Assembly (NCBI GenBank): GCA_002633005.1 | Contig: NMRA01000029.1 | Coordinates: forward strand, 1,150,086 to 1,214,085 | Length of the DNA stretch: 64,000 nt | Direction: 5' to 3' | DNA from: Phoronis australis | Taxonomy: Eukaryota > Animalia > Phoronida | Part shown: positions 1-64,000 of the stretch, piece after piece | Layout: each line of letters opens with the position of its first letter | Numbering within the stretch: position 1 is the first letter of the stretch | Position numbers and translations under genes: made by a program | The notes under the pieces: generated by a model | What the model was told of the DNA's origin: nothing | The model's database searches: none | The model's input: the letters and a program-made list of their open reading frames with translations, nothing else

Positions 1-3000
1 TAATACCACGGGAAATAACTGGATGAGTTATCACCCGGTCGTTATTTACTGTTGAAAGTTCCATTAAGGGATAAATGATAACATACAACATTAAAAAATA
101 AGCTAAAACAACTCCTTTTGAGCACTAGGAACAAAACTACATGGTCTCGTTTCTTGTGCGTATCAAGATGTGCGAACAGATGGAATGAGCTCTGAATCAG
201 GATACCTCTAAAACCTAAGCATGAAAATGTACCCACGGGTGATATTGGTAAAGTATGAATTTCAAAATAATTTTAAAAACCGATACATATTAGGCCTTGC
301 GCAACACGGCGTCAGCCAACTGTTGCGTTGAATATCAAGAACCTATTGTGCTTCCATGATAGCGTCCGACTTCAGTGGATCTATTCATGTGAAAACGTCC
401 TCTGAGGTTTCAAAATTCTGGGCAGTGCGATCGCCGGCTTTCTGACTATCGGCCTCCAGCCCATACTAGAGACTTCGAAATAGACAACATTCACGAGAAA
501 GTGTTCTTGTAACGCAGCGTTGAACGTTGCCTCCGTTCGCAAAACCGACATTGCTTATCCTTACCCGGAATGTAGGCTACAAACAGTGAAATACTGACTG
601 GAACATCTGAAGTCTTCTGATTTTCTTTGACACAGTGACAGTATTAGAAAGTTATAGATTCATGTACTGTGGTTTCTGATTTTATCTAGCCACATCAATG
701 AACGAATACCATGAAAAATAATTCCCTTATTTTCCCGATAATGAGTGACTGACGTAACTCACTTGAAGGTATTCCAATGACGGAGAACACGATTTACAGA
801 TCACTTCCTGAAACCGCGTTGTGGTGAGCTGGTAGAATTACATAAGAACAAATAGAACAAACTGTGTATTACATAATGCCAGCACTAATCCTGAGATCTG
901 AGTGAACATACTGAAATAACGAGACCAGCCTTCCGGAGACGCGAGGACTTGGCGAAAACGCAAGACCTCGTCAGATTTCGCCATGTAGTACAAGCGAGAC
1001 AGGTGATGACACTAGTTTCCTTCGCAAGATTCTTATTTACATCTAGCTCAATCCGGGACTAAAATTCAGGGAAATTCATAAGATATTGGAGAAGGAAATC
1101 CTTAGTTTTCGCATTTGATGAAGGCAATTGATAACCCGTATAAGGCAGTGTGGTATCCTATCATATTTTGTCCTTCTTGAGGCAGCAACGATGTCGTTTT
1201 CGCCTCTCTCATGTCAACAAACCTACTCATGTTTAGCAGAAACGAAACAGAATTGATCTGAAAGCGGTGAGTGCAATTCAGACATTGATTTTGTCATTAC
1301 AAATATAAAATCCGCTATCAAGATAACACGTTAAATTTGGTTCCGCATACAATAGACCTTTAAGTTTTGCGTGCAGCTGAAAATACATGGGCCCTACACC
1401 AGAACTAAGTCCGGTAGGAAATTTCGTTCTACAGGGCGACGTGTTGGCTAAACCGTGTGGGAATCTATACCCAGTCGCTAGCACATTATACATACCTTCA
1501 CCGTCAAAACAAGAAAACTCTGCGATATTCCAGCAGGCCAGTAAGGTAATTGAATGAAATGTGTACCCCACTGCACCCTTCAGGAAGGATTCCGTGTTTA
1601 CATCAACTCGGCTAAGTCGTTGAATGCCCAAAGAAAGTTCCTTAAAATTATATAACTCGTCGGATCAACAGGGAGGCTCCCATGGTAAATAGGAAATTTG
1701 GACACGCGCTTTTCAAGTATGTTCTTTCCTGCATCATGACAAACGACAACAAGCTACTAGCGACTTAAATGAAGGCAATAAATAAGGTTTTATTTTGAAC
1801 ATTTTTTCTGGCGGTTTATGCTCTAAATGTAAAGGAAATGAAATTCTCTTCGTGTTTCCCAATTTACCTGGGGCTCGAAAGGCACAGGTAAGCCTTGTTA
1901 CGTAATAAATAATTACACAAATGTTACATAACTTCTTACACTTCAGGCAATCTACCGTCACGCAAAGGGCTGTGAATGCCTCCAGGACAACTCGTTTGAA
2001 TACAAGAGGGTAAAGAAAATTATGTGGTCGGACAATAGGCGACACCAACAATGAATAAAGCATATAAATAGTCCCAATGCTCTTTAGAACACAATTCAAC
2101 AAGAACTGGGCTTCAGTTATTAGTCCAGTTGACGAAAGCTCTCTGCATTGACCCACAGCCGCTTTTACTCGTGCCACGTGGGAAAATTCTGCAGTTCCAT
2201 CTTGACACAACAGGGCTAGGCTACTCCACGTACCGCTAAACAGCGCCACATTTCGAGGGGAAATCCTCGAGATAAAATTTACACCCAATCTTTCTTGCCC
2301 AATCTAACTTCAGTATAGGAAAATACGAAAAAGAAAAAAAAAACGCGAACATAAATTTCTATGCTGTAGAAAATCCATTGGTGGGTCGATTTGTGTTGGC
2401 GCCCTGTGCGATAGTACCGCTCGAACATGCGACGGGTGTTTTCGGGTCCAAAAGCAATTTTCTGCAGCGATCTACCCTCCTGAGTGCCCAACAGACATTC
2501 CTCGGTATCCCTGCAGGACAGTAAAGGCAACGCAGCCCGGCTTCAGAATCGGAGTTCATTGGCTTCGTCCGATGCTCAGGGGACCTCTTGAGGCATGACA
2601 CTCAAGCACCCGGGGTCGTTTTACTTTTGAAAGGGAAAGTGGGATAACCAGAGATTCAGCGCAAGGACCAGACCCACCCTTTAAAGGGGAAAACAACCGT
2701 TTGTTGATGTTACCGTGAAAAAAAGAACAGATATTGGTTATGTAGGGAGACATTTTCTCGTGTTAATTAATTCGTTCTCCTTGCGTGAATTTACTATGTA
2801 ACAAAAGAAAGGGACATAAGCAGCCCAGCAAAACGCCTGCATCGTGGTTCTGTGTTCATATTCAGAAAACACGAGCAACAACCGACACACTTTGCTCTAT
2901 CATGATGGCAGTGAATGCAGAGCTAGCATTTTGCTGGGTTGTTTACATCACTTTCTATTGTTGCAAGAATAGTAAAAAACACTCCAGGGGAATGATAATT

Positions 3001-3313
3001 AACTGAAAAGTCTTTCTAACTGATAATAAAGAATCTGTATTTTACTAAGGGTGACAAAAACGGTTGATTCTGTCCCCTTTGAGGTGAGTGGACAACTCAA
3101 AAGTCGCAAAACAGTCATTGTTTTATGACAATAAAATAAAAGACAAAACATTTGAATGCCATCTTTTGTTTTAAATAGTAAATGTTTTCATTTGAAAAAT
3201 ATTGACTTGATGTTGAATTTTTGTTATTATATATGTTGAGTAATAGCACGCGACATCACATTTCACAATGACGTAATGCTAAAAAATAGACAAACTCAAG
3301 TGTCAGGTGTGAC

Positions 3314-3877
3314 CATAGACTGCCAACTCCGTATATTTTCAATGGACGAAATCTGTGATCTTACGCATAAGACGTGACGTCACTATTCAATAGTGACACC
3401 TGGCAAAATTAGCAAGTTTTACTTCCGGCAAGTGCGTCGTCTGCTAATCATGGTCATTTCGTCGAGATTTGGATCGGCGATTTTGCCCAACTCACATCCG
3501 TGTTTAAATAAATTGAACGCTCTTAAAACGTTAACTTTTTAAATAAAGCTGATATTAATACTCCAGAAATAACCATCAGGGCAACTCAAAAACCAATCTC
3601 ACACTTCAACAGCAGTTTAACTTGACGTTTCATTTTAAGCTCGAGTGCACGCCGGTGCCGCTCAAAATTTCTGGACTCTATTGTTGGAAGACCTTGAACA
3701 ACATTTCAATGCCGAAATTACTTTTTTTCGTTGTACTAGACAGTAAAAGAAATGCGAAAATTTTGCGTCACAATACACTAACCGGAAACGAATTGGTAAT
3801 TTCAGTGACGCCTCCTCCAGCGGATAGTACGTCGCAAGAAAATGTCGGAGTTGCGAATCTGTTGTCTATAATCTAAG
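3314..3877 (+). mobile_element. Short non-autonomous P/Galileo-like DNA element (internal-deletion relative of 7727-10043)
   Basis: Ends CATAGACTGCCAACTCCG ... CGGAGTTGCGAATCTGTTGTCTATAATCTAAG. Flanks GTGTGAC (3307-3313) and GTGCGAT (3878-3884) fit a decayed 7-bp TSD. Both subterminal regions align in reverse complement to the two ends of 7727-10043. Confidence 0.75.
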
Positions 3878-3915
3878 GTGCGATTTAATTCGAAAGGCAA
3901 GATTGAATTTATTGG

Positions 3916-4597
3916 AGAAGTTTCGCAAAGCGACGTGAACGTGAATTATCACGCGCGTGCTGATTCACGTTACGGTAACAAAAATGGGTTTCGCAACAGC
4001 TAAATTTTTACGTGAACGTGAAAGTAAACGTGAACTGAATAACTGAGTTCAGGATGTCCAGTTACCGTAGTACATGTACTACGATAACAGGACATCCTGA
4101 TATTATCCGCTACAAATATATACAAGATAGAAATGTATGTTGAATGTGAAAAAAGTCTTTTCTATGAACTCCTGCGAAAATGATCAACTCTTACAATGCG
4201 AAATTTATTTGAAGTTTAAAATAAATAGATGCTAGTAAATTGAGCATGTAAAAAGTTTGTTAACACTAAGTCATATCTGTTAACAATCCATTCTAGTTCG
4301 ATGATCTCCAGCGGACCCCGGCAGAATAAGGATTTTGGGAAAAGACCTTCTTTCAGCTAAACTTTAAGGACAATTGTAGACAAAAGAAGTCGTGTTCATT
4401 TCATACTGAAGCAAAGAAGAAAGATTTAGAACCTATCAAAATAAAAGTCGCTTCAATGTCTTGCCAAACAAGAATTAAAAAAGTGGCCACGGGTTTCGCG
4501 TTTAAAGCGAGGGGAATCTCCTTGTATTCGCGTAAAATACGCAAACAATGACATATATGCGTGATAATTCACGTTTTCGTCGCTTTGCGAAAGCTCT
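3916..4597. mobile_element. MITE with ~38-bp terminal inverted repeats (Harbinger-like, tentative)
   Basis: TTTCGCAAAGCGACGTGAACGTGAATTATCACGC at left and GCGTGATAATTCACGTTTTCGTCGCTTTGCGAAA at right. No clear TSD. Confidence 0.7.
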
Positions 4598-5687
4598 TTA
4601 ATTATAGAAGAAATTCCCCGTTTTCAGTTACTTCAACAGCGTATACATTTTCGCCATTTATAGAAATGAAGCCGGGTAATCGCTCTCTTGAGAAGGCCAA
4701 ATTGTGCTATTTTATATGACGCTATTTATTCTCTAATATCTCAAAAACTAAGTCGGTTACATCCTGATTTTCCCTTTTTTTACAGAAACACCATGGACAT
4801 CAAATAAAGCACAACAGAAAAAGTAACACTCTTACTATTTGCGTTCTAGAAAGTCAAAACGTTAACTTACGCCTAGGTAAGAAAATTAGTAAACCGGAAA
4901 TAGACAAACCCGCTAAAACATAAAAGTGGTGTCCTGTGTGGAAACATACATATGAGCTTGCCAAATTTCTAGTTAAAATTCTCAGACCTATCAATGAGAA
5001 CGACTACACTCTTAAAGATTCGTTTCGCGTTGTTAATGGAGACCGTGCTCTTAATGATGCACCCTTTAACATCTAGATGTTTGTAGTCTTTTCACTAATG
5101 TACTTGTGAATGAGGTCATTAAATTGTATATCGATACTGACAAACTGACTCGTAGCAAACTACGAAAGTTACTCACGATCTCAGTTAACCAAAGACGTTT
5201 CCTGTTTGATGATAACTTTTAAGATCAGGTTGACAGATTGGCCATGGGCTCACCCCTTGGGCCAGTGTTGGCTAATATTTTCATGTGTAATTTAGAGATT
5301 GAGGCTCTGGCTAGTTGTCCACCTGACTGTAAACCACGGTTTATTGTAGGTATGTGGACGATACGTTTGTTGAGTTTTCATCCAATAACTCAGTCGACAC
5401 TTTTCAATTACATGAACAATCCATCCGTCCATCAATTTCACCAGGAATTTGAGCATGAGTAGTGTCTACCTTTACTACATGTCTTGGTTAAACGTGAGGA
5501 TAGCACCTTTGTTACATCTGTCTATCGTAAGCCTAGTTTTTCTTATCTCAAATTTGATAGTTTTGTACCGATCCAATACAAGATAGTTCTAGTCTATTGC
5601 TTGTTACATCGTGCCTGGAGAACTTGTTCTACCTATTTAACTTTTGATAGTGACGTAGCTAGAGTTTTCCAGTTATTGCGTGCCAAT

Positions 5688-6812
5688 GGTTACCTTCTGA
5701 ATTTTTTGGATAGCTGTAAAAGGCACTAACTTTCAAAAATGAATAAGGAAGGTAACGTAGCTGTTATTGCACCCGAGAAAAATGTTTTCTTTTTTCTTGG
5801 TTACGCCTGGCCCAGTAGTCTGAAACGTTAATAATCTCGTCTTGTAGATTGCATAGACCCAGCCATTGAGCTGATAGTGGTTTTCAAACCTCTTTCAAAC
5901 TATCCAACACACTCTGTAAACTGAAGTCACCTATCCCTTTGTTAAATAGCAATGTTGTTTATAGGTAGAATGTGATAATTGTAATGAATTCTTTATCGGC
6001 CTCACACAGAGACGCCTCCGTGACAGATTGAGAGAACATCCGATACTTCAGACAAAAGCAACGTCTATAGGCAATGTGTCAGTAACAATCACCTAGCCAA
6101 TTCTGTCACTGTAATCCGTAAAGAGCCTGTAAAGGAATTACTTTACATTAAAGTCACTGGCCATTCAGGACCAGCATGCTGCTGGTTCTCTGAACAGCAT
6201 GCAAAGCTCAGTGACCCTATGGTGATGACCTGTTTACTATTTCCTGTCANGGTTACCTTCTGAATTTTTTGGATAGCTGTAAAAGGCACTAACTTTCAAA
6301 AATGAATAAGGAAGGTAACGTAGCTGTTATTGCACCCGAGAAAAATGTTTTCTTTTTTCTTGGTTACGCCTGGCCCAGTAGTCTGAAACGTTAATAATCT
6401 CGTCTTGTAGATTGCATAGACCCAGCGGTTGAGCTGATAGTGGTTTTCAAACCTCTTTCAAACTATCCAACACACTCTGTAAACTGAAGTCACCTATCCC
6501 TTTGTTAAATAGCAATGTTGTTTATAGGTAGAATGTGATAATTGTAATGAATTCTTTATCGGCCTCACACAGAGACGCCTCCGTGACAGGTTGAGAGAAC
6601 ATCCGATACTTCAGACAAAAGCAACGTCTATAGGCAATGTGTCAGTAACAATCACCTAGCCAATTCTGTCACTGTAATCCGTAAAGAGCCTGTAAAGGAA
6701 TTACTTTACATTAAAGTTACTGGCCATTCAGGACCAGCATGCTGCTGGTTCTCTGAACAGCATGCAAAGCTCAGTGACCCTATGGTGATGACCTGTTTAC
6801 TATTTCCTGTCA
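5688..6812. repeat. Near-identical direct duplication 5688-6249 / 6251-6812 across a single N (probable contig-overlap artefact)
   Basis: Two ~562-bp copies differing at a few bases, joined by one n at 6250. Confidence 0.8.
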
Positions 6813-6887
6813 TTAATGTTGTACTCATTTCACTTCATGGATGCAACCTGACTCGTATGTCGACACTTGATGTCTGATTGTTTGTAT

Positions 6888-6920
6888 CTTGATGATGTCT
6901 AATGAATAGACGAAACGTCG
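6888..6920 (+). ncRNA. Minimal hammerhead ribozyme motif of the Penelope-like element
   Basis: CTTGATGA-T-GTCTA-ATGAA-TAGAC-GAAAC-GTC: core boxes flanking a perfect 5-bp stem II (6897-6901 / 6907-6911), downstream of the PLE ORF. Confidence 0.65.
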
Positions 6921-8109
6921 AATTAATATGAACCTTTTCATTTGGGCGGCGATTGTCCGTTTTTTGAGTGATAAATGTGCCAAAGGGTAAAACAAAAAAA
7001 TGCAAATTTCATTGAGACCGACCCAACAGTTCACAACCCAACCAATGCCAATAGTCGCCTTGCCACGCAATACAAATCTCAAAATTCCCAACCAATCCAA
7101 CAGTCGCCGCTAATTTGTCGACTGATGTATTCAACCGCGCATGAAAAACTATCTAGTACCACGTTAAATCTCAAATCATACTTGAAAGTAAAAACCTATT
7201 CCTAAAAGACGTTCCTTCAACATGACCCGTTTTCCTAAATAAATATTTTGTAAATTCGTCTTTTTTTGATTGACTGCCTTTGAATGGCGCTGAACAACAT
7301 TTTCAGTATTCATAAAGGTTATGCATTACCCCAGTAAAATATTGGTAAACTTCGGAATATCATTTCTAAGATGGATGGTCGGACTCAAATGAAACTTTCA
7401 GATACTGTACTGTTAGGAATAGTTTTAAAATATTCCACTTTGCATGAGGGGTTATCAAAAATAGGACTTTTATAATTTTTCTGAAAAAAAAACTCAACTG
7501 AAAGTTACATAAAACGTAATATCGTTTTTGCGAATTTATCTCGAACACTGATAGCAAACAAAACTTGTTAATTTTATTTTAACCATCGTCCCACCATGAA
7601 TGAACTTTCCTGTTTGTTAACTTTTATTGAAAAGGCATAGTCAGGTTACACAATTAATGGGAAAATCGTGTAAAAAACTAATCACATTCTACACACCTTC
7701 TACTTTCAGAAAAATTTTCCTTTAACCATAGATTCGTAACTCCGGCATATCCCTACGTGCTGAGCTGAACTCTCCTGACCTTTCTGGTGCAGTTTCCGGT
7801 TAATATATTTTGACGAGAAATACTTGCATCTACTTTACTGTCCAAAACAACGAAAAAAATATTAATTTCGGTATTGAAACGCTTTTCAAAGTCTTTCAAT
7901 AGTAGAAGTGTTGGTATTGTGAGTACTTTTGGCAATGCTACTGGTAATTAATTACAAAATTCAAACTTCGGTGCCGACTGATTATGTCGTCTGCTTGCCC
8001 AATAGCAGCATAGCTATCGGACAGTTTTGGATTCATGGTTCACATAGGCCTACTGACTCGGAGAAAACTACGAAAGCATGTTTATAAATCAACATTCTCA
8101 AGTGAGCAG

Positions 8110-8187
8110 TTCTTCTGGGAAGTGTTGAGTGGCCCTTAAAAGGGCCGTTGGTTGTAGCTATAGCGTGAAATGGTTCTTAAAAGAACG
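8110..8187 (-). promoter_or_regulatory. Two tandem histone-type 3' stem-loops plus putative histone downstream element
   Basis: Minus strand reads CAAC-CGTTCTTTTAAGAACC-ATTTC (8187-8172, basal C-C mismatch), then CAACCAAC-GGCCCTTTTAAGGGCC-ACTCAA (8146-8131, canonical 6-bp stem and 4-nt loop), then purine-rich AGAAGAA (8116-8110). Confidence 0.78.
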
Positions 8188-8197
8188 GTTGAATAAT

Positions 8198-8401
8198 TCA
8201 ACGTAAATCACACAGTATACCATGCTCACTCAAGTACTGAAGGTCCTCTTCATTCAAGTTTTCATCTGGGAAGGTTGGATGAAAACAGAGGAGATGACAA
8301 TATCGATGACAGTTGTAACACCTTATATAAATGTTACCGTTCTGCAACGTTATCACGAACCCTGCCTTTTTCAGTTCTTGTTCCTGGATTCAGAAGTAGC
8401 C
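8198..8401 (-). pseudogene. Decayed PHD-finger terminal exon inside the P-like element
   Basis: After acceptor ttcag: GYF*IQEQELKKAGFVITLQNGNIYIRCYNCHRYCHLLCFHPTFPDENLNEEDLQYLSEHGILCDLR*. The C-x2-C-x4-H-x2-C core is intact. Three outer Cys positions read GGC, TGA and CGT, each one change from TGY. Confidence 0.65.
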
Positions 8402-9698
8402 CTGAACCATAGGGAAAAAAGACATACTACGAAAACGAATCAAATTTTGAAAATCATCGCCTTCGTGTGATTACGTGTTCCTGTCGCCAGACTGTTGTTC
8501 CTCCCCAACATCAATGTCGAAAATCGACGTTACAAGTGATGGAAACTTGTGTCCTTTGTTTCTAACTTTTAACCCATTTTTTAAGAAAAGAATGTACTGA
8601 TTTTGTCTAACGTTAATAGAGCATAACTTTTGGTTTTTACAATGCATTAATTGTGTTGAATGCATTCATATTAGGTGGCTTCATTGAGTTGAACAAAAAA
8701 TAAACTAAATGTAACACAATAAAGTTTTGAAAATAAACAGAACAGTAAAACAGGACTCCCTAAAAATCGAGCTGTTTTCGAAAACTTAGCGCCTTTGGTG
8801 ATCTGATTGGTTCATGCATTTACGGCAGGACAATAATAGACCAAGTATCGTGCACGTGTGCACTGTAGCAACACTTTGTACCTTATTCTTATTTGGCCAA
8901 TCTGTTGATACAGTAAATTTTCTTATCTATGCCCATCCTGATTTGACTGCAACTTGAGCTTGTTGGGTTCTATCATACATTGGGGTTGGCATTGGGACCC
9001 ACATGATGCTTACTCGAATGGGCTTCATTTTACCTAGGACCAATTACTCCCAGATTTTACCAAGTATTTCAAATTGAGGTGAAGTAAATAAACAAAGTGG
9101 GTGATTATCATCACCAGAATTTCATCATTAGTATCTTTTGCCGGGTGCTCAAATTTTCTGAGACTAGGGATTGTCAGATTTGTAAGGTAGAAGTGTTTCG
9201 CTGGATTTCCAGGTCTGTGGCNNNNNNNNNNNNNNNNNNNNNNNNNNNNNNNNNNNNNNNNNNNNNNNNNNNNNNNNNNNNNNNNNNNNNNNNNNNNNNN
9301 NNNNNNNNNNNNNNNNNNNNNNNNNNNNNNNNNNNNNNNNNNNNNNNNNNNNNNNNNNNNNNNNNNNNNNNNNNNNNNNNNNNNNNNNNNNNNNNNNNNN
9401 NNNNNNNNNNNNNNNNNNNNNNNNNNNNNNNNNNNNNNNNNNNNNNNNNNNNNNNNNNNNNNNNNNNNNNNNNNNNNNNNNNNNNNNNNNNNNNNNNNNN
9501 NNNNNNNNNNNNNNNNNNNNNNNNNNNNNNNNNNNNNNNNNNNNNNNNNNNNNNNNNNNNNNNNNNNNNNNNNNNNNNNNNNNNNNNNNNNNNNNNNNTT
9601 AGCGGATAACTTTCGTCAAAAAGTTTACCAGATAGTTTTCATCAAAACGGAGAAAACAAAAATGGATTTGTGAAGACAGGATTAAGTAGTAGAGTCTC

Positions 9699-9893
9699 TT
9701 AAAAACATTCATCTTCGAAGTGCCTTGAACAAATGTATAAAGTCTTATTGCTGAAACAACTGCCATTCACGTTGACACAAGAAGTAAGGTTTTCTTCCCA
9801 CAGCCGATTATGGGGTCTTCGGATGGTATGTTAGCTAACTCCTTTGCATTTCGCGTGTGTGGCCGAACAACCGACCACACAGTAGCCGACCAT
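9699..9893 (-). pseudogene. Decayed THAP zinc-finger domain ORF
   Basis: MVGYCVVGCSATHAKCKGVS*HTIRRPHNRLWEENL...LYICSRHFEDECF*: C-x3-C, conserved W and ICSxHF. In-frame stops. Confidence 0.8.
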
Positions 9894-11398
9894 GATTAGC
9901 AGACGACGTACTTGCCGGAAATTGCACCAGAAAATTTAGCCAGGTGTCGCCAGTGAATAATGACGTAAGGGCTTGTGCGTAAGCTCACAGATTTCGTCCA
10001 TTGAAAGTATACGGAGTTGGCGGTCCATGTACTATAGTCTATGCTTTAACTGAGTAAAAATCTCCAAATTTTGATGATATTTGGGTAAATACAGACTCGT
10101 CGATAAGGTCCTACACGCGGTAACGTTAAAAAGTTGATCATGAAAAGCGCAAACGCGTACATATTTTTGACATTTTTTATTTTCAGTTAGTGCCATCTAT
10201 CGGTGTTATTCTTTGGTAGATTGCAATTTTCCCGCGTTTCTGTAAGATAAGTGGCAAAACATCGTCAGCGTCAGCGCAGTCTTGCATAGAAAATGTGTGT
10301 TCAGCCATGTGTGGCTTGTGTTACGTAAATTTGTTATTCGATGGTTCCTGGTTCCGAATGAGAGAAGTTGCGATCCTGATTTGTAAATGATCTGTCTCAG
10401 GTGTCTAGCAGTGTGCCCCAGTGGGTCTCCAACGGCCTTCAGTAAAGAAAGCGGACACTTACATGTATCCCACAAGGCCACATTGACTCCTGTAGCTTAG
10501 AATAGAGTAGATAGAAAGATTGCATTCTGTGCATGCATGACGTTACTGTTTCCGCAGTTCATAAGATCAGGAAGGCGTGAAACCGGCGTGCAAGAAGGCA
10601 CGACGCGTGGTTGGGTTTCTATGGAAACATCAAAATCGATTTCAGTTACTGAAGCAACAAATATCATTTTATTGCATAAACACCTAATTATCGCTTCACA
10701 ACCAGATGGCGAATGGCCTTGATTAGTGGCCTGAGATCAGTTCAACACAATTTAACGCTATACATCAACAATCTAACAATTACAAGGAGGGCAAAAGTTC
10801 ACAATAACATGTGCAGTTTTCATAAACATTTATTGTGTTACATCGTTAAGGTAATTTAGTGGTGCTGTTCTCTGATTGGTAAATTCAACATGGCTGCAAC
10901 CTCGACTGCCAGTGTCCGAGTCCTTAAGAGGTACCGGTGACGTCACGCCGGCGCCGGCGTCCAATGTTACTGATGATGTGTGTCAAGGTATTATAGTGAT
11001 TGTTGATCGCCCAGCGAGTGACTGCAACAAAAATAGCCATACTGAAGTCGACAGTTAGTGAGGTATGCATTCAATCACAATTCACTGGTCATCACCGATA
11101 AATCACATTCAGCTGATAGCAATGTTAAGTATTAAAACCTCACGCACTCCTAACTATGTCAAGCCGAAATTTCTTCAAAATTTGATGACTGAAGCAAGTT
11201 AGCGGTGGTGAATATTTGGTATAAAACAATCAATGAGTTCTGTTCGGTCCATGATTTTATCATATTTAATTAACTCGCCGTATTAAAAACCGTCACAAAC
11301 TTAGATAAGAAATTAATGGTTTTTCAAAGATGGTGCTACATATGGGCTAACCATTGTAAAGAGAATACTGATAGAACCTGATCTCAACTGAATCAGAA

Positions 11399-11507
11399 CA
11401 GGCCCGTAGGAAGGCAAAAAATATCGTGGGGCGGCACAAACCAATTCAACTTCGCTGAACTACCCCCCTTTCTATCGCTACCATTTGCCCCCCCCCCGTC
11501 CTACGGA
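11399..11507. mobile_element. Short MITE-like repeat
   Basis: CCGTAGGA ... TCCTACGG inverted ends with subterminal G/C runs. Confidence 0.4.
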
Positions 11508-12354
11508 TTCCGCCATATTTGTAACGAATCCCCCCACGTCCGACATAGGTGATAAGTGGGGGGGGGGGCAATCCCGAGGATGCAGCCATAAGGATTTGAG
11601 TAACCCGTGAACCAACAAATTTTCATGGAGAGTAAGAATGGGCCTAGGGTCAGCGCACTGACGGGTAGCTGGGTGCTGCCTCAGGTAACTCTAGCTGAGA
11701 TCTTGAACAGTGTGAAAGTACGAAATTGGAGAACTAGGCTAGTCGCTGGTCAGCTCAGCTATGATTCACTTGTGACAGGCATCTTAGCTCCTACCTATCT
11801 GTCTGCACTGCCTCTAAGGTCAAGATTCGTTTTAATATGATCCAGTTTCGGGAAAAGTTCGTTTTATTATGGTCATTCTTTGAAGGAATTTCTTGAAAAG
11901 GTGAGGTCCTAGTATATTGCCTCTGGGCTGTTTCAAAATTCCTTGTTGAAACACGACCGGTAGTCCAATTTCTGGTAGCTGTGGTAAATGATACAGATTG
12001 CGTCCCAAAATGTACACACTTCAACGCTTGGAGTTCAAATTCAGTTCCCGTCGATCACTTAGATTCTGCGTGGGCCTACTGCATGTTAACACATTATTTT
12101 TAACGTGGGTGCGTCATTTATGACGCGCTCCGTCCGTGTAGTATGCACGGGAATGGCAAGCAAAGGAGTCAGTTTTGAAGAAAAAACATTCATTGCCCAA
12201 TAATACTCGAAACTAAAAACATCAAGGAAGTGCAAAGACAACCTTTCCAAGTTAATAAGCAATGAGTTTTATTTTATTTATTTAAGGACTTAAACTTCTT
12301 TTTCGATCTACAGTTTGTGAAATTAAACCAATGATGTAGTTCCTAAGTCAATAA

Positions 12355-13010
12355 ACAATTTATTGCCAGTTGAATTGTTAGAACATTTTTGTACACTTTG
12401 TAGAGCTGTCCGAAATTCATCAGTATCCTTGAGACATCTTTCAAATTGGACAAATATCGTTTAGTGTACTTTGCTATTTGAGGATCTGATGGTACATCGA
12501 AATTTCCCAATGTCAGCTTGCAACTAAGTGCAGTGGAGCATCGCCATTTCTTACACGATTAGCTTCTAATTGTCAAAAATCATCGTTCAATCAGTCGATT
12601 TTCGTAGATACATTAACATGTAAATCAAATGCCAACAATCATTCCATAAACAATACGTTTACTTTGATTTAATGACTTAGTTCCTTTTTGATCGGCTGTT
12701 TGTGAGTTTAAATAACAAATCTTGTGCCTAATTCAAAAGCAATGCATTTATTGTCATTTGGATTGTGAGTACATTTTTGGGAATTGTCCGAATTTCATCA
12801 ATGTCTTTGATAGTTATTTTAGATAGGCAAATATCGTCTAAATGTACTTTACTATTTGGGTATAGGATTACAGAGTTCTCCCAACTTCAGGCTGCAACTA
12901 AATTCACTGAAACATCACGAAATCTTACAAGATTAGCTTTTAATTGCAAAATCTATGAATCCGTCGATTTTCCCCGATACATAAACATGTAAATCAGAAA
13001 CCAACGAATT
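12355..13010. repeat. Diverged tandem duplication of a ~390-bp unit
   Basis: ~12355-12640 aligns with ~12745-13010 (TGTCCGAA.TTCATCA, CAAATATCGT, TGCAACTAA, GTCGATTTT, AACATGTAAATCA). Confidence 0.65.
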
Positions 13011-13938
13011 TGTTTATCAAAACGGAATGTTATAAGCAATTTCCACAGGTCTGCTTGCAGATTTTTAGGGGTAACCGGGGAACATGGGAGATGGGGCATT
13101 CGTATTAAGGTATATCTTTTTCTCAATTCAGAGGTACCTATAAACGTTCACGAGTGAAATTTGAACTCCAAGGTTTAACCATGCCACCTACAGTTTTTGG
13201 GGGGGTGGGGCGTTCGTATGAAATCCTGATACCATATCCATTTTTACGAAAAAACAATGAGAGCCCAATCTCATAACGGTGAGTTGTATGAATATGATTT
13301 TTTTGTTTTAACGAGAGGCAGCATTGTAGCTGCTTAAGTATGCGCGTATTATGCTCGATTCTTGAACTTTCTCTTTTATAAGGTGCAGCGCTTGTGAGTT
13401 TTCATCCACTAGGTTTGGTAGCGAAATTTATACGGGATATCGAATCACACCGCCCGGTGATCTGCCGGCGTCCGGTGATTGTGAAATCGGCCGGACCACG
13501 AAATAATTTGTCTTTGCCCGACGGTGCAACGACTGGCGATTTCGGACATCGACGCCCTGCCGACGCGTCCAACAATCTCCCAACAATCGCCCAACTGTCA
13601 TCTATCGCAATTTTAGCTCGGAAACTAATCGGATCAGCGTCGGAAGGCTTATAAGACTACGGCATAGGTTCACCGCTACTGCTGATCCGCGAAAAATCAT
13701 CCGGTCTAGGCCAGGAATAGGGATAGAACTTAATTGGCGTGCTCGGTCGAGCATCGCTAGATATGTGATTTAAGCATTATGACAGCGAATAAAAATATGT
13801 TCTAAGCTTGAGAAGAATTGTGAATTATTGCATTTGCTTCAGACACGGCCGTCATGGTGGATTACACTTAGTTGCCAACACAGTATGACCGGCATGGGAA
13901 AATCAAGCGATTTCAACCAATTTCAGTTGCCTTGGAGA

Positions 13939-13949
13939 TTAATTTACAC
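13939..13949 (-). CDS. Gene C putative terminal coding exon (RVN*)
   Basis: Acceptor cttcttgacag, phase 1 compatible with the previous exon. Alternative downstream exons cannot be excluded. Confidence 0.3.
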
Positions 13950-14091
13950 CTGTCAAGAAGTTGACTAACACAAGAACACCAGTCTCAATATTCCAACCTA
14001 ATTGAATAATTGACGAGTGTCACAGAGTCATGATGACTTCTCTGATCTTTAAAGTGACCCCAGTCCGAAGTTATTAAAAAAATCTACTTAC

Positions 14092-14217
14092 GTTGAGGAT
14101 TTGTTTTCGCAAGCGTACAAAGGCACGAGTTGTACAGATATAAACCACACGAACAATCACCACCGTTATTGTCACCAGATGTCGACACTGCTGCACTATC
14201 GTTCAAGGTAGACGCAT
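14092..14217 (-). CDS. Gene C exon 5: linker and Cys-rich C-terminal segment
   Basis: ttttcag|(D)ASTLNDSAAVSTSGDNNGGDCSCGLYLYNSCLCTLAKTNPQ|gtaagt, phase 1-1. Confidence 0.75.
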
Positions 14218-14455
14218 CTGAAAATGCGAAATAATACCAGAAAATGCATTTCGTTTCAAAAGACATTCAGACGTCTTCAAAAGCCTTTTACGAATTATTT
14301 ACAAAATTTCATTGCACTCAAAAATGATTTATTGTGAATAAGCCCTCTGCATTATTGTTCTAGACAAACTGCCGCATTTTCCTTGTCAGAATAACTATCA
14401 AACAGTGAAGCTAATTTCAAACAGAGGACAAATTGCTCTAACAATCAAAACTCAC

Positions 14456-14612
14456 CTACTGCCTCAAAGATGGCGTTAAAGCCAACTTTATTAACACTGG
14501 AATCAGATCTGAATATAATTTCCACACGGTTGGAGTCAGACGTCCACGTCGTCCCTCTTTTCTTTAGTCCACAGAGATTTCCACTGGATTTCCTAGTTTC
14601 CAAGTCCGTCAA
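14456..14612 (-). CDS. Gene C exon 4: CUB domain, C-terminal half
   Basis: ctgcag|LTDLETRKSSGNLCGLKKRGTTWTSDSNRVEIIFRSDSSVNKVGFNAIFEAV|gtgagt, phase 0-1. FxSD..GF CUB motif. Confidence 0.92.
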
Positions 14613-15777
14613 CTGCAGAAAAAGTGAAAGTCTTAAAAACTGACATCCATTTGTGTGGTACCTTACCCGGGTTTCGTGTCCCGTCTAAAACCACTCTACC
14701 CTCTCCCAATTATTAGTCAACAGTTTTTAATCAACTACAAAACTTGACCAAGGTCTCATGTGCTCTCATTTTTAAGGCAACTTAGAAATTTGTGCATGCA
14801 GTGACATCTGTTAGTAATGCTGATCACTGGCCTCATCGGGCAAAAAGAGACGGAAGTAAGAACGACAACTAGACTTGCATGCCCGCCAAGGCGGTATGCT
14901 TTTCTATAGCGGACTTTGAGATAAGCGGCTAGGCCTTCCAGGGAAACAGTCATCAACAGAAAAGGTACAATTTCTGTAAACTGTTATTTTTGCTTTTACC
15001 CAAAAATGCCATTGCTTCAGTTACTACTAAAAAGTTGTGTACGTTACATGTACAATGCACGGCTGCCTCAACGGCTCTCCTTTTCGTGACACAGGATACC
15101 ATTTTTCCATAGAAACCATTATTAGAAAAATGAAACAAAATAAAACACTTATGAAACAAGCCAATAGATCTGCTCAAACAGCTGAAGACTCATCGAAAAA
15201 TTGTCCACAGATTCTGTGACGACAGAAATTAGAAGAAAATCCCGATGTGGGGAGCAAAATATTGGTGGAGTGTGATACTACAAACAAAATTTTATTCTCG
15301 TCTCAATTTATGGAACCATAGAGTCTTTTTATCATTCCGTATCAACGGCAATTGTCTGTCATTTTGTGCATCCAGATTTTGACTTAATAACGTCATATTA
15401 AAGTTGGTAATGATCCGAATGCCAACCAACAAGCGAAGAGAATGTATATGGTTTACGAGTTCACCACTAGATGAAAAATGCAACTGGCGGAGTAACCAGG
15501 GAACAGTAAAATGTCCATTCTTCAAGTGAAGAAGTGGTTTCGAAAGGCTTAATTTCTGTGCAGCTATATTCGCCGTATCATTCCTTCAGATAATTTCGAG
15601 CGACTGTTAATTTGGTCCAATATTTGATGTCCAATGCGAGTGTGATATGTACGACACCCATTACTAGACTCTCAACGTATAGACTTCCAACTCTGTTTGG
15701 ATTCAGGATTGGCTTCACGAAGCACGCATTTTAATGCTAGTTAACCATTTAAAAATAATCTCCACGTTTTCACTTAC

Positions 15778-15959
15778 CCGAACATAATCGTACTTGCAAC
15801 GGGAGTGGCTTTCCAATGCGAAGTCCTTAAACTGAACTTTTATTGCCGTTCCTTTTTCGGCGACAATTGTGGTGTTGCAGTTGGATCTTGATGGGTACGT
15901 CAAAGGATACCTCGGTGACGTCACGCTTCCGCTGCTTGCGTTGAAAACTGCGTTGCAAT
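15778..15959 (-). CDS. Gene C exon 3: CUB domain, N-terminal half
   Basis: (D)CNAVFNASSGSVTSPRYPLTYPSRSNCNTTIVAEKGTAIKVQFKDFALESHSRCKYDYVR|gtaagt, phase 1-0. Confidence 0.93.
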
Positions 15960-16179
15960 CTATATGCACGAGGGAATAAATTGATATGCATCAAAGTTCG
16001 TTTTGTGAAGATTACAACTAAAATGACTTGGAAACAGTACCATTGACTCGCATCACGATATCCATAGATGCATTTTGTTTTGAAAATATCTTAATTGTAC
16101 TACAGCTTTCTGGCTTCCCTTATTCACAACAAAGTATAGGTTCAATCAAAATTAGAAGACGCGCGCAACATCTACCTAC

Positions 16180-16240
16180 CGTTCTGATCAACATTCCGTT
16201 TTTCTCTGTGATCGTGGTCGAGTGCAGGTTTACATTCAAC
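16180..16240 (-). CDS. Gene C exon 2: end of signal peptide and propeptide with REKR
   Basis: gttttag|VECKPALDHDHREKRNVDQN|gtaggt, phase 0-1, joins exon 1 and exon 3 in frame. Confidence 0.75.
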
Positions 16241-16648
16241 CTAAAACATTGCCCATCAATAAATACAAATGGAACAATATCAAAAGGCGCATGTAATACA
16301 ACAATCCATAATTCGGCAAAAGTAATTCGTGACCATATAGGCATTACCGGGATATGTTTTCTCGGGGACCTGAGCTATAAGAAATTTGGACCCTGATAAT
16401 TTCACTGTCCCACAAATCGTCATTTGTTCAACCCCTGCTGTTGCCACAGTTTTCGAGTTACTCGGTGCTCACAAATTTCCAGCCTCCTGTCCCCACCCAA
16501 TAGCTTTCGATGCCCCCTGGGTATGTCCCTAAGCGTATGTCTTGCTTAGCTAACCCGGCACTGCATAATGACAGGAAAAAAGCAATTACCAGACTAATAC
16601 AATCAGAGGCATGTCTTTTCAAGCAAATCATATCTCGAACAGACTCAC

Positions 16649-16693
16649 CAACGCTACGATCACTGACAGAACCGCTATGCAGACAATACGCAT
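16649..16693 (-). CDS. Gene C exon 1: signal peptide of secreted CUB-domain protein
   Basis: aagATG MRIVCIAVLSVIVAL|gtgagt, phase 0. Confidence 0.8.
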
Positions 16694-16726
16694 CTTCGCC
16701 GACGTCGAACTAAAGCACAGTCTTCT

Positions 16727-17309
16727 CTTAAAAGCGATATAACTTTCGACTTGAAGTCTTGCGATAAAAGAAATTTGAATGTCATCGGAGAGCGTCATCC
16801 ATATTTATATGCAAATGAAACGAGGAAACAGATACGCTGAAGGCGACACTCATTATCTCCGACCCCACTTACTCAGAAATCAGCCCCCGAGTTCTATGAA
16901 TTGTTAAGCCTTATCTTGTAGTGGGAAANGTGTTCAACCCATGATGTCACATGGCGGGAAATGTGAAAATTGGCAAAATTGAAAGAGAAATCAAAATTTC
17001 GAGCTAATGACACAAAATAATCATGGATTTGGCTAAATTTTACGTCATACATTTAGTCTGTGGCCACCGGTAATTCGAAATGTGCAAAAATCCATGGTGT
17101 GTACTGTTTAAAAGCGATATAACTTTCGACTTGAAGTCTTGCGATAAAAGAAATTTGAATGTCATCGGAGAGCGTCATCCATATTTATGTGCAAATGAAA
17201 CGAGGAAACAGATACGCTGAAGGCGACACTCATTATCTCCGACCCCACTTACTCAGAAATCAGCCCCCGAGTTCTATGAATTGTTAAGCCTTATCTTGTA
17301 GTGGGAAAC
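16727..17309. repeat. Near-identical duplication 16727-16928 / ~17108-17309 around a single N (probable assembly artefact)
   Basis: Two ~200-bp copies, n at 16929. Confidence 0.75.
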
Positions 17310-19669
17310 TTACTCATTGCGGCCACGGCCAACGTTATCTATTGAGGTCATTAGTCTAAGTCGGAACTCTTGTATTTACGATCTATGAGACGTCTGTTAT
17401 TGCAATTACTAACGAGAGTGTATTACCCCGACAAACGTCTGGTCTTCCGTGTTTTGCTAGGGCCAGGCGTCTTGGGGATTTCCCCTAGAGAGCTTTTCTG
17501 TTGTAATAGACCACTCTGCTCCGAGGTTTGCCGACAAAAACAGTGTTGCTCGACTTGAACATATCATTCAAATTTTGAAATGTGCTACTTTGGCAAATAG
17601 TTTTTGTTTGTATAATTATTAACGTATGCGGGCTATGGAGCTTTCATCCAAAAATTACGTTTTAGGTTCTACGGAAACTTGGACTTCGATCGCAGAAGTC
17701 AGAGTCCTGAGTCGTTACCAGTTACCTTCTTAGAACCGTCCATGTGAAAAAGGTTATCTCGACCTGAACATTTATTGACCGATTGACTATAAAGTTTGAT
17801 GGCTGTCGAAAGTTGATCTAAGGCATAGAGATGAAAACATATCAGAGGCCAGACTGTTCCCGGTACTCGACCAGGGCCACGGGTCGGTACGTATAAAGAA
17901 TAACCAATGTAATTGTCTGGTTTGTTGACTAATTTTGCCGAGAATCGCTGATTGTACGAAACTGTACCTCAAGAGTCTCGCTTGACGAACAATAAAAACA
18001 AGATGAAAATGAAGCAATGAACAAAACTCAGTCGAGCATGCTGCCGGAAATTTACAATGCAAACTCTCGCAGCTAGTCTCGCGGGGGTCGCGAGCTCTAA
18101 TAATAACATAGAAAACATTGGTCTTGTGCAACATGGAGAAAACTGTTGATGAGTGAAGGTGTTTTGCACGTCAGGGTTTGATGGAACGAGACAGCTTTTA
18201 AGTTCCACAAACGCAAATTGATCCACAATATGGTGAAGCTGTTTGGAACAAATTGGTGATTAGCGAAATGTCTGGCATCGTATATATTATACACACGAAT
18301 AGGAATGCAATTGTGACAAAAAAAAATCGCGTTTAGCTATTCTTAAAAAACCTTATTTGTTATTTACCACGCATGGTTTTCCCAAGTGCCTAAACAAAGC
18401 GGGCGCAAACCTAATCAGCTAAAATTTTTTCTCCATAGAAATTAACGGTGCCGCGGGCGGTTTTCATCTACACCCGTTGATAAGCCCACCCAAAAGCGCC
18501 GGTAAGTTACACTCGCCGTGTTGGCAGACTCATAAGGAAGCTAACAAACTAGCCAGACTAAAACGGGCTTTCTCATTCTTTTAATTGTATCGAGAAATAA
18601 AAAGAAGATGTAAAACAGTTACAATCTATTCTAGTGCTGAAAAAGTTGTTAAAAGTTATAATAAAAAAGCGGAATTTTTTGTCAAGATTTCCCCTAAACT
18701 TGAACTCGAATTGTAGCATTTATTGTCCTGAGTGATAACTACTTCACTTTTTGGAGTGTGAAACGTGCTGCGTAGTCTGCGAAATTGGTGGGTATAAATT
18801 GGCAACGTAACTAAAACTTAAGGACATTTGTTCAGGCAAAGGATGATGTGCCAAAGACAGCATGAGTATAAAGACAGGCAACTTGGATGCTATCATTGAA
18901 AAGTCAGAACGCTAGAATACGAATTCAATATTTCTACCGACTCAGGCGTATTTTCGTGGCTGCTTTAGTAAAAATAGTTCGGAGTCTTTTTTGAAATTTT
19001 CACAAAACGTTCGCTTTTTAAAATTTTCAATGATAAAACCTGGCCTCGGTTTCATGAAGCTAATTTAGTTTTAACTTAGACCGAAATAACAATGCTGTCA
19101 TTCCATCACATGTCACGTTGGGCTTGTTTCACAATGCTGTTGACGTCGTGCCAACAATAGAACTTGAGACTTAATTAAAAATTCATGAAAGTAAACGCCA
19201 TTCCCGGAGTCGTTTCATTGGGCTAAAATGTATTTAGTTATTTTCCAAAAATAACCAATTGATGAGTCTTGTGGGATTTTTGTAGAACACTTGACAAATC
19301 TAGGCCACCTTAGCTGGTATATTTTCATGACAAGATTGATTTATTTTGAATTGGCGATCTATTAATGGTGTGCTGACAGGGAAACTGTTTCAGAAATTTA
19401 AAGCTTGGTCACGCACTTCTGAAGCTACCGAATGTAGCACAACAAACATTAGTAGAGAGAATTTGAAAGCCTCCGTTTGTAAGAATGAAAAATGTCAAGA
19501 TTCCGCCGACATTTGAACTCGGACTGCGGCAGTCAAAGTTCTTATTGCTCAACATTATTTACAGAGCCATTGGTATAGCCAGTTCCACTAGGTGGCACTT
19601 GCTCTCAGATTAGCAGTGATTTCTCAGCGTGGCTAGTGAAGAGTTGACAGTTAGCTACTGCTAGAGTAT

Positions 19670-19921
19670 AGGGGTCTGTTTGATGGAAAGTGACTTTTAT
19701 TAGTCAGAACTTTGGTTTTACGCTCCACACAACTATGTCCAAAGAATGAATGAGCACGAGCAAACATGCAAAGTCTCTGAGAACGTGCAACAGCTACCTT
19801 TTACAAATTGTTTCTAGACAGTGGCGCGCACACAATTGCTTGGCTGAATCAGCAGTTGCGAAGGTAAGCGCAATACTTAGTCACTGTCTTACGTGACTTT
19901 ATTGTAATGAAACAGACCCCT
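19670..19921. mobile_element. Harbinger-like MITE; right end and flank duplicated at ~20175-20335
   Basis: AGGGGTCTGTTT ... AAACAGACCCCT inverted termini. Confidence 0.55.
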
Positions 19922-21212
19922 GGCTTATTGCTATTTAGGACCCCAGAAAAATGGCCAAATTCGCCTTACTTCGGAACATCTTATCCCACAAGTGACTGAT
20001 CGGATACAATAGAAACTTGATCGTTTTGCAGACTTCGAAAGAAGTTCTCAAATTTCTTCAAACTTTTGAGGGTTGTAAGGCATTATTGTGTTTCAGGAAA
20101 TAGGATGGAATTGTCGTCTTTAATGCATTTTAATAGGAAGAGGCCGGGTTTGAAATCCTTTTAGGCAGCATCTGCGAAGTGAAGCGCAATACCTAATTTC
20201 TGTCTTTTGTCTTATGCAACTTTAATATAATCAAACAGACCCCTGGCTTAGTTATTTAGGACCCTAGAAAATGTTCGTGTTCGCCGAACTCCGGAGCATC
20301 TGATCTCAGAAGTGACTGATCGGACACAAATGAAATTTTCAGATACTGAAATTTATACACTATTCTCCGAAATGCTGTCGGGAATTGTTTTTAGAAATTT
20401 CAACTTTTGTATAAGGCGACATCAAAAATAGGAATGTTTTGATATTCGTGAAAATAGCTGAATAAAACGAAGACAAGATGATAATTTTGAAATACATTTT
20501 TGAGATTTCATCTTCAACATTTGTACCAAACGAAATTTGCTCATGTTATTGATATGTTTTTGTTTTGTTATCAACGTATCTTTCGTTTTGCTACATTTAC
20601 TTAAAGAAATGAAATGGTCACGTGACCCATTTGATTGCAAATTTACAAAAAGTGAACATAAAATTCTGCAGACTTTCTACTTCGGAAAAAATAAATATAT
20701 TTTTACAAAGTTAAACCAATAGTTTTGTTAGCATTTGGCTGAATACACGGACTTGTTGATAAGGACGCCATCTTGATTTGACCCACCTCATCATTTTACG
20801 CGCTGATCATGGACTCCAGCCACTCGCGGATCTAAAATCCTACAAGTACAATTTTCTTACTAAAATTGTTGGAGTCTCCTCTTAAAAGCTGCAGTTGGTG
20901 TTTTTTGGTCGTGTCCTTAGAAGGACATCAACGACGAACAGTGAATTCTTCTCAAAAGAATAAATGCACCCTTTCAAGAACAGATTTACAAATTTCAGGA
21001 AAAAATAGTTAAACCTAACGTTATAATGTTAAGTGGCCGATTGTATTGTAAAAAGGTGCTTGTTAATGGTCGTTCGTTGGGCAGTGCTTAAATGTATACA
21101 TATGGAAAGGAAACTGTTTTCTGCGTATCCCAAACGAATGCTTGACACGGCAAGTGTTCATTGAACACTAAGTGCAGTGTTTTCCAGTAGTTCGTGTTTT
21201 TTGCTTTTATAG

Positions 21213-21796
21213 CTATAATTGAACTGAATCGGCCGAGGTTTTTGGAACAGAGATATTGGCCGTTTCAGCATTTGGATTTGATGGCGTCGAATTTATGACT
21301 CCGTCAGTGTCCTTCAATTGCAAAGCATCTGGTGCTGTAATGGTTTCCGGTGCCGGGAGATCTGCACTCGTGTACTGTGCGTTACGAGGATCATCTGGTT
21401 GTGCGGGAAGGGCGTTCTCCTCCGCACCACCACCTTTAAATTTCGTTGGGGCTTCCTCAGTCAAAACGTCATCTGGCTCAAAAGTTTGTGGCGTGGGAGA
21501 CGCCGAAACTTGTGGCTCGTCAGTAGGCGTCTTTATGCTCTCGCTCTCCGTTAAAGGAGCGTTCTCGACGGCGAGACCTGAAGCTGATTGAGAGGAGGCG
21601 TTGCGTATGCTCTGAACTTCGATGCCTGCTCTCTCGGCCTCGCTGAATGTGAGCACCGGACAGTCGCATGGCACCGTGGCTTCCTGGTCGCCCCGTTGTG
21701 TGCGTCTAGGCAGGCACACGGCTATAACACCGAAGACGAGAAGCAACACAATACCGACGGTTGATCCAATAATGATCTTGTGTACTCTAGTGAGTC
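21213..21796 (-). CDS. Gene B last exon: transmembrane helix and acidic Pro/Ser/Thr-rich cytoplasmic tail
   Basis: accgtag|(G)LTRVHKIIIGSTVGIVLLLVFGVIAVCLPRRTQ...SADSVQL*, open for 194 codons, phase 1. Confidence 0.88.
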
Positions 21797-22273
21797 CTAC
21801 GGTAAAACGACGTCAAAATATTGGTGATAGTAATGCTGAAAATATCACGCTAAAATTTAAGTGACGTGAAATGTGAATCATCCTTCCCAGCAAAAACTCC
21901 TTAGCGCAGTGTCACACCAAACTCGTACTCAGAACATCCGAGCCAATGTTCAAAACATAATGGGGTGGGAACGAGTGGAAACAATCAACACGGGCCATAA
22001 TAAATTGCTTCGAATGCGACACTTCTTTGTTGCTATACATGTCCGAGACACAAGCACGCCTTTTAAGAGGCTGACTTTCACTAAGGGACTCAGAAATCCG
22101 TCGATTCCATTTGTAATTTAGCAATCTGGTTTGCAGTACGACCATACCTTGTTTTGTTTTATGACAAAATAAAGGATTGTTCTAAAACCCCCTGGACCCC
22201 CACGTACCTCACGACCCCCCCGACCCACGACCCTCTTGATCGCGGCAATAGAGGTATCCTTACGTACGTTAAC

Positions 22274-22287
22274 GTATATATATAGAG

Positions 22288-22321
<34 letters not shown>
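22274..22321. repeat. (TA)n/(GA)n microsatellite
   Basis: Directly visible. Confidence 0.95.
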
Positions 22322-22325
<4 letters not shown>

Positions 22326-22606
22326 AAATTTTTATTATTAGCTTTCTGTCGTATATTCGTTTACAATATTCTACATGTAACCTTTATTTTTTTTGTTACC
22401 AGTTTGTTTTTTCAAACTGTATTTACTGAAGAAATTATATATCCGCGGCCTTTTAGGACTCTCGCAAAAAGAGCTTGAATCTGCCATTCACGGAAGAGCA
22501 GACGACACCATTACACTCTGTCGGGAACTAGACGACTTGTAACGTTGGTAGGCTTTTGATTAGAATTGATCACGTTGTTTGTCCTGTTCTTGGCTTTCCA
22601 ACTTGC

Positions 22607-22705
22607 CGAATCGACTCTCGTAATTGCAAAAAATAGGGAAAAGCCAGTCGAGCTCAGGGCCAGACGCGTTGGTCCTGTAAGTCAGCGCTTGTTCTATGTT
22701 CAGAT
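22607..22705 (-). CDS. Gene B exon: C-terminal part of a ZP-N-like domain
   Basis: (D)LNIEQALTYRTNASGPELDWLFPIFCNYESRF ending at G|GCAAGT (GC donor; a weaker GT alternative ends the exon at 22574). F-x-x-x-C-x-Y is typical of the last ZP-N strand. Confidence 0.6.
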
Positions 22706-23229
22706 CTGCAGTAGTCGAGGTTGTGTAAACTGTACTCTGTAGTAGGTCGAGGGGGCTGGGGTCGTGGGTACACGAGTTCATGGGTCGTGGGTTGATAGGG
22801 TCGTGGGGTTTGAGGGAGGCTTAGAACAATCCCAAAACGAACGAGAGGATTTTTTAAACTGGTTCGAAGTTCTAAAGCACGCTTCCCTTTCACATCTGTT
22901 CACGGGGTGAATTCGTGATAACATTCGTTCGGTTTTCACTCAGTTTTTACCGCATCTTCCAACAAATAATCGAGAACTTTCCTGACCACAAGTTCTTAAT
23001 GCCATTTAACACCAAAGGCGTTCTCAGAACGTCTGAACATCAATCAGTTCTGCCTAAAACAATCCGACTATGGGTGTTCTACAACATCCGTGATGACTTG
23101 TTCATTCAGAGTCATGGTTATTAACATCATGTCCAAAGCAGCCTCTCGTTGGCTCACTTTAAACACTATGCTATATAGGGCGTCATAGCATGCGACTTTT
23201 GGTAAAATCTTCATAACTGTCTTTTCATC

Positions 23230-23405
23230 TATGAGGCAAGTCACCTGCGTAAAGGCATTTGTTAAAAATGGTCGCGAAGTGGTCCGAGTTTTACCCATAG
23301 GCTATGGGAAAACATTGATTTTTGAACTTAAAGGCGTATGCACGCCTGCTTAAGTCTGACTGAATCCATTGTGTATTGTAATTAATCCACTCAACGCTGT
23401 TCTCG
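23230..23405 (+). pseudogene. RecQ-like helicase N-terminal fragment, probably from an Academ-type element (~22712-23675)
   Basis: QVTCVKAFVKNGREVVRVLPIGYGKTLIFEL (motif I, cf. LPTGYGKS) then VINPLNAVL (motif Ia) after a stop and frameshift. Loose TAGTCG...CGACTA ends. Confidence 0.65.
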
Positions 23406-23977
23406 CAAAATTGTTGTTTGCAGATTATCTCGAGCACGCACAGTGACGTCCACATCAGAACGTCATTGCGTTTTTATTTGCATCATGACACTCGTCACCC
23501 GGAGGCGCTTCGAAGGAACGCGTAGTGTTCTTACCCAGCTTGTACAACGCTTACTTTTTCTGCTCAAGATCTTACTGAGAACTACCTTGATTTGACCGCA
23601 CCCTTAGCCAGTTTTTGGTAACTACTTTATTCAAACCGAGATTGCTTCGGCGTGATTCAGTTTGTACAGCGACTATGTTGTAGGCCTAATTTCTTAACGC
23701 AAATGTATGTCGCACGGGATTTCACGTTAACTTTCAAGTGTAAACCAACGCGCGCCTAACGTGAAGGTACATGACTGTGTACCAAATTAAAGTGAAATGA
23801 TCACTACCATTTGTCATGAACAGACAATGAGAAGGGGATAGTATATTATATGTAGAACAAATTGGGATTGTTATGTTTCGTGTGACCAGCATGGAGAAGG
23901 CTTACGAGGTTTATTAAAACATAACAGAACTATGACCTTGCACATTGAATTTTAAGTGAACTGTATTTTCATGTATC

Positions 23978-24971
23978 AGTGGCGGATCTAGGATATCACA
24001 AGGGAGGGGCAACATTTTGTCCGGCTGTAAGCATTTGCGCAAACTGAACCATGATTGTAGATGCGCATAGCACCGAATGGAGGGAGGTCGGGAGGGGGGT
24101 TTGCCTCCCTCTCGATCTGGAAATTTTTCTGTTTTTACCTCTAAAAATCAAGCATTTTCCTTGATTCCTGAGGTATTATCCAAGAAAAAGGGCAATAAAA
24201 AAAAAACAAGGAGAACGTGTCAAATAGACGGTACCTAAGACTCGAACTCACGACCTGCCGGATAGAGCGGGCGTGCGTTACCACTACACCACCACGATTT
24301 AAATACAAATTCTTACTAAAAGACCTCCTTGTTTATGGTCCACAGCGTTTGCGCGCAAAACCTACTTCTTTTTGTAATGCTTATTACACGTTTTATATTT
24401 TGCCGTGCCATAAATTCTTAACAAATTTGTCGTATTTAAAATAGTCTTCAAATGCCCAAAAGACCAAATCCGTTTTTCGTGTTGGCAATAATGACGGGAT
24501 TGCTTTGGAAATCGTCTTAAGATAAGTTTTGACAAAGACAGTATTGCGAGTTTCTGAGTGATTCACTAAGGCTTCGATTAAAGTTCACATCTTACCAGCA
24601 GCTTCTGTTTTTTCATCGTCACTCAGGTTCCATTTTCTTTAAAAAATGAAGTAATTTTCTTCATTGCACAGTGGAGCAGACGACGGAAACGGAGTCGTAG
24701 TGCGCAGCGCCACTGCCGGTCGCCTGGGATATCGCGAGAGAGCCTATACATGTACTTAGCCATAGTTCCGTTAGGAATGCGCCGTGTTCCGAATTTGACA
24801 CTTGAAATTGGATTTGAGCCACCCCCCAACACTAAAACTGCACACATTTAATTCTTTTTTCATCCGTATAATTTTAATCACCGGGGTTAATTAATAAACT
24901 CACCATTTCCCTACGCTCTGGCTGTTTTATTTTTTTTGCGGCAGCCCCTGGCCCCCCTAAATCCCCCTATG
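23978..24971. mobile_element. hAT-like non-autonomous element
   Basis: CAGTGGCGGATCTAGG left end and CCTAAATCCCCCTATG right end. Internal minus-strand start MKKITSFFK. No TSD seen. Confidence 0.5.
24228..24297 (-). mobile_element. tRNA-derived SINE head / tRNA pseudogene
   Basis: A box TGGTGTAGTGG and B box GTTCGAGTC at tRNA-like spacing. Acceptor stem does not pair. Confidence 0.6.
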
Positions 24972-26145
24972 TGTATAGACTGTCCCAAAAACGATAACAA
25001 AAAATCGATGGCTCTTATTGATTTTCGTTGACCAGCTGAATTAAACAGTCCCAGAAAGATACCTACGGATTGTTCGCTTTTATGCTGTTTTATTTTCATT
25101 TATTAGTCAATTCTGGCTTTTATACAAACCGAGAGTAAGCCCTACATCGAATTCTCAATATTATTGAAAATAAATAGGTGTCTTTTCATGCAACGTCACA
25201 AATTTAAGGACTAAGTCCCAATTTGCTTTCACTGTAAAAGGGATCAATTTTTAGACACACTAATGGAAAATATCATTAATTGTTAAATAGGAAGTCATTA
25301 TAAAGATAAAATGATTGCAAAAACATTGTGAGTTATCAGACACCAACACGCAGAAGTTTTAGTGAACTTAGCCGAGTCCCTATTTTGGGGTAGTTCCATG
25401 CAACAGGGCACTCACTGGAAGTTGAGAGAAAAGCCACAGTTGACTCTAATCGCAGACAAACGACTCAGCAGAGGCGAATCGCTTGGGGCCTCCCCGTGCT
25501 CCTCAGACTAACAAGCATTTTTCATTCAGCTGGCGGATACGGACCTGCAGCTAACCAATGCGACCTCAGATTTTGTTTGGAAAGCTCATAAAATTCCCAA
25601 GTCACCACGAAGTCACCACGCACACATCCAAGCACTCTAAATACTACAGCAAGTTAGCAGACTGAACCGTTCGTAGTTTATGAGTCATGCACACGCAACG
25701 TGTGCTGAACGACTGCTTCTGCCATGTATAGGAGGTGAATCAAGGGTTCGAGGAGGAGTTTAGTAGTCGTTACCGAGCACCAGACACTCATATATTTCGG
25801 TTCGATCAAAAATTAAAGAAAAGAAAAACGCCACCCTGGCGATCTGGAGCTGCGCCGGAAAACATTTGCTGGTTTTTCAGTTTCGATTTTTCGCTTTTTT
25901 CAAACTGTGCGTTGTTTGTAGAGAACAGAACATTTACAAACCCCACACGGGTTTCCCTCGATTTGACGACCTCAGTTCCCGTTTGGAGGCATGAGAATTT
26001 TGCCAGATCGCATTTGGTGAGTTCACGTTATGCTAAGCATCGAACCCTTCACTGCATCTTATGTTTAAATCGAACACACTGTCGACTGCAGAAAACATGG
26101 AAACAGTTCTCACGGCGTATCACGAAAATTCAGACGTGGTGGAGC

Positions 26146-26528
26146 CAGCGTTCGAAATTCATCCCCCGCCCGATGGCCAAGGCCAGTGAATTTACGGCAA
26201 GGCCAGTAACTTTCATATATAGAATGAGGAGTGGTCTCATATTCAATTAATTCAAAAAGAACTAATGACTAATTTTGTTTGCCCGTCTCACCTCTTTGAC
26301 TCCAACGAGCTCACTTTTGAAGTTTGTGGGCAATAAATCATCACCTATTGTTAATAGCGAAACAAATGAGGTTTCTCAAGCACATGCGCATTTAATGTAA
26401 ATGGAAATATTGAGATAAACAGATAGGATGTTAAAAGCAGGGCCAGCAACTTGGCAGCCGGGCCAGTAACTTTTCAGACCAACTGGTACAGCGGGCCAGC
26501 ACATTTATTTGCTAAAGTTCGAACACTC
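26146..26528. mobile_element. hAT MITE
   Basis: TIRs CAGCGTTCGAAATT / AAGTTCGAACACTC, perfect 8-bp TSD GGTGGAGC (26138-26145, 26529-26536), internal GGCCAG repeats. Confidence 0.88.
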
Positions 26529-26979
26529 GGTGGAGCTGCACAACTAGACCTATTTGTCTTCGGTGCCATGACTCGAAAATTTCTGTTTCAAGTAATGACA
26601 GCCAGCGGTGGCGCGTTTTCCCAATTCAACGCATAAAAACAACCTTTGGGATTCCAGGAATACGAAAGTAATAGTTTCTAGTAAAATCACATTATCGTAT
26701 TCATAGATTGAAAAGGTTTTGTCAACAAAATGACGCTTTTTGGACAGCGTGTACATTTACACGTACTTCCTGATACGACTTTCGCAAATTTTCAAGGGCG
26801 AGAAGAAAGCAAATTTACCTGCTAACTTATCGGCTCTCACAGATTCGACGTTTTTGTAAGTAACTGTAATCAAAAGAGAAACAGAATCTAAAGTATATAA
26901 AGTACAACATACCCCATTTCACATTGAAGAGCAATTTTGCATTCGAAAAAGACACTAATAGCGAATGACAAAACCATCT

Positions 26980-27378
26980 TTACACTCTTTCACAGTGCTG
27001 TGAAAGTAGCATTGTCGAATGTTGTTTAACATGGCTTCTCATTGGTTAAAGTAATACACATTCAGTCATTCCCATTGGTTGAAACATGGGAAAACCCTTT
27101 CAGTTTGCAGGTACCGAGTATGGCGACCACCTTTGAAATGAAAAGTTGCATTTTATTAAAACTGGCAGTGATCGAAGAAAACAAAATCGTGGGAACCCCG
27201 ATCCAGTGGCTTAAGCCCAAACAAGTACGTTGCATAAAGGCGTGGACAAGTGGTGGCAATGGGATTGGCATACTATCGAGCAAGGCATGCGCATTAATGC
27301 CCCAAACGGAATTCCGTGTGTCGTTCATCATGTTTCCACAGGGTCACTTTTCAGAATAGGTGGCGCTGTGTCAGAGGG
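26980..27378. mobile_element. piggyBac-like non-autonomous element end; second copy at ~52150-52468
   Basis: Ends ATAGGTGGCGCTGTGTCAGAGGG followed by TTAA (27379-27382). The same end and subterminal sequence recur near 52155-52468. Confidence 0.55.
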
Positions 27379-27382
27379 TTAA

Positions 27383-27574
27383 TCATCTTTCGCGTTGTTG
27401 GTCAACCGCACATCCTCCGGTGCACTTTGCCACTCGTCAACGATGCTGCGGTTATTGAATATTAAACACACATGTACATGTGTACTTATGGATCGATCTC
27501 GAGGACATGTTATATAGACCGGGGACTGTCATTGCCCTGTACTGCCATCGTCTGCTCGTTTTTACACGGTCAGG
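27383..27574 (-). pseudogene. Two apparently decayed gene B exons (N-terminal part of ZP-N-like domain)
   Basis: 27574-27490 (acceptor ttccGG, donor ATaagt, two stops; ..AVQGNDSPRSI*HVLEIDP) and 27445-27383 (IVDEWQSAPEDVRLTNNAKDD). Phases fit the kringle exon. Confidence 0.35.
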
Positions 27575-28302
27575 CCGGAAATAATAGTTTCTCGGGAGCG
27601 TGAACCAGTTCCTCACAAATTATAACACCCGAGTGGCTTCAAAAGTGATATTCTCGACTAACGTCTGATATAGAAAATGACATGGTAGTATTTTAGCGAG
27701 CCAGACACGAGAAGTACGGTCGTATGATAATACTTCGTAACATATTCGTGACAAGCCAAGGTAATTGACTTCAAGGTTATGTAAGACTCTCGAAAAATAG
27801 CAAAATTTCGCAAACTTGAGATCATCACATCTCCGACATTGTTGTTCAGATTCATATGGAACATGAGACATCATATTTCACGCACTTTTCTAAAAAAACG
27901 CTGTTGGGATTTTTTAAAGTTACGCTTTTGCATAAGAAGCTATCAAAAATAAAACTTTTGTGATTGTCATGAATGAACCCAGAACGGGCATAAAACGAAA
28001 ACAAAATGATAACTTATAAAACTGTTCAGTGTTTTGAGATTTATTTAGTCATGTTGTTGATGCTGTTAGTTTGCTATGGATATACCTTTCTTTTTTGTTA
28101 AATTTTACTAAAAAGACATGGTTAAATTTAATCACAGATTGACATAAAACCAAAAACCAAATCCTACAAACATAAACAAGTTTTAGAAAACGTATGCCTT
28201 TAACGTGAATAGGATTTTGTAGATATTTGGCGATAACCTTAAAAATCTAAGAAACAACGTAAAACTCAGGAGAAAGCGAGGCCACATTTATATAACACTT
28301 AC

Positions 28303-28590
28303 CACGACAGGCAGGAAGTTGCTTGCAGGCAACCACCTCGTAAGTTTTGTTCACGTGTTTGCTACTGACATAACAGTAAAGGCCTTTGTCGTTGCTCAAA
28401 GGATTTCGACAGTAATTGTTCGTATGGTTCAAACTGGATTCTGGGAACCAGGCTGCATCGACGGCATCCTTACCCTTTTCCTTGACCTTCATCCATTTCT
28501 CGCACGTCCTCCCGTCGATGGTGCTGGACAACGTGCCGCTGTACGCGTTCATTCTGGAGTCAACGATGCATTCCTGACCTGGTGTGTTCT
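28303..28590 (-). CDS. Gene B exon: kringle domain
   Basis: cttcag|..ECIVDSRMNAYSGTLSSTIDGRTCEKW...NYCRNPLSNDKGLYCYV...ACKQLPACR|gtaagt, phase 1-1. NYCRNP signature. Confidence 0.95.
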
Positions 28591-31500
28591 CTGAAGATAA
28601 CATTGCAATAACAACTTTTCTGCGGGCTTACCGTTAACTCAGCACGTCCCTTCTCATCAACTGATATTTCGAAAAGTTTGCCTTTTTCGAAAGGCATTGG
28701 TAAATCTCACCACACTGCAATCGAAATTTTCTGGCATTACAGGAAAGATGTTAAGAGGCAGTCTGTCAAAAAAAAGAAGAAGATTTTGAAAAATCAGTCT
28801 ACACGTCAAAATTCAAAACAACTTCATTTTTTGTACATGGATAGGTGACCTAAAATCTAAATGCCTCATTTTGTGCACTCAATGACCCCTAATTTCGTCG
28901 CGGGAACACTAGACCGCAATTGGTTATGTCAGCAGTCTCCAAATTTGTATGTTTTCAGCAACAAAAATAAATAACTTACAAAATAGATTGAAAGTTTTTC
29001 TTTGGTGGCTGGAATAACCGATGAATATTGTAAATAATTATTTGGCATTTACTCAAATTTGACGGCTTTGTACTAGAAGATAGGGGAGATATTCCACAGA
29101 CCACTTTTCATAGTTAAATTTAGTGGCCGCTTTTTTGACCCTCTTACTGCCCTATTGCACCTTGTACCTTTATGTAACTTTTTAAACATACAGCTAAAGA
29201 GTAAATCGTGATGACTGACCAAAAACATACATGTATTTTGACTCAACTTAACATTTAGTGAAAATTGTCTTGCAAATCTGTCAATTTTGGAAATAATGAT
29301 TGTAGTTTACAAATAAATTGAACGAAATTTTGAACAAGAAATCTGCTTTAAATTGTTATAAAAGTCAGGTCTAAGGCCTTTGGAGTGAAAAAAAGTTGTT
29401 TTCTGGATGGATTACGCGAAAATTTTCAAAACTGAACGCGATCACCTTTGCCTGGTTTCCCTCTTGGACGACAGCTGTTTAACAACCTCCCCCCTTCGGC
29501 AGGCACCCGGCGGCAACTGATCCCCTTGCTACAGCACAGAGTCAGACACTCGGTATTTTTACTATGAAATCCAGACCGTTGTGTTGAACTGTGTTTACCT
29601 AGTGTCTGTCATGAATTGAGTCATTAATGAAATTGTCTGTCATTAATTGCATTTTCTTGGCCATGAATGACCATTAATGATGCCACTGTCAGAAATATTC
29701 AACCTTGGGGTGGCCGGTGACCGGTGCAGAGATTAAAATTCATTGCAACCTTAGGGGACATAACAATAAGAACGCAAAATTACAATGAATTTTGATCGAG
29801 TTGAAAAAATTTTCGGACTGAACAGAGGGCCATAACCCCCTTAGGTGCCTCCCTTCCTATGCCAATGGCTCTCACAACGAAGATAAAAATCACGGGAGGC
29901 AGATTCGGCTGGTAGTCGCGCCCACAGTGTCCAAGTAAATAAAAAGCTACGCCATCTGTCACTTAGACGAAGCACGCATGCCACTCACAATTTATGCACA
30001 TAAATTTTTGTAATAAGCCATAATCATAAGTGTGATTTTTGAGAGAATGGTATTTGGCGCTACGTTCAAATGCCAAAAGGTGGTTGGCTGCGCCCACGTA
30101 CGCCAACATCCCTCTACAGCACTGTTTACGTCGTCATTACAAGCAAAGACGCTAACAAGACCACAGGCGCTCGGATTTCCAGATCACTCATAACCATATA
30201 TAAGAAACATAAAGGTTGGACACTTAAACTTTGCCAAGCCGAGGCTCCCAACTTCAACCGTCCAAAATCCAAATAAAATCTGCGTGCACCTCCCTCAGTC
30301 TGGTGTTGTATAAACCTTCGAAGCCTTATCTTTCTTAGATCTCATTAACTGTCTTCACGAGTGGTGAATTGGCGATGGAATTTCCAAAACAATCTCAAAA
30401 CTCTGAATTCAATGACCTGAAATAGTAAACATGGCGGATTTCAGTTGTGCTTCAACTTGTACGCCTGTCGTAGGTGAAACTTCGAGTTTGAGCAAGCAAC
30501 CTATATTTCAAATTCAATAACTCTAATCCAAAACTCAACTAATTGAGAATGTTAAAGTTAGTATTTTAATGACTATTTGTAACTTTATTCCACTGACGAC
30601 TCATTTTAGCCCTTAACTTAGAATTTTATTGCATAAACTGGCGTATCTTGTTTCTCATCTTGACATCACGCACTTTTCTGATTGAAGCACAACACACACT
30701 CGGCCAGGAAACGCAGTCCGTGCAAGTATTACAATGCGCGTGGCCGACGAGTTAACTCAATGGTTTTGGTCAAAAGTAAAACCTTCATAAGAAATCACAG
30801 TACACAAAAAACTTTGCATATCAATACAGTATCAGGATAATTTATATTTGACACAAATATCTGAGTAGTTACATTTATTTGGCAATGATAGTGCTCTCTG
30901 CTTCTGATGACCAAGTAGTCGAGGGATTGATGGCGCGCGAAAATAGACTTTCGGATTTAGCTCGGGAGCGTCCCTTAAAAACCCGGATGTGTGAAGACCG
31001 TCTGCCATGACATCACAGGAATGACTTCCTTGAATTTGTGATTTTGGCATTCTTTTGGCATTTTTGTCACCATATCACCACTCGAAGGCAATTAGAAGAG
31101 ACCAAATGAAAGAAGGTATTCTAAGAGTTGTTCGATGCTAGTTTCGTGGAGTTCCATGCACATTTGAGTAGAGAATTTTTAGGAAACAGATTTCGAGTGT
31201 CCAACCTTTATGTTTTCTTACATGTAGTAGTGTGTGACGTCATTTTCGATCGAGGAACAGATAAACCCAAGCTCCTGTGAACAAGACTATTCACCAAGAC
31301 CGCCGCCATTATTATGTCATGGACCGTGACGACACCTAGCGGGTGTGTGTGGGCCGACGAAGTACGCAAGGCATTGAATATGGCCGATCTTAGTTTGTCA
31401 AATTCAAAATTGTCAGTGAAGTGTCTTTGTTTAATATGTTGAAAACAAAAAAACACGAGCACTGTAATGGAAAAATACACATAGGCAAAATATAGAATAA

Positions 31501-31981
31501 ATCAAGAAAAAAATTGGGCAGCAAAGGTAATATAAATTACGAGAAATACATCATAAGCAAGAGGGAGACTCAGTAATAAGAGCTGAGCAGATGGAAGTAG
31601 GTTACTGGAGAATGGGCAGGTACTGAACCTGTTGGATTTTGTCCAGGGGGGTCAGGAATGTAATAAACATCAAATGGATCTGCTGAAGAAGAGATAGGGT
31701 TGCCCCTAAACCAAAAGGTTGGGGGCGGAGATACTTTCTTCCCCCGATATTCCAGGTGTTAATATCAATTAATTAACAATTAATTATGTAACCTTTCAAC
31801 GCATAAACTTTGTTTTAAAATAAAATTGAAAAAATTAGTAGACTCTCCTCCCCCCAACCATCAAATGTTTCCTACGCCAATGTCCAAAAACTGCCCTCTT
31901 ACGCCAGCCAAACACGGGTCCAGATCTTTCTTTCGAAAATTCACATCTTAAAGAGGTACTAGATTCAAGCAGTTGCGTCTG

Positions 31982-32400
31982 TGCCCATTTACATGAAACT
32001 GTCCCAAATAACGACCCAACAGGGTCATATCCGGGATTTTTTAAANTTTTTAAGAAAGGTGACCCAAGTCAACAATTTGAAAATTCTAGCATTGATATCA
32101 CTACAATCAAATAACATGGGGGGTTCAGACCCCTTTGACCCCCCACCCTGGATCTGCCTGTACTCAACTGAGTTGGAAAATTTTTTAGGTATTTTTTGTT
32201 ATTTGCTGACAGTTTTTATAATTTCCTATCATTTTATCTTTATTATGAGCTCCTCTTTGGACTTATGACGTTTTATAATAATATAACTAAAAACTGAGCT
32301 CTTAAATCAGTCAAAACATTTAGGGTCTTAGTCCTTAAATTAGGTGCATTGCATGAAAAGATCCCTACTTATTTTCAATCATATTGAGAATTCAACATAG
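31982..32400. mobile_element. Harbinger-like MITE family copy (relatives at 48280-48640 and ~25150-25410)
   Basis: 32230-32395 aligns with 48385-48545 (TTTATCTTTATTATGAGCTC...TAGTCCTTAAATT...TTGCATGAAAA). Confidence 0.65.
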
Positions 32401-34899
32401 AAAACTCACAAAAACGTAGCAGTTTTTGGAAACATAGTGGAGTCGTTATTTGGGACTGATTCACTCGACCCCAAGCATCCGTGCCCGATGGTATCTGAAA
32501 AGGGTAGAGAATTGGGGTGGGTTGTGGTGAATGAAATTGGAGCCAAGAAGGGTAGGGGTTCCAAACCAGCAAGAAATGGAATTCCCGCCTGAAGTCCAGT
32601 GAACCTGTCTTGTATGCCTCCATAAAACAGCCAAGCTGCCTATTGAATACGCAGTCTATTTCAGGTATTTTTACGATGCTTTCTAGCTCTCGTAAATCAT
32701 TCACGTTTTTTAAATCAACTATCAGCAGTTAGTTAAAGTCCTTGTCTCACGCGTTGTTAACCCTTATTACATGGTTAGAAGATGTTATAAGGATCCAAGA
32801 AGTACCTACCCCATAACTAATACACTATCCGTACTCGAAAACAGTTTAAATGAACGCGCCACTCACTATTCGCACCCGAAGAAACACCGCCATTTTGAAC
32901 TTGCCGCGAACCCGGAAGTACAATTCATTCAGGAACCCAGGCCGAGAAAACGCCGTCAGTGCGACTGGAGCAGTGNNNNNNNNNNNNNNNNNNNNNNNNN
33001 NNNNNNNNNNNNNNNNNNNNNNNNNNNNNNNNNNNNNNNNNNNNNNNNNNNNNNNNNNNNNNNNNNNNNNNNNNNNNNNNNNNNNNNNNNNNNNNNNNNN
33101 NNNNNNNNNNNNNNNNNNNNNNNNNNNNNNNNNNNNNNNNNNNNNNNNNNNNNNNNNNNNNNNNNNNNNNNNNNNNNNNNNNNNNNNNNNNNNNNNNNNN
33201 NNNNNNNNNNNNNNNNNNNNNNNNNNNNNNNNNNNNNNNNNNNNNNNNNNNNNNNNNNNNNNNNNNNNNNNNNNNNNNNNNNNNNNNNNNNNNNNNNNNN
33301 NNNNNNNNNNNNNNNNNNNNNNNNNNNNNNNNNNNNNNNNNNNNNNNNNNNNNNNNNNNNNNNNNNNNNNNNNNNNNNNNNNNNNNNNNNNNNNNNNNNN
33401 NNNNNNNNNNNNNNNNNNNNNNNNNNNNNNNNNNNNNNNNNNNNNNNNNNNNNNNNNNNNNNNNNNNNNNNNNNNNNNNNNNNNNNNNNNNNNNNNNNNN
33501 NNNNNNNNNNNNNNNNNNNNNNNNNNNNNNNNNNNNNNNNNNNNNNNNNNNNNNNNNNNNNNNNNNNNNNNNNNNNNNNNNNNNNNNNNNNNNNNNNNNN
33601 NNNNNNNNNNNNNNNNNNNNNNNNNNNNNNNNNNNNNNNNNNNNNNNNNNNNNNNNNNNNNNNNNNNNNNNNNNNNNNNNNNNNNNNNNNNNNNNNNNNN
33701 NNNNNNNNNNNNNNNNNNNNNNNNNNNNNNNNNTAGGTTCGACCCGCCTACGTAAGGAACTAAACACCAATGCTATTTTAACATACTAAGTACGCGTAAC
33801 ATTCCAAAAAAATCAACGACCACTAACTACAAACTATAAATACACTACATGTGCAAACGAATCACGATATATTACTAATAAAACAAAATAATGAAGACTT
33901 TTCGAGCAAGCCATAGCACAAGGAAAAAATGGCGGCGTTCAGGACAAGTTCCTGAACTGATGAGCCGGAAATGTGGGTACGGAAATAACCGATGACAACC
34001 GGTAATCATACGCTCAGAGAAAAGGGTCAAATACTGTTAAAAAATCGCTTTTGGCAAGAAAGGCGAAAAGAATATAAAGAAAGGGTGTCGAAAATAAGAA
34101 TTTATGTTGTGAGTATTTTCGGATACTAGAACCACATGGGCAGTTTGCAACAAGGACTTTAAAGGCGTATTCAGCAGGCGTCGGCAGGCCAACCTCAAAG
34201 TAAATAACATAAGCACGCCTTATTTTCTGACTTGATGTTTTAAGACCCATGTCAAAACAAAAATCTAAACAAACGACATCGCCACCGGAGTGTAACAAGT
34301 TTCCAAGGCACTACACATACTACCGAAGTGCCCACAGATTTATGGCTCAATGTGCCTTTAAAAGAACACTTCCTTCACCACTTCCTGTGGCAAATAATCA
34401 AGTAGGTTACCAAACCATAAAAGTAATATTTATTATGCACTGAAGTCCATATCATGATCATATTATATAGATTATTGATCAACGACAGCCAGGATGTTGA
34501 CTGTATGTGATCACAAGAAATAATTTAAATAAGTAATAGCAAATAAACGAAAAATAATTAGTAATAAATAATCAAAAATAGATATAATACCAATATTATG
34601 AAAAAACAATAATAAATTAGTAAATAATAGTAAATATAATTATCTTTTAGATCTGTATTAAGACTGCAGAACGAAATGAAATAAAGTAATTAGAAGCATC
34701 AATGGGCATAGAATAAACTTATCAGTAGTTCCCAAAATCATGCAAACAGTTTATGATAATTTTCTATATCAGCAATCAAATTAAGGAAACAGTAAAGACA
34801 TTAAGTTCAAATCACCCAGTTCGTCACTGAATGACTGTTTCAATCATGAACATCACCTATCTTAATCATTGAGGAAGCAAAAAAGCAGTCACGAATTTT

Positions 34900-36810
34900 C
34901 AATTAACTGTTGTTGCAGCCGTAGACAGTGCAAAAAGCACCATTGCTTTTTTGCCGCAGGAGCCGCGATATCTTGCCACATTTGTTTATTGCACGCACAC
35001 TCGATAGACGTCTCTACGGTCCATGAAACAACAATGTCCGCCAGTGACCGTCCGATGGGATTTTGCTAAGTGGACTATCTCCATATCTACAGTCTCTGAT
35101 GGTAGCACCAAAGATGCTGCAGTTACTGGCGCCATGCCTAATCCGACAGCACCACTGATAATTCCCTCTACAGTCACAGGCACAATAGGGACCGCTGGGT
35201 GCAGACTTTTCGGCATCCCCGTTTGACTTACTTTCTCATGCAAATCAACAGCTTTCTGAAATGAATGAATACAAAAACACATTTAAGGTATCTACACATA
35301 TTAACTGCCTACAACTGTCTACTTGTCCACACCTACATTTTTAACAAACAGCCTGACTCAAGACTCATCCTCTGATTTTCAGCAAATTTTTTAATCAAAG
35401 GGATTTAAAACTCTCAAGTGTGTTAAACCAAACAAATACTTAAAATACCATTTCAGATCAATAAAAGTATACATCCAAGTCAAGAAATCAAAAACAACAG
35501 AGACCGCTTTTTTATAACTATAGTATGTAGAGAGGTGAGCTTCAGGTAGCAATACAATAGATATAACAAAAGTATCAGTCATGGAGGATGAAATTGTGGT
35601 CATTATCAATTATGTCCTATTACCTCACCTAAGAGCTTTGCTAAAGCAGCGCTGTATGGTGCTCAGCAGATGGGGGTACGCCATGTATTTCACTGGGCTC
35701 ACTCATGGCGTAGCTGTGATCTATTGGCTGGAAAAGTATCATTTGCATTATAGCAAATACAACATGCAGGAAAAACATGTGACATCAGCAATATTGTCTT
35801 TGCAGCGTCACTCACTCTTTTCCATTAATGCAGCTAAGTAATCACCCTTCGTAGTAATGTTGCTTTGGAATAACGCCTGATTGATATATTTTTCAAGTAA
35901 TGACCCTTCAGACTATGGGTCCTTCAAAGTACAATGAAGGCCCATCACAGTAAACACCTAAACCCATACTAGTCTACTGGACTAAGTTAACATCACAGCA
36001 TTCCTTCTTAGAAGGTCCTCACATTTACTGTTTATCACCTATCTCTTGGATCTGGATGTATAAAGACTGAAGTGAATTGAAGAAATGAAAGAAATTACAA
36101 CTTGATTTAGAGCCAATCGTAGAATAGAAACACCAGTTATCAATAGGCCCTAAGTCACGAAACACATGCAGGACAATTTCTATAGTTTGATAGGTGGGTC
36201 CCTGACTCAAAATTCATTCTAGAACCAGTTACTACCACTGAATAACGGGTGTAATTCATTGGGAGTAACTGGATCTAAAATCAAGTACCCATCATCAAGG
36301 CCATGTATCTGATTACCACAATTTTGTTTTGAGTAATCAAATAAAACCGTGAAACTTAAAGGTAAGACAAGTTCAAATCACTCTGCCAACATCAATGGCT
36401 GACTGGCAGCATATTCACAAAAAGAATTCTTTGTATTACTCGTATATCTCACCTGTCTTTATCTGTGGGGAAGCAAAAGAAGTGCAAGTCCCGATTTTTC
36501 AACTGACTGTTGCTGCAGCGCAAAAAGCTCATCTGATCCTCTTTTTAGGGACTGCAGCCGCCATATCTTGTTTTGAAGTTACTTGACGCAGCACTACCCT
36601 CAGGAGTATTAACTATGGGAAATCTATTGAACTTTATGATCAGATAAAATATCTTGTCTCTGTGACCACTGACCATGATTATCAGCCGTATTCCTTTTTT
36701 CGCACACACCCGCTAGACGTCTTTACCGTCCATGAAACAACAATGGCCGCCAGTGGCCGTCCAATAGGATTTCGCTATAGGTGAAACGTCTCCCTCTCTA
36801 CGGTCTCTGT
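34900..36810 (-). pseudogene. Decayed multi-exon gene of unknown type with a duplicated Cys/His module, possibly transposon-borne
   Basis: AKSHRTVTGGHCCFMDRRDVYRVC (~34995-35070) and AKSYWTATGGHCCFMDGKDV*RVC (~36700-36780). A DHSY motif at 35710-35721. Confidence 0.4.
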
Positions 36811-38069
36811 TACAAGCCTACTACACGTTTCAAGAGGCTCCCTATTGGTGGTTGAGGCAACTGAGAACAGGCAAACAGGACGAAGTGCAGTTCGTGTAAT
36901 GCTTCGTGAGCAAAAACTACGGAACGGCAAGATTTTATATTTTAGATTATCAAGATATTAGAAATGCCTGAACAAAATATTATAAGGTCAGTTTTTTGAA
37001 AAAGTGCAATATGGCTGCTACAGAGTGCCAAAATTGACCAAAAAGGGTTTCAGTGAAAACCTGCAAAATAGCCGTTTTTGTCACTCAAAATGAAATATAC
37101 CAATTTAAACATGAAAGTTATGCCATTAAATTATCCGATCATAGTCCTTTACTGAAACGTATCCCTCATTTTTATCAGCTAGCTATACATGCAAGTAAAA
37201 TGCATTCAAGCATGTCTACTCCGGCGCCCAATTTTGCAAAAACGGAGGCACATGTCATAAAAAGAGAAATAATGGACGAAAATTCGTAAAAAGCGAAATT
37301 TTTTAAAATCTCACCAAACCAAACTCGTGTGCGAAGTCTAAAAAATCTGTGATATTGACCATAGACTCTACCTGTTGGTTTTTATACGGAGTCACTCTTA
37401 AACGCTGTTTATTACCAGTAGTGAGGTTGAAACTTTCCGTCCGTATCACATGGGATCTGCAGGTGGCGCTGAACGCCTGTCCCCCAAAGACCTGATCACC
37501 GTCTGGCGGTGAATTTCATTGTTAATTTAGACAACATTGTAAATGATCAATTTGATTTTATTTTTTAGAAATTAAAGATATACTGAGGACGTGGTCTAGA
37601 CGGTTATAAGTACATTTGTCCTTTCAAGAATAATTCATTTGCTATCTTCATTACCTATATTGTGTTAGACGAATAAATGGTTAAAAATACTTCAAAATAA
37701 AAAAGCAGAGAGTGAGCGTCTTTCACACTGTTAAGTTGGCTTAAAACGAAAATGGAATTATGTCTTTTACACTCATAAAATCGGTCTCTAATATTCTTCA
37801 CCGTGATAGGATTCTACACGTTTGTCAGTAACCAACACAAACATCGGCTAAATGTAAGAAAATACTTCAGAGTATGGTTGGAAATGGCCAATCTTAAAAT
37901 TGCGGTTCGAAAACGGCACATGTACGCCTTGCCTTGAAGTGCCGGTTCGTTCGGCATCTGTTCAAGATCGGACGCTTGAGATAACGTGCTGAACACCAAA
38001 GCGCTTCAGTTAACAATTTAACTTTGACAGCTAAACAACTGCGAAATGCATTATAAAAACGAGTTTTAC

Positions 38070-38405
38070 GTTTTACACAGACGTAGTAGATGCTGACGTA
38101 GAGCATGCGATCATCTGGTTTGAATCTTGTCAACCATGAGTTTGCTTTCCTGAACGACCTTCGGCAGCTGGATGTCTTGTAGCGACAAGAGTCAATGAAC
38201 TGCTTCACGTAAATGCTGTTCGCACGTTCGGAGCTGCTCAATATGACGTTTTCATCGTCATGATTTGGGCAACACTTCGACGTACAACTGCTGATGGACA
38301 GGTTCCAATTGGACAGGGCAACAAACGCCTGCGGCGTTCCATCATCTGCTGGTGGACATTGTCGTATAAGTGTACCGCCGTAACAGACGTGCGTTTTGAA
38401 GGCAT
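38070..38405 (-). CDS. Gene B exon 3: SUEL/galactose-rhamnose-lectin-like Cys-rich domain
   Basis: tcgcag|(D)AFKTHVCYGGTLIRQCPP...SSCTSKCCPNHDD...DSCRYKTSSC...MLYVSIYYVCVK|gtaaaa. 112 codons open, phase 1-1. C-x-G-x2-L-x3-CP start and Y-x2-I-x-Y-x-C end resemble SUEL. Confidence 0.78.
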
Positions 38406-38612
38406 CTGCGAGTCAAGACAGAAACTTATGACCAAAATTGTTTGGCCAACGAATCACATCATTTGCGTTTTTAATGCCCACAAATTTACCGTTAAACAGG
38501 AAAAAAACAGTCAAAAGTCATCTTTATCTCACATCTGGAAAACTAACTTCAGTTCACCGATGACTGGTATCCATGGCAGTTTATGCAACATTACAGCAAC
38601 TGTATTAATTAC

Positions 38613-38681
38613 CTAAGTTTCCGAACTTCGCTACAATTACTTCTGATAGTGCACCACTTGTGAAGGTTGCCAGCAGCAAGC
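38613..38681 (-). CDS. Gene B exon 2: signal peptide C-terminal part
   Basis: ccttcag|(G)LLLATFTSGALSEVIVAKFGNL|gtaatt, phase 1-1. Confidence 0.75.
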
Positions 38682-39981
38682 CTGAAGGATAAAGAAATTG
38701 CTTGAAAAATATTGAGTGTACAGAAGCTTTCTAGAATGTGAGTATTTGTAGCACATCCGGGTTCCAGTTTGCCCATGTGTTAAATGTTTGTGTCAAATCA
38801 TTAACATTTTTACGGCTAGACAATACATAAGTGCTTGCTCCTGGCATAGAAGCAATTTGTACAAACTGGAGCTAGAGCTGGCGACACATGGGATCTGTGT
38901 TTTTTACTGCAACGTGGGCAGCAACCTGCTAGAGCGAAAACAGCTTTTGATTTAGGTCATCATGTTCTTTACTCATAATTCAATTGAAATCTATAACAGA
39001 CAGGTTGTATTTGCTGTGTCATGATGACTGTATGAATCGGACAATGTAGGAATTTTGATATGTCTATGACGCCATTTCTATTAGGCCGCCCGGCCAAGAA
39101 GGAATGTCTCATAAGCGATTCGGGGGAAACATCAAGGAAATAAAAAAGAAACTATGCAGTGTTTTAAAGTGTTATATTTATTAAATTGATAGAAACGGGA
39201 AAAAATTTATTACCATTAAAATGAGAAACAACAAACATATTACATTAGTGTTAAGAATGATGTTGTTATCACGCCCATAAAGATCGAAACAATCCTACGT
39301 TGTTGTGCTAGGTAGGTTTTCCTACATTATCCTACGCGATGTAGGAATATTCCCACATGGCATAGGATTCCTACACACAAAACCCATTAAGTTGCTTATC
39401 ACTGCGGACTTGCTAAGGCAGCTTGACCGCCAGAGGAATTACTGAGAAATTACCCTAATAACATTTTCAATTCAAACAGAGGATGAGAACGCAATGACGT
39501 TGTTAGAGGGGCAATTACGTCTACGAAGAAAGATAATATAAAACATAGTATGTGATGGGCGTAAAGCTAACGCTTCCTTCAATTTATTGCACAAACGACG
39601 TCCTATTCTATGCCTGAAGAGATAACGAGTATGGAATATTGATGTTGTAGCATAGATCAGTCACCGGAAAGGACTGAACCCGAGGTTCGAATTTTTGACA
39701 TTAACCTCAGTGTGAGATAAGATACGGTTTTATACTCACAGTATGTTACAATCAGACCACGAAGGACACTCTGGGACCGACACAGTTCTTTAAGATAAAA
39801 ATTTGTTTTAAATATTTAGAAATACGCTACTAATGATTTCGATACTATCAATAACGTAAGATTACATGTATGTCGTAATTTATTGCCCATATTCATTAAA
39901 ACTCGAGCAACACAGCATGGGTAGTCAGGGTAGGTAATGCTGTAAATTATTTCGATTTCGTGAACAAACTTGAAGTCTTAC

Positions 39982-40006
39982 CAGTTATCTTCAGAAACCA
40001 GCACAT
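39982..40006 (-). CDS. Gene B exon 1: start codon and signal peptide N-terminus
   Basis: aaATG MCWFLKIT|gtaaga, phase 1. Gives MCWFLKITGLLLATFTSGALS. Confidence 0.6.
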
Positions 40007-40429
40007 TTCATGCAAATGTGCACAAAATATTTCATTCCCGTCCAATATGCCACAGCTGAATGATCTAAGTTTTCAAGACAAAGTGTAAAGCATAGTAAAA
40101 TAGACTTCACGTGTACGAGATAAATGTACGATACGTAAGAGAATGATTACGTCGTATGCGAGTCGAAATGTCATTCCTCAGTCTCGCGAACGAATACTGA
40201 AATACACTGGCATTTTTACTTTTCACAGATCGGGATGCCATATACAGCACTGCTAGCAGAAGCAGAAATGTAGAGAGCAATCCGATTAGCCTGCTAGTGA
40301 TGGGCTTAGACCGGGGTTTTGATATAAATGACTAATCTTTACGACTGTGTGCATCTGAATCCTAATCGGTCCGTTACGTTACAGTAACAAATGCTCAGTC
40401 ATCGTGGCAACGGGGAAAGAGCACAGTAA

Positions 40430-40585
40430 CCAAAACAGGAGCGATTTGAGGCCTGATCGAAAGGCCTTAGTAGAAGAAACTGTCACTAATTCCTCGGGCA
40501 GTTGATTCCAATCTAGTATTGTACGTGGGAATAGAAAATAGTTGTAGCAGTCTGTATTGTACACAATGGGTTGCAAACACCAGTC
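40430..40585 (-). mobile_element. CR1-group LINE 3' remnant
   Basis: NTDCYNYFLFPRTILDWNQLPEELVTVSSTKAFRSGL matches the FFPRTIxDWNxLP ORF2 C-terminus. Confidence 0.8.
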
Positions 40586-41559
40586 GTCACTGTAAATTGT
40601 CAACAAATTTATTTGCTGCAAAAGGTTTACAGTACAGTGTATACTGACCCCAACAACGGCAAATTGATTTTTCACGAATTGACGGAAACGAAAAACTCAT
40701 GGGAAATCTTCCCAGCAAATTATCCAGTCACTAATTGTGTCTCAGGTCGTAAGCCCGGTCATAGCTATGACCACAGCTGGAACGTTAGAGAGCTTTGGCT
40801 ACACGTTGAACGCGAAAGTGAACGCGTGTGTCACCAGAGGCTACAGGTTCACGCTCGCGTATGCGTTGTGTTCCATAGGAGAATGGGAGGATAGCGGGAA
40901 TGGAGGATGGCGGGAATTTGGAGCAACCAGATGGGGACATTTTTCATTGAACGGGAGGGGGAGGGACACAAAATTGATTGAGTTCTGACCGGGAGTTCTT
41001 ATTTTACAATGAACAGTGGTGTCATGGCCCACTTGTGCCCCTGTTGGCTACGCCAGCGCCAGTCACTGTGTAGTTCGTCGGAGAACTTTCCAAGTGGTGG
41101 CAAGGGCGGGACCGGGGAGTGGGGCAATTGCTCCCGGGCACATCGTTATGTTCTACACCCGGTGGAAATATTTACTCGGCACAGCATCCTCGGCTAACTA
41201 CATTCACCCATATAAAACACGTGTAGTTTAACATACATGCATTCACAATGTTGAAAAAGTATGTAAATAGATGTTGCTCCTACAAGTAACACCTTCTGTT
41301 TAAATGAACAATTGTACATTGAGATTATTACCAATGACCAGGGTAGAAAGTTTGTAAGCTGGTTATACTTGAGTATATACAGTATATCTTGGCTGGGTTA
41401 CATAAAGCTCCAAAATTATCCGCTGGATAAGTTTGATTGTTGCATGACGTCAGGTGCATTGTTCAACAAGAACAACGTGACGCGTGATAAAGTGAAGTCA
41501 TTGTTGCTATACGGCGTATAACTTTTATGCAACTGGGCCCTGGTGTCCCAAAATGAGCC

Positions 41560-42048
41560 ACATTTGACAAGCAATTTCTCAGCAACTGACCAACCAAATT
41601 CGTTCATATTTTTCACAAAGTATTTCCAAGGTGTCATCAACAAGTTTGCACAGTACCTTAGCGAAATATAAAAAAATTATGGAAGTAATGTGAAATACAA
41701 TACAGCAGGGTGAAAAATACAATCTCACTGTGACTTTCATCTGTCCATGCTGTGGTGGCATCTTTCATTCAAAAATTGCCAACCTGGATATCAAGTCTAG
41801 TGGTTTTATATCGTAAGATCTGTATCCAAACCGGTTTATACATGTAATTATAGTCAGGTTTGTTGTGTAATTTTATTGGAATTTTTTGGAGAAAGTGGAA
41901 ACTATACATTTTTGGAAACCTCATGGAATGACAAATCAGAAAATAATTGATTCCATTTTTGGCGGCCATCTTGGCGGCCATCTTGAATTTCAAAAAATGG
42001 CGTCTGCCCATAGTAATGACAACCCTGGTGAATCTGCTAGCTGTTTTG
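41560..42048. mobile_element. Non-autonomous DNA element fragment with tandem GGCGGCCATCTT motifs
   Basis: TTTTGGCGGCCATCTTGGCGGCCATCTTGAATTT at 41957-41990. Abuts the truncated LINE 3' end. Boundaries approximate. Confidence 0.4.
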
Positions 42049-44950
42049 TCATCCACCCTCAGGGTCATACTCTTCTCCTCTACGAACCAAATCCAGCTTA
42101 CACACTCTTTCTACTGTGGTCTCCGCTGCTGACAACCATGATTTGGTACGTTTTAATCTGGTGTCTTTGGGTACAGCCAACTGATCATGCAAGAGATGTT
42201 TCCTGTTTTTAGCCACCCGGAACATTGCTTTCAGCTGGGCTAGTCTGTGCCTTTGTTCAACACTCGAGAGCCCCAGAATGTATCTCATTGCTGCTATTGG
42301 GGGGTCCTGATTACATCCAAGGATAATTCGCATTCCAGAATTCTGTATCCTCTCTAATTTCATCATTTGTGTCTTGGATGCTGTGATGATGCCCAAACCG
42401 TAATCAATGACTGACATTACTACCGCCTTGAAGAAAATCAATAGCTGGCGTTGTTCTACTCTACAGGTAGCCATGGTCTTTAATGCAGCTAGTCCATGTG
42501 CGCAACGCTTAATTTGGTGGTTCACATGCTCTTTGTAACTCAACGTTCTGTCAAACATTATCCTCAGGTACTTAAGGCCAGGTACTCTTTCCACTTCCTC
42601 TCCCCCTATTCTCACTTGCGTCAAGTCTTTGCATACTATGTGGTTATCCAGAGAACACCAGAGCGATGCGGCCTTAGCGGGGTTCACAACTGCACTATAT
42701 TCATCACACCATTCATTGACCTCCTCCAGAGCCTTTCCCGCAACCTCAACCATGTCATCTCTGTTGGTGTCTGCTGTGTATATAAGGGCATCGTCTGCGA
42801 AAACGTGTCGTGTAGATGTGGTACATTACTGGTGACAGTGGCGATCCTTGTGGAAGTCCAGGAGTTATTGTAACTGGATTCGACACACACTGCTCCAATT
42901 GTAGCGCAACCGTGCGTTTCATTAGTGCGCTTGCCACCCAGTTAATGAGATGCGGATCCAGCTGACAATCGACTAGCAGGTTCATCAGTTTTTCGTATGA
43001 TACCTGACATACGCATCCTCAACATCAAGTGCCACTGCTATTGTTTCCTTCTTCCTCCTAAATGCCTCGAAAGTGTCATAGGCAAAAGTTGCGGCGTTTG
43101 TTCATGTATCTGTTCCTCTTCTGTAGCTACCAAGAGTTGCAGGGAATAAGACCTCAAGATTGTATGAAATGATCTGCGCCACCATTTTCTCCATCAATTT
43201 TCTAACGATATTGTGCATAGTAATCACTCTATAATCATTTAGCTTCGTGTGATCCATGTCTGGTTTTGGTATCACCGCCAGGTAACTATGTAGCCAATCT
43301 TCCGAAACCTCTCCCATGCTTAGGCTCTCATAGTACATATTGGCCAACTCTTCTAGCTCCTGGTCAGACAAACTGCTTAGCATTTTGTAATCGATTTAAT
43401 CAGATCCTGGTGCCGTGCTCTTTGATCTTGACAGTGTAGTTTTGATATCTTTAACAGTAAAAGTGATGGAGGAAGCCGTGCCACTGATGAAGCCATGCAT
43501 TTTGTCTTTCACTTTGACTCTTTCCTCAAGATTTTTCTGGTCAGTCTGTTCCAGGTATCGGCCTAAAAAGGCAAGACCATTGCTTTCAGCAGTTTCCAAG
43601 AGTGTTCCATCTGTTGGTTGTGGCAGATTCTCATTCATTCATACTTTTGTGGAGGCTCCAAAACTCCCCAAGAGCCCGATCATTTCGAACGTTGTTGAAA
43701 AACATCTCCCAGCGTTCACGCTTGGCACGTCTGACTTTGGTTTTTAAATCCTGAACTGCCTTCTTCATTTCATCTTTAGCCAATTCAATTTCTCCCTCTG
43801 TAGTTGGTTGGTTGTGCCTTAATGTTTGCCATTTTTGTTATTAATCTTTTATGAGGCCAATCCTCGTCCACTTCCTCGTTCCACCATTGTGGTTGCTTGT
43901 AGGCTTTCCTCTTCCTTCTTCCTTTTGACTTGTGCTTTTGCTGGCGTAGTTTGGCAATGAGGTTTCCATAAGTTGCACTGTGTGAATACTTAAACACATT
44001 TCTTCGGTGTTTAATCCTTGTTGCTTTGTGCTGTCTGATCAAGACCGTGCATAAAAGATGGTCGCTTCCATGGCTACCAAGAGTGGTAAATTTGCACCCC
44101 AGAACCCAAAGTTGTAAACACCATCTAAAAATAGATTTTGACGTTAAAGTACATGTCAACAAGTCTGACCCCATGATTTAAAAGTACACATGCACAAATT
44201 TTGGGCAACTTAAAATGGCTCTATTCTTACTAATTACTTAATCAATATTTATTCTGACACTCCTGTCCTCTGAGCAATCCTAGTAACTGTGCCGTCGTTA
44301 ATGCATACCAAGTCTGAATTTACCAACCAATTCTCAAGCTCTTCTCCTTGTGGATTTGTTGTTGCATTGTCCAACAGTAATGTCCGAGCGTTGAAATCTC
44401 CACAAAAAATAATCTCTCCATTCAGGGCAGAGACAACATCGTGCAAAACGTCCTAATCGTTCGTCCTTGTAAGCATATTATTGCATGCAAATATGTTAAT
44501 TATGTTTATGCTTAATTGGGAATATTTGATTTTAACACACTCCATTTGTATTCTATCATTGCTGTAATTTTCAAAGTCCAATTTTGTTGCTGAGATACCA
44601 GATCTAATCAAGATGGCATGTCCATGATTTGCATTTTCAGAGATCACTTCATATCCGATATCTTAAGTGCTTTACCATCTTCCTTACATTTCGTCTCCTG
44701 TAGGGCCCGGATGTCGTGGTTATACACTAATCTTTCTAGAATATCTCCTCTCTGGTAGACACTTCTGCAATTCCAAAAACATAACCTAAGATTGGTTTTA
44801 CTCAAACATTGGGCCTTTGTTTCGTGCTCACGTTTCCCTGCTTGATGCCGTTTTCGTCGGGTCTCAGCATGTAACCGGACCTCAAGCTCAGGTCACGTGC
44901 TCCGTAGCTCCGGCGAGGGTTCTGTTAAATTGTTTGAAATCTCCATATGA
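42049..44950 (-). mobile_element. Decayed non-LTR retrotransposon (APE endonuclease + RT), I group (Ingi/Nimb-like)
   Basis: FWNCRS..LQET, FCGDFNA, GSDHL (endonuclease); APGSD, IPKP..DYRVI, GLPQGSPLSP, YADD, RIQNSGMRIILG (RT and C-terminus). Many stops and frameshifts. Confidence 0.92.
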
Positions 44951-45344
44951 ATAGTTGTATTTGCCAGGAATTAAAGTCGTTCGCCTGGCAGAGCCTGAAT
45001 ACCAGATACTGTTGAATTGTAGACGTTAGTGACTTCTATCCCCCCACCATTCAGCCCCTCAGCATGTCGACATTGAGCTTGGGGTGTAGCACTATACATT
45101 TTTATGAAAAGTAAGTAGGTTGTGATGTCCCAAAGATTGTTTTTTGGAAACAGATTTGATTTTTGTTCTGCTGTAAACAGGTCGCTGCTCAAGTGAGATT
45201 TACTTCGAACAATCAATTTTCTTGGAAACTGAAGTTGTATGCAGCCCCCTCAACTAAATTTGGCAGAGGCACTCTTGGTAATTTTTTCAATTTGAAATTT
45301 TGATGTTTCCTGAAGTAATGTATTATTGTTAACACATTTTGCAG

Positions 45345-45726
45345 GTGCACCTGTAGCAACTGTCAGACAACCCCAGTTGTTGAAGAAGAGTATGTTGTCA
45401 AGGGATCGACAAGGTTGTTGCAAAACTTGATGAAAAAATGAAGCGTTACAACTTACACAGACGAAAAAAATATATTGCGGAGCAGGGGGACTTTAAACCT
45501 GTATGCATGGCTGCAATACAAAAGTGAATATACTGATGGCTATGACAGACCCTTGGAAAAAAGGATGGGAATCGTGGCCTACAGGCAGTTCCAAAGATGG
45601 GTATATGACCACTTGGGACGAACCGTCCTCGTTGTCATTCCAGCATACGCAGTAGCCTGCATCAGAGCTTTCTACCCTCCGCCAGGAAATGAGGAGGACT
45701 TTGAGTTCCATGGATTTTCCTACTAG
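45345..45726 (+). pseudogene. KolX (P2X7 C-terminal/Nanor-like Cys-rich protein) of a Kolobok transposon, decayed
   Basis: tttgcag|CTCSNCQT..EEE..CCQGID, then AYRQFQRWVYDHLGRTVLVVIPAYAVACIRAFYP...FHGFSY*. Confidence 0.82.
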
Positions 45727-46796
45727 TTTCATCCATTTATAGTTATGAACAGTTGTCTTAGCCCTGGAATGCCAACTCCTGCACATGACCTATGTATTCT
45801 ATTATTAAAAGTTGTGATTCAGGGATTAGCCTTATGTAATTCGGATGAGTTGCAAAGTTATAGTGACAAATTCCATAGAAAGAACATACATCATAACAAA
45901 CGAATGCAATCACAGTGCAACCTCAGCGGCATGAACTTGAAGTTGGCATTCCATAAATAGACTTCTGTGGTTTCAGAATGGTAAAAAAGTGACACAGCGA
46001 GCAGCATTTATTGATGCTCATCAATCTGGTTACTTATAATAACATGGTCATGACAAGTGTAATTTAACTAGGACTACATTATAAACCTCTGAACTCAACA
46101 TCAGTTAAACTTATGGTTTACCTAGGTAAACGGAGGAATTGGTCTCACTGGAGTTCAGTTTGTGTTCTTGAAGCGAATACATTGAACAGTATGGCTGTTA
46201 CATAAAAAGTTAAGTTTTGAATATGGGCCATTGTCAGAGGTTGAGACTGAATCTCCTGCCCTCTTCTTATACGGTAGAACTCTCTAATTTGGGAGTGCTT
46301 CAGATTGAACTTTAGAAAGGTTATCATTAATTCGGCAATAACGCCATAACGCCTCCAAATAACTCTGATTTTGATGAAGTATCTCAGTCTCACTGGATCC
46401 AACTTAGCGAGTTCTACTGTATTTCTCAGCTAACACAACACATCAACCACTGAATCTCAACCCAAAAGCTCCAGTATGCAATAGCTTTAGATATCTATGA
46501 CATGGTATAAAAACACAAAAAGTATGCACATGTTTAGAAAGTGAGAAATATGGAGGGAGCTCTTGAACCACTCACTCAAAAATTCCCAAGAAAATGCTCG
46601 AATTCTGTGCAAGTGATTATTCTGTCGTGCAATTTGGATGATATTGTCGCAGGAAAAGACTGACGACCCAAACAGGTACCTTTTCCTATACCGATGTACT
46701 GTATGAGACAGCAACACTTTAGTGCAAATCAAATATACCTTAAAAGTAATGCCACAAAATTTATAGTCATTGTATTAAAAACATTGAAATATTTTC

Positions 46797-46943
46797 ATGG
46801 GCGGATCCAGGATTTTGAGTTAGGGGGACCAGGGCACAGTATTAGCCAGGATTTTCCCGTCAGACATTCGCTCCCTCGAACTGTCAAATGGAATCTGGGA
46901 GAATTTTAGGAGAGCCATGGCCCCCCTTCTAAGTCCGCCACTG
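46797..46943. mobile_element. Short hAT-like MITE
   Basis: CATGGGCGGATCCAG ... CTAAGTCCGCCACTG inverted ends. Confidence 0.55.
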
Positions 46944-47164
46944 GTTTTAATATAAGAATATCGTATATCACCGGGTTTATCTATATAAACGGGACAGCCA
47001 AATGCCACACACAGAAAATTTTCACAATGTCCAGTACTGGTACTATAAACACTCTGGCATTGCTATCTGTACCACTATCAAAAATGTAATCCAAAACATT
47101 GGTAGTGACATATGTGTCGCCAAGTAATTCCAGTGCTGTCCATTGACAAAGCAGCCAGAATAAG

Positions 47165-47337
47165 TTTATATGAATACCGGTTCCTCATCTGTGCCACGGC
47201 ATCTTCCTTGGACACATCTGGAGCACCAGCAGAAGGCATTGGAAGGGCATCAATTTCTAAGCGAATTTCAAGATCACCAGCTTCTCATTTGTTTCGCAGT
47301 AAGTGCAAGGTGTTCTCCCTTACTTCATTCACATACT
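47165..47337 (-). pseudogene. Kolobok transposase last-exon remnant
   Basis: tttcag|(E)YVNEVRENTL...PSAGAPDVSKEDAVAQMRNRY resembles the KEExVxxxxSRF C-terminus. One in-frame stop. Confidence 0.5.
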
Positions 47338-47720
47338 CTGAAAAGCAGAACAGCAGCAATTCAAAAGGAAAATTTTGAATCCAGAGTAGTCGATGATTAA
47401 AGTAAAACACGATGATATCTAACTGCTAGTGTTCACCTACTTTTATAACCTTCAAGCAAAAGCCAAAACTAGATTTTAATCCTGTTTTTTAATCAGATTA
47501 CCTTAATAATCAAAACGTACATGCATCTTTTGAGATCAGCTTCATTTGTTGTGGCTTTTGGTTTTACTACTAGTCAATTTATAACTAAATCTTTCACGGA
47601 AAAACAACAGATTTTTAAACACTTGAGAACTATGGTTATTGTGAAAAAAGGTCGTTATTTGTTTAGGCACTGCGAAAGCGTCATGAATTCTTAGACATCA
47701 AAATTATCAAGGTAACTTAC

Positions 47721-47967
47721 CTTTTTACAAGACCAGCTTCAGCCTTCATGATGTGTTTGTCGTCGAAGCAGCCGTCCTCGAAATGGTCGGAGCATATTTC
47801 GGCTCCAACAGATGTCTGACTCGACAGTCATTTTCCAAAGACGAGCAGTGCACACGAAAACGTGCAACTACGCGGTGAGACGCTTGTCTTATGGGAATTT
47901 AGATGGCTCACGCCTTCCACCTGGGAGGTGTTAGAACAGTTAGCGCGCACACACACCGATGCACCAT
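47721..47967 (-). pseudogene. THAP domain first exon of Kolobok transposase, decayed
   Basis: MVHRCV..ANCSNTSQVEGVS..KFP...EICSDHFEDGCFDDKHIMKAEAGLVK|gtaagt, with frameshifts. Confidence 0.8.
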
Positions 47968-48279
47968 TGATAAAACACGCCAAGATTGAACGGTCTTTGT
48001 TCGTCGTGTACTGTGATATATTGGTGGTGAACTGCATCGTGGGATAAGATCTAGTTTGTGTTCCCCAACACCATGTCACGGTGTCAAAGGTCAACTTTTC
48101 GCTGATTTTTATTTTCGTTTGTTTAAAACAACTAAAGATACAATTATACGATAATTTGAATAAAATACATCCAAATAGCAATACCTTGTAGATTTTATTG
48201 CAATTTAACATACTTGGACCTTGCAAAGTACACTTTAAGCGATCGTGCAAACGTGACAACTCGACGTCAGAGTCATCTG

Positions 48280-48640
48280 TGGCCGGTTGCATGAAACAAT
48301 CCCAAATAAGGACTCAGCTACGTTCCCTAAATTTTCTCGTATTTTTTTCGCTCTTTAGGCACACGAGATGTAATATTTTTATAGTTTTATCTTTATTATG
48401 AGCTCTTCTTGAATAATGGCATTTTCTAATAATATAACTAAAAACTGAGCCCTTAATTCAATCAAAACAGTTAGGGATTTAGTCCTTAAATTGGGGGCCT
48501 TGCATGAAAAAATCCCTACTTATTTTCAATAATATTGAAAATTCATTCTCGATTTGTATCAAAGCCAAAAATTGGCACAGTAATGATACTTAATGAACTT
48601 AGTTGAGTCCCTATTTGAGATTGTTTCATGCACCCGGCCA
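48280..48640. mobile_element. PIF/Harbinger MITE
   Basis: ~40-bp TIRs TGGCCGGTTGCATGAAACAATC... / ...GATTGTTTCATGCACCCGGCCA with 3-bp TSD CTG (48277-48279, 48641-48643). Confidence 0.85.
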
Positions 48641-48657
48641 CTGGCGTTGCTTCCACG

Positions 48658-49642
48658 TCATTTGGTGCTAGACGCATCAGTAAACTCATTAGCGAAAATC
48701 CATCAATCACCACAAGCAGCATCGTTACTAACAATGGTAAAGTCATAGCCACTGGTGAAGTATGGACGTAAAATGTACAGATCACAAGCGTGAGCAAAGA
48801 CGTATGAGGTTGGCACAAGATCCTTGTAGCTATAATCGGGATCAACGTCAATTTCCTACGTCTTCTTTGTCAACTTAAGTCAATGTACAGCCCTGTTTCT
48901 AACATAGGATTGCTTTAAGACTAATTTCCTGTTTGCAAACCCAACACGACATTTCTGAATGGAATCATAACCCCTTACTCACATGGACATAGTCGTCCAT
49001 TTTTGACATATTCATTGTATTGATCCCGAATCATTAACTAGGAACGCGGCCCTGCGCGTGTTCATCTGAACAATCGGGATGCAAAACTGTCTACCCGGTA
49101 ATTTTAAACAACGCATTTTAACCGTTGACTAACGTTTAAAGAAATCAAAAACCGAAGGTATTGACAGGTCTTATGAAAAGGGATTTCGCGAGTTCTGCCT
49201 CGATGACGGAACGCCAGATTTTACTAGTTCCGACATACAAAAACATACACGCGATAAACTGCTTGATCACTCATTGCATGGCGGTCTGACANTCATTTGG
49301 TGCTAGACGCATCAGTAAACTCATTAGCGAAAATCCATCAATCACCACAAGCAGCATCGTTACTAACAATGGTAAAGTCATAGCCACTGGTGAAGTATGG
49401 ACGTAAAATGTACAGATCACAAGCGTGAGCAAAGACGTATGAGGTTGGCACAAGATCCTTGTAGCTATAATCGGGATCAACGTCAATTTCCTACGTCTTC
49501 TTTGTCAACTTAAGTCAATGTACAGCCCTGTTTCTAACATAGGATTGCTTTAAGACTAATTTCCTGTTTGCAAACCCAACACGACATTTCCGAATGGAAT
49601 CATAACCCCTTACTCACATGGACATAGTCGTCCATTTTGACA
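48658..49642. repeat. Near-identical duplication ~48658-49008 / 49293-49642 around a single N (probable assembly artefact)
   Basis: Two ~350-bp copies, n at 49292. Confidence 0.8.
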
Positions 49643-50962
49643 CATGTTCGAATGAACTCTGATCTTACAACAAGATTGTGTGCTGAGGTAAACGGTAAAT
49701 CTGCCCGGAAAAGAGCCTGTCTCACTTAACTGTTGCACCAGACTAGTCCCGAATCATTAAGCAAGGGCCACTGCTCCACGAGTCGTCTTCAGAATCACCA
49801 GAAATCACCATGAAATGTCAAAGACGAACATCCGTGTCGGCTGTCTTAAGGTTATTTCGAAAACTGAGCCGATTTGAAAGCAACACGTAACAAGAAGTAC
49901 TAACGCTTTCATGACTCGTCGAAATTTACCGATCAGTTACAACGACTATAAACCACCGATACATGAAAGAAATTAACTACATTGATTTGAATGGCTTACG
50001 TCTATAAAATAGATCTCAGCTTGTTATTCTCGTGAGAAATAGTTTCTGGGTTCGAAAAACGCCATTTTTGCTTGAGCCCATACTTAGTGCATCAAAGTAC
50101 CAGCCGCAATCGTCCAGAACCTTGTGTCATGGCAGTAGATGACGCAATTTTGAACCGGAAATAAGAATAGACATGCCTGCATTGAGTCCAAAACGTCACA
50201 ATGACGTCATGCAAAAAAATTATTCCCAAGCCTAGAACTCAGCTCTAACTTGAAGAAACCAATTTTACAACAGTATGTGGTCTAAATCAGAATTTAGGTT
50301 TTGTGCCGGAAGTGGGTTCATCATAAGTCGCTTCAAAAAACGTCCCGGTGTTGTTCACACACTGTTTGGACAGCAGTGAGACTATGGTTGGTTTTGCTAC
50401 GATCATCAATTTCAAATCGGACCTATGATTCTGAAGCATCCTCTATTGCCAAGTGTCAAACATAAACTACATGCTCCATTGCTTTCCTTCAAAAGAGTCC
50501 CAAAGATAAACATTGACATTGTATGTGGTTAAAATCTTACAAATTGACAGGCACTACCTAAACTCGAACTGCTAGCGAATAAGTAAAAAGGAATGATAGC
50601 GGCTGGAAACGTTTTAGATTTTGCATTTCAGCTTATACTTAGTCGCAGTTTATGGTTTACTTAAATAATGTTATATGAACATTTTGATAAAAATCTACCA
50701 TAAAAGAAGCAATTTCAATTACAACCTTTGCAGAACCCCCAGATTAACTTTTAAAGGATTTTTTATCCCCTCATTCACAATGTTGAGAATTTGACGGCTA
50801 CATAAAATATTGTCCCCACAAAGTGCAACTTGGGTGATATTATTTTCGGCAAGTACATGTAAAACACAACAGGAGAGAGAAAACGAGAATAAGTTATGAA
50901 GTTACGAATTGCCCGAATCTATCAGCCGTAGTGAAACTTGATGTCAAGTTTGTGCGAATATT

Positions 50963-51057
50963 ATGCTTTATCCCATACGCGTTGAATCTGTCGAGGGAAA
51001 TACGGCCATGTAATCATGTTTTCCGTATGCATCTCCTGCACTACTTCATCAGTGACC
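50963..51057 (-). CDS. Gene A candidate terminal exon (frame and acceptor ambiguous)
   Basis: Pyrimidine tract then cag. Reads RSLMK* or, from nearby AGs, ..EMHTENMITWPYFPRQIQRVWDKA*. Confidence 0.3.
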
Positions 51058-51145
51058 TCTGACATGGAAAGTTCAAAAGGTAGGTCAATATCGACTCGAC
51101 GTCGTTAGCCGGTTAGATCATCAAATTTTCAGAAAATAGTTAAAG

Positions 51146-51288
51146 CATGGGCGGCGCACCATAAGGGGCTGGGGGCTATAGCCACCCCACTTTTTTCAGT
51201 GCTACGCTACACATGGTTTATAGGCGATGTACCACAGGGGGCTGAGGGGGCTTTAGCCCCCCACTTTTTCAGTGCTGCGCCACCCATG
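51146..51288. mobile_element. Short hAT-like MITE with internal tandem duplication
   Basis: CATGGGCGGCGCA ... TGCGCCACCCATG, with two GGGGCT..AGCC.CCCCACTTTTTCAGTGCT units. Confidence 0.6.
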
Positions 51289-51387
51289 TTAAGTAACACA
51301 ATTGTAGCAGTGTAAATTTCGCTCAACATGCAGTCAGCCTTCTTGGAATCCTTTTGCTTGCTATAACTAATGCGGAGACGAGTTCAC

Positions 51388-51427
51388 CTGTTGGCTCCTC
51401 ATTTCCTGGTCGTCAACTTTAGAGCCC
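51388..51427 (-). CDS. Gene A exon 10: cytoplasmic juxtamembrane segment
   Basis: tgttgcag|(R)GSKVDDQEMRSQQ|gtgaac, phase 2-0. Confidence 0.6.
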
Positions 51428-52625
51428 CTGCAACAAAAATCAGAATTAAGACGAGGCTTGACCCTGAAGTTTTGAAGTGTATATAGCCTAAAGGGTTTAT
51501 CCGCGGACACACTATATTCAACGAAAAAACACAATGCGGGTGATTCGTGTTTTTGTTGGCTCGTGTAGCTAACATATGTGTATACACGGCGAGAATTGAA
51601 GGTGTTAGCGATCACAGGGTTGCGTTCTGTAGAGAAAGTTTCTTGCACGAAAAACGAGATCACGCAAGTCTCCGCGAAATATCGCCATGCAACATTACAA
51701 GAGAAGCACGTTGACTTTCAGTGTCAGCAATTTTTACGGGGGAAGGTTAAACCACGTCGATATCTTGTAGTGCAACAGCGCCATCTTACAGAACCTTGCC
51801 AAGTTCGTTAATGGTCAATGAATAGGGCCGTTCCGGATTACACAGCAATAAAACTCCCTTTTGTGCCGGAGATAAGAAAGAGCGTCACTTAGTTTTGGAA
51901 TTCAGGCACATTTTTGTGTCTCTCATTTATGTCGGGAAGGTGAAAAATTTCTGATCACACATTCACGGGTATATATTCAGTTTATTAATTTTTCAAGTCG
52001 GAGTTGCAGCCCACATAATGCAACCGAGAAAAAACTTGTAAAGAATCAGACAACAGCAAATAACAGGTGAAACTCCAGTGGCACGAAAACGAGGAAGCAA
52101 ATGTGCCTACCCATGTTTACGGCATTTGGGGTGAACACAGTGAGATTCGAGTGTACACACTTTCACAGTGCTACGAAAGGTAGCACTGTCGAATGTTGTT
52201 TAAGTGGCTTCTTATGGTTAAAGTGAAGACATCGACGTCATAACATTCAGTCATTCCCATCGATTGAAAGCTAGGAAACCCCTTTAAAATAATATATTGC
52301 ACTTTGGAATTCGCATTTTTAAGTCGCTGCCGATAGGTACATGTATGACATATTCGTAGACGTACAATTAGACTTTTATTGTCGAGGTTGCTTGAATTGC
52401 AGGTTGGAATTACGAAGTTGCGTCGATGCCCACACACTTTTGAGTATAGGTGGCGCTGTGTCAGAGGGTAGATTCCAGTGTCGCTGTGAAATCCGAGGCG
52501 ACCCTATTCGAACTAGTTTGTACAGGTATCTTGGGAAGGTGAAACCAAGGCCAACGACTTAAAAAATGAGTAAATAAAAATTGCGTGGGCGGCATTACCA
52601 ATTTTTTAAAGTAATAATTCCTTAC

Positions 52626-52744
52626 CTGAAGCACACTTTTTTGCAGATAATATACACGATTACAAATATGATGAAAAACGCCAACACAGAGCCCACTACG
52701 ATAAGTGCAATCATCCAGGTCTCTAATCCAGTGAGTACTGGGAT
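52626..52744 (-). CDS. Gene A exon 9: transmembrane helix
   Basis: acttcag|IPVLTGLETWMIALIVVGSVLAFFIIFVIVYIICKKVCF|gtaagg, phase 0-2. Confidence 0.9.
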
Positions 52745-53313
52745 CTGAAGTAGAAAAACACTCTTCTAAAGGCCAGAAATCGTCAAGTAGACCTTGGCTG
52801 CACTTGTTTGCCTGCTTTACCTGGTAAGACATCTGACTGGTCTATAAACAGGAAGTCGTCACAGCCAAGAACAAATCGGACATCTTTGCCGGTTGACCCA
52901 GCGGAACCAGCGAAGTCAATTAAGTGCAGCAAATGAACGTGGTTGAAAATATGCTTTACTAGGTTTCACTTATAAAAACACAATTTAACCCAATAACGTT
53001 TAGAAACACCAATTTTTACAAACCTGGTCTAGATTTTGTCTAACCATGGAATTTCTTTCCAGAGCACCAGGATTTAAATAAAATCCCGAGTTGTCCAGGC
53101 TATGTGGGTGTTTATATAGTTGATTTATCTCTTGCTTTATTAACAAAATGAGAATTTTTCGAATAATTAAGAGAAGTAAACCATCTCACTTTGTTGATGT
53201 AATTTGTTGTTAAATTAATGACGTTATCAAATCCTCGCGACCGTTATTACTCATAGTTCGAGATTCAATGTTGTAGAAGACTTGTCTCCATTTTGAGAAA
53301 GTGAAATACTCAC

Positions 53314-53446
53314 CGCCGTTGTGTTGATGTTTGTTGGTGTCGTCGTTTCCGTTGTGGTGATTTGTGGGTAAACAATACTGGCAAAAGCGAGTGCTTGAAC
53401 TTGCACTGTAGCATTGATGGCGGTCCCGATATCGCTTTCCACCGCG
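53314..53446 (-). CDS. Gene A exon 8: end of globular domain and Thr-rich stalk
   Basis: tttacag|AVESDIGTAINATVQVQALAFASIVYPQITTTETTTPTNINTTA|gtgagt, phase 2-0. Confidence 0.88.
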
Positions 53447-54484
53447 CTGTAAAAATTAAACAGCGCTGATAAAACAATAAACTGGGACTTGCTGAAAGCT
53501 AGGATGTATTGTCATTTGCCAATAGAAGGCGATTTCTCTGTCAAAATGGCTTCCTACTGAAGCAATTTTTATCTCAAACTGTTAAAGGAGAAATGTCGGT
53601 TGTCTATGATGCGATGTCAGGAATTGAAATACGTACGTGATATCAATTCTCTAATACTAACTAATCAATCATTATGAGCTGGTATGGCACGCCAATCATG
53701 ATTTCACTCTAACGTCTTGTCTGTTAAAGCAGTGAAGGCATTTCCCGGTCCTTAAGCAATTATCCGCTACACATCCAAAACAAATGAAGCGCAATTTCGC
53801 GGCCGTCCAAGGGCCATGAGTGTACAATCTGCTGCTCCTACTTGGACATTTAAGCGGTAGATACTGTTGAGCAGATAAGTATTCTAAAGTGCACCTGCTG
53901 CCTTTTCGTAAAATCTCTATTGATACGCTCAGCGTCGAGAGCATTTCACCGTTATTTTCGAAGAGTATGGTAAACTATCGAGGAGTTGATACAAGTGAAG
54001 AACCAGGATGCCACAAGAGGACTCAACCACAACTTTCAAAGGAAAGTGTCCGCCACAGCCCTAAAAGCGGCATGTTGGCGGCGTTCTTTTTCCTGGTTGG
54101 CCCCGCAGGGTGGTCTGGGGGCGGGGTGTTGAGTTAGCACCGCGAAATCCGTCTATGGATGTTTTTGACTTTTGGTTAACAGGAGTTTCAACAGAGTTTG
54201 GATATTAGATCATGGGCCCAGATTAACGCTGATTGGTCAGTGTTATGTCGTTAAAATGCGAATTCGTGGTGATCTAGTTGCAGAACCCAAGAGCTATCAT
54301 CAGAGCGCATCGCTTCTCTAAACATCCGAGTTATTTGCGTAGTTCCCGGGCGTTATACCGAGCTTGACTCCCAATAGTTCAGCCCAAGTGTCCCCTCACC
54401 TAGGTATCAGTTTATACCAAGCGTTGCCTACGATTCGGGTTCGTTGCCTCCCATTTCTTCTCTGTGTGGCTGGTCTAGGATATA

Positions 54485-56048
54485 CTTGTTGGAGACTGCC
54501 GTAAAGCACGTAACGGGAAACTGCGCATGGATCGGGTGATTATTCCTTTAAATTGGATAGTATGCTACTGAACCGAGAACAGTGCATTACCGTGTCATGA
54601 CCTTTTCCAAGTCTACCAGGAAAGCGTCGCCTTCCCAGACCGCCATGGTGTACACGCAATGTTCGTTCATAATCAACGAACATTGTTCTTCTTTAAATAA
54701 ATCATGGCTTTTGTCTTATGGAAAGTTCGGACATGTCAATCAAGCAAAAATTTTAGCTAATCAGATCGCAGGAGCATGTAAAATCATCGGTAATGGTTTT
54801 ACGATGCGTCTGCAGTACAAGAGATCGAAAGTGTCAGTCACTGATAAAAGCATGTAGCAGACGTCAGGATGAGATGAATACATTTGGATATTTAATTTTA
54901 TAAACGCACATCAAAACGATTTGAAGTCAATGAATTTTATACAGGATAAATATTGTATTATCAGTTATCAAAATCGTTAAATTTATCTATTAATCCTGGA
55001 ATTAACTAATTACGCTTATTACTACCAAGCGACTTCATTCGGAAATCCATTATGTACCAAAAATTAGGGGGCGCTCGGAGTAATCGACATAAATGACGTC
55101 ATCCGAGACAAGAAGCGCAGGCCTGTTATATGAAAACGGACCACAATGCGAAATGTTTTGCTGCCTATTGCGACTTAGTGTTTTGTTACTGGTGCCCTGA
55201 TACGTACCTTATCGTCTGGTTAAAAATTGAGACTGCCACGGAGGGAGGCAAAGCGTAANACTTGTTGGAGACTGCCGTAAAGCACGTAACGGGAAACTGC
55301 GCATGGATCGGGTGATTATTCCTTTAAATTGGATAGTATGCTACTGAACCGAGAACAGTGCATTACCGTGTCATGACCTTTTCCAAGTCTACCAGGAAAG
55401 CGTCGCCTTCCCAGACCGCCATGGTGTACACGTAATGTTCGTTCATAATCAACGAACATTGTTCTTCTTTAAATAAATCATGGCTTTTGTCTTATGGAAA
55501 GTTCGGACATGTCAATCAAGCAAAAATTTTAGCTAATCAGATCGCAGGAGCATGTAAAATCATCGGTAATGGTTTTACGATGCGTCTGCAGTACAAGAGA
55601 TCGAAAGTGTCAGTCACTGATAAAAGCATGTAGCAGACGTCAGGATGAGATGAATACATTTGGATTTAGAAAATTTCATATTTAATTTTATAAATGCACA
55701 TCAAAACGATTTGAAGTCAATGAATTTTATACAGGATAAATATTGTATTATCAGTTATCAAAATCGTTAAATTTATCTATTAATACTGGAATTAACTAAT
55801 TACGCTTATTACTACCAAGCGACTTCATTCGGAAATCCAGTATGTACCAAAAATTAGGGGGCGCTCGGAGTAATCGACATAAATGACGTCATCCGAGACA
55901 AGAAACGCAGGCCTGTTATAAGAAAACGGACCACACTGCGAAATGTTTTGCTGCCTATTGCGACTTAGTGTTTTGTTACTGGTGCCCCTGATACGTACCT
56001 TATCGTCTGGTTAAAAATTGAGACTGCCACGGAGGGTGGCAAAGCGTA
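54485..56048. repeat. Near-identical duplication 54485-55258 / 55261-56048 across a single N (probable allelic overlap artefact)
   Basis: Two ~780-bp copies with a few SNPs and small indels, n at 55259. Includes a partial copy of the gene A exon 7 end. Confidence 0.8.
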
Positions 56049-56253
56049 AGAAGTAGGAGGTATGGCCACTGCTCGCCTGACTCTCGCTGGGGTTTTTGCC
56101 CAGGTACAGAGACTGTTGTTGGTCTCTACCACGACAACAACAACGTATTCCAACTTCAATTTGTTCGTGGCACACGTGTTGAGTGGGAAGTTGTCGGCAA
56201 CTTTAATGTTGCCTGGTGACAAAAACTTCTTTGCTTGTTTCTCGAGGACTGGA
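55999..56253 (-). CDS. Gene A exon 7: globular ectodomain with RVRR furin-type site
   Basis: atttcag|PVLEKQAKKFLSPGNIKVADNFPLNTCATNKLKLEYVVVVVVETNNSLCTWAKTPARVRRAVAIPPTSYALPPSVAVSIFNQTI|gtacgt, phase 2-2. Confidence 0.88.
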
Positions 56254-57687
56254 CTGAAATAAACAAAAAATTGGACAGTTGCCAAAAGTTGAATTACTGG
56301 AGTGTTGGCTTAACATCAAAATTATTTTAAAATTTCCACAAACTTGAACCAGAAATGTCTTTTGATTTATACCACTTACCGTCATAAACCTGATATCAAG
56401 TTGTTTCTTACCCTTCTCCATTACGTACTTCCGATATAGGGTCAACATGGCGAAATACAATTTGAGGTTAGATGACGATTGCATAGTTGGTTGGCAGTGG
56501 TCTGCATTCTTCCTTAAAGTTAATGCAGAGTCCAAACGTTTTTTTCTCTAAATTCTGTGAAACACGCATACCGTCGAATTTGCACTGTTGTGCGGTAGCA
56601 TATCCAAACAACTCACACAAAAATGCTCAATGTCTCAATGTGTCCGTGAATGAAAGAAATTCGTTTCAGCTCACCTTTGCATTAGAAATTCGGTCGAGCG
56701 AAAGACGCCTTTGTTATCTCACAACGATAAAGAGCTGTATTCAACATGTTTGCTATGGGATGTGGTTGACTGGATGCTTTAATTTCTACACGATGTTAAC
56801 AACACCTGCACGCGCAGAAGCATAAGAGTCACAGGGGAGATAAGTTGAATATATGGCAATCTTGGAATCAACTTGCCACTCAAAGTAGATGTAGAATTTA
56901 GAAATGTCGTTTAATGGTATTAGTATATTTTAGTAGTTACAATATAGATAATTTGAGAAATACTGTTTGAACGCATGGAAATTATAATAGCCAAACCTGA
57001 GTTGAGAACTTAAACATTTTATTATTTGAGCATGCAACTGAACAGTTACGTAAAAAATAATTTGCCTCGTTTCGAGCGCTCCCTGTTGGCCCAACTGAGA
57101 GCTGGTACTTTTGCCTCACACATAGAAACTGGTTGCCATGTACATACTTCTGTAGATTAAAGGTTGTGTATATGTTGTGACTGAAATTCAGTTGAAGATG
57201 AACTGCATTTGGTATTTAATTGTTCATATGATTGGGTAAAACAAATTTGCATCTCAATGTATCTAACTTTCCTGACTGTAACAGGGTAGGATGATCCCTA
57301 GACAATTAGCCAAATTTGTTGGCGCCTCGCGAGCGTAAATATAATATAGTGTATGTTTGATTTTTTATTATGTTTCATTCCAGGCTGAGGTGATATATAC
57401 ATTCATTTCGCGCCGGCTGGGTATAGATCGTTATTACAATGCATATTTTGTTGATACTGGCAAATAGTGCACTAATTGAGACTATATTAGATAAATACTA
57501 CTACTGCCACTACTACAACCAAATGCGACGCCAATAATCTTGAAGCCCATCTGAACGTTCTAGAATGCTGTTTTGGTTAGGAATTTTAATTGAAAACTTC
57601 CAAATACAAAATTTAAATTTGTGTTAGTAACGATACAGTTGGAAGAGGAAAGGCGTATGTACTTTCGATTGATAAAGTGTAACTTAC

Positions 57688-57791
57688 ATGCTTGACTGTG
57701 GTAACACACAGCATTCGGCAATTGTGGCATTGGTTTGTCCGCAGTGACCGTTAAACGCTTTCTCCAATGACTCTGTAACGGCGCTGTTAAT
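57688..57791 (-). CDS. Gene A exon 6: Cys-containing ectodomain
   Basis: attttag|INSAVTESLEKAFNGHCGQTNATIAECCVLPQSS|gtaagt, phase 0-2. Confidence 0.82.
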
Positions 57792-58221
57792 CTAAAATAA
57801 AACGCGCCCTTTGACAATAGATGTCACCTGTTTCCATCATAATTAGAAAAGGGAACGTAATCTGCAGCATGCAATGCTTCTACTGTTTTTGTCGCGAAAC
57901 GTTTAAGAGAGTGACGAATATTTAAAACGTGGGTCGTCAAAAATTCGTACCGTTTTTTTTTTTCGTAGATAAGCCCATCCGATGAAAGAAATTTACCACA
58001 AAATAAGACAAAATGAGCTCAAAATGAAACATGTGATGCAACGGAAAGTGCGAAAACTCATTCAGTATCTTCAGAGCCATTTACTTTCTAAAGCTAGGTT
58101 CAAGATGGCTAACGCCATGGCCGACGTAGGCTAGTTACATGGTTCACGCAATGACAACGATTCCAGAATTTCAAGTCAATCGAATCGATTACTCTAAAAA
58201 GTTACCCTTTATTTTACTTAC

Positions 58222-58303
58222 GTTTGTTATGCTGAGTCCACATTTATTCAACTGTAGAGTAAATGCAATACCATTTATTCGGTCTTCAAGATCGATTTGA
58301 GCA
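58222..58303 (-). CDS. Gene A exon 5: start of globular ectodomain
   Basis: tttacag|AQIDLEDRINGIAFTLQLNKCGLSITN|gtaagt, phase 2-0. Confidence 0.82.
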
Positions 58304-59208
58304 CTGTAAATATAAAATTAGGATGTTACACGGACAAGGGCGGCTCATACGAGAACGCTACTGTATGCCGTTTAAAGATGATGACGGTGAAGACTATAAG
58401 TTTGACAAAATACAAGAGGTTGACCGAATGAAAAAATTAGCGGACACTCCATTGTTGGGAACTTTAAAATAAAAACCTGAAAGTGACATTCAGAGTCAGA
58501 TCAAAGGGACAATGACACTGGAGATGGAAAAACGATGCACGCGGTTGTTTTATTCCCAGTGATGTCATATGGCAGGCTCTTCATTTACTCATGCATCTCC
58601 GAATAGTTGACGTCGTTGCAATGTTGTTTTCCAAGTTTTTGGTTTGTGTACAAAATTTCACACTTTGGGGTACGGCAGTTTCTTAAACTGCTCAAACCAT
58701 AAACTGTCTAAAATAAAAATGCGACATTTTGAGGTTCGAAGGTCGGTTACGTAATTTCAGGATTGCGGCAGTTTGTGGTTCCGCAATCATTCCTTGGAGA
58801 TGCTAAGTCACAGGTTTCATTGAATTTCGCTAGAAGTACGAATTTTGGCACCTTCGGCGTGTTTGACAAAACACTACTTGGTTGTATCATGTCAAACTAT
58901 TCTGCGCCAAATACTTTTGCCTCCCTGAAGGACTTTAACATTCGTTTTAGTGGCCAAATCGTAATTGATTACTGATACACGTAATTTGAAAAGTGCACAA
59001 ACCATGCAAATCGTACACTTTTGGCAGAGACCCTGTCCCTCCATTAGGACTGCTTGTACTTCCAAAGCTGACGATTGCCTTCCCTACCTATGTGTGAACA
59101 CTTTAAATTAGTAGGCGAGACGTTAGGATATTTTCATGTACTACGCCTTTGAAAATGACTCCATTCTTATGTACGATCTCGAAGTATGAGACGGGTCATT
59201 TGACTTAC

Positions 59209-59419
59209 GTCGGCTGCACTACCGTTGAGGACGAGGTTGGCGCAATAACGCTACTCGTTGACGTTAGTCCTGTTGTCATGGGCGAAGTGGTTGCAACAGC
59301 TGGGGTCGACGAAGAACTCTGCAACAGAGGCGTATCCATGCTGAAGGTTGACATTGCCCCTGTTGTTGTATCCGAGGCAGCGGCAGCTGAGAATGAAGTC
59401 ATTGACAATGGCGTAGTCG
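59209..59419 (-). CDS. Gene A exon 4: Ser/Thr-rich mucin-like region
   Basis: tctacag|(A)TTPLSMTSFSAAAASDTTTG...SSSTVVQP|gtaagt, phase 1-2. Confidence 0.9.
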
Positions 59420-60080
59420 CTGTAGAGAGAAAGGGAAGTGTTATCAAAAGGGATGACCCTGCATTACTGAACTACAGTGTATAACTGTATCGTTATCATA
59501 CACGTAGGTACCTTGAGTACGTAAGCCATTATACAGGCTGTAAGAAAGAATCGAACGTTTACAAATAATAAAGTTATGTAACCAGATACGCTTCAGTGAC
59601 TCCTATTGAGGTCTATGTAGGCTGACATGATCAAAACTGACGTAGACAACTAGAATATGTCCCATCAACTTCAACGAGTTACAGTTAAAAAAATTGGGTG
59701 GAGCAATTAAAATATCATACATGCACAAGATAAATTCATCACCGTCGCATGCAGCGCAGGAATTTAAAAACGAAAATTTCTTGAAACCTTCTAGGCGAAT
59801 GAAATTGGGATTTAAGAAGTGCTTTGAACAACATCTTAGCTTCACAAGTGCACATATGAGATAGCAAAAGTCTACAAATATTTCTCACGTCTGCCAGAAC
59901 TGAGTTCCTCTGGTCACTCAATTCATTTCCACGAAACAGGCCTCAATGAATGTCTTGGGAACAGCTGTAAACACTACTATCTGCAGTCAACGACAAGGAC
60001 CCAGTGGAAAAAGGTAGTTTAGTACTTAATATATGCTAGTCTTGAATCGGGGTGGAAATGTAGATCACAAACATTTTTAA

Positions 60081-60186
60081 AGCTGGTCTGCACGCCACCT
60101 GTTGGCCACATCACGGTCGGGGCAGAAACCTTTTCAGACTGTTGTTCATTAGGTCACGTGACCAACAGGTGGCGCGCAGACCACAC
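60081..60186. mobile_element. TTAA-flanked palindromic MITE (Kolobok-like)
   Basis: TTAA|AGCTGGTCTGCACGCCACCTGTTGGCCAC ... GTGACCAACAGGTGGCGCGCAGACCACAC|TTAA. Confidence 0.7.
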
Positions 60187-61259
60187 TTAAAAGGTTCCTG
60201 ATAACATGCATAGTGTAATTCAATTGATGAATAAAGTCTATATCAGAAATCACATGTGGTAGCGTAGTACTGTTGACTCATTCAGTTTATTTGAGTACTA
60301 TGATACGATGCATTTTCGAATGATGAAGGGCAGACCGGAGTGCTCGCTAGTTCCCCGCGTGTCGCTAGGGGGTATTCAGCTGGCTAGGCACGTAGGGAAC
60401 CAGCGAGAGCGGAGTGAGTTCGTCCACCCGCCACATCTCGACTTTTACGCAAGCCCGCATATCCGCTGCATTCTTGTGATGTACATGATTGCTGACGGCA
60501 TACTAAAATTAAAAGAGTTTGTCTCTAAGACGTTCCGCTGATTTCAGGAGGGAGATTGTCATTTGTATTCACGCAAGCATTTTTGATTCCAATTTGATGT
60601 GTTCTTTTTGGTTCATACATTAGACTCGAACTCAAGATTTTTATGTAAGATATGACACCCGAGCTTGAACGTGACCATTAGTGAGTTCATATAAACACGT
60701 ATTTTATTTCACAAGCGATGCTTCCCCTTACAACATTTGGTTTTAGGTTGTCAGAAAATCACATTCTGGAAAAAAAAACGCGCAGGAGGTTTAGTCAGCA
60801 CGAGTTTATCCAGCGGTCAAATGCTTATTTGACTTAAAAATATTTTTTCGAATGTTATTCTTCATCATGATCGCTGTCGGCGTTTCTTAAAAGGTCACGA
60901 CCTCTGACCCCGGGGCTCTGACATAGAAAGTAGTTACAAAGCCGAGGCGAGTCGAGAAAGGTAGGTAGATTCATTGCAATGTTTGTCGTTCAGTATGTGG
61001 TATAAATAGATTATTACATGTTCTCAGTCGTTATTGTCCTTATGGATTNTTATTGCTTGAGACCAAGCTCTACAAGCTGACTTGTCACGATTGGTCGTTG
61101 TAGGTGTCGATCGAATAACAAAATGTCAGGTTTTCCAAATTCAAGTTCAGTAACCCCATCTCACCTCAGGTAGGAACAAGTCGAGATCAGTTTCTTAGTC
61201 ACGGTGGCGAGTGCTCCAAATCAAAAGTTCGATTCACTGACGGAACGCAACCTACTCAC

Positions 61260-61376
61260 CTTGCACACTCTCCTCCAGTGTTGCCGTTGCCGTTGCATGA
61301 ACTCCGCCGCTCGTTTCGCTAACGTTCATTGCGCTAAAGCTTGTTGCCACACTTTCGGTAACAATGGTCGTAGATG
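61260..61376 (-). CDS. Gene A exon 3: duplicated, shortened copy of exon 2
   Basis: ttttcag|(A)STTIVTESVATSFSAMNVSETSGGVHATATATLEESVQ|gtgagt, phase 1-1, open. Confidence 0.78.
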
Positions 61377-61567
61377 CTGAAAACAAGGCACACACCATGT
61401 GGTTATTTTGATTAACAAAAACAAATAAGTTTCATATCCCAATACCGAAGTTTTCCAAATTCAGCAAACCCATCTCATCTCAAGTAGGACCAAGTCGAGA
61501 TTTCTTTCTTAGTGGTGAGAGCTACAAACCAAAACTTCGATTCATCGACGGAACGCGATCTACTCAC

Positions 61568-61747
61568 CTTGCACACTCTCCTCCAGTGTTGCCGTTGCCG
61601 TTGGTTGAACTCCGCCACTCGTGACGCCTGTTGTTGACGCACTGTCGGCAACTGCGGTTGACGCGTTCACGACAACGGAATCTGTTTCGCTAACGTTCAT
61701 TGAGGTTAAGCTTGTTGTCACACTTTCGGTAACATTGATCGTTGACG
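61568..61747 (-). CDS. Gene A exon 2: Ser/Thr-rich mucin-like region
   Basis: ttttcag|(A)STINVTESVTTSLTSMNVSETDSVVVNASTAV...TLEESVQ|gtgagt, phase 1-1. Confidence 0.9.
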
Positions 61748-62036
61748 CTGAAAACAAGGCGCACACCATGTGGTTATTTTGATTAACAAAAACAAACAAG
61801 TTTCATATCCCAGTAGTATTATTGTGAGATATATTCAAAATGTTACCGCAAGTGCAAACTTCACTCTTCTATCATTTCAGTAAAATGAAATACAAGTTTC
61901 ATTACAACTGTTGAGGTTACACACATGCACTAGGTGATATAACACACTTACTTTTTAAGCACACACACGTAGGATGTTTGTTTGTTTGTTTTTATGTATA
62001 CGATGTACATCGGTCTGTGACTGACATACTAATTAC

Positions 62037-62097
62037 CTGACGCTTGAATAATGACAGCAAACAGCAGTGCGAACGTCTGAATACCGTTGATTGCCAT
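62037..62097 (-). CDS. Gene A exon 1: signal peptide of mucin-like type I membrane protein
   Basis: gaATG MAINGIQTFALLFAVIIQAS|gtaatt, phase 1. Confidence 0.82.
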
Positions 62098-62134
62098 TCC
62101 TTGAATATAAAATGAACTAATTATGGATAAAATG

Positions 62135-62876
62135 TAGTAGAAGTAGTGGTGGTGGTGGTAGTAGTAGTAGTAGTAGTACACTTTATTCACTTTAAGTCAG
62201 AAAACAAAAAATACAGATTTACAGATACAGATTTACGCTTATGGAGACTCCGTGAAGGACCCGAGAGGTCTGCTGACCACGGAGCCACCAGAGAATAAGA
62301 AAGAAAAAATACAGCGTTACAGATAAGCAGAACTATAAAAATTAGGTGATGATGTACTTTAAAACTACTTGTGCAAAGACTGGGAGAGATTATAATCGAA
62401 AATAGTTACACACAAAGCAGTTGGGAATAGTGCACTCAAGTTCATAATTTTCAAAACAAACATTCTTAAAATAATTTATAACAGAGGATAACGAATGGCT
62501 AAAAAGTTTTTGGGAGACACTTTCAGGAAGGTTATTAATGATATGAGGTAGAGCATTTCGAACTGAATCTTCAACAAATGATTTAGTACAACGGGGAGTA
62601 TGTAAAATATGTCGTTGCCTAGTGTAATGTTCATGAACAGACCCAGGAGTTATTAAATTGAACGTGTTAAAAATGAAGGTAAGTAATTATGAACATATTT
62701 GTAGAAAAAATTAATAATAGCAACAACATACAAGTCCTTTATTTTGAGTAACTGTGTAGTCTTAAATAAAGGATCTGTATGGGCATTAAAATAACTAGAG
62801 GTAATATTGTGAATAACCTTTTTCTATAATTTAAATATTCTATGATGTTCACGCTACCATAGCAGAATACCATAAT
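62135..62876 (-). mobile_element. L2/Crack-type LINE 3' fragment with (TAC)n tail
   Basis: YGIL..RIFKL*KKVIHNITSSYFNAHTDPLFKTTQLLKIKD. AATAAA and a (GTA)n/(GTG)n run at 62135-62178. Confidence 0.8.
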
Positions 62877-64000
62877 GAAAATGACGAAGGACAAGGCCAT
62901 TATATATAGTTTTCAAAGTTTCAAAGGGAAAGAAATGTTTTATGTTATTAAGAACACCACAGAATCTGCTTATCTTTCTCAACAAATTGTTAAATACGTT
63001 AATACATGCGCGCACCCAGCCTTCAATATGAAGGGGGGAGATGTTGTGGAGCTTTTGGTAACAAAAAAGTGGGCGGACTAAAAAAGGACATCACAGTGAA
63101 TTGAGCGTTTGCGCTTGTTAAGCAAACTTTTATCTCATTTTCTCGGGCTTTTCAGAGGCGGACCTTTTTGCTCACTTCGCCAAATGGAGGGGGTGCGCGC
63201 ATGTAGTATGTAGTGATGCCGACGTCGTCACAGCTAGTGCTCTCTCGAAAGTCATCACTGATATCGATTATTATTAAAAATATACATTTGATATTAATTA
63301 TGAGATGAGCGTCGTGCTTTTAATCATTACAAATTACACTCGTAATAATAAACTTAAAATTCTAGTTTTGAATGGTTTCTATCAAAGTTATTAGAGAAAC
63401 AACACTCACGGAAAGTCGATATTAATGTATTGAATACAAGCAAATTTTAAAACAATTACCTGCAGTTTATGTGGAAATTTTCGAGAGATCAGATGGTAAT
63501 GCGACTTTTCTCCTGACCACTTAATCGTGAAATCTAAAGTGACGCTGCTTCTTTATACATTATAAGGTTGTAGAAGCGGTGAGGCATCATCCCGCGGGAT
63601 CAGGGATTGTTGCCAGGCGATTGAGGATATTTTGATCTGTTTACCGCCATCGCCTAGACACTATTATGTGCGACTCACTACTTTTGTTTATCTCGAGGTA
63701 TCTTCCATCTTCTTCTTTTATTCGTACTGAATTAAATTTGCATCAGATGGTGTTCAACAAATTGAATGTCAGGCGTGTCTGAATGAGCAAAGAAGGCGAA
63801 AATCACTGCCACGAAAACACGTTGAGTGACGACTGCATTATTAAAAAGCACCGACCTACAACACGATAGTTACAAATAGCGACTTAAATGTCACGCCACC
63901 TAAAAATGAAGCAGAGATTTTTATTCCCAGTTACTGAATATTACGAGGACTGCGTGACGAGAAAGATGTTGATGATAATGATGGTTGCAACGATAGAGTT

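Follow-up and report, generated by a model that had tools for sequence, protein, structure and literature searches.

Histone-type stem-loops behind a stand-alone PHD-like gene in a high-copy, P-like DNA transposon family

Introduction

Why would a gene that encodes no histone, carried within a DNA transposon, end in two stem-loops of the histone mRNA type? To our knowledge, textbook accounts confine the stem-loop/U7 route of 3' end formation to replication-dependent histone mRNAs, and the evidence comes mostly from mammals and flies. In the available text of one study, SLBP in human cells was found on histone mRNAs and on no other RNA, and histone mRNAs are given as the sole known non-polyadenylated cellular mRNAs (PMC4604434). 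The hairpin of histone mRNAs is placed 25-60 nt after the stop codon in the excerpted part of a recent preprint (bioRxiv 10.64898/2026.10.14.759114). A cnidarian study, in the part available, treats the hairpin together with the histone downstream element (HDE) as a hallmark of replication-dependent histones (PMC5011920).

One reported case links U7, HDE-like motifs and transposable elements, as the present locus may do: U7 snRNA represses the transcription of human HERV1/LTR12 via HDE-like motifs and not via cleavage (bioRxiv 10.1101/2023.08.25.554787). That case differs in being transcriptional repression, and the excerpted text describes no histone stem-loop or cleavage. A full-text literature search, with subscription journals mostly outside its coverage, found no histone stem-loop described for a gene of a transposon. 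The locus was analysed within a 64,000-nt stretch of Phoronis australis DNA, referred to here as the window.

Results and Discussion

Hairpins downstream of the stop codon

The PHD-like open reading frame (ORF) on the minus strand stops at TGA 8200-8198. As claimed in the preliminary description of this DNA, whose coordinates all hold, two stem-loops of the histone type come after the stop, and then a stretch rich in purines. Hairpin 1 (8172..8187, minus strand) starts 10 nt past the stop; in the window copy it has 5/6 pairs and agrees with the consensus at 15/16 positions. Its annotation draws on the letter at 8187 in RNA reads and contigs, and on a purine scan, which found no purine-rich element 3' of it. 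Hairpin 2 (8131..8146, minus strand) is a canonical histone stem-loop, with 6/6 pairs and 16/16 consensus positions. Its stem begins 51 nt past the stop, inside the 25-60 nt histone range, whereas hairpin 1 lies outside that range. The purine-rich AGAAGAA, earlier placed about 15 nt further on, was found at 8110..8116 (minus strand), 14 nt past stem 2. This candidate HDE (6/8 purines) is identified by its sequence and lies within the Rfam match; by a loose criterion, a purine-rich stretch stands at HDE distance past stem 2 only.

The Rfam Histone3 model (RF00032), proposed earlier as a check, matches hairpin 2 above its gathering score in the window. The match (8151-8105; E 8.3e-7) scores 36 bits, where gathering is set at 34, and is the sole Rfam match across the 64 kb of the window, in which the scan detected no U7 snRNA; hairpin 1 of the window copy, taken by itself, falls below the gathering score. 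RNAfold analysis showed that both hairpins fold (z -3.4, 0/200 shuffles). A relaxed hairpin pattern matched only these two hairpins in the window, while 30 shuffles averaged 0.2 matches and none had two; among 3000 element-sized Markov resamples, 15 had one match and none had two. From the PHD-like stop to position 7727, where the element ends, the window copy contains neither AATAAA nor ATTAAA, in agreement with the earlier description; variant hexamers in this interval are TATAAA (8086), AGTAAA (7839), and AATATA (7809). The window also has no recognisable histone ORF, as had been claimed: nine histone motifs, allowed 2 mismatches, gave 0 matches in six frames, with the 377-nt N gap at 9222-9598 unreadable.

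It is very improbable that the hairpins are DNA-level palindromes (inverted repeats kept symmetrical by template switching), chance products, or a single-copy insertion. Similar shapes do arise elsewhere: the tandem-hairpin pattern matched 0 viral loci and five prokaryote loci unrelated to the transposon, three of which are 49-nt repeats of one archaeal genome; the single-hairpin pattern matched one viral locus (L004 1660-1680), inside a 1323-codon ORF, and this match was taken as chance. The full 16/16 consensus, the histone-like flanks, the purine-rich stretch, the correct strand after a stop codon, and the absence of two hairpins from all 3000 resamples argue against such an origin, and the reads and contigs, which derive from many copies, rule out a single-copy insertion.

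A Methanosarcinales genome contains, at L005 2878-2938, L007 3001-3159, and L008 3001-3060, intergenic 49-nt tandem repeats, each with a perfect palindrome that fits the histone hairpin pattern. This is probably an unrelated archaeal repeat.

The transposon carrying the hairpins

The hairpins lie within a copy of a P-superfamily-like DNA transposon (7727..10043, minus strand; about 2.3 kb with a 377-N gap), which is delimited by the ends CATAG...CTATG and by contig flanks. The identical 7-bp target-site duplication GTTAAAG stands on either side, with the left copy at 10044..10050 and the right copy at 7720..7726 (both minus strand). CATAGA is present at both element ends, and the terminal repeats are short and imperfect. 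A short MITE-like copy of the same family (3314..~3850, plus strand, right boundary approximate) is also present in the window. It has both ends, which align with those of the longer copy over 142 nt (85%) and 115 nt (78%), and lacks the THAP body, the PHD ORF, and the hairpins; its left end agrees with the right end of the longer copy at 14 of 18 positions. An extra 14-nt terminal block was seen at 10043-10030 of the window, followed at 10029 by a second, decayed terminal repeat, an arrangement unlike that of the MITE-like copy at 3314.

The element contains a THAP-like ORF (9702..9893, minus strand) with one stop, at codon 21, in the window copy. The Pfam THAP match of this decayed copy has an E of 4e-4, with 21.5 bits against a cut-off of 23.9. 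The stop at codon 21 is open in other copies; nearly all of the contig depth carries other letters at both 9831 and 9832. An assembly gap (9222..9598, 377 N) interrupts the element. No transposase catalytic (RNase H-like) domain was found in the readable part of the element, outside this gap, and the protein search gave no longer THAP relatives, which is a weak negative.

Contigs from two DNA runs (X1 and X2) of one sample of organism A were compared with the element. At 10043, 133 (X1) and 144 (X2) contigs exit into diverse flanks (agreement 0.4), giving more than 130 distinct insertion flanks for the family. Within the element, contig depths add up to thousands, against about 4-12 (X1) and 23-71 (X2) for a single contig; summed depth is not copy number and conveys an order of magnitude only. 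Many contig joints connect about 7934-7945 with about 9841-9889. The flanks, the depth, and the internal joints therefore identify a high-copy family with MITE-like deletion forms. The earlier assignment to a DNA transposon family is thus supported by the sharp end at 10043, the many flanks, and the 7-bp duplication.

Membership in the P superfamily is likely, because of the THAP-like ORF, the 7-bp duplication, and the GT..AC-like flanks. The Galileo/1360 branch of this superfamily, in which Galileo makes a 7-bp GTANTAC target duplication, offers a close comparison in the available text of PMC4168063. The two share a 5' THAP-like ORF, a 7-bp target duplication, and MITE-like deletion copies, and the flanks of other copies of the window family begin with GT..AC-like letters comparable to GTANTAC. 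In contrast to that branch, as described in the same text, the window element has short imperfect terminal repeats, an extra PHD-like gene with histone hairpins, and no transposase catalytic domain in its readable part.

Hairpins across the family

The preliminary description had held that its reading would fail if other copies lacked the stem-loops, or if the segment were a histone-pseudogene fragment present in this copy only. Neither turned out to be so: the hairpins occur family-wide in contigs and RNA reads, and in many copies. Position 8187 is G (minus strand) in 96 of 101 raw RNA reads, with 30, 41, and 6 start places across the three runs. The same letter accounts for 8627 of 8668 depth units (18 contigs) in X1 and 78962 of 79566 (24 contigs) in X2, or 99% of the depth. 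With G as the family letter, hairpin 1 is therefore perfect in the family. One low-depth contig of organism B also has G at 8187 (depth 2.3, possibly an error). Single contigs span the end of the ORF and both hairpins, one in X1 (record 2, 8096-8311; 26 other letters, 18 gaps) and one in X5 (record 2, 8089-8384; 16 other letters, no gap). Hairpin 2 has no variant place among the differences listed (40 of 241 and 40 of 553 places). The stem-loop feature in the transposon is real and family-wide.

Among the joints listed, one contig per DNA run skips 8119-8191 and hence both hairpins (depth 19 and 99, corresponding to one or two copies); rare copies therefore exist without both hairpins. The high contig depth over 8116-8201 was considered as proof of extra conservation and discarded, because summed depth is no copy number. 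A division of the variants into synonymous and non-synonymous was likewise set aside, since it would have covered the listed places only.

With the family letter, hairpins 1 and 2 differ at 4 positions, which make up two intact compensatory pairs (P 0.03 if only transitions are considered, 0.003 for any letter). Outside the hairpin, the two 41-nt blocks agree at only 11 of 25 positions. Such a pattern would be expected for selection on an old tandem duplicate; it could equally come from the capture of two different histone ends or from a palindrome subject to template switching. The hairpins might also be passive cargo, if a founder copy captured one or two histone 3' flanks that were amplified unused, their conservation reflecting a recent burst. 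This explanation is doubtful. In its favour, the copies are mostly 80-99% alike, so that any sequence looks conserved, and the MITE-like copies lose the entire middle of the element. It is opposed by the fact that no histone coding was carried along, by the start of hairpin 1 only 10 nt past the PHD stop, and by an orientation and distance of the hairpins that suit a 3' end signal of the PHD-like ORF. In addition, every difference between the hairpins preserves the pairing, whereas the flanks have diverged, although two captured histone variants would match this as well. An unused capture is further consistent with the lack of a hairpin behind distant PHD homologues and of a processed RNA end in three runs, as described below.

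The PHD-like gene

The gene upstream of the hairpins is a stand-alone 105-codon ORF of the PHD-like (C4HC3) type with an acidic N-terminus (8198..8515, minus strand), defined by its alignment with the homologue P0002 and a Pfam PHD match (E 0.0026, below the cut-off). The ORF shares 72% identity with P0002 over 81 aa, ungapped from codon 1, and P0002 begins with Met at the codon matching 8515. Another relative, P0001, shows 62-66% identity. A loose contig end of X2 at 8520 reads as that start on the opposite strand. The window copy is decayed, with changes in the start codon, two stops, and a short compensated frameshift at 8431-8420, where the indels at 8431 and 8420 cancel out. With the letters that most copies carry, codon 15 is no longer a stop and the last Cys is regained; codon 42, the second stop, does not figure among the differing places listed. 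The ORF thus looks open in the transposon family, and the window copy is a decayed version of it.

The profile search, which covered protein lengths of 39-322, gave 25 proteins at E<=0.001 out of 672 candidates; these are mostly stand-alone proteins of 107-119 aa, and one is named as from Dreissena polymorpha. The homologues P0003 and P0015 exceed the Pfam PHD_NSD cut-off. The predicted model of P0003 has a pLDDT of 74, and its top fold matches are PHD fingers, albeit weak ones (E>=0.24). The atlas search gave PHD clusters, all scoring under 0.9, and a PDB sequence search gave no match for the PHD-like protein. No longer relatives of the PHD piece were found by protein search, a weak negative.

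The earlier suggestion of an apparently spliced THAP/PHD transcript was not sustained. The PHD frame runs on upstream to 8515, without a gap to the Met-starting P0002; the homologues are stand-alone proteins, and no minus-strand splice joint occurs among the 15 of 22 RNA joints listed. A last exon beginning at the splice acceptor near 8402 was rejected because this stretch lies within coding sequence. Without a coding intron, the gene is more histone-like than in the earlier reading; its intronless status concerns the coding region only, with the 5' UTR outside. An enrichment of CCAAT 5' of the ORF was also considered and rejected (5 against 2.3 expected, p 0.07).

Distant relatives of the PHD-like gene

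The PHD alignment search of metagenomes identified three loci among 180 candidate stretches; no relatives were found in viral contigs or prokaryote genomes. PHD-like ORFs of about 108-110 aa adjoin a transposase-like ORF and share 34-45% identity with the window ORF; the invariant columns among the PHD-like relatives are L, G, R, C, H, and P. In two loci (L001 1836-4009 and L003 1-2465), the PHD-like stop overlaps the start of a long DUF7869 (PF25273) transposase-like ORF, which we take to be Sola1-like. The Dreissena protein P0028 continues into the same transposase sequence. These results suggest that the PHD-like ORF may be an undescribed accessory gene of DUF7869 transposase-like elements.

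The genes beside the DUF7869 transposase and the window gene belong to one protein family and are stand-alone ORFs in a mobile context. They differ in their surroundings: in the former, the stop overlaps the transposase start and no hairpin follows, whereas the latter has hairpins and P-like ends. The hairpin after the PHD-like stop is absent in 2 of 2 readable loci (L001 and L003); L002 breaks off before the stop and was excluded from this comparison. Its absence there makes the hairpins look like an acquisition in the lineage of the window element, a P-like THAP transposon.

RNA reads across the site

Three raw RNA runs of organism A were sampled at 18-19% each, giving 2328, 2047, and 1175 placed reads; the library selection is unstated in the records. 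None of the entries listed as containing the stretch is recorded as RNA, which counts neither way. The libraries were taken as stranded, with plus first mates in the sense of the PHD gene, because the joints are strongly one-sided and a plus-strand GT..AG joint has only minus first mates. Reads occur on both strands, and 225, 224, and 195 of them exit at 10043 into host flanks; most of the RNA signal is therefore read-through from host transcripts. No sense 3' end pile-up was found near 8126 in the three runs. The sole pile-up among those listed, at 8157 (8 molecules, X9), belongs to the antisense class. The ratio of sense depth after the hairpins to the ORF mean is 0.42, 1.10, and 0.10 (the last at a depth of about 5), and the ratio across the boundary of hairpin 2 is 0.88, 1.09, and 0.30. 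These values hint at a drop past the hairpins in two runs and at none in one. Poly(A) selection may hide a histone-type end at about 8126 in these runs, which neither confirm nor exclude an end at the predicted site.

It is also conceivable, though unlikely, that the hairpins are SLBP sites on a longer RNA and serve its stability, storage, or translation, or that they titrate SLBP or halt read-through, U7 cleavage being slight or absent. Sites of this kind would fit the presence of two hairpins, the first of which is too close to the stop and has no purine-rich element, as well as the shortness of the candidate HDE and the RNA depth that carries on through the site. However, a purine-rich stretch stands at HDE distance past hairpin 2, inside the Rfam match, and no poly(A) hexamer of the canonical kind lies downstream within the element; the continuous depth is accounted for by host-gene read-through.

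A plus-strand GT..AG joint at 7797-8374 was observed in 9 (X9) and 8 (X10) reads, with both hairpins inside the intron. It shows that some host transcript has an antisense copy of the element as an exon.

Proposed histone-style mRNA end

Taken together, it is judged somewhat probable that the transposon family uses the hairpins and the purine-rich stretch as the histone-style end of a separate, short PHD-like message. An SLBP/U7 mode of processing is proposed because the RF00032 match lies in sense, after the stop, and at histone distance; because hairpin 1 becomes perfect with the family letter at 8187, and the hairpins differ by intact pairs; and because the gene has no coding intron, canonical poly(A) hexamer, or histone motif, while its ORF is open with the family letters. 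Counted against a histone-style end were the lack of a sense pile-up near 8126 and the depth continuing past the hairpins, the loci L001 and L003 without a hairpin, the contigs skipping 8119-8191, and the restriction of human SLBP to histone mRNAs.

In the proposed mechanism, hairpin 2 would be the target of SLBP and the purine-rich stretch at 8116-8110 the pairing site of U7 snRNP, and cleavage by CPSF73 at about 8126 would yield a short non-polyadenylated PHD-like message. Hairpin 1, which has no downstream element, is probably an old tandem duplicate and would likely serve as an extra SLBP site. If the message behaves like histone mRNAs, synthesis of the PHD protein might fall mainly in S phase, or oocytes might store it; a chromatin role for it is suggested by analogy with PHD fingers.

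The site resembles the metazoan histone 3' end (RF00032 plus HDE; SLBP, U7 snRNP, and CPSF73) in its 16-nt hairpin, the G-C pair at stem position 2, the U at loop position 3, the AAC before the stem, the purine-rich stretch about 15 nt behind, and the placing of hairpin 2 within 25-60 nt; a coding intron and a canonical poly(A) signal are lacking in both. Unlike the histone case, the ORF is PHD-like, lies in a transposon, and is followed by two hairpins, and its processing is predicted.

A broader reading is offered tentatively: animal DNA transposons may be able to connect accessory genes of their own to the SLBP/U7 pathway. In this case a P-like element would have acquired a PHD-finger gene, related to one next to a Sola-like transposase, and provided it with a doubled histone end, with expression in S phase or the egg and a message invisible to poly(A) methods. 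If true, a transposon family with this signal behind a gene for another protein would be a natural exception to histone exclusivity, and the pathway would give cut-and-paste elements a means of coupling their expression to the replication of DNA or to the germ line. Poly(A)-based surveys would then miss some transposon expression, and a chromatin-reading protein might accompany the histones, either in S-phase synthesis or in the provisioning of the egg.

Other features of the window

Several features apart from the element were recorded. Direct repeats occur by the single-N gaps at 6250, 16929, 49292, 55259, and 61049 (5688-6550, 16728-17308, 48658-49592, 54484-56049, and 61204-61815, respectively). 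The first four are near-identical and are likely to be assembly overlaps of two haplotypes, not true duplications. Non-LTR reverse-transcriptase-like remnants were recognised by eye from translations at 5223-5729 (plus strand) and 42052-42825 (minus strand). Host exons on the minus strand lie at 15715-15990, 21216-21812, and 28250-28627, and include a CUB domain (Pfam E 1.3e-16) and, judged by eye, a transmembrane-like and a kringle-like exon.
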